From contig CAYLRA010000010.1 of assembly GCA_964386045.1 (NCBI GenBank), forward strand, positions 8,809 to 72,808: 64,000 bases of DNA. Reading direction: 5' to 3'. Both the position numbers and the translations under genes were made by a program. Shown one piece after another: positions 1 to 64,000 of the stretch (positions within the stretch are counted from its first letter, which is position 1; every line of letters begins with the position of its first letter). The notes beneath the pieces are model-generated. The model did not search any database and was not told where the DNA came from. It worked only from the letters and a program-made list of their open reading frames with translations. The DNA comes from an uncultured Verrucomicrobiaceae bacterium (GTDB taxonomy: Bacteria > Pseudomonadota > Gammaproteobacteria > Pseudomonadales > CAMLJR01).

Positions 1-740
1 TGCCAGCCGTGTTCGAGCAGCAGCCAGCCACCCGTGTGCAACCACGACGGTGCCTGCGCAACGATCAGCTCGATATCGGCGAGACCATTGTGCCCGGCCA
101 CCAGCGCTGTGTGCGGCTCGAAGCGCACGTCGCCCTGCGCGAGATGCGGATCATCAACCGCGATGTAGGGCGGATTGGAAACGATCAGGTCGAAACGACG
201 CGAAGCATCGAGCTCGGCAAACCAGTTCGACTGAATGAATTCGACAGGCTGCAGCTGCAGCTTCTGTGCATTGCGCTTCGCCAATGCCACGGCATCCTGC
301 GAACGATCGATACCGCACACGCTCCACGTCGGTCGCTCGCTCGCCAATGCCAATGCGATGGCGCCAGTGCCAGTGCCGAGATCGAGTACCGCGCGCGACT
401 CTTCATCACACAGTTCGAGCGCGTCATCGAATAATTCAAGAACAATTTCGACCAGCCGCTCGGTGTCGGGGCGCGGAATCAAGGTGCTGGCGTCCACTTC
501 AAGCGTCAGCGACCAGAATTCGCGCACACCGAGCAGGTGTGCGACCGGTTCACCGCGCGCGCGCCGCGCCAGCAGCTCGCGAAATTTTCGCTCGTCTTCG
601 GCATCGACTTCGCGTTCAGCGAACGCGCGCAGATAGCTGCGATTGCGACCGAGGCAGTGCGCCAGCAGCAACTCGGCGTCGAGTGTCGCCGTGTCGCTGT
701 CGGGCAGTTCGGCGGCCGCGAGCAATTCACCGACGTTCAT
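1..740 (-). CDS. prmC: Release-factor glutamine N5-methyltransferase PrmC/HemK (5' part; gene runs off the left edge)
   Basis: Absent from the ORF track because it is open-ended. My own minus-strand translation from ATG 740-738 gives MNVGELLAAAELPDSDTATLDAELLLAH...VLDLGTGTGAIALALA (SAM-binding G-loop)...FDLIVSNPPYI (NPPY catalytic motif at 176-165, in frame with the ATG). Lies downstream of prfA as in the conserved hemA-prfA-prmC operon. Confidence 0.9.
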   Translation of the reverse strand, partial: MNVGELLAAAELPDSDTATLDAELLLAHCLGRNRSYLRAFAEREVDAEDERKFRELLARRARGEPVAHLLGVREFWSLTLEVDASTLIPRPDTERLVEIVLELFDDALELCDEESRAVLDLGTGTGAIALALASERPTWSVCGIDRSQDAVALAKRNAQKLQLQPVEFIQSNWFAELDASRRFDLIVSNPPYIAVDDPHLAQGDVRFEPHTALVAGHNGLADIELIVAQAPSWLHTGGWLLLEHGW

Positions 741-758
741 TGGCGTACTCCGATGGCC

Positions 759-865
759 CTCCCCTGCGCAGTAGGGGAGGTGCCCGAAGGGCGGAGGGGT
801 CCGCGTTCGTCGAACCCATGACCCCCTCGCCCCTTCGGGGCACTCCCCCTATTTCATAGGGAGAG
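759..865. repeat. REP/MITE-like nested palindromic element, copy A (between prfA stop and prmC start)
   Basis: The left arm CTCCCCTGCGCAGTAGGGGAGGTGCCCGAAGGGCGGAGGGGTCC is mirrored by the right arm GACCCCCTCGCCCCTTCGGGGCACTCCCCCTATTTCATAGGGAGAG. Each arm also holds a small CTCCCCT..AGGGGAG hairpin. A second copy with the same core (AGGGGAGGTGCC...GGCGGAGGGGTCCGC) lies at 48850-48972. Confidence 0.8.
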
Positions 866-884
866 ACTGATGGCAGCGTCGTCA

Positions 885-1976
885 TCAGGCATCGCCCATC
901 GACGCCAGCAGGTCGGCCTGATGCTCCTGCAGCAGCGCATCGATGACCGGGTCGAGATTGCCGGCAATGATGTCGTCGAGCGAATAGAGCGTCAGGTTGA
1001 TGCGGTGGTCGGTGAGACGCCCCTGCGGGAAGTTGTAGGTGCGAATGCGTTCGGAGCGATCGCCGGAGCCGACCAGGTTGCGGCGCTGCTCCGACTGTTC
1101 GGCGTGTTGTCTGTCCTGCGCCTGCGTCAGCAGTTTTGCCGCCAGCAGCGACATCGCCCGCGCGCGGTTCTTGTGCTGCGAGCGCTCGTCCTGGCACTCG
1201 ACCACGATGCCGGTCGGCAGGTGGGTGATACGAATCGCCGAATCGGTGCGGTTGACGTGCTGGCCACCGGCACCGCTGGCGCGGTAGGTGTCGACGCGCA
1301 GATCAGCCTTGTTGATGTCGATCGACTCGATCTCGTCGATCTCCGGCATCACGGCGACGGTGCAGGCCGAGGTGTGGATGCGCCCCTGCGTCTCGGTTTT
1401 CGGCACGCGCTGCACGCGGTGGCCGCCCGATTCGAATTTCAGCTGGCGATAGACATCCTGTCCTTCGACGCGCGCGATCACTTCTTTATAGCCACCGTGT
1501 TCGCCGCCATTTTCGGAGACGATCTCGACGCGCCACCCCTTGCGCTCGGCGTAACGCGAATACATGCGGAACAGGTCGCCGGCGAAGATCGCCGCCTCGT
1601 CGCCACCGGTGCCGGCGCGCACTTCGAGGTAGATGTTGTGGCTGTCGTTGGGATCGCGCGGCAACATCAGCGTCTGCAGCTCGGCCTCGATCGCCGCCAT
1701 GCGCTCGCGACCGCCGGCGATCTCCTCCTCGGCCATCGCGCGCATCTCGGCGTCACCCTCGGCGATCAGCTCCTGCGCGGTGGCAATGTCCTCCTGCACG
1801 CGGCGATAGGCGTTGTAACCGGCGACCACCGGTTCGATCTCGGAAAACTCGCGCGACAGCGCGCGGAAACGCTCCTGATCGCTGATGGTATCGGCGTCGC
1901 CAAGCAGCGCGGATAACTCCTCGTGGCGATCGAGCAGCTGATCGAGTTTGCGGGCGACGGAGGGTTTCAGGGGCAT
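885..1976 (-). CDS. prfA: Peptide chain release factor 1
   Basis: [25 protein letters not shown]..., GGQ motif in [25 protein letters not shown], PxT-type RF1 body. Start chosen at the internal Met (ORF 885-2096 extends upstream), giving 363 aa. Confidence 0.95.
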
Positions 1977-2019
1977 CGGCTTTCCATAAATAAATTCACT
2001 GCAGCGCGGTGGGCTGTAC

Positions 2020-3369
2020 TTATTCGGTCGCGGGCGCCACGCCATTCCCAGCGTCATCGCCAGACGAGGGTTCGGTGTTGTCGTTGACGGCCGCACTCTC
2101 CTGCCCGATCAGCAGATCGAGCTCGAACAGCTGGCGCGACCAGTGGATCACCTCGCTGCGGCCATCGGCACTGGCGCGGCGCATCTGGCTGCTCGGGCTG
2201 TGCAGCCATTTGTTGGTCAGGTTGCGCGCCAGCGTCGTCAGTACCTGCTCCGGTGTTTCGCCCGAGGCCAGGGCGCGCTGCGCCCGCTCCAGCTCGCGGT
2301 CGCGCAGCTGCTCGGCCTTCTCGCGCAGCGCACGCACCGTTGCCACCGCGTCGAGTGCGCGCAGCTGCTGATAGAACAGCTCGACATTGCCGGCGATGAT
2401 CAGGTCGGCCTTGCGCGCTTCGCTCTCGCGACTTCTACGCCCCTCGTCGACGATCTCCTTCAGGTCATCGACGGTATAGAGAAAGACATCGTCGAGTTCG
2501 GCCACTTCGGCTTCGATGTCGCGCGGCACGGCGATGTCGACCATCAGCATTGGCTTGTGTTTGCGCTGCTTCAACGCACTCTCGACGGCGCCCTTGCCGA
2601 GGATCGGCAGCTGGCTGGCAGTCGAGCTGATGACGATATCGGCGCGGTGCAGCTGCTCGGGAATGTCGGCCAGCAGCACTGCTTCGGCGCGAAACTGCTC
2701 GGCCAGCTCGCGCGCGCGCGACAGCGTGCGGTTGGCGACGACGATCTCCCCCACCCCCTTGTCGACCAGATGCCGGGCCACCAGCTCGATGGTCTCGCCG
2801 GCGCCGATCAGCAGTGCACGGGTCTTTTTCAGGTCGGAGAAGATGTGGCTGGTCAGGTTGACGGCGGCGTAGGCCACCGACACCGGGTTGGCGCCGATCG
2901 CGGTGTCAGTGCGCACCTGCTTGGCGGTGGCGAAGACGTGGGAGAAGACCCGTCCGAGTTCGCCGCCGAGGCTGCCGGCCTGGTTGGCGACGGCGTAGGC
3001 CGACTTGAGCTGGCCGAGGATCTGCGGCTCGCCGAGGATCATCGAGTCGAGCCCGCTCGCCACCTGCATCATGTGGCGCAGCGCCTCGCGCTCGGGATAG
3101 GCGTAGCAGCAACTCTCCAGCTCCTCCTGCGGCAGGCCGTGGTAGCGGGCCAGCCAGTCGAGGGTGCGCCGCCACCCCGCCTCGTAGCTGTCGGCGGCGG
3201 CAAAGATCTCGGTGCGATTGCAGGTCGACAGGATCGCCACTTCATCCAGCACGGCCTCGCGCAGCGCCTGCGACAGCGCCGCCTCCAGCTGTTCCGGCGC
3301 GAAGCTGACCCGCTCGCGCAGGGCGAGTGGTGCGGACTTGTGGTTGATTCCGACGACCAGCAGGCTCAT
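2020..3369 (-). CDS. hemA: Glutamyl-tRNA reductase
   Basis: [23 protein letters not shown]... N-terminus typical of HemA, and NADPH Rossmann motif [16 protein letters not shown]. Start taken at the Met preceding LLVVGINHK. Confidence 0.93.
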
Positions 3370-3546
3370 GAATTGGCCAAGTTGTTTGAATCGGCAGCAA
3401 TGGCCGGGGCAAAAAGCGCGTAATTCTATGTTCTGGCACGTCGATTTGGCCATGAGCACGCGGTTTTGACCATGCGTATCCGCCGCAAACCAGCGTGCTA
3501 GACTGCCGCCCTCGATGTCGATTCCCGGCTATTCCACCCGCCTTCC

Positions 3547-5274
3547 ATGAAATCACTGTACAGCTCCGTGCTGCTTGGCTGCCTCCTTTTGGCCGCCTGT
3601 ACCACCCTGCCGCCGGCGCCGGAGCCCGCTCCGGTGCCCGAGGCCGACCTGCCCGGGGCAATCGCGGCTCCGCTGCCGCTGCGCCCGTTCCCGCCCGAAA
3701 GTTTCTACGACCTGCTGGTGGCCGAAGTGGCGGTGCGCCGTGGCGACTACACGCTGGCGCTGACCAACTATCTGCGCCAGGCACAGGCGACTCGCGATAT
3801 CGAAGTGACGGCGCGTGCGACCCGGCTGGCGCAATACCTGCGCGCCGATCGCGAGGCGATGCAGGCGGCGCAATTGTGGGTGGAGCTGGAACCGGAGGAT
3901 GTCGAGGCGCGCTTCACGCTGGCCAGCCTGCTGGCCAAGGCGCAGCGGCCGCAGGAGGCGATGCCGCACATGGTCAAGGTGATGGAGTCGGGCGCACGCG
4001 CCAACTTCGCCGCCATCGCCGCCAGCGCCGCCCAGCTACCGGTCGAGGTACAACAGCAGCTGCTGCTGCAGATCGAGGCGGTCGACCACGCCGACAACAC
4101 CGAACTGATGACCGGCAAGGCGCTGCTGCTGCAGCAGCTCGGCCAGCGCGAAGAGGCGCTGCGGCTGATTCGCGAGGTGCTCGAACGGGCGCCGGACGAC
4201 ACCCACGCCATCATCGTCGAGGCGCGCCTGCTGCAGGAGATGGGTCGCCACGACGAGGCCTTCGCACGGCTGTCGGCAATGGTCGAGCAGTATCCGCACA
4301 ACCGCCGGCTGCGCCTGCAGTACGCGCGCCTGCTGACCGAAACCGACCTGGCGCTGGCACAGCAACAGTTCGAGATCCTCGTGCAGCAATCACCCAGCGA
4401 CGGCGAGCTGCTGCTGTCGCTGGCACTGATCTGCCGCGAGCGCGGCGAACTCGAAACCGCCGAACAGCATTTCAATACCCTGCTGACCCGCGGCCAGCAC
4501 GCCAACGAAGCGCACTACTATCTGGGCCAGCTGGCCGAGCAGCGCCACGACCGCGATGCCGCCGTCGGCCACTACGAGCAGGTGACACCGGGCGATGAGT
4601 TCCTGCCGGCGCTGGGCCGCGTCATCGACCTGCGCCTGCAGGCGGGCGACTTCGACGCGCTGCACACCCACCTCTCCGCCCTGCGCAGCCGCTACCCGGA
4701 TCACGCCGTGCGGCTCTACCTGCTGGAGTCGGAGCTGCTGATGCAGCGCAAGGATTACAACGGCGGCCACAAGCTGCTGAGCGAGGCGCTGCGCCGCCAC
4801 CCCGGCCAGCACCCCCTGCTCTACGCGCGCTCGATGTTCAGCGAGAAGCGGCGCGACCTGCCACAACTGGAGCGCGACCTGCGCGAGATACTCGCCGCCG
4901 AGCCGGACAACGCCATCGCGCTGAATGCGCTCGGCTACTCGCTGCTGAACATGAGCAACCGCTACGCCGAGGCCTACCGGCTGATCCAGCGCGCCCACGT
5001 ACTGAAGCCGGACGATCCCGCCATCCTCGACAGCCTCGGCTGGGCCGAGTACCGGCGCGGCAACCTGGCCGAGGCGCGCCGGCTGCTGGAGCTGGCCTAC
5101 GCCTCGTTCCCCGACGAAGAGGTGGCCGCCCATCTCGGCGAGGTGCTGTTCCGCCTCGGCGAAAAGGAGAAGGCACGCGAACTGCTGCTGGATGCACTGC
5201 AGAAAGACCCCAACAGCGACCTGGTGCGCGAGGCGATCCGGCGCTTCGTCGAAACGCCGCCCGGCGCGCAGTAA
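3547..5274 (+). CDS. TPR-repeat lipoprotein (conserved neighbour of hemA/lolB)
   Basis: Signal peptide plus lipobox MKSLYSSVLLGCLLLAAC. Multiple TPR-like helices (ALNALGYSLL, DSLGWAEYRRGNLAEARRLLELAY). Occupies the same position as the TPR gene between hemA and lolB in Pseudomonas. Confidence 0.8.
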   Translation: MKSLYSSVLLGCLLLAACTTLPPAPEPAPVPEADLPGAIAAPLPLRPFPPESFYDLLVAEVAVRRGDYTLALTNYLRQAQATRDIEVTARATRLAQYLRADREAMQAAQLWVELEPEDVEARFTLASLLAKAQRPQEAMPHMVKVMESGARANFAAIAASAAQLPVEVQQQLLLQIEAVDHADNTELMTGKALLLQQLGQREEALRLIREVLERAPDDTHAIIVEARLLQEMGRHDEAFARLSAMVEQYPHNRRLRLQYARLLTETDLALAQQQFEILVQQSPSDGELLLSLALICRERGELETAEQHFNTLLTRGQHANEAHYYLGQLAEQRHDRDAAVGHYEQVTPGDEFLPALGRVIDLRLQAGDFDALHTHLSALRSRYPDHAVRLYLLESELLMQRKDYNGGHKLLSEALRRHPGQHPLLYARSMFSEKRRDLPQLERDLREILAAEPDNAIALNALGYSLLNMSNRYAEAYRLIQRAHVLKPDDPAILDSLGWAEYRRGNLAEARRLLELAYASFPDEEVAAHLGEVLFRLGEKEKARELLLDALQKDPNSDLVREAIRRFVETPPGAQ

Positions 5275-5284
5275 TAAATAGAAG

Positions 5285-5875
5285 ATGGAATCGCCGATCC
5301 GGTTTCGATGCCTGGCGCTCGCCGCAGCCCTGTTGTGGCTGGCGGGCTGTACGCCGACCGGCATCCAGCCCGGCGTCGACGACCAGCGGCGCTGGCAGCT
5401 GAGCGGTCGCCTCGGCCTGCGCGGCGACAACTTCGCCGAGAGCGCGTCGATCCACTGGCGCCAGTGTGGCCCCCACGTCGACATCCGCCTCTCCGGCCCG
5501 CTCGGCCAGACCGTGGCGCGCGTCGAGGGGCGCGGCGACCGGCTCAGCGTCTGGATCAACGGCGCAGCGCCGGTGGTGACAGACGACCCGGAGGCACTGC
5601 TGCAACAGCGCCTCGGCTGGAGCATCCCGGTGCGCGCGCTGCGTCACTGGGTGCGCGGCGAGGCGGCACCCGGCCAGCACCGCCTGATCGGCGACCAGCG
5701 CCAGCCGCAGGCACTGGAGCAATCCGGCTGGCGCATCGACTATCTCGACTACCACAGCAGCGGCGATATTGCGCTGCCGGCAAAACTGCAGCTGCGCGAC
5801 CCGAACCTGACGGCGACGCTGATCATCCGCGACTGGCTGCTCGGCGACGCGGTCAACGGCTGTCCCGGCACCTGA
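5285..5875 (+). CDS. lolB: Outer-membrane lipoprotein receptor LolB
   Basis: Lipobox LWLAGC, ~195 aa, and a position directly upstream of ispE as in most Gammaproteobacteria. Confidence 0.8.
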
Positions 5876-5876
5876 G

Positions 5877-6740
5877 ATGGCCACGATGCTGACGTTGCCC
5901 GCCCCCGCCAAACTCAACCTCTTTCTGCACGTCACCGGCCGCCGCGCCGATGGCTACCACACGCTGCAGACGCTGTTCCAGCTGCTCGACCACGGCGACA
6001 CGCTGCACTTCGCGCCGCGCGACGATGGCGCCATCACGCTGACGCCCGACCTCACCGGCGTACCGACCGAGCAAAACCTGATCGTGCGTGCGGCGCGACT
6101 GCTGCAGCGGGAGAGCGGCTGCCGGCTCGGCGCCGACATTTGCCTCGACAAGCGGCTGCCGCTGGGTGGTGGCATCGGCGGCGGCAGCTCCGACGCCGCG
6201 ACGACACTGCTCGGGCTGAACCATCTGTGGCAACTGGGACTGTCGATCGACACCCTCGCACGGCTCGGACTGCAACTCGGCGCCGACGTGCCGGTGTTCG
6301 TGCAGGGTCGCAGTGCCTGGGCGGAAGGGGTTGGCGAGCAGCTGACGCCGGTCGATCTGCCGGCACGTAACTACCTGATTTTGGTGCCTCCCTGCGCCGT
6401 TTCGACGGCTGGCATTTTTTCTTCCGAAGCGTTGACACGTCATACCGTCGCCATCACAATAGCGGCCTTTCGCGAACAGGGGGGTCGAAATGACTGCGAA
6501 CCTGTCGTGCGAAAGCTCCATCCGGAAGTGGCATTTGCCCTCGACTGGCTGAGCAATTTCGCACCTTCGCGAATGACAGGCACAGGCGCCTGTGTCTTCG
6601 CCGCAATCAATGATCGCGCCATCGCCGAGAACCTTCTCGCGCAGCGTCCCGCCGGTTACGGCGGGTTCGTCGCAACCGGGGTCAATCACTCCCCGTTGCA
6701 CACGGCACTGAACATCGACAGCGACGACAGACAAGCTTGA
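5877..6740 (+). CDS. ispE: 4-diphosphocytidyl-2-C-methyl-D-erythritol kinase
   Basis: [28 protein letters not shown]... and GHMP-kinase motif [18 protein letters not shown]. Confidence 0.93.
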
Positions 6741-6747
6741 TCTTACA

Positions 6748-6821
6748 GGGGTGTCGCCAAGTGGTAAGGCAGCGGGTTTTGATCCCGCCATTCGGTGGTT
6801 CGAGTCCATCCACCCCTGCCA
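6748..6821 (+). tRNA. tRNA-Gln (anticodon TTG)
   Basis: Folded by hand: acceptor AGGGGTG/CACCCCT, anticodon stem GCGGG/CCCGC with loop TT-TTG-AT, T-arm GGTGG-TTCGAGT-CCATC, and encoded CCA. A tRNA-Gln follows ispE in Pseudomonas-type synteny. Confidence 0.9.
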
Positions 6822-6933
6822 TATTCTCCAAGCGCCTTGTGATCCGCCGCCGGCGGCCAGGGGCTTGATGCGGTTCAGATAACAACCCTCCGTGTCTTTC
6901 GCTCAACACCAACCGAACGCAGGAATCGACGCC

Positions 6934-7878
6934 GTGTCCCGCATGATGGTCTTTACCGGCAACGCCAACCCGGAACTGGCCCGCAAGGTGGTCGACCGCC
7001 TGCACATTCCGCTCGGCAGCGCCTCCGTCGGCCGCTTCTCCGACGGCGAAGTGACGGTTGAAATCAACGACAACGTGCGCGGCGGCGACGTGTTCGTGCT
7101 GCAGTCCACCTGCAACCCGACCAACGACAACCTGATGGAGCTGATCCTGATGGTCGACGCGCTGCGCCGCAGCTCGGCCGGACGCATCACCGCCGTCGTC
7201 CCCTATTTCGGCTACTCGCGCCAGGATCGCCGCGTGCGCTCGGTGCGCGTACCGATCAGCGCCCGCGTCGTCGCCGACATGCTGACCACCGCCGGTGTCG
7301 ATCGCGTGCTGACGGTCGACCTGCACGCCGAACAGATCCAGGGCTTCTTCGACAAGCCGGTGGACAACGTCTACGGCTCGCCGGTGCTGGTCGACGACAT
7401 CGAGCGCCAGAACTACGACAACCTGGTGGTGGTCTCGCCAGACATCGGCGGCGTGGTGCGCGCCCGCGCCATCGCCAAGCAGCTGGATGATGCCGACCTC
7501 GCCATCATCGACAAGCGCCGCCCGGCCGCCAACGTCGCGCAGGTGATGCACATCATCGGCGAGGTCTCGGGCCGCACCTGCGTGCTGGTCGACGACATGG
7601 TCGACACCGCCGGCACGCTGTGCAAGGCCGCCACCGCACTGAAGGAGCACGGCGCCGCCAAGGTCGTCGCCTACAGCACGCACCCGGTGCTCTCCGGCAA
7701 GGCGGTCGAGAACATCATGAACTCGCAGCTGGACGAACTGGTCGTCACCGACACCATCCCGCTCAGCGCCGAGGCACAACAGTGCGGGCGTATTCGCGTG
7801 CTGACCATCGCCACGCTGCTGGCCGAGGCGATGCGCCGGGTCAGCAATGAAGAGTCGATCAGCGCGATGTTTCGTTAA
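6934..7878 (+). CDS. prs: Ribose-phosphate pyrophosphokinase
   Basis: (V)[27 protein letters not shown]..., PRPP-binding loop [16 protein letters not shown] at 6934 with AGGAA upstream is preferred. The ORF-track ATG at 6892 is an alternative start. Confidence 0.93.
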
Positions 7879-7967
7879 CAACGCAGTTTCAACCAACACG
7901 CCGCCGGACTGGTCGCAGGTCCGGCGGCGTTTTCACGAACGGGCCTCTGGCCCACAGGAGTAACACC

Positions 7968-8582
7968 ATGGCGAACTACAGCCTGCAAGCAGCAGTCCGG
8001 AATGTCGTAGGGAAAGGTGCGAGCCGCCGCCTGCGCCGTCTGGAAGGGACCATCCCGGCCATCATCTACGGTGGCGAGAAGGCCCCGCAGAACATCACGC
8101 TGATCCACAAGGATCTGGCCAAGGCGCTGGAAGATGAAGGCTTCTACAGCCACGTCATCGCCCTCGACGTCGAAGGCGCCGGCACCGAGAAAGTGGTGCT
8201 GAAAGCCCTGCAACGTCACCCGTCGAAACCGCAGATCCTGCACGCCGACTTCCTGCGCGTCGACGACACCCACTTCATCACCATGCGCGTGCCGCTGCAC
8301 TTCCTGAACGAAGAGAAGTGCCCCGGCGTCAAGCTCGGTGGCGGCTCGGTCAGCCACTCGATGACCGAACTGGAAGTGCGCTGCCTGCCGCAGAACCTGC
8401 CGGAGTTCATCGAGGTCGACCTGGGCGAGATGACCGTCGGTCAGATCCTCCACATCAGCGACCTGAAACTGCCGGCCGCCGTCGAGAGCGTGCAGCTGTC
8501 GCACGGTGCCGAGCACGACCTGCCGGTCGTCAGCGTACTGGCGCCGCGCGGCGGTGCCAGCGAGGAAGGCAGCGAAGGCTGA
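7968..8582 (+). CDS. rplY: 50S ribosomal protein L25 / general stress protein Ctc
   Basis: GKGASRRLRRLEGTIPAIIYGGEKAPQNITL..., long (204 aa) Ctc form, located between prs and pth. Confidence 0.9.
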   Translation: MANYSLQAAVRNVVGKGASRRLRRLEGTIPAIIYGGEKAPQNITLIHKDLAKALEDEGFYSHVIALDVEGAGTEKVVLKALQRHPSKPQILHADFLRVDDTHFITMRVPLHFLNEEKCPGVKLGGGSVSHSMTELEVRCLPQNLPEFIEVDLGEMTVGQILHISDLKLPAAVESVQLSHGAEHDLPVVSVLAPRGGASEEGSEG

Positions 8583-8604
8583 TCCTCCCTCGCGGGTGCC
8601 GGTC

Positions 8605-9186
8605 GTGAGCGCGCTTCGACTGATCGTCGGCCTGGGCAATCCGGGCCGCGAATATGAAGAGACCCGCCACAACGCCGGCGCCTGGCTGGTCGAACAGCTG
8701 GCGCGCAAACACCACTGCGCGCTGGCTGCCGATTCCAAGTTCCACGGCCTCAGCGGTCGCATCCAGCTGGCCGGTCGCGACCTGCGACTGCTCATCCCCA
8801 CCACGTTCATGAACCTGAGCGGCAATGCGGTGGCGGCACTGGCCAACTTCTACAAGATTCCCACCGACGCCATTCTGGTCGCCCACGACGAACTCGATCT
8901 GCCCCCGGGCAGCGCACGCTTCAAACAGGGCGGCAGCGGCGGCGGCAACGGCGTGCGCGATATCATCGCCAAGCTTGGCAACAACGACTTCCATCGACTG
9001 CGCATCGGCATCGGCCATCCCGGCAGCGCCGATCGCGTCACCGGTCATGTACTCGGCAAGCCGACCGGCGACGATCGCATCGCCATCGAACGCTGCATCG
9101 ACGCCGCCATCGACGTGCTGCCACTCGCCGCCAAGGGTGAGTGGGCGCGCGCGATGAACCAACTTCACGCATTCAAGATCGGCTGA
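8605..9186 (+). CDS. pth: Peptidyl-tRNA hydrolase
   Basis: (V)[31 protein letters not shown], the canonical Pth N-terminus. GTG start at 8605; the ORF-track start at 8506 overlaps the rplY 3' end and is rejected. Confidence 0.92.
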
Positions 9187-9215
9187 ACGGCCGCTCTCAC
9201 AGACAGGACTCCACC

Positions 9216-10307
9216 ATGGGCTTCAACTGCGGCATCGTCGGCCTCCCCAACGTCGGCAAATCGACGCTGTTCAACGCGCTGACCAAGGCCGGCATCGCCG
9301 CCGAGAACTTCCCGTTCTGCACCATCGAGCCTAACGCCGGCATCGTGCCGATGCCCGACCCGCGCCTGCAGGCGCTGGCCGCCATCGTCAAACCCGAGCG
9401 CGTGGTGCCGACGACGATGGAGTTCGTCGATATCGCCGGCCTCGTCGCCGGCGCCTCGAAAGGTGAAGGGCTCGGCAACAAGTTCCTCGCCAACATCCGC
9501 GAGACCGATGCCATCGCCCACGTCGTGCGCTGCTTCGAGGATGACAACGTCATCCACGTCGCCAATGTCGTCAACCCGGCCAACGACATCGAGATCATCA
9601 ACATGGAGCTGGCGCTGGCCGATCTCGACACCGTCGACAAGCAACTGTTGAAAGCGACCAAGCAGGCCAAGGGCGGCGACAAGGAGGCGATCGCACTGAA
9701 AACCGTGCTCGACAGGATTCATCCGCACCTCAGCGAAGGCCAGCCGGTGCGTTCACTGAAACTGCCCGCCGCCGACCTGCTGGTGCTGAAACCACTGAAC
9801 CTGCTGACCACCAAGCCGACGATGTACATCGCCAACGTCAGTGAAGACGGCTTCGACAACAACCCGCACCTCGACACCGTGCGCCGCATCGCCGAGAGCG
9901 AGGGCGCCGTCGTCGTGCCGATCTGCAACAAGATCGAAGCGGAGATCGCCGAGCTGGAGGATGACGAGAAGGCCGAATTCCTCGACGCCCTCGGCATGAC
10001 CGAACCGGGCCTCGACCGCGTCATCCGCGCCGGCTACGCGCTGCTCGGCCTGCAGACCTACTTCACCGCTGGCGTAAAAGAAGTGCGCGCCTGGACCGTC
10101 CGCGTCGGCGCCACCGCGCCGCAGGCCGCCGCCGTCATCCACACCGATTTCGAAAAAGGATTCATCCGCGCCGAAGTGATCGCCTACGACGACTTCATCG
10201 CCTGCAACGGCGAACAGGGCGCGAAGGATGCCGGCAAATGGCGGCTGGAGGGCAAGGATTACGTCGTGCAGGATGGCGATGTGGTGCACTTTCGGTTCAA
10301 CGTCTGA
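9216..10307 (+). CDS. ychF: Ribosome-binding ATPase YchF
   Basis: [40 protein letters not shown] (P-loop plus OBG-type G domain), 363 aa. Confidence 0.95.
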
Positions 10308-10330
10308 GGAACCATTGCGGGGCTACATCC

Positions 10331-10422
10331 GGGGTATCTGAAAACGTAAGTGGGGTATCCCTGAAAGCAGGTTCCGTCAAACGTTTCGCGATATATAACG
10401 AATAATGATATTTTTCGCGAAA
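10331..10422 (+). promoter_or_regulatory. Candidate abiE promoter/operator (direct and inverted repeats in an AT-rich patch)
   Basis: Direct repeats GGGGTATCTGAAA (10331-10343) and GGGGTATCCCTGAAA (10352-10366) are spaced 21 bp apart. Inverted repeat TTTCGCGA (10384-10391) / TCGCGAAA (10415-10422) flanks ATATATAACGAATAATGATATTT. AbiEi antitoxins are known to autoregulate through repeats in their promoter. Confidence 0.45.
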
Positions 10423-10438
10423 TGATTGAGGAAACCCG

Positions 10439-11251
10439 ATGGCTGCCCCCAGCCCCCTGTCCGCCGTTCTCGACGAGGCCGAACGCGCCGGCAAATTGAA
10501 CCTGCGCACCCGGGACATCCATGCGGCGCTGCCCGGCCTCAGTGAAGCGGCCCTGCATCAGGCCCTGCATCGACAGCAGCGGCGTGGTCGGCTCGTCCGA
10601 CTGTCCCGCGGTTCGGATCATTGGCTCATCGTGCCATTGCAACACGCCGCGGCCGGCGCCCCGCCACTGGAAGTCTGGCTGGACCGCTACATGAGCAAGA
10701 CGCTGGGCATCCCCTACTACGTCACGCTGCTGAGCGCGGCCGAAGCCTATGGAGCCTCGCCCTATGCTGTGATGGTCACGCAGGTGATGGTGCCTGAGCG
10801 CCGGCGCCCCATCACGGTCGGCCACCACGAGGTGGTGTTTCGTACCCGCGCACGGATAGAAGACATGCCGACGCGCTGGCACGAAACGCCTGATGGGCGC
10901 TTCAAGATCGGCACACCGGAACTGACCGCGCTGGAACTGGTGGAGCGAGCATCCCTGGTCGGTGGCATGGCCCGCGTTCGGGAAGTGCTGCGGGAACTGT
11001 GGATGCCCTGCACACCACAGGGACTGACCGAGGCGCTGGAGGCTTTGCAGGAAATCCCGACCGCACAACGTCTCGGGGTCTTGCTCACCCTGGAAAACCA
11101 GAGTGCCCTCGCCTCGCGGGTCGCCGACTGGTTGAGCGACAAATCACTGCGTCTCGTGCCGCTGGAACACGGGCAGGCGCGGGACACATCTTCTGAAGTC
11201 GACGCCACCTTCAAGGTGCGACTGACCACGGACGCCAGGGCCAACACATGA
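10439..11251 (+). CDS. abiEi: AbiEi-family antitoxin / transcriptional regulator (type IV TA, abortive infection)
   Basis: 270 aa with a wHTH-like N-terminus (LRTRDIHAALPGLSEAALHQALHRQQRRGRLVRLSRG) and C-terminal domain YYVTLLSAAEAYGASP... typical of AbiEi. The stop overlaps the next ATG (ATGA at 11248-11251). Confidence 0.8.
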   Translation: MAAPSPLSAVLDEAERAGKLNLRTRDIHAALPGLSEAALHQALHRQQRRGRLVRLSRGSDHWLIVPLQHAAAGAPPLEVWLDRYMSKTLGIPYYVTLLSAAEAYGASPYAVMVTQVMVPERRRPITVGHHEVVFRTRARIEDMPTRWHETPDGRFKIGTPELTALELVERASLVGGMARVREVLRELWMPCTPQGLTEALEALQEIPTAQRLGVLLTLENQSALASRVADWLSDKSLRLVPLEHGQARDTSSEVDATFKVRLTTDARANT

Positions 11252-12105
11252 TCCAGCACACCCACCTGACGGCCTGGCAGACCCACGCGCCCTGGCCCAA
11301 GCGCAGTCAGGTCGAACAGGATCTGCGGCTGTCTCGTGGAGTGGCCACCATCTTCGCCGATTCAATCCTGGGCGAGCATCTGGCGATGCGCGGCGGTACG
11401 GTCCTGCACAAGGCACACCTGGCACCGGCCGCACGTTATTCGGAAGACATCGACCTGGTGCTCGTGAAGGCGATGGATACGGAAACGCTGGACCGGCATC
11501 TGCGTCACGTTCTTACTCCGGTGCTGGGGCAGCCAGCCGACTCGTTGATCGCCGACGCCTGGCTGGCGATTCGCAACGTACTGCGGCCGTCGAGGATTCT
11601 GCGTACCGCCTATCGGTTCGTTCCAGTGGGATTGCGGCGAGAGGAAACGATCAAGGTCGAGGTCAACCTCAACGAAAGTGCATCGCTGTACCCGCTGGTC
11701 GATGTTGGGATGGACACTCTGGACGATGAGGGCGAGCACTTTCGTACCCAGGTGCGCTCTTACGACATCGACGAGATGCTGGGCACCAAGACACGGGCGC
11801 TGATGCAGCGCGAACAGGGACGCGATCTCTTCGATCTATTCCATGCCTGGCAGCTCAGCGAAGCCGGCACCACACCCTACCCCGTGAACGGCGCCAAGGC
11901 GATGGAAGCCTTCGCGTGGTATCTGGAAAAGGAAGGCACGCACATGGGAAACAACGAAGCCAGCGCACTGCTCGACGCCAGGCTGCGCAAGGCGTCTTTT
12001 CGACGGGACATGGACACGCTGTTGCGACCGGGATTGCCCAAGTTCGACGTGGATGAGGGGGCGGCGGTTGTACGAGATGCCTATCTCAGGCATCTGAAAT
12101 CATGA
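11248..12105 (+). CDS. abiEii: AbiEii/AbiGii-family nucleotidyltransferase toxin (DUF1814)
   Basis: 285 aa; LAMRGGTVLHKAHL...RYSEDIDLVL matches the GG-T..H / R.S.DIDL nucleotidyltransferase motifs of AbiEii. Translationally coupled to abiEi. Confidence 0.82.
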   Translation: MIQHTHLTAWQTHAPWPKRSQVEQDLRLSRGVATIFADSILGEHLAMRGGTVLHKAHLAPAARYSEDIDLVLVKAMDTETLDRHLRHVLTPVLGQPADSLIADAWLAIRNVLRPSRILRTAYRFVPVGLRREETIKVEVNLNESASLYPLVDVGMDTLDDEGEHFRTQVRSYDIDEMLGTKTRALMQREQGRDLFDLFHAWQLSEAGTTPYPVNGAKAMEAFAWYLEKEGTHMGNNEASALLDARLRKASFRRDMDTLLRPGLPKFDVDEGAAVVRDAYLRHLKS

Positions 12106-12388
12106 CCGTGTTAGTGAAGCCAAGGGCGGCGCACCTGGATTGCAAAACTTTATGAACAAGACATTGATCGATCGCAAGAGTGGGTCGATTCACCGTGCTC
12201 CCGCACATCGCGCCTGTCCCGCAACAACGGGCGCGTCGAATATCCCCTCTCTAAAATTGGCGAGTATTTTTTGCTGCGCCCATCCGGGTTTCGAGCGTGC
12301 AATAACATAACCACGGTTGTTACACGACGAACCGCCGACCAGATGATACTTTTCTCGGCATCCAGAAAACGCGATCACCGGTCACGCC

Positions 12389-14494
12389 ATGTCCATCGAA
12401 CTCAGCAACCATCGCCGCCTGATCTGGAACTGGAGCAGTCTCCTTCACGACGACCTCAGGCCGCGCATCATCGACACGCTTGCCGACGGCGAGATCTGCG
12501 TCCTGGACGGCCATACCGACAGGGTGTGCGGTGCACTGGAACTTCGGGACGGCCGGTTGCTGACCTGGTCCAGCGACCAGACGCTGCGCATCTGGCGCAT
12601 GAGCGATGGTGCCTGCGAGACAGTGTTCCGCGCGCACCGGGCCTGGATCAGCGGTGCGCTGGAGGCAGCGCCGGGCATCATCCTCTCCTGGGACGGCGAT
12701 GGCTGGCTTCACCGCTGGAGTGCGGCGACCGGGGAAAGCCGCAATATGCTTGCACCAGTGGAGGGGACATCGATTCACGATACCGGCTTCCGTGACCTCC
12801 TCACGGCAGGCAGCGATCGCCTGCTCACCGCCCATGAACGCCAGGTCCGCCTGATCGATGCGGCTGATCTGACCGTGATCCAGACCTGCGAATGGGAGTC
12901 GGATGAGAGTGGCTTCTGCTTTTTGAAAGCAGAATATCTGCCACCAGCCCATTTCCTCATCCACGATCACGAGGAAGCAGCCGTGTACGCACTGGCCGAT
13001 GGCCACCTCGTGGACGCCTTCGATCTGCGAGGCTACGACACCAGGTTGCTGGCGCTGCGCGACGGGCGTCTGCTGTTCCTGCACTGGTCGCGTCAGACGA
13101 AGCGACACGTGATCGACCTACGGGAACCGCCGCCCGCCCGTCGCGTCGAGACACTGGAACTCGATGGCGAAGGGGTGGCACACGTTGTCGAACGCGCGGA
13201 TGGCGAGGTGCTGCTGGCGCTGAACGACTACCGGGTATTCCTGCTCGGCACACGGCCACTGGCGCTGCACCGTGAAGTGGAGTTGGCGCCGGACCGATCG
13301 AGCGGCTTCCTGAGTTTCGATCCCGAAGCGACGGAGAGGGCCGAACCGCTGGCAGACGGCTCGCGAGACCACCGCGCCCTGCAGGCACGCTGGCTGGGTG
13401 CCGGCGAGACCGGGCTCATGGCGCTGCCGCAGAATCGGCATCCCGCCGGCGAGACCGTGCGTGATGGGCGATTGATGTTGGAGACGGATGGCGTCTTCGA
13501 ACTGTTCGATCTGCGCAGCGGAACCTGTGAACAGATTCCTGCGACCGCCCGTGAAGCCGTTGCCCGCAGGGCACTGGATCGGGGTGCCTGCACCTGGGCC
13601 GCGGTCAATGGGAGGAGCGATGGCGTATCGCAACGCATGGCCCGTCTCGCCGGCGTGGCGCCGGAAGCGGTGACCGAAGCCCTGGTGCCATTGGGGGAAC
13701 ACCATCAGAACGGGATGCAGCGGCTGTGGCTCCTCCCCGCCGAGGGCGGCGCCATCGTCGGCTGGCAGCGCGAGCCCGAGCCGGCGGCGTGGTGGATCGA
13801 CCGCAAGGCCGGCAGCGATACCGTCGAGGTGCTGCCGATTCCCATCGACCGGACCCAGTTCGAGGCATTCCGCGGTTATCCGCTGATCGCGCCGGACGGC
13901 ACGGTGCATGCGCTGCACGAAGGCCGGCTGGCGCCGTTGACGCGGCCCGGCCACGGCCATGCGCTGCGCGTGCTGCCCGACTATCGGAACCAATTCCCCC
14001 ACATCCGCTGGTGCGGCGGCAACCGTATCCTGACCTCGGAATTCGATGGCGCGGCGGTATACGACGCCGCCAGCCTGGACCGGCTCACCCGGCTCGACGG
14101 CGGCCACGGCGTCTCCATCAGGGGCATTCACGAGCTGCGCGACGGCACGCTGGTGGCCTACAGCCGATCGGCGCTGCGCAGTTGGCGCGCCGCCGACTTG
14201 GCACCGCTGGTGGAACTGAGGGATCCCGAAGACTGGGGACCCGGCTGCGAAGAAGTGGTTTCGCTGCGCCACATGACGGGGCTGGCTTTCTGCGCCGGGA
14301 AATACACTCTGGATTCGCGTGTGGTGCTGTGGGATGGCGCCACGCAACTGCTCGTCTTCGGCGCACACACGGAAGAAGTGGTGAGCATCACCGAGCTGGG
14401 GGACGGATACATGGCGTCCTGCTGCGAGAGCAACGATGGAGATGACGCCTGGCACATCTGGCGCATTCCAGAGACGCTGTGGTTTCACCGGTAG
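12389..14494 (+). CDS. Stand-alone WD40-like beta-propeller protein (701 aa), function unknown
   Basis: WD-type repeats are readable at both ends: LDGHTDRVCGALELRDGRLLTWSSDQTLRIW, FRAHRAWISGALEAAPGIILSWDGDGWLHRW, GHGVSIRGIHELRDGTLVAYSRSALRSW, FGAHTEEVVSITELGDGYMASCCESNDGDDAWHIW. No NTPase, kinase or other enzymatic motif was seen. An AT-richer 283-bp spacer lies upstream. Confidence 0.7.
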   Translation: MSIELSNHRRLIWNWSSLLHDDLRPRIIDTLADGEICVLDGHTDRVCGALELRDGRLLTWSSDQTLRIWRMSDGACETVFRAHRAWISGALEAAPGIILSWDGDGWLHRWSAATGESRNMLAPVEGTSIHDTGFRDLLTAGSDRLLTAHERQVRLIDAADLTVIQTCEWESDESGFCFLKAEYLPPAHFLIHDHEEAAVYALADGHLVDAFDLRGYDTRLLALRDGRLLFLHWSRQTKRHVIDLREPPPARRVETLELDGEGVAHVVERADGEVLLALNDYRVFLLGTRPLALHREVELAPDRSSGFLSFDPEATERAEPLADGSRDHRALQARWLGAGETGLMALPQNRHPAGETVRDGRLMLETDGVFELFDLRSGTCEQIPATAREAVARRALDRGACTWAAVNGRSDGVSQRMARLAGVAPEAVTEALVPLGEHHQNGMQRLWLLPAEGGAIVGWQREPEPAAWWIDRKAGSDTVEVLPIPIDRTQFEAFRGYPLIAPDGTVHALHEGRLAPLTRPGHGHALRVLPDYRNQFPHIRWCGGNRILTSEFDGAAVYDAASLDRLTRLDGGHGVSIRGIHELRDGTLVAYSRSALRSWRAADLAPLVELRDPEDWGPGCEEVVSLRHMTGLAFCAGKYTLDSRVVLWDGATQLLVFGAHTEEVVSITELGDGYMASCCESNDGDDAWHIWRIPETLWFHR

Positions 14495-14593
14495 CGGTGC
14501 GGCCGCCTTCCTCAAATGGTTCGCGCCATGTGACGAGTCACGCCGGACAAACCCGGTGAAACCCACGACAACCCCAGGACAGACGCCAACACC

Positions 14594-15250
14594 ATGGAAC
14601 TGATCATCGCCACCATCGCCGGCCTGCTGCCGATCATCAACCCGTTCAGCACCGCACCGATGTTCCTCGCGATCACCGAGGGCGACAGCGACGACGAGCG
14701 CGCCGAGCAGGCGCGCAAGGCCGTGATCTACATGATCTGCATCCTGGTCGCGTTCCTGATCGGCGGGACGTTCATCATGCAGTTCTTCGGCCTGTCGCTG
14801 CCCGGCCTGCGCATCGCCGGCGGTATCCTCGTCGCCGGCGTCGGCATGAAGATGCTGTACCCGAAGGACGAGATCGAACAGACCCAGGCCGAGCGCATGG
14901 AGTCGCGGCGCAAGCGGGATGTCTCGTTCACACCGCTGGCGATGCCGAGCCTCGCCGGCCCCGGCGCGATCTCGGTGACCATCGGCCTGACCTCGCTGGC
15001 AACCGCCTGGTGGGAGTTCGGCGCGATCGTGCTCGGCATCCTCGTCGTCGCCGTCATCGTCTACACGACACTGCGGCTGTCGACGCGGCTGGTCGGCGTG
15101 CTCGGCGTCAACGGCCTGCACGCGATGACCAGAATCATGGGCTTCCTGATCCTGTGCGTCGGCGTGCAGTTCATCGTCAACGGCATCGTCGGCATCGCCT
15201 CCAGCCCCGAGCTGATCGGCGCCATCGTCAACGCGCTGCCGGCCGACTAG
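14594..15250 (+). CDS. MarC-family (UPF0056) integral membrane protein
   Basis: MELIIATIAGLLPIINPFSTAPMFLAIT... is a typical MarC-family N-terminus; ~6 TM, 218 aa. Confidence 0.8.
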   Translation: MELIIATIAGLLPIINPFSTAPMFLAITEGDSDDERAEQARKAVIYMICILVAFLIGGTFIMQFFGLSLPGLRIAGGILVAGVGMKMLYPKDEIEQTQAERMESRRKRDVSFTPLAMPSLAGPGAISVTIGLTSLATAWWEFGAIVLGILVVAVIVYTTLRLSTRLVGVLGVNGLHAMTRIMGFLILCVGVQFIVNGIVGIASSPELIGAIVNALPAD

Positions 15251-15256
15251 TCCCGA

Positions 15257-16162
15257 ATGCCCGCCTGGAACATCGGCCTGACGCTCGCCCTCGCCACCGC
15301 GCTGCAGTGGGCCATCGTGCCGATCCTCGGCAAGGGGCTGCTGCTGCAGATGGATGCCGGCACGCTGACTTGGTACCGGCAGATCGGCCGTGCGCTGCCG
15401 TTGGCCCTCTTCTTCCTGTGGCAGCGCCCGGACTGGACCGCACTGCGTGACCGGCAGACGCAGAAGTTGCTGGCGATCTGCGTGATCGGGCTGTGCGGCA
15501 ACGGCTACTTCTTCAACGCCGGCCTGAAATACGCGACGCCGAGCGCGACGCAGATGATCGTGCAGGTCGGCCCGGTGCTGGTGCTGCTGGGCGCCGTGAT
15601 CCTTTTCAAGGAGTCGTTCACGCGGCGGCAGTGGGTCGGCACGCTGGTCATCGTCCTGGGCCAGCTCGCCTTCTTCCACACTCGCATCGGCGACCTGGTC
15701 GGCCTGACCAGCTACGGCATCGGCCTGATGCTGCTGGCGCTGACGCCGCTGTTCTGGGCCTCCTACGCGCTGGCGCAGAAACGGATGGGCCGGCAGCTCA
15801 GCTCGCAACAGGTGCTGCTGATCGCCTATCTGGTCGGCACCGTGATTTTTCTGCCACTGGCGACACCCGACCGGGCGCTGATGCTGGACGGCGTTGGCCT
15901 GTTGCTGCTGGGCGCCACGCTGGTGCTCTACATGACCAGCTACATCACGCTGGGTGGCGCCATGGTGCGCTGGGAAGCCTCACGGGTCAGCGCCATGCTG
16001 ACGGTGACACCGCTGATCACGGTGCTCTTCTCGAAGGTGGTCGAGGCGCTGGTGCCGGGTTACCTGGAACCAGAACCGATGGGACCGCTGAACCTGATCG
16101 GCGCGCTGGCGGTGGTCGGCGGCTCACTGGTGATCGCGCTGCCGAAGCGTCGCTATGCTTGA
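15257..16162 (+). CDS. EamA/DMT-family transporter
   Basis: 301 aa, about ten hydrophobic helices in two EamA-like halves (ALQWAIVPILGKGLL..., LFWASYALAQKRMG...). Confidence 0.75.
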   Translation: MPAWNIGLTLALATALQWAIVPILGKGLLLQMDAGTLTWYRQIGRALPLALFFLWQRPDWTALRDRQTQKLLAICVIGLCGNGYFFNAGLKYATPSATQMIVQVGPVLVLLGAVILFKESFTRRQWVGTLVIVLGQLAFFHTRIGDLVGLTSYGIGLMLLALTPLFWASYALAQKRMGRQLSSQQVLLIAYLVGTVIFLPLATPDRALMLDGVGLLLLGATLVLYMTSYITLGGAMVRWEASRVSAMLTVTPLITVLFSKVVEALVPGYLEPEPMGPLNLIGALAVVGGSLVIALPKRRYA

Positions 16163-16187
16163 CTTCAACAGCCTCAAAACCGAGAAT
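16159..16187 (+). promoter_or_regulatory. Candidate sigma70 promoter for tRNA-Met
   Basis: TTGACT (16159-16164), a 17-nt spacer, GAGAAT (16182-16187), followed by a GC-rich discriminator GCGCGCC. About 55 nt upstream of the tRNA. Confidence 0.5.
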
Positions 16188-16241
16188 GCGCGCCTCTTTT
16201 TATCGCGTCCGGCAGTTCCGCGAACGTCGAAACCTGTTCCT

Positions 16242-16318
16242 GGCAAGGTAGCTCAGCTGGTTAGAGCACAGCACTCATAATGCTGGGGTCCCCGGTTCGA
16301 TTCCGGGCCTTGCTACCA
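16242..16318 (+). tRNA. tRNA-Met, elongator-like (anticodon CAT; lysidine-modified tRNA-Ile2 not excluded)
   Basis: GGCAAGGTAGCTCAGCTGGTTAGAGCACAGCACTCATAATGCTGGGGTCCCCGGTTCGATTCCGGGCCTTGCTACCA. The cloverleaf folds by hand (anticodon loop CT-CAT-AA) and closely resembles E. coli metT-type tRNA. Confidence 0.88.
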
Positions 16319-16326
16319 AATACAAA

Positions 16327-16354
16327 GGCTCGCCCCACAAGGGCGGGCCTTTTT
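16327..16354 (+). terminator. Rho-independent terminator after tRNA-Met
   Basis: GGCTCGCCC-CACAA-GGGCGGGCC followed by TTTTT. Confidence 0.75.
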
Positions 16355-16356
16355 GA

Positions 16357-16385
16357 TTGAAACTCCGCGACAACCGGCCTAGTAT
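16357..16385 (+). promoter_or_regulatory. Near-consensus sigma70 promoter driving the structured RNA / PemK-like gene
   Basis: TTGAAA (16357-16362), a 17-nt spacer, TAGTAT (16380-16385). Predicted TSS around 16392. Confidence 0.55.
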
Positions 16386-16391
16386 CCCGAG

Positions 16392-16514
16392 CTGTCTCCG
16401 GTGAAAGCCGGTTGGAGTCTGCCTCCCGAGAGGTCGAGGCAGCGGCGCAGCGAAGTGATTGCAAGCTTCGCTGCGTGTCGGATCTGGAGCCGCCCTCGGG
16501 CGGCTTTGCTTTTT
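16392..16514 (+). ncRNA. Candidate ~120-nt structured RNA (three hairpins plus intrinsic terminator), unclassified
   Basis: H1 16396-16417 (CTCCGG..CCGG..GGAG). H2 16419-16442 (CTGCCTC-10 nt-GAGGCAG). H3 16446-16475 (CGCAGCGAAG-10 nt-CTTCGCTGCG). Terminator 16488-16514 (AGCCGCC-CTCG-GGCGGCT then TTGCTTTTT). No plausible ORF in this stretch. Confidence 0.45.
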
Positions 16515-16521
16515 CCAGGGA

Positions 16522-16926
16522 ATGGAAATGCCTCTGAATGGATTCTTCCCGAAGCCGGGACAGGTATTGCTGTGTGACTTCAACCGCGGCTTCGTACCAC
16601 CGGAAATGGTCAAGAGCCGCCCCTGCGTTGTGGTCTCCGCCGCCCGGACTCATGGACGACGTCTCTGTTGTGTGGTCCCGCTGTCGACCACCGCCCCGAA
16701 CAGTGTGCACGGCCTGGCTCACCGCCTGCCGCAAAACCCCTGCCCAGACTTCTCTGCTGCGGTCGCCGTCTGGGCCAAATGCGACATGCTCTACACCGTG
16801 AGCTTCGAGCGCCTGAACAAGCTGCATAAGAAAACGAGAAAGGGGCGGGTCTATTACGTACCCACCATTGAAGCGATGGACCTCGTCGCCATTCGTGCCT
16901 GCATCCGTGCCTATCTGGAACTTTGA
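16522..16926 (+). CDS. PemK/MazF-fold toxin-like protein (orphan; no adjacent protein antitoxin)
   Basis: FPKPGQVLLCDFNRGFVPPEMVKSRPCVVVS...CCVVPLSTT parallels the MazF/PemK pattern G-x-(I/V)-x-x-x-D-F...E-x-x-K-x-R-P-x-V-V-x-S...V-P-x-(S/T)-T. ATG at 16522 or, better spaced from AGGGA, at 16528. The ORF-track start at 16459 lies inside the terminator hairpin and is rejected. Confidence 0.7.
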   Translation: MEMPLNGFFPKPGQVLLCDFNRGFVPPEMVKSRPCVVVSAARTHGRRLCCVVPLSTTAPNSVHGLAHRLPQNPCPDFSAAVAVWAKCDMLYTVSFERLNKLHKKTRKGRVYYVPTIEAMDLVAIRACIRAYLEL

Positions 16927-16975
16927 TACCACAACGTCTCACCCTGTCAGCATCGGACCATGAGACGCAGAACGG

Positions 16976-16997
16976 AAAAGCCCGCCTTGCGGCGGGC
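16976..16997. terminator. Shared (bidirectional) terminator hairpin between the convergent genes
   Basis: AAAA-GCCCGCC-TTGC-GGCGGGC. On the minus strand the stem is followed by TTTTCC, which serves the 448-aa gene. Confidence 0.6.
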
Positions 16998-17017
16998 CAA
17001 CCATTTCCAATATCGCG

Positions 17018-18364
17018 TCACTCCACCGGCTCCTCCTCGTGCGCCGGGCAGCAGCGGTAGTCGGCGTGTTTCTCCAGCAGCTCGATCTGCCGTTTCAGCA
17101 GCTGGTTCTGCAGCTCCTTCTCTTCCAGTTCGAGCGCGATCTCCTTCTGCCGCGCCGGTTCACAGACGCTGCACTCGTCGATGCACCCCTTCACCACCAG
17201 ACCGCCGGTCGGGATCAGCTCCTGCCGCTCCCACGACAGCTCGGCGATGATCTTCTCGGTCGGCGTGCCGTCGGCCTTGATCATGCCGGCCTTCTCCAGC
17301 TGCTGCTGCACCGACTTGACCGCGGCGGTGCGCAGGTCGGGCTCGATCGCCACCGGTGACGCCAGCGTCGCCGAGGCGAAGTTCACGCGGTTGGCGACAA
17401 GCAGGCCGGAGCCGACCGCCGTGGTGCCCTGCAGGCGCTCCAGCGTGCTGGTGCGATCGGCGCGCTCCAGCACCAGCCGATTCTCGGCTGTCGCCAGCAC
17501 CGCCTGCGGAATCACCGCCACCCTGTTGGGCACTCGCGGTGTCGGTGCCACCGCCGTCGGCGCCGAGCTGTCTCCGGCCTGCGTCTCGATCGCCACCAGC
17601 CGCCAGCGGATGCGCTGCACCTTCATCAGTTGCCAGACGAAGTAGTTGACGACATGACAGCGGTTTTCGTTGCTGATGGTGCGCGAGCTCGACTCGTAGT
17701 GCGCCTCACTCTCGCCCTGCGCATGTTCGCGTGTCTCCACTTCGCCAACCGACACCGCGCGCGAGGCGCGCACCGAAGCCGCGGAGTAGCTCGACGCCGA
17801 CGATGCGTGCTGCGTCAGCGAACGGGCAAAGTCACGCGTCGAATCGGCCGAGTAGGAACCGCCCCCGCCACCCCCGCCGATCTTGATGATGCCGAAAAGA
17901 TTGACCGAGGCGCCGCCACCGCCCTCCGCCCAGCTCTCCTCGAACGTGCTGTTGGTACTGGAGTTCTCGGAGATGCTGAGATCGCTGACCGCCTGCGCGA
18001 AGGCGAAGCTGTAATGGCTCTCGCTGGACGTGCGTTCGTGGCGGTAGGCAAGCGACGTCTCGCGATCGTAGGACCAGCGCGACGATTTGTCGGAAACGAA
18101 TAACCTGACCTTCTCGCCCGGCAGCAGGCTGACGGTGTGCTGCAGATCGCCGAGCGCGGTGCCCTGACTACAGCGCTCGTACTCGAACACCAATGTGACA
18201 TCGACCGGCACACGCCGGTCATTGACCGCCGACCGGAACGGCAGTTGATAGCGAAAATTGAGGCGCTCGTCGCAGGGCTTGTCGACCAGCGGCGGACAGC
18301 AGGGAATGGCGAGGCCGTTCTTGCCCGGGTGGGCAACGGCATTTTCCGTGGCTCTGGGTGACAT
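17018..18364 (-). CDS. Hypothetical protein, 448 aa, no family recognised
   Basis: Strong RBS (AAGGAGGA, complement of 18371-18378) 6 nt before the ATG. Terminal Cys clusters (IPCCPPLVDKPC; CIDECSVC...YRCCP), a Ser/Thr-rich central segment with a Gly7 run (FGIIKIGGGGGGGSYS), and a C-terminal heptad-like segment (EIALELEEKELQNQLLKRQIELLEK). No signal peptide. Confidence 0.6.
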   Translation of the reverse strand: MSPRATENAVAHPGKNGLAIPCCPPLVDKPCDERLNFRYQLPFRSAVNDRRVPVDVTLVFEYERCSQGTALGDLQHTVSLLPGEKVRLFVSDKSSRWSYDRETSLAYRHERTSSESHYSFAFAQAVSDLSISENSSTNSTFEESWAEGGGGASVNLFGIIKIGGGGGGGSYSADSTRDFARSLTQHASSASSYSAASVRASRAVSVGEVETREHAQGESEAHYESSSRTISNENRCHVVNYFVWQLMKVQRIRWRLVAIETQAGDSSAPTAVAPTPRVPNRVAVIPQAVLATAENRLVLERADRTSTLERLQGTTAVGSGLLVANRVNFASATLASPVAIEPDLRTAAVKSVQQQLEKAGMIKADGTPTEKIIAELSWERQELIPTGGLVVKGCIDECSVCEPARQKEIALELEEKELQNQLLKRQIELLEKHADYRCCPAHEEEPVE

Positions 18365-18590
18365 GGTCAGTCCTCCTTGGTTGCATCGATCCTGTGGATA
18401 CGCCGCTCTGATACGGCGTTAGAAGCGGTGAAGCAGCGCCATTTGCTGGCCGGGCCACTCCGCGACCCTGCCGCTTCACCAGCAACCACACACTAGAATT
18501 CGTGCAGAAAAACCCCAAGGCACAAAGTCACAACGAGCCGGGCAGTAGTACCTCAACAGGCAAGCTCACTGACGACGACTCGTGCCAGCG

Positions 18591-19853
18591 CTACTTCAGC
18601 CCCATGCAGTTGGCGTAGTAGGTGACGGTGCCCGGCCAGTCGCTGAAGACGCCGAGCACGCCGACCTCCTTCGCCAGCACATGCAATGCCTGCATCATGT
18701 CACCGTCGTTGTTCACGGCGCTCGCCACCGTCTGGTAGTACCAGCCTCCGCCGCCCGCCAGCGGACCGGAGCGCTCCAGCGTCCAGGTAATGATGTCGAG
18801 GCCAGCCGCCTTCGCATCCTTTGCATACCGCGACGGCACGATGCGCCCCCTGCCATCGACATCGAGCAGCGCGAACAGCGGCGGCGCGATGATGCGCACG
18901 CCCTCGGCGCGCAGCTGCTTCAGCTCGGCCAGCGACGGATATTCCGTCGGTGCATCGAGATCGTCGAGATAGACCGCCTGCTTGCCGAAGTACGGCTCAT
19001 TGGCGATCCAGTAGCGCACATCCTGCAGATCGAACGACTGCGGGAAGACATCGCGCGGCGACACACGCGCCTCTTTGTACTCGTCGATCAACTGCTGCGC
19101 GTACTGCGCCTGCGTGTAGCTCCCTTCGAATGGCATCGGCACACTCGCCGATTTCAACTCCGGCGTCATCTTCACGCCAAGTTTCCTGAACAGCGCGATA
19201 CTCTCCCTGTGGGTCAGCAACGTACCGCGGCTGGCGTAGAGATCGGTGCGCCAATTCGCGGTGCCGCCGAGATACTCCGCAACCGTGGTCGCGCGTGGAT
19301 TGAACGCATCCATCTTCCCCTTCAGCTGCCTGAACTCTGCCAGCGTGATGTCGCTGGTGCAGCACTGCGCCTGTGCCGGCGTGCCGGCGACCGGATCGGC
19401 CGGCTGGAACGGCACCGAACACTTTGCCGCCAGCTCGGGGATTTCAAGAATGTTGGTGGTGGTGTGCAGGTCGCACTGCGAATGGCGGCAGACCAGCTCG
19501 CGATCCCGGGTGAAGGTGACGTCGCATTCGAGCACACCGGCGCCCATGCGCGCGGCGGCCTCGTAGGACTCCTTCGTGTGCTCCGGAAACTGCAACGGCG
19601 CGCCGCGATGACCGATCGAGAACTCACTCTTTCTGAACGGACCTTCGGCGCACGACTGCAGTTTGCGCTTCAGTGCGCCGTCATCCATGTCGTCGACCAG
19701 AAAATAGGGGCGCGGCCCGACCTGCACCGAGACCTTGTCACCCTGTTTTCCAAAGCGACGCTCATCGCCGCCGATGCCGGCACAAGCCGACGTGAAGACA
19801 CCCACCGTAAGCATTGCGGCCAATGGCCACTGCCAATCGAATCGAAATTTCAT
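18591..19853 (-). CDS. Glycerophosphodiester phosphodiesterase-family lipoprotein
   Basis: [24 protein letters not shown] (lipobox), then the GDPD core [47 protein letters not shown]. Start taken at the internal Met of ORF 18591-19964. Confidence 0.82.
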
Positions 19854-19963
19854 CCTGACCTCCCTGCAGTGCTGATGAAAGCGCGGCCCGCGCCGACTAC
19901 GTCGAACGGGCCGAAGAGTGGAATCAGTCGGGCGGCGCATCTCGCGTCGCCCAGGCCACCGCA

Positions 19964-20536
19964 TCAGACGCGGCGACGACGCAGCGTGGCGAGCCCGAGT
20001 ACACCGGAACCGAACAGCCAGGCGGCCGCCGGCAGCGGTACCGCCTGCACATCGACCTCCAAGCGGTAGTCGTAGCTGCTGTCGAAGCTGAGGAACGACT
20101 CGCCGCCAACCGCGATGGTGTAAACACCCGTTGTCGGCAACAGCAGCGTCAGCAGTGCGTCATTGCCGGCGGTGCCGTAGAACGGCGAGCCGCCGATGTA
20201 GCCGAGGCCGGCGAAATCGCCACTGTTGGAGAAGCCGGGAACGATCAGCTGGAACTCGCTGGTGAGCTGGCCACTGTAGACACTGATCGCCGCATCGAAG
20301 CCGTTGCTCAGGCTGAAGACGGAGAGCGTAACGGTATCGCCAGCCTGGCCACTGAAGCTCCAGAAATTCAGCTCGTCACCGTCGATCGGATTTTCCCAGG
20401 ACCAGGCATCATTGCGGGTGGTGCTGCCGAAGAAGGTGCCACCGCCAGTGACATCGCCCTGATAGAGCGCGGCATTGGCGACGCCGGCAACCAGTGTCAG
20501 CAGCAGGATGGAAAGCAGTTTGTTCATGTTCATCAC
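19964..20536 (-). CDS. Secreted protein with VPLPA-CTERM (PEP-CTERM-like) sorting signal
   Basis: Signal peptide [23 protein letters not shown]-terminus [25 protein letters not shown] (motif, TM helix, Arg cluster). Confidence 0.75.
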
Positions 20537-20587
20537 TCCAAGGCAAGAAGGGTGGAGGCGGAGGCAGGCGCCTCCGCCTGTAGCGAA

Positions 20588-21985
20588 TTACAGGATGCCG
20601 TCGTTCCACGGGCCGGTAATGGCGTAAGTGATACCGAGCTGCGTGTTGACGAACAGCCAGCGATCGTAGAAGCAGGCGCCACACCACTCGATATTGCGTT
20701 TGTTGCCAGCCGTCATCGCCGTGCCCGGGAAAACGCTGCGGATCTGCGCGATGTCACCGGCAGTCAGCACCGTGTTGTTGTGGGCGAACTCGAACATCTC
20801 GCCAGCGGTGTTGAGGCCCCACAGACGCTGCACCGGGTTGCTGCTGTCCTCGCACAGCATGATGCCGCCGCGCGGGCTGACCGCCAGGTTGTCGGGCATG
20901 TTGAGGCCCGGAGCCGTCGAGGCGTCGGCCACCACGGTCAGACGCTCGCGACGCGGGTCATACATGAACACCTGGCCGCGGCGATTGGTGCTGCCATCGG
21001 TGGAGGTGAAATAGATCATGCCGCTGTCATACCAGCAGCCTTCGAGGCGCGAGAAGCTCGAACCGCCGTTGGCCGCGCCGCGGGTGTAGCAGCCGGTCTG
21101 CGACGGATTCGGTACCGGCACCCACTCGACTTCCCAGCTCTGTCCCTGCGCGAAGCTCGGGTAGCCACCGTTGCCGCCGAAGTTGAAGTTGTTCTGATTG
21201 ACGACCTTCAGCATCTCCAGCGCGCCACCGTCGGTCAGGCGACCGTAGGTGTTGGGGCGGAAACGGTAGAAGCCCGAGCGCGTGGCATCTTCGGTTTCGT
21301 AGATGAACCCGGTCACCGGATCGACCGCGACGGCCTCGTGCGCGAAGCGACCCATGTCGGTCAGCGGAATGGGCTGTGCGGCGCCGAAACCCGGCACTTC
21401 GAACACCCAGCCGTGGCTGCGACCAAAAGTCGAGGTGGTCTCTTCGCAGGTCAGCCAGGTGCCCCACGGCGTCAGGCCGCCGGCACAGTTGGTCGACGTA
21501 CCGCTGATGCTCATCCACGACGAGAGCCACTTGCCGGTGAATACATCGAACAGCAGGTTGGAACAGCCGCCCGGCGCGTTGGTGTCGTAGATCGCCGGCG
21601 ACGGCACGGCGGGACCAGCGTTGCGAACCTCGTGGTTGCGCACCAGCGCGATCTGGTTGCCGCGCGCGGCGACGACCGCCATGCCGTCGTGCAGACCTGG
21701 CGTGGCAACGCCGTCGCTCATGCGCGAGCCGACCCAGCCATAGCTGGAGTAGCTGAAACCTTCCGGCAGCAGCAGCAGCGGCAGACCGGTGGCGTCGTCG
21801 TTGACCGGCTCCAGCGGGCCGTAGTCATTGGTGAACGGTGCGGCGAACGCCTTTCCCGCGCCGAGGCCGACCAGCGACAGCGCGGTGGCGCCGGCAGCGC
21901 CGCTCTTCAGGAAGTCGCGGCGATTGACCGCGGCATTGGTGGATACGATCTCGCCGTTTTCCAGCTTCTCGTGATTGTTCAGCAT
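20588..21985 (-). CDS. PhoX-family (DUF839) phosphatase, Tat-exported
   Basis: Twin-arginine signal NRRDFLKSGAAGATALSL, then the PhoX-like beta-propeller body (LPEGFSYSSYGW..., GTSTNCAGGLTPWGTWLTCEE, PDNLAVSPRGGIMLCEDS). Confidence 0.78.
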   Translation of the reverse strand: MLNNHEKLENGEIVSTNAAVNRRDFLKSGAAGATALSLVGLGAGKAFAAPFTNDYGPLEPVNDDATGLPLLLLPEGFSYSSYGWVGSRMSDGVATPGLHDGMAVVAARGNQIALVRNHEVRNAGPAVPSPAIYDTNAPGGCSNLLFDVFTGKWLSSWMSISGTSTNCAGGLTPWGTWLTCEETTSTFGRSHGWVFEVPGFGAAQPIPLTDMGRFAHEAVAVDPVTGFIYETEDATRSGFYRFRPNTYGRLTDGGALEMLKVVNQNNFNFGGNGGYPSFAQGQSWEVEWVPVPNPSQTGCYTRGAANGGSSFSRLEGCWYDSGMIYFTSTDGSTNRRGQVFMYDPRRERLTVVADASTAPGLNMPDNLAVSPRGGIMLCEDSSNPVQRLWGLNTAGEMFEFAHNNTVLTAGDIAQIRSVFPGTAMTAGNKRNIEWCGACFYDRWLFVNTQLGITYAITGPWNDGIL

Positions 21986-22201
21986 CTCTCATCTCCAGGT
22001 CGTGTCGTTGCTCTGAAATCAGTGGTTGAGCACCAGGCTCGACGGGAGGCTATGCAGCAAAGATTAAAAACTGATAAAAATTTCGAAACCGAAACGTATT
22101 ACTTTCTGAAAATCTAACGTATTTATTCAGCTTCATACGTCAGACAAAACCATCGCGAACGGCCCGCGATAGCGCAAGGGAAGAGAAAACGAAGGACGCG
22201 A

Positions 22202-22993
22202 TCAGGCGGAGGCATCCAGCGCCGCGTCCGGGCGCGCGTCTCGGGTGCGTTCGTAGCGGCGGATGATGAACAGCGAGATCTCGTAGAGCACCAGCAGCGG
22301 CGTGCCGAGCGCAATCTGCGAGAAGAGATCGGGCGGCGTGATGATGGCGGCGACGGCATAGGCGCCGACGATCGCATAGCGCCGGTTGCGCGCCAGCGAC
22401 TCCGCCGAGACCAGCCCCAGCTGCGCCAGCAGGAACAGCAGCACCGGCAACTCGAAGCTCAGCCCGAAGGCGAGGATCATGTGCATCACCAGATTCAGGT
22501 ACTCGCTGACGCGCGCCTCCAGCTGCACGGCGATACCGGTCTCGGCGGCACCGCTCTCGAAGCCGAGAAAGAATTGCCACGCCACCGGAAAGACGCCGTA
22601 GTAGGCGACGGCCGCGCCGATCAGAAACAGCAGCGGCGTCGCGATCAGCACCAGCCGCATCGGCCGCCGCTCACTGAGATAGAGTCCGGGCGCGACGAAG
22701 CGCCAGATCTGGATCAGGATCAGCGGCAGCGTGCAGAAGAGCGCGGCGAATGCCGACAGCTTCAGATAGGTCAGGAAGGCTTCGTGCAGGCCGGTGTAGA
22801 TCATGCGACGGTCGGCGTCGGGGCCGAACGCGTCGAGCAGCGGCTGCATCAGGAAGGCGTAGATCTGCTGCGCGAACAGGTAGCTGACGCCGAACATCAG
22901 CACGAACGCCAGCACGCAGTAGAGCAGCCGGCGCCGCAGCTCCAGCAGATGCGACAGCAGCGGCGCCCGGCTCAGATCGATCTCGTCGCTCAC
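22202..22993 (-). CDS. tatC: Twin-arginine translocase subunit TatC
   Basis: PLLSHLLELRRRLLYCVLAFVLMF..., 6-TM TatC architecture, overlaps the tatB stop. Confidence 0.93.
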   Translation of the reverse strand: MSDEIDLSRAPLLSHLLELRRRLLYCVLAFVLMFGVSYLFAQQIYAFLMQPLLDAFGPDADRRMIYTGLHEAFLTYLKLSAFAALFCTLPLILIQIWRFVAPGLYLSERRPMRLVLIATPLLFLIGAAVAYYGVFPVAWQFFLGFESGAAETGIAVQLEARVSEYLNLVMHMILAFGLSFELPVLLFLLAQLGLVSAESLARNRRYAIVGAYAVAAIITPPDLFSQIALGTPLLVLYEISLFIIRRYERTRDARPDAALDASA

Positions 22994-23298
22994 GACGGCT
23001 TCGCCGCCTCGGTCGCCGGCGCGCTCTCCGACGTGTCGGCGACAGGCTCGGCCATTGCCTGACGGACGTGCTCGGGTAGCAGCGAGTGGAAAGCTGGCTT
23101 GCCATCCGGGGTGATCTGCGCGGCATCGATCTCGTTCTCCAGCCGGCGCAGGTTGAACATCTGTTCGCGGTAGAGCCGCTGCATCCGACCGACCACCTGG
23201 CCGACGCCGCGCGCCAGCCGGGGCAGATCCCTGGGGCCGACCACGATCAGCGCCAGCACGGCGACGAAGGCAATTTCACCCCAGCTGAGATCGAACAT
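22990..23298 (-). CDS. tatB: Twin-arginine translocase subunit TatB
   Basis: MFDLSWGEIAFVAVLALIVVGPRDLPRLARGVG... Confidence 0.88.
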   Translation of the reverse strand: MFDLSWGEIAFVAVLALIVVGPRDLPRLARGVGQVVGRMQRLYREQMFNLRRLENEIDAAQITPDGKPAFHSLLPEHVRQAMAEPVADTSESAPATEAAKPS

Positions 23299-23316
23299 GC
23301 GCGCACTCCGCCCGTG

Positions 23317-23517
23317 TCACTCGCGCCCCGGCGCGGCCGGATCGACACTGGCCTGCGCTGGCTTGTCGACGGCGGGCGGCGCATCGTCGCGCATGCCGAG
23401 CTTGAAGCTCTTGATCCCCTCGGCGAGATCACCCATCAGCTGCGGAATCTTGCCGCGCCCGAACAGCAGCAGGAACAGGACAACGACGAGGGCGATCTGC
23501 CAGAAACTGAGTGCCAT
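23317..23517 (-). CDS. tatA: Twin-arginine translocase subunit TatA
   Basis: [39 protein letters not shown] (66 aa). Internal Met of ORF 23317-23733. Confidence 0.88.
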
Positions 23518-23650
23518 GGCGCTACTCCGGGGGTGGCTGCAACGGAAACGATGCCAAGCATCCCAGCCGTTGATGACAGCAGCGTGACGTCTGCTGACGA
23601 CAGCGTGGCTTCTGATGACGACAGAAGAGTTCACCACTCGGGCAGCCCGC

Positions 23651-24073
23651 TCAATCCGGCGGCAGCATTTTCGGATTCCACGCCACTTCCCACAGATGGC
23701 CGTCGGGGTCACGGAAATAGCCGGTGTAGCCACCCCAGAACGCCTCGCCGGCCGGCTTGACGATGACGCCGCCGGCCGACTCGGCCTGCCTCAGTACGGC
23801 ATCGACTTCGCGCTTCTCGCGCACGTTGTGCGACAGCAGCACCGGCGACACGCCGCCACTGGCGAGCGTCACACCGGCATCGTGTTCGAGGCTGCGGCGC
23901 GGCCACAGCGCCAGTCGCAGCCCCGGCTGCAGATCGATGAAGACGACGGCGCCGAACTCGAACTCTTCGCCGACGATGCCGTCGGTCGCAAGGCCGAGGC
24001 CGTCGCGATAAAAGCGCAGGCTGCGTTCGAGGTCGTCGACGCAGAGGGTCAGGAACGACAGGCGGGGTTTCAT
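23651..24073 (-). CDS. VOC/glyoxalase-family protein
   Basis: [24 protein letters not shown]...[17 protein letters not shown], 140 aa. Confidence 0.8.
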
Positions 24074-24225
24074 CGCGCATCTCCGGAAATGTCGAGCCCG
24101 TGGATCGCCGCCGGCGCGCAGGCCAGGCCGGCAGCGGCAGCCGAAAGCGCGCGCCGACCATGAGCGCGCGCGCCGATGATGGTATACAGGTCGCCCCGCG
24201 AAATCCGATCAGGAGTCGATACCCG

Positions 24226-25008
24226 ATGAGAGTACTGCTCGCCACCCTGCTGCTGTCGTTGAACTGCGCCGCGCAGGCCGCCGACTGGCACGATGCGCCG
24301 GCGGTGGCGGCGCTGTTCGAGCGCGCCGGTGTCAGCGGCACCTTCGCGCTCTACGATCCGCAGCGCCAGACGCTGACCGGCCACGACCGCGCGCGTGCCG
24401 AAACCCGCTACGTGCCGGCCTCGACCTTCAAGATCCCGCACACGCTGATCGGCCTCGCCACCGGCACGGTGCGGGATGTCGACGAGAAGCTGCCGTACGA
24501 CGGCGAGCCGGTACCGTTTCCGGAATGGGCGCGCGACATGAGCCTGCGCGAGGCGATCGCGGTATCGAACGCGGCGATCTACCAGCAGCTGGCGCGGCGC
24601 ATCGGTCTGGCGCGGGAGCGCGACTACCTCGCGCGTCTCGGCTACGGCAACGGCGAGACCGGCGATCGGGTCGACACGTTCTGGCTGCGCGGCCCGCTGC
24701 GGATCAGTGCGATCGAACAGACCAAATTCCTGGCGCGGCTGGCGGCGCTGCAGCTGCCGTTCGACGAAGCGCAGCAGCGCATCGCGCAACGGATCGTCGA
24801 GCTGGAGCGCGGCGACGACTGGGTGCTGTACGGCAAGACCGGCTGGCAGAACGCGCCCGACGCCGGCGTCGGCTGGTGGGTCGGCTGGGTGGAGCGGCGC
24901 GGCGAGATCTACACGTTCGCGCTGAACCTCGACATTCGCACGCCGGACGATGCCCCCAGACGCATCGAGCTGGGCCGCGCCGCGCTGCGCGCACTCGACC
25001 TCATCTAA
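24226..25008 (+). CDS. Class D (OXA-type) beta-lactamase
   Basis: Signal peptide MRVLLATLLLSLNCAAQA. Motifs S-T-F-K (PASTFKIPHTL), Y-G-N (LGYGNGE), K-T-G (YGKTGW) and W-x-x-G (GWWVGW). Start at the internal Met of ORF 24100-25008. Confidence 0.85.
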   Translation: MRVLLATLLLSLNCAAQAADWHDAPAVAALFERAGVSGTFALYDPQRQTLTGHDRARAETRYVPASTFKIPHTLIGLATGTVRDVDEKLPYDGEPVPFPEWARDMSLREAIAVSNAAIYQQLARRIGLARERDYLARLGYGNGETGDRVDTFWLRGPLRISAIEQTKFLARLAALQLPFDEAQQRIAQRIVELERGDDWVLYGKTGWQNAPDAGVGWWVGWVERRGEIYTFALNLDIRTPDDAPRRIELGRAALRALDLI

Positions 25009-25017
25009 CGATTTCGA

Positions 25018-26211
25018 TCAATCGCGCAGCAGATGTCGGCGAATCTGCCAGCCGAGCCAGATGCCGGCGAAGCAGAGCAGCGCGAACACCCAGCCGGAGA
25101 GCGCCGCCGCCATGATGCCGGAGAGCAGCGTGCCGACGGTGCAGCCCAGCGCCACCATCGCCCCCCACCCCATCAGCACGCCGCCGGCCAGTGCGCGCAG
25201 CGCGGCGCGCCCGTTCGGCAGCTGCCAGCGGAAATCGCCGGCCAGCAGCGCGCTGGTCAGCGATGCCAGCACCAGCGCGACGACGAAGGCACCGTTGGTG
25301 GACCACAGCGCCTGTTTGATCTGCGTCGCGCAACCGGCAAAGGTGTCGAGCCCCTCCAGCCGTGTCGGCAGCCAGCCGACGCGATCGCCGGCGGTGCGCG
25401 CCAGGCTGCCGAGCTCCGCCGTCACGCCGAGCGGCTCGGCGCGCAGGTAGGCGAGTGCGCCGAGCACGCCGATCAGCAGGCCGCCGACATGGGGCGGCCA
25501 GCGCCGCCCCCACAGCGCCTGCCACAGCGAAGCGGCCGGCGCCTCGACCGGCGGCGGCAGGCGGCGACCAAACCACCACGCCAGCAGACCCAGCAGCGCC
25601 AGTTGCAGCAGCAGCGAGCCGGCATAGCCGAAATGGTGTGGCAGCCAGATCACCGGCGCCGCCTGCACGATGCGCAGATAAAGATCGTTCCAGCCGAGAA
25701 AACCGAGCGCGAACCCAATCAGTACGCCGAGCAGCGCCGGCAGCGCGGTCAGCGCCCCTTCGCCAAGGCGGTAGAGCTGGGCGCTGATGCAGGAGCCGGC
25801 CAGCGCCATGCCGATGCCGAACAGCAGCGCGCCGAGCGCGAGCACGACGCTGACCGGACCGATGTGCGCATCCGGCGGCAGCCGCGGCGCGTTCGGCTGC
25901 GGCAGGAAGGCGCCGAACACCGCGTGGTAGGCGAGCGTGCCGACCAGCAGCGCGGCGACGACACCGAGCAGGCCGCGGCCGTCGCGCCGCTCGAACCAGT
26001 CGCGCGTAACGCAGTAGAAACAGAAGCGAGAGCGCTGCAATAGCAGCCCGAACAGCGCGCCGAGCAGCGCGGCGAAGGCCAGCGTGCCGCCCTCCTCCGG
26101 CAGCGCGCGCAGGTAGACGACGAACAGTGCCAGCAGCAGCGCCGCCGGCAGCGACCAGAAGCTGCGTCGACCGATCGATGTCGGCGTGGCGCCTCCGAAA
26201 AAAGTCGACAT
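25018..26211 (-). CDS. YeeE/YedE-family sulfur (thiosulfate) transport membrane protein
   Basis: LLQRSRFCFYCVTRDWF (conserved Cys motif), duplicated multi-TM halves, 397 aa. Confidence 0.8.
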   Translation of the reverse strand: MSTFFGGATPTSIGRRSFWSLPAALLLALFVVYLRALPEEGGTLAFAALLGALFGLLLQRSRFCFYCVTRDWFERRDGRGLLGVVAALLVGTLAYHAVFGAFLPQPNAPRLPPDAHIGPVSVVLALGALLFGIGMALAGSCISAQLYRLGEGALTALPALLGVLIGFALGFLGWNDLYLRIVQAAPVIWLPHHFGYAGSLLLQLALLGLLAWWFGRRLPPPVEAPAASLWQALWGRRWPPHVGGLLIGVLGALAYLRAEPLGVTAELGSLARTAGDRVGWLPTRLEGLDTFAGCATQIKQALWSTNGAFVVALVLASLTSALLAGDFRWQLPNGRAALRALAGGVLMGWGAMVALGCTVGTLLSGIMAAALSGWVFALLCFAGIWLGWQIRRHLLRD

Positions 26212-26298
26212 GGCACCTCCGCCAAAAAAAATGCGGCCCTGACGGGCCGCGAACGTGGAGAAGAATTCGTTGAACGATGTGGCGTGGCGCGCAGCCGG

Positions 26299-27210
26299 TT
26301 ATTTCCCGCCCCAGACCGTCCCGGCCACATTGACCACCGGCACGCCGACGCTGTTGCCGTACTCGGTCCACGAGCCGTCGTAGTTGCGCACGTCATAACC
26401 GAGGATCTTCTTCAGCGCGAACCAGGTGTGGCTGGAACGCTCGCCGATGCGGCAGTAGGTGATGATCGGCTTGCTGCCGTCGACGCCGACCGCGGCGTAG
26501 ACCTTGCGCAGCTCGTCGGCCGACTTGAAGGTGCCATCGGCGGCCACCGCCTGACCCCACGGCACGTTGACGGCGCCCGGCACATGGCCCGCGCGCACCG
26601 CCAGTTCGGCGACGCCGGCCGGCGCGAAGATCTTGCCGTTGAATTCGTCGGGCGAGCGGATGTCGATCAGCGCGGTGTCGGAGCGCTTCTCCGCCACCGC
26701 CAGCACGTCCGGCAGGCGCGCGCGCAGCGAGGTGTCAGCCGCGGCGATCGCGATGTTGCCCGGCTTCGGCGCCTTCACCGTCACCGCCAGCGGTCGCCCT
26801 TCCTTCTCCCACTTCAGGCGGCCGCCATCCAGCAGCTTCACATTCGGAACCTGGTAGATATCGAACACCCAGGCACCCCAGGCGGCGAACCAGTTGTTGT
26901 TGTCGCCGTACAGGATCACCGTCGAATCCTTGTTGACGCCGGCCGTGCGCAGCAGCTTCTGGAAATTCTCACGCGAGGCGATGTCGCGCTGCACCGGATC
27001 GACCAGATCGGTATGCCACGAGACATTGGTGGCGCCGGGAATGTGGCCGCGCTCGTAGACGCCGGGATCGACGCTGACTTCGATGACGCGCACATTCGGC
27101 TTGTTCAGGTTTTTCTCCAGCCACTCGGTGCTGACGAGAAACTCGCTGGCGTGCAGCAGCGGCGTCAACACCGCCAGTGCCGCTCCGACCAGTATCTTCT
27201 TCGCATTCAT
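26299..27210 (-). CDS. Two-domain rhodanese / thiosulfate sulfurtransferase with signal peptide
   Basis: MNAKKILVGAALAVLTPLLHASEF signal. GHIPGATNVSW and GHVPGAVNVPW rhodanese repeats. Active-site loop YCRIGERSSHTWF. Start at the internal Met of ORF 26299-27327. Confidence 0.82.
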   Translation of the reverse strand: MNAKKILVGAALAVLTPLLHASEFLVSTEWLEKNLNKPNVRVIEVSVDPGVYERGHIPGATNVSWHTDLVDPVQRDIASRENFQKLLRTAGVNKDSTVILYGDNNNWFAAWGAWVFDIYQVPNVKLLDGGRLKWEKEGRPLAVTVKAPKPGNIAIAAADTSLRARLPDVLAVAEKRSDTALIDIRSPDEFNGKIFAPAGVAELAVRAGHVPGAVNVPWGQAVAADGTFKSADELRKVYAAVGVDGSKPIITYCRIGERSSHTWFALKKILGYDVRNYDGSWTEYGNSVGVPVVNVAGTVWGGK

Positions 27211-27381
27211 GTTGGTCACCCCTGCCTTGAAGCTGTTGAATTTGGAACGATGCTGGATGTGGAACGGGCCATTTGTAACGCGCCCCGCCGCCGCGACGAA
27301 CCAATTTTTTTCCATAACGATATTCATCGCTCATGCCCTGATGGGCATACCCAGCAGCTATATCAACAACCACATCAACAA

Positions 27382-28323
27382 CTACACTGCCGCCAGCTTC
27401 TCGCGACTGCCCCCGGCCTCGATGACAGATGCCTCCGTCAGCGTCGGCGAGCACAACTCGATGAAGCGATACGCATAACGACGCAGCATGTGGTTGCGTC
27501 GCACCGCGATAAGCGTCTGGTTGGCGGCGAACAGATGGTCGCTCGGCAGCAATGCCAGGCCGCTGTCGCGCTCGGCATCGAAAGCCACGGCGGCGATGAT
27601 GCCGATCCCCATCTCCAGCTCGACGTAAGACTTGATCACGTCGGAATCCATCGCCGACATGACGATATCGGGCACCACGCCGGCATCGCCGAACGAGCGC
27701 TCGATCAATGCGCGGCCAGTGAACCCTTCGTGGTAGGTGATGATCGGGTAGTCGGCAATCGCCTCCAGCGTCAACGGCGTCACCTGCTGCAACGGATGGC
27801 CGGTCGGCACGATGACGGCGTGGTGCCAGCTGTAGAACGGAAACGCGGCGAGCTCAGCCACGTTGCCCAGCGTCTCGGTGGCAACACCGATGTCGGCCTC
27901 GCCCTGCAGCAGCATCCGCGCGATCTCGGACGGGCTGCCCTGATGCAGCTTCAGATGTACTTTCGGGAAGGCGCGCTGAAACGCTGCCACGACGCGCGGC
28001 AACGCATATCGCGCCTGCGTGTGCGTCGTCGCCACCACCAGCTCGCCGGCATCCTGCTGGCTGAACTGCTCCGCCAGCCGCTTGATATTGCCGGCATCGA
28101 TCAGCATCCGTTCGACCAGCTTCGCCACTTCGCGCCCCGGCTCGGTCAGGCCGAGCAGTCGCTTGCCCTTGCGCACGTATAGCTCAACGCCAAGCTCATC
28201 CTCCAGATCCTTGATGTGTTTGGAGACACCGGACTGCGACGTGTGCAGCGCGACCGCGACGTCGGTCAGGTTGAAATTGCGGCGCAATGTCTCGCGAACG
28301 ATACGTAGCTGCTGGAAGTTCAC
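27382..28323 (-). CDS. LysR-family regulator, CysB/Cbl-like
   Basis: [63 protein letters not shown] closely matches the CysB/Cbl N-terminus. Overlaps the cysA stop. Confidence 0.85.
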
Positions 28324-29426
28324 GGCCGCCTGCTCTCCTGCGCCAGGACGCCATCCACCACACTGCGCTCGAACAACTTGAGCCGCGACGGCAGCAGCCG
28401 CACCAGCTGGCCGGGCTGCAGTGCCAGCTGCTCGACACGCTCGCGTGTCAGCTCTACCTCATAGTGACGACCGCTGTTGCCATTGACGCCATCGAGCTCG
28501 ACGCGGGCACTGATACCGAAAGCGAGCACGCGACTGACTCGCGCCGCAATGCCCTGGGTGGCCTCCGTATCAGTGACGATATCCAGCTCATGAGGGCGAG
28601 CGAAGGCGAACACATCGGAACCGTGCGCGGCATCGGCATTGCCGTGCGGCACCGCCTCGTCACCCACCTGCAGATGCCCCTCATCGACACGGCCATGAAA
28701 CAGATTGACCGAACCGAGGAAGCCGTAGACGAACGGCGTCTGCGGATGGCGATAGACCTCCTCCGGTGTACCGACCTGCTCGACACGGCCGTGGTCCATC
28801 AACACGACGCGATCGGCCACTTCGAGCGCCTCTTCCTGATCGTGGGTAACGAAGATGGACGTGATGTGCAGTTCGTCGTGCAGGTTGCGCAACCAGCGCC
28901 GCAGCTCCTTGCGCACCTTGGCATCGAGCGCGCCGAACGGCTCGTCGAGCAACAGTACGCGCGGCTCGACGGCGAGCGCCCGTGCCAGTGCGATGCGCTG
29001 GCGTTGTCCGCCCGACAACTGCGACGGGAAGCGATCGGCGAGCCAGTCGAGCTGCACCAGCTCCAGCAGATCGTGGACGCGCTTTTTGATCTGCGCTTCG
29101 CTCAGGCGCTGGTCGCGCGGCTTCATGCGAAGACCAAAGGCGACGTTGTCGAATACGCGCATGTGTTTGAACAGCGCGTAGTGCTGGAAGACGAAGCCGA
29201 CCTGCCGTTCGCGCACATGGGCGGCGGAGGCATCCTCGCCGTCGAGCAGCACGCTGCCCCTGTCACCACGCTCAAGGCCGGCGATGATGCGCAGCAGCGT
29301 GGTCTTGCCGCAGCCGGAGGGGCCGAGCAGCGCCACCAGCTGGCCGGTGGGAAACTCCAGCGAAACATCGTCGAGTGCAACGAAGTTGCCGAACCGCTTG
29401 TGGATATTGCGCACTTCAATGCTCAT
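28320..29426 (-). CDS. cysA: Sulfate/thiosulfate ABC transporter ATP-binding protein
   Basis: [52 protein letters not shown], Walker [10 protein letters not shown]. Confidence 0.92.
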
Positions 29427-29496
29427 GTTCTCTCTTCCGGAAATTCTTTACGAAATGGATTGTTGGTGTGGCATTGACCGCCAACTCCGACCGCCA

Positions 29497-30387
29497 CTAC
29501 TCGGCAGTCGCCTGTGCGGCCCGGTGCTCGACCCAGGTCTTGATCACCAGCGTCACCAGTGCCAGCAGTGCCAGCAGCGAGGCGACGGCAAACGCTGCCG
29601 CAAACTGATATTCGTTGTAGAGAATCTCGACGTGCAGCGGCATGGTCATGGTCTCGCCGCGAATGCGACCGGAGACCACCGACACCGCGCCAAATTCACC
29701 CATCGCGCGCGCATTACAGAGAATCACGCCGTAGAGCAGGCCCCACTTGATGTTGGGCAACGTCACATGCCAGAAGGTGCGCCAGCCATTGGCACCGAGC
29801 ACGACGGCAGCCTCCTCCTCCTCGCGCCCCTGCGCCTGCATCAGCGGGATCAGCTCGCGGGCGACAAACGGCACCGTGACAAAAATGGTGGCCAGCACGA
29901 TGCCCGGCACCGCGAAGATGATCTTGATGTCGTTGGCGATCAGCCAGGCACCGAACCAACCGTGCGCACCAAACAGCAGTACGTAGACCAACCCGGCAAT
30001 AACGGGCGACACCGAGAACGGCAAGTCGATCAGCGTGATCAGCAGCTGTTTGCCGGGGAACTCGAACTTGGCGATGGACCACGCCGCGGCGACACCGAAC
30101 ACCAGGTTCAGCGGCACCGAGATGACCGCGGCCAGCAGCGTCAACCGAATCGCGGCCAGCGTGTAGTAGTCGGTCAGTGACAGCCAATAGACCTCCAGCC
30201 CCTTGCGCAGCGCCTCGACAAACACCGCCACCAGCGGCATCAGCAGAAATAGCGCAAAAAAGGCCAGCGACACGGCGATCAGCAGCCACTTCACCAGCGC
30301 CGTTTCACGCGTCGCTGCGTTGATCTCAAATCGGGTGCCGCCCGCTGCGACGCTACCCCTCCCCAGCGATGAAACCGCTCCAGCCAT
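29497..30387 (-). CDS. cysW: Sulfate ABC transporter permease CysW
   Basis: Permease with an EAA-type loop; [22 protein letters not shown] is typical of CysW. Sits between cysT and cysA. Confidence 0.88.
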
Positions 30388-30447
30388 CTCTATCCACTCC
30401 AGAAATTATTTCCGACGACACTGATAACGTGTGACAGATGACACCGA

Positions 30448-31287
30448 TCAAACAGTTCGCCCGGTACGTTTCCCGGCCCACGCCTGCAGGCCATTGATGA
30501 TCAGCAGCAAGATGAAGGAGAACACCAGCATCACCCCGGCGATCGCGGTGGCCCCCGCATAGTCGTACTGCTCCAGCTTGCTGATGATCATCAGCGGCGT
30601 GATCTCGGAAACCATCGGAATGTTGCCGGCGATGAAAATGACCGATCCGTATTCGCCAACGGCACGTGCGAAGGCGAGCGCAAAGCCCGTCATCAGTGCC
30701 GGCAACAGCACCGGCAGCACCACGTGGCGGAAGGTCTGCCAACGCTGTGCACCGAGGCTCGCCGCCGCCTCCTCCAGCTCGGTATCGAGCTCTTCCAGCA
30801 CCGGCTGCACCGTGCGTACAACGAAGGGGAGACCAATGAACACCAGCGCAATCAGCACACCCGGCGGCGCGAAGGCGATCTTGAAACCCCATTGCGCCTC
30901 CACGACCTGGCCGATCCAGCCGTTGCGTGCATAGATGGCTGTCAGTGCAATGCCGGCCACCGCCGTGGGCAGCGCAAACGGCAGGTCAATCAACGCATCG
31001 ACGAGACGGCGACCCGGAAAGCTGTAGCGCACCAGCACCCAGGCCAGGCCGAGCCCGAACAGCGTGTTGATCGCTGCCGCCAATAGCGATGCGCCAAATG
31101 AGAGTTTGTAGGAGGCCACCACGCGCGGCGCGCTGATGGCCGCCCACAACTGCTCCAGCGACAGCTCGCTGGCGCGAATGAACACTGCCGCCAGCGGGAT
31201 CAACACGATCAGCGACAGGTAGGCCAGCGTGAAGCCCATCGTCAGGCCGAAGCCCGGCAACACGCGGAAGGTACGTACTGAAGCCAT
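30448..31287 (-). CDS. cysT: Sulfate ABC transporter permease CysT
   Basis: MASVRTFRVLPGFGLTMGFTLAYLSLIVLIPLAAVF is a typical CysT N-terminus. Internal Met of ORF 30448-31443. Confidence 0.88.
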   Translation of the reverse strand: MASVRTFRVLPGFGLTMGFTLAYLSLIVLIPLAAVFIRASELSLEQLWAAISAPRVVASYKLSFGASLLAAAINTLFGLGLAWVLVRYSFPGRRLVDALIDLPFALPTAVAGIALTAIYARNGWIGQVVEAQWGFKIAFAPPGVLIALVFIGLPFVVRTVQPVLEELDTELEEAAASLGAQRWQTFRHVVLPVLLPALMTGFALAFARAVGEYGSVIFIAGNIPMVSEITPLMIISKLEQYDYAGATAIAGVMLVFSFILLLIINGLQAWAGKRTGRTV

Positions 31288-31306
31288 GAGAAAATTCCAA
31301 AAACTC

Positions 31307-31338
31307 AAAAAAGCCAGCGGGGCTGCCATGAGCCCCGC
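31307..31338 (-). terminator. Intrinsic-terminator-like hairpin ~20 nt upstream of the cysT start codon (possible attenuator)
   Basis: The minus strand reads GCGGGGCT-CATGGC-AGCCCCGC, TGGC, TTTTTT. Lies inside the 286-bp gap between the hydrolase gene and cysT. Confidence 0.55.
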
Positions 31339-31573
31339 CGAGAGGATGGAGCGCAGTCTAGAGAGCGCACGATGAAGGGAAAAATAATTAATCGTGCATA
31401 GCTTATTCCCTGAACCGACGACGACCGCGACCCGCTCAATCAATCGGCTATATGCATATGTCAGACAATCAGCACCGCATGGCCGGCGCCGCCAGAGGCG
31501 GGCCGGATCCCTCGATGCGGGAGCAGAGTGATCCCACAGGAGCCATCAAAGAACGAGTAGAAAGCTGGAACCG

Positions 31574-32287
31574 TTATGCGTAACGGAGCGCGCCGAGCGG
31601 CGGCACCGCGCCGTCAACATTGCGATTGCCAACCGCGCGACGCATCGCCCCTAGCAACTCAAATATCAATGGCCAGCGTCCGTGCCCTGATTCCACATTG
31701 ATATGACCAGCACGGCCAGCGTCATACAGCGACAGCGCCCAGCGATCGGCCCAGAGTCTTGCGTTGGCAAAACTCATCCACGGATCATTGCGGCTGGCCA
31801 CCAACAGACCGAAGTCACAGATTTTCGCCACGGGCAATATCGACGCCACGCCAGCACCGTGCCGACCTGCAGGCACTTCATCGCCGCTGCGCGGTCCGCT
31901 CGCTGTAAAGCGCTCCGGCTCCGCCGGCGCCACCAGGATCGCGCCGGCAACCCGCTCGCGCCGACCGGCCATGGCCATCGCGCTGGCCAGGCAGCCAAAA
32001 CTGTGAGCGACCAGCCAGATACGGCCACTGCAGGCATCCATCTCGCGTCCAATCGCGGCTGCCCACTCCGCCAGAACCGGTCGCTCCCAGTCGATGCCAC
32101 CCACCCGTTTGCCGCTGGTCAGCTCTCGCTCCATCCAGCTTTGCCAGTGGTCGGGGCCGCTGCCATGAAAGCCGGGCACGATCAGCACGGTGTCACTCAT
32201 CTCGCGCGCGTTGATCGCTTCGATCGCCATCTCATCACCACCAAAAATGCGAAATGGCCCCGGCGCTGCCGCCGGAGCCACGATCAC
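31574..32287 (-). CDS. RBBP9/YdeN-family serine hydrolase (alpha/beta fold)
   Basis: VLIVPGFHGSGPDHWQSWME...WLVAHSFGC (nucleophile elbow)...VASRNDPWM...GHIN parallels E. coli YdeN. The start may be at 32230 (MAIEAIN) instead of 32287. Confidence 0.75.
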   Translation of the reverse strand: MIVAPAAAPGPFRIFGGDEMAIEAINAREMSDTVLIVPGFHGSGPDHWQSWMERELTSGKRVGGIDWERPVLAEWAAAIGREMDACSGRIWLVAHSFGCLASAMAMAGRRERVAGAILVAPAEPERFTASGPRSGDEVPAGRHGAGVASILPVAKICDFGLLVASRNDPWMSFANARLWADRWALSLYDAGRAGHINVESGHGRWPLIFELLGAMRRAVGNRNVDGAVPPLGALRYA

Positions 32288-33301
32288 TTACTGAGCGTAG
32301 ATCTTGTCGAAGAAGCCACCGTCGGCGAAGTGCTCCTTCTGTGCCTTCTGCCAGCCGCCAAACGCGCCGTCGATGGTGATCAGCTCCAGTTTCGGGAAGC
32401 GCGCCAGATCTTTCGGGTCGGCGTGCTCCGGCAGCTGTGGCCGGTAGTAGTGCTTCGCCGCCAGTCGCTGGCCTTCCGGTGAATAGAGATATTCGAGATA
32501 AGCCTTGGCCACCTCCGTGGTGCCATGCTTCTGCGCCACGGCGTCGACGACGGTCACCGGCGGCTCGGCCAGGATCGACAACGACGGCACGATGATCTCG
32601 AAGTTCTCCGGGCCCAGCTCGTTGATGGCGAGGAACGCTTCGTTCTCCCACGCCAGCAGCACGTCGCCGACACCGCGCTGCACAAAGGTGTTGGTCGACC
32701 CGCGTGCGCCGGAGTCAAGCACGGTGACGTTCTTGTAGAGCTTGCGCACGAACTCCTGCGCTACCGTCTCATCGTTGTTGTTGTGGTGCAGCGCGTAGCC
32801 CCAGGCAGCCAGGTAGTTCCAGCGGGCACCACCGGAGGTCTTCGGATTGGGCGTGATCACGCCGATCCCCGGCTTCACCAGATCGTCCCAGTCCTTGATG
32901 TTTTTCGGGTTGCCCTTGCGCACCAGGAAAACGATGGTCGAGGTATACGGCGAACTGTTGTGTGGCAACCGCTTCTGCCAATCCTTGGGGAACTTGCCGG
33001 TCAGCGACGCGATCTCGTCGATGTCGTAGGCCAGCGCCAGCGTGACGACATCGGCCTCCAGGCCATCGATAACGGCGCGCGCCTGCGTGCCGGCACCGCC
33101 GTGCGACTGCTTGAGCCGTACATTGTCACCCGTCTTCTTTTTCCAGTGATCGCCGAATGCCTTATTGAATTCGACGTAAAGCTCGCGGGTCGGATCATAC
33201 GAGACGTTGAGCAGCTCGTAGCTCTTGCCGGCGGCGAGGCCGTGGCTGGCGGCGAGAACCGCCGCTGCCAGCAACGTGTGTTTTGCAATTTTCTTCAACA
33301 T
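32288..33301 (-). CDS. sbp: Periplasmic sulfate-binding protein
   Basis: [24 protein letters not shown] signal, then [21 protein letters not shown]...[29 protein letters not shown]. Internal Met of ORF 32288-33391. Confidence 0.9.
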
Positions 33302-33344
33302 GACCAACTCCTGGGATGAAATATTCAATGGGATGGGATAACCA

Positions 33345-34424
33345 TCAGAAACTGTGGGAGACACCGATACCGAAGGTGCTGTCGGTGACATCGGCGATCG
33401 CGGCAGGGGTTACGAACACCGCATCGTCGACCTCGATCTGGCTCCAGTAGGCGTAGAGCACGCTCTGCTTGGCCAGCGCGTAGTCGACGCCGAGCGCGGC
33501 CAGCGTCCCTTTGCGACCCGAAACATCACCCTCACTGGCGCCGTACTGCGCCTTGAGCTTGATGCGATCGATCTTGTAGGCGCCGCTGACCAGCCAGCTG
33601 TCGTCCTGGCCGCTGCTGCCGGGGGCGACATCCTCGGCGCGCTGCAGCAGCAGGCCGAGTTCGAGGTTGCCGAACCTGGCGCCGCCGACGGCGCGGATGA
33701 TGTCGGCGCGCACGATGTTGTCGAGCGAGCGGCGGGCGGCCTGGTCGGTGTCATAGGCCAGCGCGCCGTACCAGGTGCCGTCGTCGTAGACGGCCGAGAA
33801 CGAGTAGCTGTCGAGGCCGTCGTCGTTGCTGGCATCGCCGTCGCCGTCGGCGTCGTAGTTGGTTTCAGCCGTGACGAAGGCGGCATTGAGAACGAGAGCA
33901 CCGCCAAGCAGTTTCGGCGTGCTGTACTGCACGATGTCGTTGACACGGTTCTGGCCGCCGATCAGCCAGTCGAGGTCGCCGCGCAGGTCGTTGAACTGGT
34001 CGACCTTGCCTTCGGCCGCCTTCAGCGGGGTGTCGAATTTTCCGAAGATCACCTGACCGAAACCACCCTGCAGGCCACCGAAGGTGTTGCGCTGTGAAAA
34101 GGCGCTGTCGCCGCTGGTGCCATCGTCGACATTGAGCTCGTATTCAAGCTGGTAGATCGCCTTCAGGCCGTGTACGTCGAGGTCGAACGAACCCTTTACA
34201 CCGAGGCGCGAGGCGTTGGAGTTGAGCTGCAGCTCATCCTGCGGATGCGACGGCCCGATGGTGCCATTCGCCACCGTGCGGTAGGCACCTTCGTGATCGA
34301 CGCTTTCGAGCGAGACATTGACACGACCATAAACAGTCGGACCGACCACTTCCGCAGCGGCAATGAGCGGCAGGGAAGCTGCGATGAGTGCGGCGAGGGT
34401 TTTCTTCTGAAACAGCGATTGCAT
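33345..34424 (-). CDS. Gram-negative general porin (Porin_4-like)
   Basis: Signal peptide [34 protein letters not shown] start, alternating beta-strand pattern, and C-terminal ...FGIGVSHSF. Confidence 0.8.
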
Positions 34425-34529
34425 TGCGATTGCCCCATGTTGTGGTTTCTGTGGGAGGCAATCTAGCGAGGCAGCCGGGCAATCCTAACCAAGAAAAAAT
34501 GGATTACAAATGAGGAATAAGCTTATGAA

Positions 34530-35102
34530 TCAACTGAACCGATCGCGCAGCAGTTCAAACGCGGCACGCACTTCGAAGAAGCGTTGTGCATCGCCGCCAC
34601 GATCCGGGTGGCTGGCACGCGCAAGACGGCGGTACCGCGCCTGCACGTCGGGCCATGCCGCGGTCGGCGCCAGATCCAGCACGGCAAACGCGGCCTGCAC
34701 CCGGTCGGTCGCGTGGAAACGGCGCCAGAAACCATCGAGCAACACGCGCACCTCGTCGCCGCCGGTGCGTTCGAATTCACTCCAGTCGAGATAGTAGTCG
34801 CGCAGCCTGTTTTCATCGCCGGCCTGCAGTGCCTGTCGGTCGGCTTCGCCATCGAGCGAGCGCAGCTCGATCGCCAGCGGCGAGATCGACAGCCATAGCT
34901 GCTCCTCCTGCCACAGCGTCGCCTGCAACTGGTAGAGCGCGTTCATCACCAGGAAATGTTTCTGGAACAGCGCCAGCTCGCCAGTCTCGGCCAGCGGCGG
35001 CAGTTCGCTTTCCACCTGCTTCAGCAGTTGATACTCGCTGAGGCCCAGTGGTTCGCGGCGCAGCACTTCCAGTACGGGAAGCAGCAGCGGGTTGATCATC
35101 AA
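34530..35102 (-). CDS. DnaJ-related protein with C-terminal J domain
   Basis: C-terminal [35 protein letters not shown] (HPD motif). N-terminal winged-helix-like segment as in the 'DNA-J related' family. Confidence 0.7.
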
Positions 35103-35203
35103 GTGTGCTCCCGAACGATGATGGCTCGCGGTGGCGGCGTCACGCCGTGCTGCGTACCATGCCGAGCCGCCGCCACCTTCTGCAACTCTTCGCGAGTCAC
35201 GCC

Positions 35204-36541
35204 ATGCAACCGCCTGCCGACAGACCGGCCTCCGTCAGCTTTGCCGAGGCATTCCGCTTCTGGCTGAAACTCGGCTTCATCAGCTTCGGCGGGCCGGCCG
35301 GGCAGATCGCGATCATGCACGAGGAGCTGGTGGAGCGGCGGCGCTGGATCAGTGAGCGCCGCTTCCTGCACGCGCTGAACTACTGCATGTTGCTGCCGGG
35401 GCCGGAGGCGCAGCAGCTCGCCATTTATATCGGCTGGCTGCTGCACCGGACCTGGGGCGGTATCGTCGCCGGAGCCCTGTTCGTGCTGCCGTCGCTGTTC
35501 ATCCTGATCGCGCTGTCATGGCTCTATATCGCCTACGGCGACGTGCCACTGGTGGCCGGCATCTTCTACGGCATCAAGCCGGCGGTGACGGCGATCGTGC
35601 TGCAGGCGGCGCACCGCATCGGTTCACGCACGCTGAAAAACAGCTGGTTGTGGGCGATCGCCGGTGCCGCCTTTGTCGCCATCTTTGCGCTGAACCTGCC
35701 GTTTCCACTGATCGTGCTCGGCGCCGGTGCCATCGGTTATGTCGGCAGACGCTACGCGCCGGAGAAGTTTGCCGTCGGCGGCGGCCACGGCAACACCAGG
35801 GCGTCATACGGGCCGGCCGCCATCGACGACGACACGCCGCGCGCCACACACACCCATTTCCGCAAATCGCATCTATTGAAGATCGCCATCGTCGGCGGGC
35901 TGTTGTGGCTGCTGCCAATGGGCGCGCTGACGGCAGTATTCGGCTGGCAACACACACTGACGCAGATGGGCTGGTTCTTCACCAAGGCGGCGCTGCTGAC
36001 CTTCGGCGGCGCCTACGCGGTGCTGCCCTATGTCTATCAGGGCGCGGTGACGCACTACGGCTGGCTGACACCGACGCAGATGATCGACGGCCTAGCGCTC
36101 GGCGAGACCACGCCGGGGCCGCTGATCATGCTGGTCGCCTTCGTCGGCTTCATCGGTGCCTATGTGCAGGCGCTGTTCGGCGCGCAGTGGCAGTTCGCCG
36201 CCGGCGCGCTGGCCGCCGCGCTGGTCACCTGGTTCACCTTCCTGCCATCGTTTCTATTTATTCTCGCTGGCGGCCCACTGGTGGAGTCGACCCGCGGCAA
36301 TCTCAGCTTCACCGCGCCACTGACCGGTATCACCGCCGCCGTGGTCGGCGTCATCGCCAACCTCGCGCTGTTCTTCGCGTATCACGTCATCTGGCCGCAG
36401 GGCTTCGGCGGCACTTTCGACCTGGTCTCCGCACTGATCGCGCTCGGCGCCGCAGCCGCGCTGCTGGTGTTCAAACGCGGTGTGATCGAGACGTTGAGCA
36501 TCTGTGCTGCGATTGGGCTGGCTGTGACGTTGCTGCGCTGA
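35204..36541 (+). CDS. chrA: Chromate efflux transporter ChrA (long form)
   Basis: [57 protein letters not shown], with a second CHR half [15 protein letters not shown]. Start at the internal Met of ORF 35105-36541. Confidence 0.88.
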
Positions 36542-36554
36542 CACCTGCCTTATC

Positions 36555-36648
36555 GAATTCAGGCATCGACGCATTTACGTGAAGCACATCGTCAGTCATG
36601 CCGATTACGACAAACTTTGTAAACGATACGCGAAGGGAGGTATGTGGA
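36555..36648 (+). pseudogene. higB: 3'-terminal remnant of a higB (HigB_toxin family) gene
   Basis: The frame of ORF 36579-36761, read upstream, gives ...FRHRRIYVKHIVSHADYDKLCKRYAKGG. This resembles the HigB C-terminus (E. coli ...QKCYIREVMTHKEYDFF; family consensus ..IRFIGTHAEYDKI). The N-terminal ~80% is missing, the chrA stop is at 36541, and there is no in-frame stop before higA. Confidence 0.5.
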
Positions 36649-37065
36649 ATGCGTTTTGCCGCGATCAAAACCAAAGCGCGCGACCTATTTTCGGAAGCGA
36701 CTTTTATCAGCCATATCGACAGCGATGCAGATTACCAGCAGGCACTCGCGCTGATGGATGAGCTGATCGAAGACTACGATGCCAACGAACCGCTGATCGG
36801 CATTCTGTCAGCGTCCATTGGCGAGTGGGAGAACACCGCCGATGAGCTCGCCGAGTTCAATGCGCGTATTTCCAACCTGGACGCCGGCGTTGCAACACTC
36901 AAGGTATTGATGGAGCAGCACCACCTCGGCGTTGCGGATCTACCGGAAATCGGCAGCAAGTCGCTGGTGTCGAAAATCCTGAACAACCGAGGCCGCACCC
37001 TGACCAAGGCTCACATCTCTGCCTTGAGCAAACGGTTCGGCGTCAGCCCTGCACTGTTTTTTTGA
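36649..37065 (+). CDS. higA: HigA-family antitoxin (XRE HTH)
   Basis: 138 aa. DYQQALALMDELIE...LAEFNA...LKVLMEQHHLGVADLPEIGSKSLVSKILNNRGRTLTKAHISALSKRFGVSPALFF aligns along its length with E. coli HigA (...DLPEIGSKSMVSRVLSGKRKLTLEHAKKLATRFGISPALF). Confidence 0.8.
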   Translation: MRFAAIKTKARDLFSEATFISHIDSDADYQQALALMDELIEDYDANEPLIGILSASIGEWENTADELAEFNARISNLDAGVATLKVLMEQHHLGVADLPEIGSKSLVSKILNNRGRTLTKAHISALSKRFGVSPALFF

Positions 37066-37136
37066 TGCTCTACTGCTTCTGTTCATTGGTGTTTGGGCAA
37101 AAGGAAAGACGGTATCTGACTCCGTCGTGTGCAAGC

Positions 37137-41286
<4,150 letters not shown>

Positions 41287-41306
41287 CGGTGGATTCCTGA
41301 ATTGGG

Positions 41307-42590
41307 TCATTGCGGCAGCGGCTCGGCCGTCAGCTGTTCGATCAGCGCCTGGTTCAGCAGCGCGGTGGTGGCGGCGTCGATGACGGCGAAACGCGCGTCG
41401 AGCAGTTCGCGCTGGGCGGCGACCCAGTCGACATAGCTGTAGCGGCCGCGCTCGTAGGCTTCGCGCGTCTGCAATTGCGCCCGTTCCAGCGCCGGCAGCA
41501 GTTCCGCGCGCATCATCGCGACCGCCTCGACGCTGTGGCGGTGGGTCTGCCACGCCGCGAACAGCCGCGCGCGCAGCTGGCGCAACGCCACTTCCCGCTC
41601 CGTCTCGACGGCATCGCGCCCGGCGAGCGCGGCCTGTACCTCGCCGCGATTGCGCCGGCCGGCGAACAGCGGCGCCGAGACGCCGACGGTCAGCGCCGCG
41701 TCGTCGGTCGCCGCGAAGTGGCGCACGCCGAGACTCCACTGCACGTTGCTGCTCGACTGGCTGCGCGCCAGCGCCAGTTCGGCATCGCGCAGCCGCGCCT
41801 CGCTGGCGAAGACGGCCAGCGCCGGCGTCTGCGCGACGCGCCGGTAGAGCGTGTCGAAGTCGACGGCCGGCTCGAACTGGAACAGATCGCCGGAGAGCTG
41901 CAGGAAATCCGCCCGCTCATCTCCCCACAGTGCCGCCAGTTCATAGCGGCTGCTGCCGAACTGCGCACCGAGCGCCGCCTGGCGCAGCCGCGCCTGGATC
42001 AGCGCCGCCTCGGCGCGCAGGCGCTCGGCCTCGGGCGCCGCACCGCGCTCGACGCGCTGACCGACCAGCGCCAGCGAGGTCTCGGCCAGCCGCGTCGCGT
42101 CGGCCGCCACCGCCAGTTGCTGCTGCAGTGCCAGCGCGGCGACGAAGTGCTGCGTGACCTGCCCCAGCAGATCGAGCGAGCGCGCCTCGCGCTCGGCCTG
42201 TACCCGCGCGAAACGCGAGTCGGCCAGCGCGACGCGCGATGCACGCTGGTCGCCCAGTTCGATGACGGAGGAGAGCGACAGCGTCAGCTCGGCGCTGTCG
42301 GTGCCGGTGTAGTCGCCACCGCCAAGAACATTCTCGACGCTGACGCCAACCTCGACAGGTGGCGCCAGCGCGGCCGACTGACGCAAGCCGTCGACGGCCC
42401 GCAGGCGCCACTGGAACAGTTGCAGTTCGGGATTGTTCGCCAATACGCGGCGCGTCGCTTCGGTCAGCGACAGCGATCCAGGGGCGGGGGCAGAGACGGG
42501 TTCGGCCAGCGCCGCATTCAGCGGCAGCGATACGACCAGTAACGGAAGAAGCACGCGCGCGCAGCATCGCGCAACAGCGAAAAAAGCCAT
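41307..42590 (-). CDS. czcC: Outer-membrane efflux protein, CzcC/TolC family
   Basis: LSLTEATRRVLANNPELQ... and two OEP repeats, 427 aa, directly upstream of czcB. Confidence 0.85.
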   Translation of the reverse strand: MAFFAVARCCARVLLPLLVVSLPLNAALAEPVSAPAPGSLSLTEATRRVLANNPELQLFQWRLRAVDGLRQSAALAPPVEVGVSVENVLGGGDYTGTDSAELTLSLSSVIELGDQRASRVALADSRFARVQAEREARSLDLLGQVTQHFVAALALQQQLAVAADATRLAETSLALVGQRVERGAAPEAERLRAEAALIQARLRQAALGAQFGSSRYELAALWGDERADFLQLSGDLFQFEPAVDFDTLYRRVAQTPALAVFASEARLRDAELALARSQSSSNVQWSLGVRHFAATDDAALTVGVSAPLFAGRRNRGEVQAALAGRDAVETEREVALRQLRARLFAAWQTHRHSVEAVAMMRAELLPALERAQLQTREAYERGRYSYVDWVAAQRELLDARFAVIDAATTALLNQALIEQLTAEPLPQ

Positions 42591-42662
42591 GGGGAAAACC
42601 CTGTTGTCGTTAAACCAACGGTGTGGAAAACGCGAAGAACAAAAACGCGAAAAACAACAGGA

Positions 42663-43100
42663 TCAGACGATCGGGGGGCGGTCGATGGAGGCGGTGCGGG
42701 AGAGCAGGGGAAGATGCAGGTCGAGCGGCGGCGTGTCGCCCGTCGCATGTGCCGGCAGCGCGAAGCGGCTGGTCGGCAGTGCCAGATGCGAACCATGCCC
42801 CTGACACTGGCAGCAGTAGTCGCAGCTGTTTGCATGACTGTCAGTGCGATGGCTGTCAGTGCGATGGTTGTCGGCGAGATGATTGCCGGCGTCGACACGG
42901 CCATCGCCCGCTGCCGGCGCGGCGGCGTGCTCGGCGCCATGTTGATCGACCGCTGCAGCCAGCTCGCCATGACGATGATCGACGGCGCGCGGCGTGAGAT
43001 CGGTACAGCTTTCGGCGGCGACGAAAATGCACTGCAACAGCATCAGCGCGACCAGTAGTCGCGCCGTCGTTGCCATCACTGTGCGAATCGCTTCGATCAT
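42663..43100 (-). CDS. Small Cys/His-rich protein upstream of czcC (CzcI/CopL-like accessory protein, tentative)
   Basis: MIEAIRTVMATTARLLVALMLLQCIFV (signal/TM), HLADNHRTDSHRTDSH, CDYCCQCQGHGSH. Internal Met of ORF 42663-43334, which would otherwise overlap the next gene. Confidence 0.55.
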   Translation of the reverse strand: MIEAIRTVMATTARLLVALMLLQCIFVAAESCTDLTPRAVDHRHGELAAAVDQHGAEHAAAPAAGDGRVDAGNHLADNHRTDSHRTDSHANSCDYCCQCQGHGSHLALPTSRFALPAHATGDTPPLDLHLPLLSRTASIDRPPIV

Positions 43101-43167
43101 TGCCTGCCTTCGTCTCGGTCCGCCCCGGCCGGAGCCGTGCGAGCGTAGCACAGCCATCGAATCGTCA

Positions 43168-43776
43168 TCAGCCGCTGACCCGAAACCAGCCGGCGATGCC
43201 GAGTCGGTCACGCTGCGTCGGCAGCACCGCGTGCGGGAACTCCTCACTGAGAAAGATGACCGCGCGACCCGCCAGCGGCGCCAGTGTCGCCACCTCGGCC
43301 CCTGTCCCATTCCACAACTGCAGCTCGCCACCATCGCCCGGCTGCCACCCGTCGTTCAGGTAACAGACCGTGGACAGGATGCGATTGGGGCGCGCCTGAA
43401 GAGAGGCGCCATGGAAGGCATCGACGTGACGCGCGTAATGGGCGCCGGGCGGATAGAGCGCGTAGTGCGCCTCATAGTCGAACAGGCCGAGAATCAGCGC
43501 GCGGTTCAACGCCAGCCGCAGCTGCTCCATGCCGTCGAGATACTCGCGCTGCGGCGCGGTCGAGCCATCCAGCCAGTGGGTCAGGTCGGCGCGCACGCCG
43601 GGGTCGAACTGGCGCTCGCCGCCGCGTCCGATCGCCGCCTCGGTCAGCGCGTGCCGATGCGCCAGCAGGTCGGCGCGCAGCGCCGCCACCGCGGCCATCG
43701 GCAGCACGTCGTCCGCCCACCAGCAACCCTCGGCGCGCAGCGCGCCGACCATCGCGTCGAGATGTCGGATGAACAA
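43168..43776 (-). CDS. 2OG-Fe(II) oxygenase superfamily protein (prolyl-4-hydroxylase-like)
   Basis: YPPGAHYARHVDAF (H-x-D), ILSTVCYLNDGWQPGDGGELQLW, FPHAVLPTQRDRLGIAGWF. The start is uncertain: TTG 43776 after GAGGGG, ATG 43752, or the ORF maximum 43881. Confidence 0.65.
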   Translation of the reverse strand: MFIRHLDAMVGALRAEGCWWADDVLPMAAVAALRADLLAHRHALTEAAIGRGGERQFDPGVRADLTHWLDGSTAPQREYLDGMEQLRLALNRALILGLFDYEAHYALYPPGAHYARHVDAFHGASLQARPNRILSTVCYLNDGWQPGDGGELQLWNGTGAEVATLAPLAGRAVIFLSEEFPHAVLPTQRDRLGIAGWFRVSG

Positions 43777-43964
43777 GATGACCCCTCGGGGGAGTGCGCG
43801 CCGGACAGCGCAAACGGGCTGGACGGCGCCCGCGACCGCGGCAGGAGAGCGGCGCGACCGCGGTTCGCGCCGGGGCGGCATTCTGGTCTATCCTCGACCT
43901 CTTGTAACTGGCCTCCACGGCCTTTTTTTCACCCGCCGCCGCACCGATAAATCAGCCGCCCACC

Positions 43965-44654
43965 ATGAACCTACTGCTCATCGAAGATGACGCCGAAATG
44001 CGCGACAACCTGCTGCAGGCGCTGCATCTGGGCGGCCACACCGTGCAGGTCGCGGCCGACGGCGTGACCGGGCTGGCGCTGGCGCGCGGCGGCAGCTTCG
44101 ATGCCATCGTGCTCGACCGCATGCTGCCCGGCCTCGACGGGCTGGCGCTGCTGCAGCAACTGCGCGACGGCGGCGCGCGCACGCCGGTGCTGATGCTGAG
44201 TGCGCTCGGCGATGTCGACCACCGCGTCGACGGCCTGCGCGCCGGTGCCGACGACTACCTGGCCAAGCCGTTCTCGTTCGCCGAGCTGGAGGCGCGCCTG
44301 CAGGCGCTGCACCGGCGCGACAGCCGGCCGGCCGAGGCGACCACGCTGCAGGTGGGCGATCTGGTGCTCGACCTGATCAGCCACAAGGCGCGGCGCGGCG
44401 AGCAGGCGATCGAGCTGTGGCCGCTGGAGTACCGGCTGCTCGAATACCTGATGCGCAATGCCGGCCAGGTGATCACCCGCAGCATGCTGCTGGAGAATGT
44501 CTGGAACCTGCACTTCGACCCGCAGACCAACGTGGTCGAGGTGCACATGAGCCGCCTGCGCGGCAAGGTCGACAAGGGTTTCGATCAGCGCCTGATCCAC
44601 ACCGTGCGCGGCGCCGGCTACGTGCTGCGCGAGCAGAGCGACAGCGATGCCTGA
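43965..44654 (+). CDS. OmpR-family response regulator (CzcR/CusR-like)
   Basis: MNLLLIEDDAEMRDNL...DAIVLDRMLPGLDG...ADDYLAKPFSFAELEARL. Winged-helix output LIHTVRGAGYVL. Confidence 0.88.
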   Translation: MNLLLIEDDAEMRDNLLQALHLGGHTVQVAADGVTGLALARGGSFDAIVLDRMLPGLDGLALLQQLRDGGARTPVLMLSALGDVDHRVDGLRAGADDYLAKPFSFAELEARLQALHRRDSRPAEATTLQVGDLVLDLISHKARRGEQAIELWPLEYRLLEYLMRNAGQVITRSMLLENVWNLHFDPQTNVVEVHMSRLRGKVDKGFDQRLIHTVRGAGYVLREQSDSDA

Positions 44655-46074
44655 CCGCCTGCGCCCCCGCCACCTGCTGCGCAGTTCGTCGCTGCGCATG
44701 GTGTTCATCTCCTGGCTGCTGATCAGCGCCGTCAACGCCAGCGTCGTCTTCGCCCTCTACGATTTCACGCTGCGCGCGCTGGTCGGCGACCTGACCCAAC
44801 TGATCGACCAGAAGATCGACCAGCGACTGGCGAGCTGGCCGAAGCAGCTGCCGGCGCACGCCGGCGTCACCGCCTGGCTCTACCGGCAGTTCGCCATCGA
44901 GCTGGCCGACCTCGAGGATTGCGTGGCGCTGGTCGACAGCGACGGCGAGCTGGAGCTGGCCAACATCGACCTGAACGCCCGCCCCGAATTCCGCTATCGC
45001 CGCTTCTTCACCGCCCCCTACACCGGCGACCGCTGGAAAACCGAGGGCAGCAACCGCCACGACAACAGCTGCCTGGTGGTGGAGCGACAGCTGACCGACG
45101 GCGGCCGCCTCACCTATGGCGTCTCGTTCGACAGCTACCTGGAGACGATCCGCGAGCTCGACCGGCTGCGCTTCTGGGGGCTGCTGGTGACGATTGGCCT
45201 GGCCGGGCTGATCAGCCTCGCGCTGGTCAGCCGCTTCCTGCACGGGCTGCGCGCCATCCACGACACCTGCCTGCGCGTCGCCGCCGGCGACCTGAGCCGG
45301 CGCATCCCGCCCTTTCGCGGCCACCGCGACCTGAACCAGATCGCCGATGTCATCAACCATATGCTCGACCAGACCGAGCAGCTGACCCAGGGCATTCGCC
45401 AGGTCTCCGACGCCATCGCCCACGATCTGAAGACGCCACTGGCGCGGCTGCGCGGCCAGCTCGAACTGCTGTTGCAGCTGCCGCAGCGCAGCGACGCGGC
45501 GATCGAGGCGGTGATCGCCGAAGCGGATCAGGTGCTGGGCGCCTTCAACGCGCTGCTGCGCATCGCCCAGCTGGAGCAGGGCAGCCCGCGCCAGGCCTTC
45601 ATCCATTTCGATTTCAACGCGCTGCTGCCGACCCTGTGCGACCTGTTCGAGATCACCTTCGCCGACAAGCAGATCGACTTCCACATCGATGCGCCCGCCG
45701 AACCGCTGCCAGCCTTCGGCGACCGCGACCTGTGGCTGCAGGCGCTCAGCAACCTGCTCGACAACGCCTACAAATACACACCGGAGGGCGGCGCGGTGAC
45801 CCTCAAGCTGCAACGCGACGACGACACGCTGGTCATCCGTGTCAGCGACAGCGGCCCCGGCATCCCCAGCGGCGAGCGCAGCAACGTGCTGAAACGTTTC
45901 TACCGGCTCGACAAACACCGCTCCAGCAAGGGCCTGGGGCTCGGCCTGAGCCTGGTGGCGGCAGTCTGCAAGGTGCACCACGCCAAACTGACACTCGACG
46001 GCCGCGACGACGGCAGCAGCGGGCTGGTGGTCACCCTGCGCGTGGCGGCGGACAGCGCTACCGGCGCCAGCTGA
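44647..46074 (+). CDS. Sensor histidine kinase (HAMP-HisKA-HATPase), partner of the preceding regulator
   Basis: H-box AHDLKTPLARLRGQLELL, N-box LDNAYKYTPEGG, G-boxes DSGPGIP / GLGLGLSLV. Overlaps the regulator stop. Confidence 0.85.
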   Translation: MPDRLRPRHLLRSSSLRMVFISWLLISAVNASVVFALYDFTLRALVGDLTQLIDQKIDQRLASWPKQLPAHAGVTAWLYRQFAIELADLEDCVALVDSDGELELANIDLNARPEFRYRRFFTAPYTGDRWKTEGSNRHDNSCLVVERQLTDGGRLTYGVSFDSYLETIRELDRLRFWGLLVTIGLAGLISLALVSRFLHGLRAIHDTCLRVAAGDLSRRIPPFRGHRDLNQIADVINHMLDQTEQLTQGIRQVSDAIAHDLKTPLARLRGQLELLLQLPQRSDAAIEAVIAEADQVLGAFNALLRIAQLEQGSPRQAFIHFDFNALLPTLCDLFEITFADKQIDFHIDAPAEPLPAFGDRDLWLQALSNLLDNAYKYTPEGGAVTLKLQRDDDTLVIRVSDSGPGIPSGERSNVLKRFYRLDKHRSSKGLGLGLSLVAAVCKVHHAKLTLDGRDDGSSGLVVTLRVAADSATGAS

Positions 46075-46309
46075 CACATACGTATACGTACATTTCTCTT
46101 CGCCTCGTCCGGCGCGATCGAGTAGAATCCGCCGCCGCGCCCGGACCGCAACACCGGGCGCAGGCTGAATCATCGCTACCTCTGTCCATCGTATGGTGCT
46201 TCCCTCGGGAAGAGCTCCGTTTAACCAGGAGCTTGGGCAACGCGTAGCGGCCCACTGACGTTCTGAACGCGCACCCCCAGCGGGCCGGCAGAACACCCGG
46301 AGATGGACA

Positions 46310-48421
46310 ATGAGCGAACTGACCTTCGCAGGCCTCGGCCTGCCCGAAACCCTTCTTTCGACGATCACCCGCCTCGGTTACGAGAAGCCGTCGCCGATCC
46401 AGGCGCAGGCCATTCCCGCGCTGCTGGAAGGGCGCGACCTGATCGGCCAGGCGCAGACCGGCACCGGCAAGACCGCCGCCTTCGCGCTGCCGATCCTGGC
46501 CACGATCAACCCCGAACACTCGCAGCCGCAGGCGCTGATTCTGGCGCCGACCCGCGAGCTGGCGATGCAGGTCGCCGATGCGCTGACCACCTACAGCGAA
46601 AACGTCGGCAACTGCCGCGTGCTCGCCGTCTACGGCGGCCAGTCGATGCGCGACCAGCTGCAGGCGCTGCGTCAGGGCGTGCAGATCGTGGTTGGCACCC
46701 CCGGCCGCCTGCTCGACCACCTCGAGCGCAAGAGCCTCGATCTGTCCGCGCTGAAATGGGTCGTGCTCGACGAAGCCGACGAGATGCTGCGGATGGGCTT
46801 CATCGACGACGTCGAAGCGATCCTCGGCCACACCGGCGGCGTGCAGCAGACCGCGCTGTTCTCGGCGACGATGCCGCCGCGCATCAAGCAGATCGCCGAG
46901 CGCTACCTGAAAGACCCGCAGCAGATCGTCATTCCGGCCGCGACCCGCACCAACGCCTCGATCGAGCAGCGCGTGCTGGCCGTGCGCCAGCGCGACAAGG
47001 CCGCCGCCGTGGTGCGCCTGCTGGCCAGCGAGGATTGCGACGCGACGATCATCTTCACCCGCACCCGCGAGAGCACGGTCGAGCTGGCCGACTTCCTCAG
47101 CGGCTTCGGCCACGCCGCCACCGCCATCAACGGCGACATGAACCAGGCACAACGCGAGCAGACCATCGCGCTGCTGAAGCAGGGCAAGATCGACGTGCTG
47201 GTGGCAACGGACGTCGCCGCGCGCGGCCTCGATGTCGAGCGCATCAGCCACGTCATCAACTTCGACCTGCCGATGGAATCGGACACCTACGTGCACCGCA
47301 TCGGTCGCACCGGTCGCGCCGGTCGCAGCGGCAAGGCGATCCTGCTGGCCGATCCGCGCGATCGCAGCAAGATCGGTTTCATCGAGCGCGCCACGCGCCA
47401 GCCGCTGCTGCCGATGGAGCTGCCCTCCGATGAGGAGCTGCGCGCATTGGCCGAGCAGCGTTTCCGGCTGAAGCTGGCCGACCACCTGCACAGCGGCGAC
47501 AGCACGCGCTGGCAGCCGCTGCTCGACTCGCTGTGCCAGGAGATGGATCTCGGCGCCGATGTCATCGCCGCCGGCCTGATCGGTCTGCTCGCGCAACAGC
47601 AGGGCGTCGCCCGCAAGCTGCCGAGCGTGAACGAGGTATCGGCAGAGCGCGCACCGCGCGAACGCAAACCGCGTGAAGAGGGCGCGACCTTCAGCGGCAC
47701 CATGCAGAGCTACCGTATCGCCGTCGGCCGCGCTCACCGCGCGCAGGTCGGCGACATCGTCGGCGCCATCGCCAACGAAGCCGGCCTCAACAGCGGGCAG
47801 ATCGGTCGCATCCAGCTCTACGAAACCTTCAGCACCGTCGACCTGCCGAACGACCTGCCGGCGAACATCATCCAGCAACTGAAAGCGGTGCGGGTGCGCA
47901 ACCAGGCGCTGGAGATCGAACCGTTCGACGAGGGCGATGCGATGGTGCGCGAAATGCGTCCGCCGCGCCGCGCACCGCGCGATCGCGATGACGCCCGTCC
48001 CGGCCCGCGCCAGGAGCGTCCGCGCGGCGACCGTCCGGACCAGCGTGCACCCCGTTTCGAGCAGCGCCCCGACAGCCGCGCCCCGCGCCGCGACAACGAC
48101 CGCCCCGCCGCGCGCAGCGACGATGCCGACAATCGCGGCAACCGTATCGACAGCCACCACGAACCGCGCTACGGCAATCGCACCGACAGTCGCCCGGACA
48201 ACCGCTATGCACCGCGCACCGACAAGCCGGCCGCACGCCGCGGCGACGCGCGTCCGAGCGATGCGCGCGGCGACTTCCGCAAGCCGGAGGGGCGCAGCTT
48301 CGACCAGCCGTATGCCAAGAAGCCGCGCGTCGAGCGCACCTCGCGCGACGACGGCGGCAGCTCGCCCCGCGATGGCGGCGACAAGGGTGCACCGCGCCAC
48401 CGCATCGCGCTGAAACGCTGA
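46310..48421 (+). CDS. deaD: DEAD-box ATP-dependent RNA helicase, DeaD/CsdA-like, with a long Arg/Asp-rich tail
   Basis: Q-motif [45 protein letters not shown], DbpA-like segment [25 protein letters not shown]. About 160 aa of R/D-rich low complexity at the C-terminus. Confidence 0.9.
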
Positions 48422-48481
48422 GCGCCGTTTCATTGACACCGCCGCGCCCGATGGCGCGGCGTTTACTTTCGACAGGAGCAG

Positions 48482-48766
48482 ATGATGTTCAAGGTCAACG
48501 AGTACTTCGACGGCAAGGTGAAATCGATCGCGTTCCAGGGCGAGCAGCTGCCGGCCACGGTCGGCGTGATGGCGCCGGGCGACTACGAATTCGGCACCAG
48601 CCAGCACGAAGTGATGACGGTGATCAGCGGCGCGCTGACGGTGAAACTGCCGGGCGCCGGCGACTGGCAGACCTTCAGGGCCGGCAGCAGCTTCGAAGTG
48701 GCGGCCAATGCAAAATTCCAGCTGCAGGTGCAGCAGGACACGGCGTATCTGTGCACCTACGGCTGA
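48482..48766 (+). CDS. ppnP: Pyrimidine/purine nucleoside phosphorylase PpnP (DUF1255)
   Basis: [20 protein letters not shown]...[20 protein letters not shown]..., 94 aa. Confidence 0.88.
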
Positions 48767-48840
48767 ACAAGTTCAGCCCGCTGAGGGCTCTGTACCTACG
48801 GCTGAACGAGTTCAGCCCGCTGAGGCGCACCTGCGGCTGC
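48755..48840 (+). repeat. Tandem ~39-bp duplication containing the ppnP 3' end and a hairpin
   Basis: ACCTACGGCTGAACAAGTTCAGCCCGCTGAGG (48755-48786) recurs as ACCTACGGCTGAACGAGTTCAGCCCGCTGAGG (48794-48825), with a third partial copy CACCTGCGGCTG. Each unit carries GGCTGAA-CAAG/CGAG-TTCAGCC. Unit 1 includes the ppnP codons T-Y-G-stop. Confidence 0.85.
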
Positions 48841-48849
48841 CCCCCAGTT

Positions 48850-48972
48850 CTCCCCTATGTAATAGGGGAGGTGCCCCAAAGGGGCGGAGGGGTCCGCCCT
48901 TCGCCGTGCTTCGAACAACCCCGGACCCCTCCGCCTCGCGTTGCTCGGCACCTCCCCTACTTCGCAGGGGAG
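48850..48972. repeat. REP/MITE-like nested palindromic element, copy B
   Basis: CTCCCCTATGTAATAGGGGAGGTGCCCCAAAGGGGCGGAGGGGTCCGCC...GGACCCCTCCGCCTCGCGTTGCTCGGCACCTCCCCTACTTCGCAGGGGAG. The arms are mutual reverse complements and match copy A at 759-865. Confidence 0.8.
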
Positions 48973-49115
48973 GACTATCGCGCCTCTCCACACTGATCCA
49001 CGCCTCCCACATCGTGAAAACACGGTGAATCCGCCCGCCTCGCCGTGACGCCCCACCCCGCTTTGCCCTAGTCTCGCTTCACCTCAAATCGCCGCCGTCC
49101 CGCGAGGGCTCGTCA

Positions 49116-50510
49116 TTGCGTATCCAGCACAAACTTTTTGTCGCCCTGCTCGGCACCTGCATGGCACTCGTCGCCGCGGTGATGGCGCTGGTGCAGTGGA
49201 GCTTCACCCGCGGCATGGTCGACTACCTGAACGAGCGCCATCGCGATCGCGGCCAGCTCGTCGCCGAGGCACTGGCCGAGCAGTACCAGCATTTCGGCAG
49301 CTGGGTGCCGTTCGCGATGGAGTCGCGCCTGTTGCCGAGCGTCATCGTCTACGCATTGGAAGAGCGTGAGCTGCCGGAGTCGAGACGCGGAGAAACCCGG
49401 CGTCGCGACGAACCGCCGCGACCGCTGGCCCTGCGCATGCAGCTGCTCGATGCCGATCGGCGCGTCGTCACCGGCCGCGCACCCGGCCCACTCAGCGCAC
49501 TGGTACCGATTCGCGTCGGCGAAGAGGTCGCTGGCTGGCTGGCGGTACCGCAGATGGAGGAGGTGCAGAGCCGCTTCGAGCGCAAATTCCTGCACCAGCA
49601 GCGCATGAAGCTGCTCGCCATCGGCGGCGCCGCCCTCGCCGTTGCCGCGCTGATCGCACTGGTGCTGGCGCGCCACCTGGTCGGACCGATCCGCGCGCTG
49701 AACCGCGGCACCCACCAGCTGACCCAGGGCAACTACGGCATCGGCGCCGACCTGCAGCTGCCGACCGAACGCCGCGATGAACTCGGCGAACTGGCGCGCG
49801 ATTTCAACGAGCTGGCGCACACGCTGGCCGCCAACGACAGCAGCCGCAAACGCTGGCTGGCCGACATCTCGCACGAGCTGCGCACGCCGCTGGCGATCCT
49901 GCGCGGCGAGATCGAAGCGATGCTCGACGGCGTGCGACCGATCGATCGCGACCATCTGCAGTCGGTGCAGCAGGAGGTGGCGCACCTGACGCGGCTGGTC
50001 GACGACCTGCATGCGCTGACCACGGCCGACATCGGCGGCCTGCAGTACCGCAAGTCCGAGTGCGATGTCGCCGAGCTGTGGCGCGAGGTGTGCGAAGCGC
50101 ACGCGCAGTCGTTCACCGCCGCCGGGCTGACGCTGCGCTGGGAGATGCCGCAGGCGCTGACCTGTTACGGCGACGAGAGCCGGCTGCGCCAGCTGCTCGA
50201 CAACCTGCTCGACAACAGCCGCAAATACACCGCGCCGAACGGCCTGGTGCAGGTATCACTGCGCCGACAGGATGACGGGCTGCAGCTGTCGATCGAAGAC
50301 AGCGCTCCCGGCGTGCCGGCGGAATCGCTGCCAAAACTGTTCGACCACCTCTACCGTGTCGAGGATTCGCGCAACCGCAGCACCGGCGGCTCCGGCCTCG
50401 GCCTCGCCATCTGCCAGCGCATCGTTGCCGCCCACGGCGGCAGCATCACCGCCGCGCCGTCTGCGCGCGGCGGGCTGCGCATCGACGTCGTGCTGCCCAT
50501 GAAAGGATGA
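49116..50510 (+). CDS. baeS: Envelope-stress sensor histidine kinase, BaeS-like
   Basis: Two TM segments plus HAMP, H-box SHELRTPLAILRGEIEAM, LDNSRKYT, DSAPGVP, GGSGLGLAICQRIV. TTG start as in the ORF track. Confidence 0.8.
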   Translation: MRIQHKLFVALLGTCMALVAAVMALVQWSFTRGMVDYLNERHRDRGQLVAEALAEQYQHFGSWVPFAMESRLLPSVIVYALEERELPESRRGETRRRDEPPRPLALRMQLLDADRRVVTGRAPGPLSALVPIRVGEEVAGWLAVPQMEEVQSRFERKFLHQQRMKLLAIGGAALAVAALIALVLARHLVGPIRALNRGTHQLTQGNYGIGADLQLPTERRDELGELARDFNELAHTLAANDSSRKRWLADISHELRTPLAILRGEIEAMLDGVRPIDRDHLQSVQQEVAHLTRLVDDLHALTTADIGGLQYRKSECDVAELWREVCEAHAQSFTAAGLTLRWEMPQALTCYGDESRLRQLLDNLLDNSRKYTAPNGLVQVSLRRQDDGLQLSIEDSAPGVPAESLPKLFDHLYRVEDSRNRSTGGSGLGLAICQRIVAAHGGSITAAPSARGGLRIDVVLPMKG

Positions 50511-50514
50511 AGCG

Positions 50515-51189
50515 ATGACGGCAAAAATCCTGATCGTCGAAGATGAACCGAAGCTCGCGCGCCTGCTGGCCGACTACCTGCACCAGGCCGGCTACGCCAC
50601 CCACCAGATCGGCAACGGCGGCGAGGTGGCGGCGTGGGTGCGCGACCATGTCCCCGACCTGATCCTGCTCGACCTGATGCTGCCGGGCAGCGACGGCCTG
50701 ACCGTCTGCCGCGAGCTGCGCGGCTTCTCGCAGGTGCCGGTGATCATGGTGACGGCGCGGGTCGAAGAGGTGGATCGGCTGCTCGGGCTGGAACTGGGCG
50801 CCGACGACTACATCTGCAAGCCGTTCAGCCCGCGCGAGGTGGTGTCGCGGGTGAAGGCGGTATTGCGTCGCGCCAGTGCCGGCCCGGCGCCGCAGACACC
50901 GGGTTTCGCGCTGGACGAACACCGGCTGGAGGTGCGTTTCGAAGGGGCGGCCGCGGTGCTGACCGCGGTCGAATTCCAGCTGCTGAAGCGACTGGCGAGC
51001 GAGCCGGGCAGGATATTTTCACGCGACCAGCTGATGGCGGGCATGTACCAGGATCACCGCATCGTCAGCGATCGCACCATCGACAGCCACATCAAGAAAC
51101 TGCGCAAGAAAATGGCCGAGGCGTGGCCGACGGTCGAGTTCATCCACTCGGTCTACGGCGCCGGCTACCGCTTCGAACTGACGGAATAG
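50515..51189 (+). CDS. baeR: OmpR-family response regulator, BaeR-like
   Basis: ILIVEDEPKLARLLADYL...PDLILLDLMLPGSDGLTVCRELR...VIMVTARVEEVDRLLGLELGADDYICKPFSPREVVSRVKAVLRR is nearly collinear with E. coli BaeR. Confidence 0.85.
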   Translation: MTAKILIVEDEPKLARLLADYLHQAGYATHQIGNGGEVAAWVRDHVPDLILLDLMLPGSDGLTVCRELRGFSQVPVIMVTARVEEVDRLLGLELGADDYICKPFSPREVVSRVKAVLRRASAGPAPQTPGFALDEHRLEVRFEGAAAVLTAVEFQLLKRLASEPGRIFSRDQLMAGMYQDHRIVSDRTIDSHIKKLRKKMAEAWPTVEFIHSVYGAGYRFELTE

Positions 51190-51216
51190 ACCGCTTCGAG
51201 CTGGCAGAACAGACAG

Positions 51217-51693
51217 TCAGTCCGCCTGTTCCAGCTGCGAATTGCGCTGCTGCATCAGCCGCCGCGCCTCCTCCGCACGCTCCATCAACCTTTTCACGCC
51301 GTCAGCGCTATAGGGGTTGGCCGGCAGTGTCGACGCCGGTTCGGCGGCAACCGTCGCGGCCGCCGGCTGCGCAGCCACCACCGGTGCCGGCTCGACCGCC
51401 ATCCGCTGCAACTGCCTCGCCTCGGCCGGCGCACGGCTGCCGTAGTGCCAGCGACCCTGCGCGTCCCGCCACTTGTAGACCGTGGTATCGCCACCCTGCA
51501 TCACCTCGTGGTCGCCGCCATCGCGCTTCTGCAGCGGCGCCAGCGTGCCCAGCGCCGGCAAGCCGGCAGGCGCCGCACCTCCCTGCGCCGGCAACTGCGG
51601 CAGGCGGCCGGTCAGCAGGTAGAGCACATAGGCGGACAACCCGAGTACGACAAACAGCAGGGCGAAGCTGCGCGCAATCGTTCGTTTCGACAT
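51217..51693 (-). CDS. DUF4124-domain membrane-anchored protein
   Basis: N-terminal TM MSKRTIARSFALLFVVLGLSAYVLYLL. VYKWRDAQGRWHYGS resembles the DUF4124 signature. Internal Met of ORF 51217-51879. Confidence 0.6.
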   Translation of the reverse strand: MSKRTIARSFALLFVVLGLSAYVLYLLTGRLPQLPAQGGAAPAGLPALGTLAPLQKRDGGDHEVMQGGDTTVYKWRDAQGRWHYGSRAPAEARQLQRMAVEPAPVVAAQPAAATVAAEPASTLPANPYSADGVKRLMERAEEARRLMQQRNSQLEQAD

Positions 51694-51955
51694 CTTCCCT
51701 CCCGGACTGGATAACCACCTGACCGCTCGCCCAACTCCGCTGGATGAGCGGGTGGGCAGGTCGGGCAAGACTAGACCAGGGTTCGGCGCCGCGCCCGGCG
51801 CCCGAACTGCCCGTGCGCGATGCCGCGCCGCCACGTCGATCTGCGGAATCGTTGCCGTTTGCTTCCATATTTGTTGCACCGGTGGCCACTAGTCTGAGCC
51901 TGTACCAAGCGACATCTTCGTCGCGGTATCAACAGCCATCCCGGAGGATGCAACG

Positions 51956-52387
51956 ATGAAACTGAAAAATGTGATTCTCGCCGTCTGCCTGGGCACCACC
52001 GTCGCCGCCGGCAGTACCCTCGCCTTCGCCGGCAAGCAGCACTACGCCGCCGACCCCGCCAAACACGCGGAACACCTGCAGAAGAAGCTGCAGCTCGACG
52101 ACACCCAGCGCGCGCAGGTGCAGCAGATTCTCGAAGAGAGCCAGAAACAGCGTGAAGCGCTGTCGCAGAAATACACGATCGCCGAGCGCGAGGCCTTCAG
52201 GAAGGAGGCGAAGGCACTGCACCGGCAGAACCGCGAACAGATCGGCGCGCTGCTGACCCCGGCCCAGCGCGAAGCGCTGGAGACGCAGAAAGCGCGCCAC
52301 GGCAAGCACGATCACGGCAAGGGTCACCACGGCAAAGGCCACGACAAGGAGCGCCGCGGCGGGAAGGAGGCACAACCCACCACCTGA
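51956..52387 (+). CDS. Spy/CpxP-family periplasmic chaperone-like protein (LTXXQ motifs) with a His-rich tail
   Basis: Signal MKLKNVILAVCLGTTVAAGSTLAFA. LTXXQ-type motifs LDDTQRAQV and LTPAQREAL. Tail HGKHDHGKGHHGKGHDKE. Confidence 0.72.
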   Translation: MKLKNVILAVCLGTTVAAGSTLAFAGKQHYAADPAKHAEHLQKKLQLDDTQRAQVQQILEESQKQREALSQKYTIAEREAFRKEAKALHRQNREQIGALLTPAQREALETQKARHGKHDHGKGHHGKGHDKERRGGKEAQPTT

Positions 52388-52478
52388 TCCACACCACCAA
52401 CCCAGGCCGCTGAAACGGGCGCCATTCGCCACAGGATGGCGCCCCGTTTTCCCAATCAACCCCACCAAGATCGCATCG

Positions 52479-53806
52479 ATGCCGACGCCAACCTCCCTGT
52501 CGCAACGCCTTCTCTCTCCCTTCCGCCGCCATCCACGCCTCGCCTGGGGCGCCGTCGTCCTGCTGATCGCCGGCGCGGCCGCCGCGTTCTGGTTCAGCCA
52601 CAACAGCAGCGACAGCGAGCTGATCACCGTCCCGGTGCGCCGCGGCGACATCGAACAGAACGTCACCGCACTCGGCAACCTGCAGCCGTTCGACTACGTC
52701 GATGTCGGCGCCCAGGTGTCGGGCCAGCTGAAGGCGATCCACGTCGAGATCGGCGACCGGGTGCAACAGGGCGACCTGCTGGCCGAGATCGACGCGCGCC
52801 TGCAGCAGGCCAAGGTCGACTCGGTGCAGGCGCAGCTGCAGGCGCAACAGGCGCAGCTGGCCGAGCGCGAGGCGCAGCTGCAGCTGGCGCGCGCGCAGTT
52901 CCAGCGCCAGTCCAACCTGATGAAGGAGAACGCCACCAGCGAGGACACCTGGCAGGTGGCCAAATCGGGCCTGGCCTCCGCCGAGGCGCAGCTGAGCGCG
53001 ATCAAGGCGCAGATCAGGCAGACCGAATCGAGCCTCGACGCCGAGCAGACCTCGCTCGGCTACACCCGCATCTACGCGCCGAAGTCCGGCACCGTGGTGT
53101 CGCTGGATGCGCGCGAAGGGCAGACGCTGAACGCCAACCAGACCACGCCGCTGGTGCTGCGCATCGCCGACCTCTCCCGGATGACGGTGTGGACACAGGT
53201 CTCCGAGGCCGATGTGGAGAAACTCCAGCCCGGCATGGAGAGCTACTTCACCACCCTCGGCAACCCGGACCGGCGCTGGCGCGGCACGCTGCGGCAGATC
53301 CTGCCGACGCCGGAGGTGCTCAACAACGTGGTGCTCTACACCGCGCTGTTCGAAGTCGACAACCCCAACGACGAGCTGAAGACGCAGATGACGGCGCAGG
53401 TGTTCTTCGTCACCGCCGCCGCCCGCGACGCGGTGATCGTGCCGGTATCGGCGCTGCAGCCCGCGGGTGCGCCAGGGCCGCGCGAACCGAACGGTGCCGG
53501 CCGGGCAGAGGCGACCGCCGGGCCGAAGGGCACCGCTGCGCGCGGCCAGTCGCGCGAACCGCATGACGGCGAGCCGGACAGGCAGCGCGGCGCGGGCGCG
53601 CGCCACGGCGTCGAGGTGATCGACGCCGAGGGTCGGCGCGAGCTGCGCCGGGTTCGCGTCGGCGTCTCCAATCGCGTCGATGCCGAGATCATCGACGGCC
53701 TGAACGAGGGCGAGACCGTGATCGCCGGCGTGCGCAAGGTCGAGGCGCAACGGGCGCAGAACGCGCCGCAGGTGCGCCCGGGTGGCGGCGGCCTGCGGGG
53801 GTTCCG

Positions 53807-53810
<4 letters not shown>
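52479..53810 (+). CDS. macA: MacA-type membrane-fusion protein
   Basis: [55 protein letters not shown], long coiled-coil hairpin, [15 protein letters not shown]. Carries a Pro/Gly/Arg-rich insertion near the C-terminus. Confidence 0.85.
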
Positions 53811-55783
<1,973 letters not shown>

Positions 55784-55839
55784 CGGCCGTGCGCAGACAT
55801 CCCGCATCGAATCCAACACGACATTTCCGGAACCGTTTC

Positions 55840-57243
55840 ATGCCAGCTCCGACCGCCCCGCTGACCACCACTCTGCTCGTCACTCTGCTCGCGACCCCGC
55901 TGCTCACCGGCTGCGCCGTCGACCCCGCCTCGCGCGACGTGCCGATCCCCGCCACCTGGGAGATCGCCGCCGCCGACACGCGCTGGCCCGACCCCGATTG
56001 GTGGCGCCAGCTCGGCAGCACCGAACTGGACGCGCTGATCACCGAGGCGCAGCGCGCCAACCTCGATCTCGCCGCCGCCAGCTCGCGCGTGCTGCAGGCC
56101 GAACTGCAGGCGCGCAACGCCGGCAGCGCGCTGCTGCCCTCGGTCTCGCTGTCGGCGCGCGGCGGTCGCAGCGGTGAGCTGGGCGACAGCGGCAGCGCCA
56201 GCTACGGCGCCGACCTCGGCGCCAGCTACGAGATCGACCTGTGGGGCCAGAACCGCTTCAACCGCGACGCCGCCGTCGCCAGCTTCGAGGCCAGTCGCTT
56301 CAATCGCGACACGGCGGCACTGACGGTGACGGTGGGCGTGGTCAACGGCTACCTGCAGGTGCTGTCGCTGCGCGAGCGCCTCGCCATCGCCCGCGAAAAC
56401 CTCGCCAACGCCGAGCGCGTGCTGGCGCTGGTCGAGGCGCGCACCCGCCACGGCGCCGCCGGCCAGCTGGAGCTGTCGCAGCAGCGCTCGGTGGTACTCG
56501 GCCAGCGCGCCGCGCTGCCGCCGCTGGAGCAGCAGGAGCGCGAGGCGCGCAGCGCGCTGGCGCTGCTGCTCGGCCGCGCGCCGCAGGGGTTCGAAGTGGC
56601 CGGCACCCGGCTCGGCGAAGTGGGGACGCTGCCGCCGCTGTCGGGGCTGCCGTCGGAGCTGCTGCTGCGCCGCCCCGACGTGCGCGCCGCCGAGGCGCAG
56701 CTGACCGGTGCCGACGCCAACCTCAGCGCCGCCCGCGCCGCGCTGTTCCCCAGCCTCTCCCTCGGCGCCGGTCTCGGTGTCGCCAGCGGCTCGCTGTCGA
56801 CGCTGTTCGACAACGACCCGCGCTACAGCATCAGCGCCGGCCTGGCGCAGGTGATCTTCGACGGCGGCCGCCTGCGCAACCAGCGCGGGATCGCCGACGC
56901 GCGCCGCGACGAGCTGCTGGCCGGCTATCGCAGCGCCGTCATCAGCGCCTTCGCCGACACCGAGAACGCACTGGGCGCGGCCGCCAGCCTCGACCGCCAG
57001 GTGGTGCTGCAGACCGAACTGCTGACCGAGGCCCAGCTGACCTTCCGGCTGGCGGAGGCGCGCTACCGCGCCGGTGCCATCGACCTGATGACGCTGCTCG
57101 ACGCCCAGCGCTCGCTGTTCAACGCACAGGACCAGACGCGCCAGGTGCGGCTCTCGCACCTGCAGGCGCAGATCGGCCTCTACCGTGCCCTCGGTGGCGG
57201 CTGGCAGCTGGCGGCAGCGCAAGAAGAACCCGCCGCCGGCTGA
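55840..57243 (+). CDS. NodT-family efflux outer-membrane lipoprotein
   Basis: Lipobox LLTGC, then PDPDWWRQLGSTELDALITEAQRANLDLAAA and two OEP repeats. Internal Met of ORF 55171-57243 (the upstream part overlaps macB out of frame). Confidence 0.85.
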   Translation: MPAPTAPLTTTLLVTLLATPLLTGCAVDPASRDVPIPATWEIAAADTRWPDPDWWRQLGSTELDALITEAQRANLDLAAASSRVLQAELQARNAGSALLPSVSLSARGGRSGELGDSGSASYGADLGASYEIDLWGQNRFNRDAAVASFEASRFNRDTAALTVTVGVVNGYLQVLSLRERLAIARENLANAERVLALVEARTRHGAAGQLELSQQRSVVLGQRAALPPLEQQEREARSALALLLGRAPQGFEVAGTRLGEVGTLPPLSGLPSELLLRRPDVRAAEAQLTGADANLSAARAALFPSLSLGAGLGVASGSLSTLFDNDPRYSISAGLAQVIFDGGRLRNQRGIADARRDELLAGYRSAVISAFADTENALGAAASLDRQVVLQTELLTEAQLTFRLAEARYRAGAIDLMTLLDAQRSLFNAQDQTRQVRLSHLQAQIGLYRALGGGWQLAAAQEEPAAG

Positions 57244-57307
57244 CCGTTGGCGGCCCCCAGACCCTGCTGCATACTGCTGCGCCTCATTCCGACCGAGGCG
57301 ATCCCCG

Positions 57308-59065
57308 ATGCCCCGCGCTACATCGCCACGCACAGTCTCGCGGCCCGTTCCGGTTCCGCGGCTGCTGCTGTGCCTGCTGTTGCTGCTCGCCGTCCCGTCG
57401 CTGCTGGCACAGGGCGAAACGCGCGCGCCAGCCGCGCCGGCGACGGCCGCTGCCGCCGAAGTCGTGATCAAGCCGGAGCTGCAGGAGCGGCTGCGCAGCG
57501 CCATCGACAGCATCGAGCGCCGCCAGCGCGAGCTGACCGAGTTGCGCAAACTGCGCACGAAGGAGCCGAGCCCCGATCTGGACCGGGAGATCGAACAGCT
57601 CGGCAAGCAGATCGCCGACCTGCGCCAGCAGTTCGTCGGGCTGGCCACCAACGACTTCACGCTGCTGCAGTCCGGCGCGGCGGCGAGCCAGGGCATCAAC
57701 TGGCAGGAAGAGCTGATCCAGGTGATCTACCCGCTGCTGCGCGAGCTGAACGCGCTGACGGCGAAACCGCGCCAGGTCGAAAAGCTGAAACTGGAGATCG
57801 ACCGGCTGCGCAGCGAGAGCGCGGTGCTGGCCGCCGCGTCGACCCAGCTGGAAACCACTCTGACCAACACGCGCGACAGCACGGTGCGGCGCTCGCTGAC
57901 CGCCCTGCAGCAGGAGCTGCGCGAGCGCGGCATCGACAACGAGCAGAAGCTGGCCACGCTGCAGTACCAGCTGGACGAACTGGAGCGCGACACCAAACCG
58001 CTGCTGACCTCGATACTGAGCGGCGCGCGCAGCTTCGTCACCAACATCGGCCTGCATCTGGGACTGGCGATCGGCCTCGGCGCGGTCGGCTTCTCGCTGG
58101 TCCAGCTGATCGGTCGCATGGCGCTGCGCGTCGCGCGCGGCAAGCGCGAGGAGCGCGCCGGATCGCTCGGCGGGCTGCTGACCTTCACCATCAAGATCAC
58201 CAGCTGGCTGACCGCGCTGTTCGTCTACCTGATGGTGCTCTACGCGCTCGACTCGTGGGTGATCCTCGGCCTCACCGTCATCGTGCTGCTGGCCGCCATC
58301 TTCGGCCTGAAGGATGTGCTGCCTGACTATCTGGTCGAGATCCGCACGCTGCTCGACTTCGGCTCGATCCGCCAGGGCGAACGGCTCGCCTTCAAGGGAC
58401 TGACCTGGCGCATCGCCGATCTCGACGTCTACACCACGCTGCACAACCCGGCGCTGGACGGCCTGCTGCGCGTGCCGCTGACGCAGATCTCGCGGCTCAG
58501 CTCGCGCCCCTACCACAAGGAAGAGCCGTGGTTCCCGTGCCAGACCGGCGACTGGGTGCTGATGAGCGACGGCGCCTACGGTCAGGTCAGGATGCAGACG
58601 CCCGACATCGTCCAGCTCAACTTCGGCGAGTCGACGATCAACTACCTCACCGAGAACTTCCTCGATGCGCGCCCGCAGAACCTGAGCAGCGGCTTCCTCG
58701 CCATCACCACCTTCCGCCTCGACTACCGGCACCAGCGCGAAGCGACCACCACCATCCCCGAGCAGCTGCTCGCCGACCTCGAACGGCGGATGGCCGCACA
58801 GGAGGAGTTCGGCCACCTCTGCACCGAGATCAGCGTCGAGTTCGCCGGCGTCGGCACTTCGTCGCTGGACTACCGCATCCTCGCCAGCTTCACCGGCGCG
58901 GCGGCGGACCGCTACTACCGCATCCAGCGCTGGCTGCAGCGCAGCGCCGTCGACAGCGCCAACGACCGCGGCTGGACCGTTCCGCATCAGCAGGTCGCCG
59001 TGCGGCGGACACCGTCACCCGCTGCGGCGACGGTTCCCGCCGCCACGCCCGACGACGATGGCTGA
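57308..59065 (+). CDS. MscS-family mechanosensitive channel-like protein with a long N-terminal periplasmic coiled coil
   Basis: Signal peptide, ~230 aa of heptad-rich sequence, several TM helices, then an MscS-type beta domain IRQGERLAFKGLTWRIADLDVYTTLHNPALDGLLRVPLTQI. Internal Met of ORF 57185-59065. Confidence 0.6.
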   Translation: MPRATSPRTVSRPVPVPRLLLCLLLLLAVPSLLAQGETRAPAAPATAAAAEVVIKPELQERLRSAIDSIERRQRELTELRKLRTKEPSPDLDREIEQLGKQIADLRQQFVGLATNDFTLLQSGAAASQGINWQEELIQVIYPLLRELNALTAKPRQVEKLKLEIDRLRSESAVLAAASTQLETTLTNTRDSTVRRSLTALQQELRERGIDNEQKLATLQYQLDELERDTKPLLTSILSGARSFVTNIGLHLGLAIGLGAVGFSLVQLIGRMALRVARGKREERAGSLGGLLTFTIKITSWLTALFVYLMVLYALDSWVILGLTVIVLLAAIFGLKDVLPDYLVEIRTLLDFGSIRQGERLAFKGLTWRIADLDVYTTLHNPALDGLLRVPLTQISRLSSRPYHKEEPWFPCQTGDWVLMSDGAYGQVRMQTPDIVQLNFGESTINYLTENFLDARPQNLSSGFLAITTFRLDYRHQREATTTIPEQLLADLERRMAAQEEFGHLCTEISVEFAGVGTSSLDYRILASFTGAAADRYYRIQRWLQRSAVDSANDRGWTVPHQQVAVRRTPSPAAATVPAATPDDDG

Positions 59066-59074
59066 GACGCGCGC

Positions 59075-59527
59075 ATGACGATCTGGGTCGATGCCGATGC
59101 CTGCCCGCGATTGCTGAAGGAGGTGCTCTACCGCACCGCGACACGACTGCAGTGTCAGCTGGTGCTGGTGGCGCACACGCCGCTGTCGGCGCCGGCCTCG
59201 GCGTGGATTCGCACGGTGCAGGTGGAGCGCGGTTTCGATGCCGCCGACCGCTACATCGCCGAGCGCGCCACGCACGGCGACCTGCTGATCACCAACGACA
59301 TCCCGCTGGCCGCCGATGTCATCGCCAACGGCGCCGGCGTCATCAACAGTCGCGGTGAGGAGTTGAATCGGGAAAACATCGGCGAGCGATTGCGCGTGCG
59401 CAACCTGATGGAGGAGCGGCGTGCCAGCGGCGAATTCAGCGGTGGGCCGCCGCCGCTCGACAATCGCGACAAGGCACAGTTCGCCAATGCGCTCGACCGC
59501 TGGCTGGCGCGCAATCGCATGCGCTGA
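59075..59527 (+). CDS. yaiI: YaiI/YqxD-family protein (UPF0178)
   Basis: MTIWVDADACPRLLKEVLYRTA...GDLLITNDIPLAADVIANGA is collinear with E. coli YaiI. Confidence 0.88.
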   Translation: MTIWVDADACPRLLKEVLYRTATRLQCQLVLVAHTPLSAPASAWIRTVQVERGFDAADRYIAERATHGDLLITNDIPLAADVIANGAGVINSRGEELNRENIGERLRVRNLMEERRASGEFSGGPPPLDNRDKAQFANALDRWLARNRMR

Positions 59528-59537
59528 GCGCGTCGGC

Positions 59538-59774
59538 TCAGCGCGTGGTGAACCAGTCGAGATCGATGTCGTCGGCGCCCGACAGTGGCAGCGCCACTCC
59601 CCGCTCGCGCATATGCATCACCAGCTCGACCTCCGCCTCGCGGCGACTGTCGAACGGGCCCAGCATGCAGCCCTCGCGCAGCGACACGAACCAGGCGCTG
59701 GCGGGGTTGCTGGTATGAATGAAGCGGTCCGTGCGGAACCTCGGGCGATCGAGCTCACCCTCTCGCGCTGCCAT
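59538..59774 (-). CDS. Small conserved hypothetical protein (DUF6316-like, tentative)
   Basis: RFRTDRFIHTSNPASAWFVSLREGCMLGPFDSRREAEVEL resembles a small family I recall from Pseudomonas-type genomes. The start could be at 59822. Confidence 0.45.
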   Translation of the reverse strand: MAAREGELDRPRFRTDRFIHTSNPASAWFVSLREGCMLGPFDSRREAEVELVMHMRERGVALPLSGADDIDLDWFTTR

Positions 59775-59946
59775 CTCCCCTCTCCACCGAAGTATTGCTC
59801 TCCGGAGCCAATTGACTGACACATCGTCAACCTGCGAGTCATGCTACACACCCATTGCAGCAGTGACTGTGGAGGAATGCCCAGTTTCTAGATCATTTCA
59901 TTGCAGCGCAATTGGATCGTTAGATAAGAGATCAGCGTAAAAATCG

Positions 59947-60792
59947 TCATCGGCCCGCTTCGATCACATCGACACGCCAGCTTGCCTGCCCTCGCGCCAC
60001 CCGTTCGATCAGCCACGGCAACAACTGCCGCAACTGCTCGGCGAGCTGCCACGGCGGGTTGATGACGTAGAGACCACTGCCGTAAAGCCCCGCCACCTCG
60101 CCCGGCGCCGCCACGCACAACTCGGCGCGCAGCGACGGCCCCAGCTTCAGCGCCGCCAGCTGCTGCGGCAGCCGCTTGGCGTCGGCCTGCTCGATCAGCG
60201 GATACCAGAGCAGGTAGACACCAGTGGCGAAGCGGCGGTGGGCATCGCGCAGCGCGGCGACCACCTGCTGGTAGTCGGACTTCACTTCGTAGGGGGGATC
60301 GATCAGCACCAGCGCGCGCCGCGACGGCGGCGGCAGCAGCGCCTTCAGGCCGGCAAAACCATCGTCCTTGCTCACCTGCACGCGGCGATCGCCGTCGAAC
60401 TGCCGGGCCAGCAGCGGATAGTCCTGCGGATGGCGCTCGAACAATCGCAGCCGGTCCTGCGGACGCAGGCAGTGCGCGGCAAAGAGTGGCGAGCCGGGAT
60501 AGAAACGCAACGCATCCTTCGTGCCGTTCAGCTCGGTGACGATGGCGAGGTAGTCGGCGAGCAGCGGATGTGGCTCGGGCTGCTGCCAGATGCGATCGAT
60601 GCCGTCGCGATACTCACCCGTTTTCTGCGCTTCGTCGCTGCCGAGCCGGTAACGACCGGCGCCGGCGTGGGTGTCGATGTAGTAGAGCGGTGCCTCTTTC
60701 TGCACCAGGTAGTGCAGTGCCAGCACCAGCGCACCGTGCTTGAGCAGATCGGCGTGGTTGCCGGCGTGGAAGGCGTGACGGTAGCTGAGCAT
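59947..60792 (-). CDS. rlmJ: 23S rRNA (adenine2030-N6)-methyltransferase
   Basis: MLSYRHAFHAGNHADLLKHGALVL...YIDTHAGAGRY...LIDPPYE...YLLWYP...VINPPW is collinear with E. coli RlmJ. Confidence 0.92.
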   Translation of the reverse strand: MLSYRHAFHAGNHADLLKHGALVLALHYLVQKEAPLYYIDTHAGAGRYRLGSDEAQKTGEYRDGIDRIWQQPEPHPLLADYLAIVTELNGTKDALRFYPGSPLFAAHCLRPQDRLRLFERHPQDYPLLARQFDGDRRVQVSKDDGFAGLKALLPPPSRRALVLIDPPYEVKSDYQQVVAALRDAHRRFATGVYLLWYPLIEQADAKRLPQQLAALKLGPSLRAELCVAAPGEVAGLYGSGLYVINPPWQLAEQLRQLLPWLIERVARGQASWRVDVIEAGR

Positions 60793-60989
60793 GGCGGGCA
60801 CTCTGGATCGGCGGCGGTTGTCGGCGGGCGGATGATACCGGCGCGCCGCGCAAACCTCGTCACAATTTCCACCGGCGATCGCGATGACTTTGCCATGGCA
60901 AAAGGAGTTCAGCGCCGATTCAGCTGCCCGGGACCAAGCTGCCGGCGAGCGTTGCGGAACTGGGCAACGAACCGGAAGGAGAGAAGATC

Positions 60990-61313
60990 ATGAACAAACT
61001 GGGTTTCGCCATCGTCATCGCCACTGCCCTGCTGCTCGGCAACCATGTTGCCGTGGCCGGCGACCGTCACCACCGTGATCACTACGGCCGCGACCACGGC
61101 GGCAAGCATCATCACAAGGGATACCACCACAAGAGCCCGAAGCACGCGCACCCTCACCACTACCACGGCCCGCGTTATGTCGTCCCACGCTACGTCGGTC
61201 CGCGCCCGGTCTACTACGCACCGGCGCCGGTCTACTACGGGCCGCCCCCGGTCTACTACCCGGCCCCCCGTTATGGCTCAGGGTTGAGCGGCACCATCTC
61301 CGTCCATTTCTGA
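60990..61313 (+). CDS. Small secreted His-rich / Pro-Tyr-rich protein
   Basis: RBS GGAAGGAGAG. Signal MNKLGFAIVIATALLLGNHVAVA. GDRHHRDHYGRDHGGKHHHKGYHHKSPKHAHPHHYHG, then PRYVVPRYVGPRPVYYAPAPVYYGPPPVYYPAPRY. Confidence 0.6.
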   Translation: MNKLGFAIVIATALLLGNHVAVAGDRHHRDHYGRDHGGKHHHKGYHHKSPKHAHPHHYHGPRYVVPRYVGPRPVYYAPAPVYYGPPPVYYPAPRYGSGLSGTISVHF

Positions 61314-61673
61314 TCCATCGCGTCGCAGCCGCGACGCCAGCCCGCTGCCCGCCAGTGCATTGGTCGCGCTGGCGGGCAGCCCCCGTTTCTGCGCCGCGGA
61401 CAACCGTTTGATCGCCGCCTCGCGCCGCAGCGCACCAGCGCGGTCGTGACCGACCTCCAGGTAGACCACCGCCCGCGGCTGGCGCGAACGAAAGTGACGG
61501 GCACCGCGCCCGCTCAGATGCTGCTGCCAACGCCGTTCGATATCGGTGGTAATGCCGGTGTAAAGCGACCCCTCGTCGCTGACGATCATGTAGACCACCC
61601 ACGCATTCCCCTCCGCCGCTACACCCACCGCCACCCCTCGACCGTCATTTGACCCACCTCGTTTCGCCGCCAT
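61278..61673 (-). CDS. GIY-YIG nuclease-superfamily protein (UPF0213/YhbQ-like)
   Basis: WVVYMIVSDEGSLYTGITTDIERRWQQHLSG...EVGHDRAGALRREAAIKRL. Internal Met of ORF 61278-61877. The 3' end overlaps the convergent gene by 36 bp. Confidence 0.72.
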   Translation of the reverse strand: MAAKRGGSNDGRGVAVGVAAEGNAWVVYMIVSDEGSLYTGITTDIERRWQQHLSGRGARHFRSRQPRAVVYLEVGHDRAGALRREAAIKRLSAAQKRGLPASATNALAGSGLASRLRRDGSEMDGDGAAQP

Positions 61674-61752
61674 TGTCGTCTCCGGGGCCGGCAGCGGACA
61701 GCATCCGCATGCTAAAATTCGCGCCCTTTTTTCCCGGCACACTCCCCCCTCC

Positions 61753-64000
61753 ATGAGTTTCATCATTGGCCAACGCTGGCTCAGCCACGCCGACCCGCAG
61801 CTCGGGCTCGGCATCATCACCGACGCCGACCCGCGCCGTGTCACCGTCATGTTCCCCGCCGTCGAGGAGGAGCGCACCTACGCGGTGGCCAACGCGCCGC
61901 TGTCGCGCATCACCTTCCGCGAGGGCGACACCGTGCGCCTGCACGACGGCAGCGCGCTGCAGGTGATCGCCGTCGCCGAGCAGCGCGGCCTGCTGCTCTA
62001 CACCGGCCTCAACAACGATGGTGGCGAGCAGACGGTCGGCGAGCCGCAGCTCGGCGCACAGGTACAGCTGACCACCCCGCAACAGCGCCTCGGCTCCGGC
62101 CAGGTCGACCCGCTCGCCGCCTTCCAGCTGCGCGTCGCCACGCTGAACCAGCTCGACCGGCTGCAGCGCGCACCGGTGGCCGGCCTGCTGGGCGCACGGC
62201 TGGCGCTGCTGCCGCACCAGATCCATGTCGCCAGCGAAGTGTCGAATCGCTTCGCGCCGCGCGTGCTGCTGGCCGACGAGGTCGGCCTCGGCAAAACCAT
62301 CGAGGCCGGCCTGATCCTGCACCGGCAGTTGCACACCGGCCTCGCCTCGCGCGCGCTGATCGTGGTGCCGGAACCGCTGCTGCACCAGTGGCTGGTGGAG
62401 ATGCTGCGCCGTTTCAACATCGCCTTCGCGCTGTTCGACGAGGCGCGCTTTCGCAGCCTGAAAGATGAAGGCATCGACAATCCGTTCGAGACCGAACAAC
62501 GCGTGCTGTGCAGCCTCGACTGGCTGCTCGGCAACAGCGACGCGCAGCAGTGCGCCGTCGACGCCGGCTGGGACCTGCTCGTCGTCGACGAGGCGCACCA
62601 CCTGCACTGGAAGGAGAGCGGCGCCAGCGCCGACTATCTGTGCGTCGAACAACTCGCCACCGCCAGTGCCGGTGTGCTGCTGCTGACCGCAACGCCGGAG
62701 CAGGCCGGTCTCGACAGCCACTTCGCGCGGCTGCGCCTGCTCGACCCGGCGCGCTTCCACGATATCAACGCCTTCCGCGACGAAATGACCCGCTACGCCG
62801 CGGTCAACGACACCGCGCAGCAGCTGCTGGCCGAAATTCCTGACGATGCCATCGTGGCGCGCGTGCGCGACGAACTCGGCCTCGCCGACGACGCCGGTCG
62901 CGACGCCATCCTGCGCGCGCTGCTCGATCGCCACGGCACCGGCCGCGTGCTGTTCCGCAACACGCGCGCGGCGGTGGCCGGCTTTCCCGAGCGCCACCTG
63001 CACCCGCATCCGCTGCCGCTGCCGTCGCTCTATGACGCCACCGAACTGCATCCCGAACGCGGTATCAAGGAGGAGCTGTGGCTGCGCGAAGACCCGCGCG
63101 TCAGCTGGATCGAGGCCCTGCTGAAAAAGCTGAAACCGGCCAAGGTACTGGTGATCTGCGCCGACACCGACACCGCACTGGCGCTGGAGCATCAGCTGCA
63201 CCTGCGCGCCGGTATCCGCTGCGCGGCCTTCCATGAGGGATTGACGCTGCTGGAGCGCGACCGCGCCGCCGCCTGGTTCGCCGAACAGGAGCTCGGTGCA
63301 CAGGCGCTGATCTGCTCCGAGATCGGCAGCGAGGGGCGCAACTTCCAGTTCGCCTCGCACCTGGTGCTGTTCGACCTGCCGCTCAATCCCGACCTGCTCG
63401 AACAGCGCATCGGCCGCCTCGACCGCATCGGCCAGGGGCCGCGCATCGACATCCACGCGCCGTTCTTCGAAGGCAGCGCACAGCAGGTGCTGTTCCGCTG
63501 GTACGACGAGGGGCTCGACCTGTTCCGCCGCACCTTCGCTGCCGGCTTCGCGCTGTTCGAGATGTTCGAAACCGAGCTGCGCGACCATCTCGCCGCGCCG
63601 GAAAAACCGCTCGACGCACTGCTCACCGCCACCCGCCAGCGCTGCGACGAGACGCGGCTGGCGCTGGCCGAGGGGCGCGATGCGCTGCTCGAACTCGGCT
63701 CGTGCGACCGCCCGCGCGCCGAGGCGCTGATCGAACAGATCGAAGACGAGGAGCAGGGCGAGGCGCTGCAGCGCTACATGGGCCAGCTGTGGGACTACTT
63801 CGGCATCGACCGCGAAGAGCTGACGCCGACCAGCCTGGTGGTGCGCCCGTCGGACCACATGCTGCTCCCCGACTTCCCCGAGCTGCCGGAAGATGGCACC
63901 TCGGTCTCGTTCGCGCGCGACGAAGCACTGGTGCGCGAAGACCTGTCGTTCCTCAGCTGGGAACACCCGCTGGTGACGGCGGCGATGGACCTCGTCGCCC
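61753..64000 (+). CDS. rapA: RNA polymerase-associated SNF2-family ATPase RapA/HepA (5' part; continues past the right edge)
   Basis: Absent from the ORF track (open-ended). My translation from ATG 61753 gives MSFIIGQRWLSHADPQLGLGIITDADPRRVTVMFPAVEEERTYAVANAPLSRITF, which parallels E. coli RapA [22 protein letters not shown]... The DEAHHL box is encoded at about 62590-62607. Confidence 0.9.
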   Translation, partial: MSFIIGQRWLSHADPQLGLGIITDADPRRVTVMFPAVEEERTYAVANAPLSRITFREGDTVRLHDGSALQVIAVAEQRGLLLYTGLNNDGGEQTVGEPQLGAQVQLTTPQQRLGSGQVDPLAAFQLRVATLNQLDRLQRAPVAGLLGARLALLPHQIHVASEVSNRFAPRVLLADEVGLGKTIEAGLILHRQLHTGLASRALIVVPEPLLHQWLVEMLRRFNIAFALFDEARFRSLKDEGIDNPFETEQRVLCSLDWLLGNSDAQQCAVDAGWDLLVVDEAHHLHWKESGASADYLCVEQLATASAGVLLLTATPEQAGLDSHFARLRLLDPARFHDINAFRDEMTRYAAVNDTAQQLLAEIPDDAIVARVRDELGLADDAGRDAILRALLDRHGTGRVLFRNTRAAVAGFPERHLHPHPLPLPSLYDATELHPERGIKEELWLREDPRVSWIEALLKKLKPAKVLVICADTDTALALEHQLHLRAGIRCAAFHEGLTLLERDRAAAWFAEQELGAQALICSEIGSEGRNFQFASHLVLFDLPLNPDLLEQRIGRLDRIGQGPRIDIHAPFFEGSAQQVLFRWYDEGLDLFRRTFAAGFALFEMFETELRDHLAAPEKPLDALLTATRQRCDETRLALAEGRDALLELGSCDRPRAEALIEQIEDEEQGEALQRYMGQLWDYFGIDREELTPTSLVVRPSDHMLLPDFPELPEDGTSVSFARDEALVREDLSFLSWEHPLVTAAMDLVA

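What the first reader, a model, noticed from the sequence alone, without database searches (positions are those of the whole stretch)
16357..16926. Promoter, ~120-nt multi-hairpin RNA, intrinsic terminator and an orphan PemK/MazF-fold gene next to tRNA-Met: candidate RNA-controlled (type III-like) toxin module
Seen in the sequence:
- A near-consensus promoter: TTGAAA, 17 nt, TAGTAT (16357-16385).
- Three back-to-back stable hairpins: 16396-16417; 16419-16442 (7 bp); 16446-16475 (10 bp).
- A GC stem plus T-tract terminator (16488-16514).
- Only 8-14 nt later, the start codon of a 134-aa protein with MazF/PemK hallmarks (PKPGQVLLCDF...EMVKSRPCVVVS...VVPLSTT).
- No same-strand ORF that could encode a protein antitoxin. 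Upstream is RNA-like sequence only, and downstream is 90 bp followed by a convergent gene.

Established knowledge: type III TA loci (ToxIN, CptIN, TenpIN) are organised as promoter, antitoxin RNA, terminator, toxin. ToxN is structurally related to the Kid/MazF fold.

Inference: this may be a MazF-fold toxin held in check by a cis-encoded structured RNA or by a terminator-based attenuator.

Caveat: the RNA has no tandem repeats, unlike known type III antitoxins. It could equally be an ordinary leader or an unrelated sRNA.
Basis: partly seen in the sequence, partly recalled or inferred. Interest (0 to 1): 0.7.

Follow-up and report, generated by a model that had tools for sequence, protein, structure and literature searches.

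The report
MazF-like toxin paired with small RNA
A small MazF-type RNA-cutting toxin gene with no protein antidote is always found beside one particular, previously undescribed ~125-nt structured RNA gene in prophages and genomic islands of many bacteria, so the RNA is probably its antidote.

Summary
Window 16357-16926 holds a sigma-70-like promoter, a ~125-nt three-hairpin RNA ending in an intrinsic terminator, and a 132-aa MazF-fold (PemK/YifN-family) gene starting at 16528.

The RNA is not a chance leader. It is a conserved RNA family absent from Rfam 15, with 93% of cells paired and 28 of 31 pairs showing compensatory changes.

All 80 genome loci encoding a homologue carry this RNA within about 100 nt:
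- 36 upstream, as in the window;
- 39 downstream on the same strand;
- 1 downstream and convergent;
- 4 seen by eye only (three lack hairpin P3, one is N-masked).

The RNA nearly always has its own promoter and terminator. No protein neighbour is conserved.

Searching from the RNA side finds the gene adjacent in 26 of 28 viral-contig hits. In metagenomes the RNA sometimes survives after the toxin gene was deleted or replaced. The reverse was never seen.

The modules sit in prophage immunity regions, integrase islands and plasmids.

Best reading (inferred, untested): a type III-like toxin-antitoxin or abortive-infection pair in which a single-copy structured sRNA neutralises a canonical MazF-fold RNase. 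A cis-acting leader or attenuator and an antisense mechanism are disfavoured.

The parts
16357..16385 (+). Sigma-70-type promoter of the RNA gene: -35 TTGAAA (16357-16362), 17-nt spacer, -10 TAGTAT (16380-16385). Predicted transcription start about 16390-16393.
   Evidence: In 49 related RNAs the best promoter match scores at least 8 of 12 in 38. In 34 of them the -10 box ends 0-6 nt before the model start.
16392..16516 (+). Structured sRNA of about 125 nt, a new family not in Rfam. Full-length covariance-model match.
   Evidence: R1 116 bits, R2 105.8 bits. No Rfam family covers the hairpin region 16390-16485 at E <= 10; the only match inside the RNA is a sub-threshold one over P3 and the terminator. 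Covariation. Stops occur in all three frames across homologues and indels are not multiples of three, so it is non-coding.
16398..16411 (+). P1 hairpin CCGGU-GAAA-GCCGG.
   Evidence: All 5 pairs show double-sided changes across the family; 93.6% of cells paired.
16412..16418 (+). J1/2 single-stranded junction UUGGAGU. Family consensus is CUUGnGAGU, or CUUGnnAGA in the downstream-type RNAs, followed by the conserved CU(G) that opens P2. Among the most conserved, unpaired segments.
16419..16442 (+). P2 hairpin CUGCCUC...GAGGCAG, with an inner 2-bp stem and a GAGA loop.
   Evidence: 6 of 7 pairs with compensatory changes. One extra outer pair is supported.
16445..16476 (+). P3 hairpin with the conserved loop GAUUGCAA (16457-16464). 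Family consensus of loop plus closing bases is GCGAUnnCAAGCU. P3 is missing in a few 'mini' variants.
16486..16514 (+). Intrinsic terminator: 9-bp GC-rich stem, CUCG loop, then an interrupted U-tract GCUUUUU. It separates the RNA from the toxin gene.
   Evidence: All 10 pairs covary in the family.
16517..16522 (+). Shine-Dalgarno AGGGAA of the toxin gene. There is no room for a separate promoter, so expression must come from terminator read-through (inference).
   Evidence: Sequence. The same layout appears in the upstream-type loci.
16528..16926 (+). 132-aa PemK/MazF-fold protein of the 'YifN' subfamily, the putative endoribonuclease toxin. E26, R31 and S53/T54 align with E. coli MazF E24, R29 and T52.
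   Evidence: Pfam PF02452. 283 homologues. Invariant residues. AF2 pLDDT 86.8. Foldseek top hits are MazF-mt1 and E. coli MazF, target-normalised TM about 0.7-0.8. Profile alignment to MazF.

Best explanation
This is a two-gene selfish or defence module: a strongly promoted, independently terminated ~125-nt structured sRNA plus a MazF-fold (PemK/YifN-subfamily) endoribonuclease.

Proposed mechanism (inferred): the sRNA is made in excess and binds the RNase directly, holding it inactive. The conserved unpaired segments, J1/2 'CUUGnGAGUCUG' and the P3 loop 'GAUnnCAAGC', would act as a pseudo-substrate in the RNA-binding groove of the MazF dimer. That is a type III-like RNA antitoxin.

In the window's arrangement the toxin gene has no promoter of its own. 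It is translated only from transcripts that read through the RNA's terminator, which fixes a high RNA-to-toxin ratio, as in ToxIN.

When RNA supply falls, the more stable RNase would be freed and would cut cellular or phage RNA. Supply could fall through loss of the element, or through shut-off of host or prophage transcription during phage infection. The outcome is addiction or abortive infection.

Shown here:
- the RNA family and its structure;
- the obligate RNA-gene linkage in either order and orientation;
- the RNA's own promoter and terminator;
- the MazF fold with catalytic residues kept;
- the absence of any conserved protein partner;
- residence on mobile elements.

Inferred, not shown: toxicity, direct RNA-protein binding, and the trigger.
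For: 1. Structure. RNAalifold on 34 upstream RNAs gives 26 pairs, 20 with compensatory changes. On 74 model-aligned RNAs 93.4% of cells are paired, against 70.7% in shuffles and 36-50% when partners are slid. 28 of 31 pairs change on both sides.

2. Linkage from the protein side. All 80 genome loci picked only by the protein carry the RNA next to the gene: 36 upstream, 39 downstream on the same strand, 1 downstream and convergent, and 4 seen by eye only (three lack P3, one is N-masked).

3. Linkage from the RNA side.
- IMG/VR: 8 of 10 upstream-type hits and 18 of 18 downstream-type hits have the gene adjacent. One further hit is followed by an IS1595-type transposase.
- Metagenomes: 63 of 106 assessable hits have the gene adjacent.

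4. Asymmetry. RNA without the gene exists. At one Pseudomonas putida-group locus the variants are PemK+RNA, RNA alone, HigBA-like+RNA, a HigBA-like cassette with only the RNA's terminator left, and an empty site. The gene without the RNA was never seen.

5. No conserved neighbouring protein across genera. No antitoxin ORF in the window.

6. The RNA has its own promoter at a fixed distance and its own terminator in both arrangements.

7. The protein has the MazF fold, with E/R/S-T matching MazF E24/R29/T52 invariant in the family.

8. Context fits lysogen-expressed defence or addiction genes:
- directly after CI/LexA-like S24 repressors in a Pseudomonas prophage, two IMG/VR contigs and a Vibrio Vinavirales temperate element;
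- beside P4-type integrases;
- on plasmids;
- near P1-type C4 immunity RNAs.

9. Precedent for a non-repeat structured RNA antitoxin: AbiF/RCd22 (bioRxiv 10.1101/2025.04.15.648962).
Against: - No experiment shows toxicity, binding or neutralisation.
- The RNA lacks the tandem repeats of every established type III antitoxin, and the protein is not a ToxN/AbiQ-family member.
- PADLOC has no model matching the protein.
- About 40% of RNA hits in metagenomes lack the gene. Some of these keep compensatory changes in P2, seen by eye in the sequences, so the RNA may have a function of its own.
- Some RNAs follow hicAB or HigA-like type II modules. The RNA could therefore mark a cassette hotspot rather than serve only PemK.
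- E. coli yifN has no model-detectable RNA.
Confidence: 0.55

Rival explanations
1. RNA-protein partnership of another kind. The MazF-fold protein would be a dedicated processing, turnover or effector enzyme for this sRNA, or the RNA would activate or guide it. The RNA would be the primary functional unit, for example a prophage immunity or regulatory RNA with targets elsewhere, rather than an antidote.
For: The RNA persists without the gene, and some of these orphan copies keep compensatory changes in P2 by eye (Pseudomonas putida-group locus). The RNA sits in phage immunity regions, where regulatory RNAs such as C4 are known. The most conserved parts are loops and junctions.
Against: The variable parts of the RNA are stems with compensatory changes, not guide-like single strands. 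The catalytic residues of a generalist toxin fold are invariant. The strict one-way dependence, gene never without RNA, is what a toxin-antidote relation predicts. No candidate target was identified.
Confidence: 0.2
2. Antisense (type I-like) control. The sRNA would base-pair with the toxin mRNA to block its translation or trigger its decay.
For: It is a small RNA gene next to a toxin gene, and RNA antitoxins of type I act this way (established knowledge).
Against: The RNA is almost always on the same strand, so there is no antisense overlap. Cognate RNA-TIR duplexes are no better than non-cognate ones: -28.9 against -27.9 kcal/mol, mean rank 0.47, z = -0.36 against shuffles. The longest perfect complement to the cognate mRNA is 7.7 nt against 7.5 nt for non-cognate pairs.
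Confidence: 0.08
3. Ordinary cis-acting 5' leader, attenuator or riboswitch of the pemK-like gene.
For: In the window and 36 related loci the RNA lies in the 5' position, with a terminator 13 nt before the start codon.
Against: In 44 of 80 loci the same RNA lies downstream of the gene, once on the opposite strand. It has its own promoter in the loci checked. It also occurs with no such gene. By eye, no alternative antiterminator pairing is conserved between the Pseudomonas-type and Burkholderia-type sequences (sequences).
Confidence: 0.04
4. The RNA-like element is mainly a DNA-level or landmark feature: a hotspot or boundary where toxin cassettes such as PemK, HigBA or HicAB are inserted. Its linkage to PemK would then be incidental.
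For: One Pseudomonas locus carries different cassettes next to the RNA. In some strains a HigBA-like cassette ends inside it, leaving only the terminator. hicAB precedes the RNA in six metagenome loci.
Against: A conserved promoter and an intrinsic terminator, with many G-U pairs and few non-standard pairs, indicate a transcribed RNA on this strand. 80 of 80 linkage across phyla and gene orders is far beyond what a hotspot would give. The RNA travels with the gene in unrelated phages and plasmids.
Confidence: 0.05

Closest known systems
Type III toxin-antitoxin systems (ToxIN, CptIN, TenpIN; Abi function)
   Same: - In the window the layout is promoter, RNA, intrinsic terminator, endoribonuclease gene.
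- There is no protein antitoxin.
- The toxin fold is related: ToxN resembles Kid/MazF (established knowledge).
- The modules sit on phages and plasmids, with a likely abortive-infection or addiction role.
   Different: - The RNA is a single-copy, three-hairpin, ~125-nt sRNA, not an array of 34-48-nt tandem repeats.
- The toxin is PF02452 (canonical MazF/PemK), not ToxN/AbiQ.
- Gene order is free: the RNA lies downstream in half of the loci and has its own promoter.
- Processing of the RNA by the toxin is unknown.
AbiF / RCd22 of Clostridioides difficile (abiF RNA motif plus Abi_2 protein), bioRxiv 10.1101/2025.04.15.648962
   Same: - It is prophage-borne.
- A structured, non-ToxI-type ncRNA next to a toxic protein neutralises it in cis and in trans by direct binding, as that paper reports.
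- The RNA motif was found by comparative genomics before its function was known.
   Different: - The protein family is unrelated (Abi_2/HEPN-like against the MazF fold).
- The RNA is unrelated: no Rfam match.
- Our pair has no experimental data.
Type II MazEF / PemIK (Kid-Kis)
   Same: The toxin has the same fold. It keeps the residues that align with MazF E24, R29 and T52, and it is annotated as such in RefSeq.
   Different: There is no MazE/PemI-like or any other conserved protein gene beside it in 80 loci. Sequence similarity to solved MazF structures is marginal, E about 0.03. It is a distinct subfamily, about 766 clusters at 50% identity with E <= 1e-10.
pemK RNA motif of Bacillota (Rfam; recalled from memory, Weinberg et al. 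2017)
   Same: A conserved RNA structure found beside pemK-family genes.
   Different: No Rfam 15 family matches the hairpin region of this RNA even at E <= 10 with permissive filters. The only match inside the RNA is a sub-threshold one over P3 and the terminator. The host phyla and the architecture also differ.

Membership tests
Type III TA (ToxIN/CptIN/TenpIN) | Antitoxin is an RNA made of tandem direct repeats | tested here: not met
   TRF finds no repeat in 16300-16600. The family alignment shows one copy of each element.
Type III TA (ToxIN/CptIN/TenpIN) | Toxin belongs to the ToxN/AbiQ, CptN or TenpN protein families | tested here: not met
   The only Pfam hit is PF02452 PemK_toxin. Foldseek's best matches are MazF proteins.
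Type III TA (ToxIN/CptIN/TenpIN) | Operon of promoter, RNA, Rho-independent terminator, toxin gene | tested here: met
   Met in the window and in 36 of 80 related loci. The other 44 have the RNA after the gene.
Type III TA (ToxIN/CptIN/TenpIN) | RNA binds the toxin protein and inhibits it; the toxin processes the RNA | not testable with these tools
   Needs co-expression, pull-down or EMSA, and cleavage assays.
Type II MazEF/PemIK | MazF/PemK-fold toxin with the catalytic Arg and Thr/Ser | tested here: met
Type II MazEF/PemIK | Adjacent, co-transcribed protein antitoxin (MazE/PemI: AbrB- or RHH-type) | tested here: not met
   No such ORF in the window. No neighbour family is shared across genera in 80 loci.
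Type I TA | Antisense RNA complementary to the toxin mRNA | tested here: not met
   The RNA is on the same strand. There is no cognate-specific complementarity.
Cis-regulatory leader / riboswitch | RNA element lies consistently in the 5' UTR of the regulated gene | tested here: not met
   Downstream in 43 of 80 loci and convergent in 1, with its own promoter in the loci checked.
Any Rfam 15 family (including pemK, abiF, C4, ToxI) | Covariance-model match at or near the gathering score | tested here: not met
   At E <= 10 the only match inside 16390-16516 is rnk_pseudo, 19 bits against a gathering score of 55, over P3 and the terminator. A Thr_leader match on the opposite strand, also far below its gathering score, clips the first 30 nt. 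Nothing at gathering score at the RNA in 17 + 6 related loci or in the whole window.
Known anti-phage defence systems (PADLOC-DB v2) | Protein matches a defence-system model | tested here: not met
   No PADLOC family at E <= 1.

The most novel reading that the evidence does not exclude
This would be the founding example of a new, widespread class of RNA-antitoxin (type III-like) systems. A canonical MazF/PemK-fold RNase would be neutralised by a single-copy, independently transcribed, three-hairpin sRNA instead of a MazE protein or a repeat-array RNA. It is carried by prophage immunity regions, islands and plasmids across Pseudomonadota, Acidobacteriota and Geobacter-type Desulfobacterota. Pseudomonas, Burkholderia, Neisseria gonorrhoeae and Vibrio elements are included, and the protein family also includes E. 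coli yifN. Orphan copies of the RNA, including one on a phage contig, would act as anti-addiction or anti-defence decoys.
Probability: 0.5. Interest if true: 0.85.

Novelty: new variant of a known kind. Interest (0 to 1): 0.8.

Why it matters
MazF/PemK toxins are the textbook type II toxins, and they are thought to need a protein antitoxin. 'Solitary' MazF-like genes such as E. coli yifN have had no explanation.

If this RNA is the antidote, three things follow:
- It links the type II and type III worlds: the same fold with an RNA partner.
- It adds a new RNA family of about 125 nt, with strong covariation, to the short list of protein-inhibiting bacterial RNAs.
- It identifies a likely lysogen-expressed abortive-infection module that current defence-finders miss.

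It also corrects many database protein models whose N-terminal extensions read through the RNA gene. The hypothesis can be tested directly with two plasmids in E. coli or Pseudomonas.

Tried and rejected
- Rfam scans of the region with permissive E-values, of the whole window and of 23 related loci found no family for the RNA. Only tRNAs and nearby C4 RNAs came up.
- NCBIfam and PADLOC gave nothing useful for the protein or for the 448-aa neighbour.
- No downstream repeat of the tRNA-Met 3' end exists in the window, so there is no island att site. No integrase is nearby; the flanks are housekeeping genes.
- The convergent 448-aa ORF is not associated with the module anywhere else.
- A conserved protein partner was sought by all-against-all comparison of flanking ORFs. 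Only close-species synteny appeared.
- Antisense pairing between the RNA and the toxin mRNA showed no signal.
- A search for a pseudoknot or tertiary covariation among unpaired columns supported only one extra P2 pair. A J1/2 'CUUG' to L3 'CAAG' pairing is broken in the Pseudomonas sequences by eye.
- No small ORF is conserved inside the RNA.
- The E. coli K-12 yifN locus has no covariance-model hit. A short hairpin-plus-terminator transcript candidate lies downstream, but homology is not established.
- BLAST of the RNA against cultured phage genomes gave only terminator-sized matches.
- Five full-text literature searches found no paper on yifN function or on this RNA.
- A second weak model hit in the window (47458-47581, 15 bits) has no PemK gene nearby and is taken as chance.
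Full report
**1. What is in the window**

tRNA-Met(CAT) lies at 16242-16318 and has its own terminator at about 16327-16354. Directly after it come these elements:
- A sigma-70-type promoter: TTGAAA 16357-16362, 17 nt, TAGTAT 16380-16385.
- Three hairpins: P1 16398-16411, P2 16419-16442, P3 16445-16476.
- A GC-rich terminator: stem 16486-16507, tail to 16514.
- A Shine-Dalgarno sequence, AGGGAA, at 16517-22.
- An ORF ending at 16926.

The 141-nt stretch folds at -69.3 kcal/mol, z = -3.4. There are no tandem repeats.

The ORF matches Pfam PemK_toxin, E = 1.3e-12. Homologues all start M-(P/A/S)-L, and the identical database protein is 132 aa. The start is therefore ATG 16528, not 16522.

No same-strand ORF could encode a protein antitoxin. 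The flanking genes are housekeeping:
- MarC, EamA and the tRNA on one side.
- On the other side a convergent 448-aa orphan ORF, then GDPD, PhoX and TatC.

No integrase is present. The tRNA 3' end is not repeated.

**2. The protein**

A search found 283 relatives. JGI labels some of them 'uncharacterized protein YifN (PemK superfamily)' and RefSeq labels them 'type II toxin-antitoxin system PemK/MazF family toxin'.

An exhaustive profile search gives 766 clusters (50% identity) at E <= 1e-10. This is a distinct, medium-sized subfamily.

Twelve columns of the alignment are invariant. They include E26, K29, R31, S37, P51, S53, W82, K84 and R95.

A profile search against PDB sequences aligns the N-terminal half to E. 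coli MazF. E26, R31 and S53/T54 fall on MazF E24, R29 and T52.

The AlphaFold2 model has pLDDT 86.8 and pTM 0.81. It superposes best on MazF-mt1 and E. coli MazF, with probability 1.0 and target-normalised TM about 0.7-0.8.

The protein is therefore a MazF-fold protein that keeps the catalytic residues. That it is an active, toxic RNase is inference.

**3. The upstream RNA is a conserved, covarying RNA family**

Eighty genome loci encoding relatives were fetched. In 36 of them the ~125 nt upstream of the gene are plainly alignable with the window. These are Formivibrio, Crenobacter, Kingella, Alysiella, the Pseudomonas fluorescens group, Paraburkholderia, Trinickia, Bordetella, Variovorax, Rubrivivax and others.

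The shared layout, in order, is:
- a -10 box;
- P1;
- '(C)UUG/CAG-GAGUCUG';
- P2;
- 'CAGCGGC';
- P3 with loop 'GCGAUnnCAAGCU';
- a linker;
- a terminator with an interrupted U-tract.

RNAalifold predicts 26 pairs, 20 of them with compensatory double changes.

On 74 model-aligned sequences the figures are:
- 93.4% of cells are paired, against 70.7% in column shuffles and 36-50% when partners are slid.
- 28 of 31 pairs change on both sides.
- G-U pairs are frequent and non-standard pairs are rare, which fits an RNA read from this strand.

Stops occur in all three frames, and indels are not multiples of three, so it is non-coding.

No Rfam 15 family matches the hairpin region of the RNA. This held with permissive thresholds on the window and at gathering score on 23 related loci. 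The only match inside the RNA is a sub-threshold one over P3 and the terminator.

**4. The key result: the RNA follows the gene whatever the gene order**

A covariance model of the upstream RNAs (R1) was run over all loci. In the loci that lacked an upstream RNA it found full-length matches 0-100 nt downstream of the gene on the same strand.

Read by eye, these have the same parts:
- their own -10 box;
- P1 'CCCGAUnAAUCGGG';
- 'CUUGnnAGACU';
- P2;
- P3 with loop 'GCGAUGACAAGC';
- a terminator followed by 'UUUGUCUUU'.

A second model built from both arrangements (R2) raised the count. In Oleispira (L080) the RNA gene is convergent to the protein gene and is driven by TTGACA-17-CAGAAT.

The four remaining loci also carry the RNA downstream. 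Three are 'mini' versions that lack P3, and one is interrupted by masked N's.

The total is 80 of 80:
- 36 upstream;
- 39 downstream on the same strand;
- 1 convergent;
- 4 seen by eye only.

For 49 representative RNAs, the best sigma-70 match scores at least 8 of 12 in 38. In 34 of them the -10 box ends 0-6 nt before the model start. The RNA is thus a primary transcript with its own promoter and terminator in both arrangements.

This rules out an ordinary 5' leader, attenuator or riboswitch.

**5. Searching from the RNA side**

Results from IMG/VR viral contigs:
- An upstream-type pattern gave 10 model-confirmed RNAs. Eight have the gene directly downstream.
- One of the other two is followed by an IS1595-type transposase (my reading of the ORF translation).
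- The other (L092) is followed by an unrelated 100-aa ORF.
- A downstream-type pattern gave 18 of 18 with the gene 13-77 nt upstream.

The same downstream-type pattern was run on metagenome contigs and returned 120 loci:
- 63 have the gene within 400 nt.
- 14 are too truncated to judge.
- 43 lack the gene.

The 43 loci without the gene break down as follows:
- About 23 are one polymorphic chromosomal site of the Pseudomonas putida group. It lies between a YbjQ-like lipoprotein gene and a LysR gene.
- Six follow a hicA-hicB operon.
- Three are identical.
- About six are false pattern hits, judged by eye.

At the P. putida-group site, different strains carry different contents:
- PemK+RNA;
- RNA alone;
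- a HigA-like gene plus the full RNA;
- a Gp49/HI1420 (HigBA-like) cassette that leaves only the RNA's terminator;
- nothing.

The toxin gene can therefore be lost or replaced while the RNA stays. The converse, an intact gene with no RNA, was never seen.

That one-way dependence is what a toxin-antidote relationship predicts. It would also fit a protein that needs the RNA for some other reason.

**6. No protein partner, no antisense**

All-against-all comparison of ORFs flanking the 80 loci found no family shared across genera. Only synteny among close Pseudomonas species appeared.

Cognate RNA-TIR duplex energies do not differ from non-cognate ones or from shuffles. The longest perfect complement between the RNA and its cognate mRNA is 7.7 nt, against 7.5 nt for non-cognate pairs. 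A type I-like mechanism is unlikely.

**7. Genomic context**

The module is a mobile 'moron'. It is found in these settings:
- In a lambdoid Pseudomonas prophage it sits immediately after the CI-like (HTH+S24) repressor (L082).
- The same holds in two IMG/VR contigs (L089, L115).
- In 13-kb temperate Vinavirales elements of Vibrio cyclitrophicus the order is LexA/S24 repressor, PemK-like gene, RNA.
- In other contigs it abuts a P4-type integrase (L133) or phage tail genes.
- P1-type C4 immunity RNAs lie about 250-450 nt away in Crenobacter and Pseudomonas citri.
- It occurs on plasmids and in the Neisseria gonorrhoeae chromosome.
- Several upstream-type loci sit about 270-330 nt after different tRNA genes: Ser, Thr and Val, and Met in the window at about 210 nt. 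One downstream-type locus (L047) follows tRNA-Pro at 178 nt. This fits tRNA-targeted islands.

In the window only the RNA, the gene and perhaps the orphan 448-aa ORF remain between housekeeping genes. That ORF is not linked to the module anywhere else.

**8. Mechanism**

Best-supported reading, confidence about 0.55: a type III-like toxin-antitoxin or abortive-infection pair.

- The sRNA is made from a strong promoter and ends at an efficient terminator.
- It would bind and inhibit the MazF-fold RNase.
- In the window's arrangement the toxin gene has no promoter. It depends on terminator read-through, which sets a large RNA excess.
- A fall in RNA synthesis would free the enzyme.

The invariant unpaired segments, J1/2 and the P3 loop, are the obvious candidates for occupying the RNA groove of the MazF dimer. 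This is inference.

A precedent for a structured, non-ToxI-like RNA antitoxin is AbiF/RCd22.

Rivals:
- Another kind of RNA-protein partnership in which the RNA is the main effector, about 0.2. It is favoured by the orphan RNA copies, some of which keep compensatory changes in P2 by eye.
- Antisense control, about 0.08.
- Cis-acting leader, about 0.04.
- Insertion-hotspot landmark, about 0.05.

**9. Comparison with known systems, and novelty**

It works like type III TA but fails two membership criteria: the repeat-array RNA and the ToxN-family toxin. It has the type II toxin fold but lacks the defining protein antitoxin.

The RNA is not in Rfam, and the protein is not in PADLOC. Five full-text literature searches found nothing on yifN function or on this RNA.

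I rate it a new variant of a known kind: an RNA-antitoxin system with a new toxin family, a new RNA and a new architecture. It includes a new RNA family supported by strong covariation. Interest 0.8.

Noticed in passing
window 17018-18364 (-): Convergent 448-aa ORF with no Pfam, NCBIfam or PADLOC match. It has Ser/Gly-rich low-complexity stretches and a C-terminal Cys-containing coiled-coil-like tail. It was found only in this organism's contigs and is not linked to the module elsewhere. It may be cargo of the same mini-island.
   Followed up: partly
L083 (E. coli K-12 NC_000913.3 3959914-3960460, minus strand): E. coli yifN belongs to this protein family and is a frameshifted pseudogene in K-12. 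The locus is present in 4016 of 5426 complete E. coli genomes. Downstream, after a GATAAT box, lies a ~75-nt hairpin-plus-terminator stretch (z = -2.8). It might be a reduced version of the RNA, but neither covariance model matches it.
   Followed up: partly
L260-L265; L164, L194, L203, L207 and others (Pseudomonas putida group): A polymorphic chromosomal site between a YbjQ-like lipoprotein gene and a LysR gene. Strains carry PemK+RNA, RNA alone, a HigA-like gene plus the RNA, a HigBA-like cassette with only the RNA's terminator left, or nothing. This is a natural series of toxin loss or replacement with the RNA retained.
   Followed up: yes
L148 2955-3620 (also L190, L213, L218, L228, L258): In these metagenome contigs the full RNA directly follows a hicA-hicB type II toxin-antitoxin operon, with no PemK-like gene within 400 nt. 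L148 lies beside what looks like a phage structural gene. Either PemK was replaced, or the RNA has a wider association with RNase-toxin cassettes.
   Followed up: partly
L092 5357-5478 (IMG/VR contig): A good copy of the RNA (74 bits) on a viral contig. It is followed by an unrelated 100-aa Cys-rich ORF instead of the toxin gene. It could be a phage-borne decoy antitoxin, like pseudo-ToxI of phage PhiTE. This is a single case.
   Followed up: no
L110 1493-2641 (-): An IS1595-type transposase gene lies directly after the RNA, where the toxin gene would be. No PemK homologue is left on the 13.5-kb stretch.
   Followed up: partly
L002 3434-3623 (-), L011 3445-3646 (-): C4 antisense RNA and its a1/b1 target element (P1/P7-type phage immunity, Rfam RF01695 and RF03163) lie about 250-450 nt upstream of the module on the opposite strand, in Crenobacter luteus and Pseudomonas citri.
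   Followed up: no
P0020, P0043, P0054, P0056, P0086 and others (alignment A1); window 16459-16926: Many database protein models of this family carry spurious N-terminal extensions of up to about 70 aa. These are ORF calls that read through the RNA gene. tblastn with such extensions 'hits' the RNA region (window 16385-16516; L110).
   Followed up: partly
L048, L060, L079 (about 40-150 nt after the gene); alignment A6: 'Mini' variants of the RNA in alphaproteobacterial and Rickettsiales-type MAGs lack hairpin P3 entirely. They keep the promoter, P1, 'CUUGAAAUCCUG', P2 and the terminator. P3 and its conserved loop are therefore dispensable in some lineages.
   Followed up: partly
window 16505-16514 and family-wide: The terminator U-tract is interrupted at a conserved position: CUUUGCUUUUU in the window and Pseudomonas, CUUUUGUCUUU in downstream-type RNAs. 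This holds even where no gene follows, so it is not just a read-through device. It may be part of the functional 3' end.
   Followed up: no
window 47458-47581 (+): Weak second match to the RNA model (15.2 bits, E = 0.045). No PemK-like gene is nearby, so it is taken as chance.
   Followed up: yes
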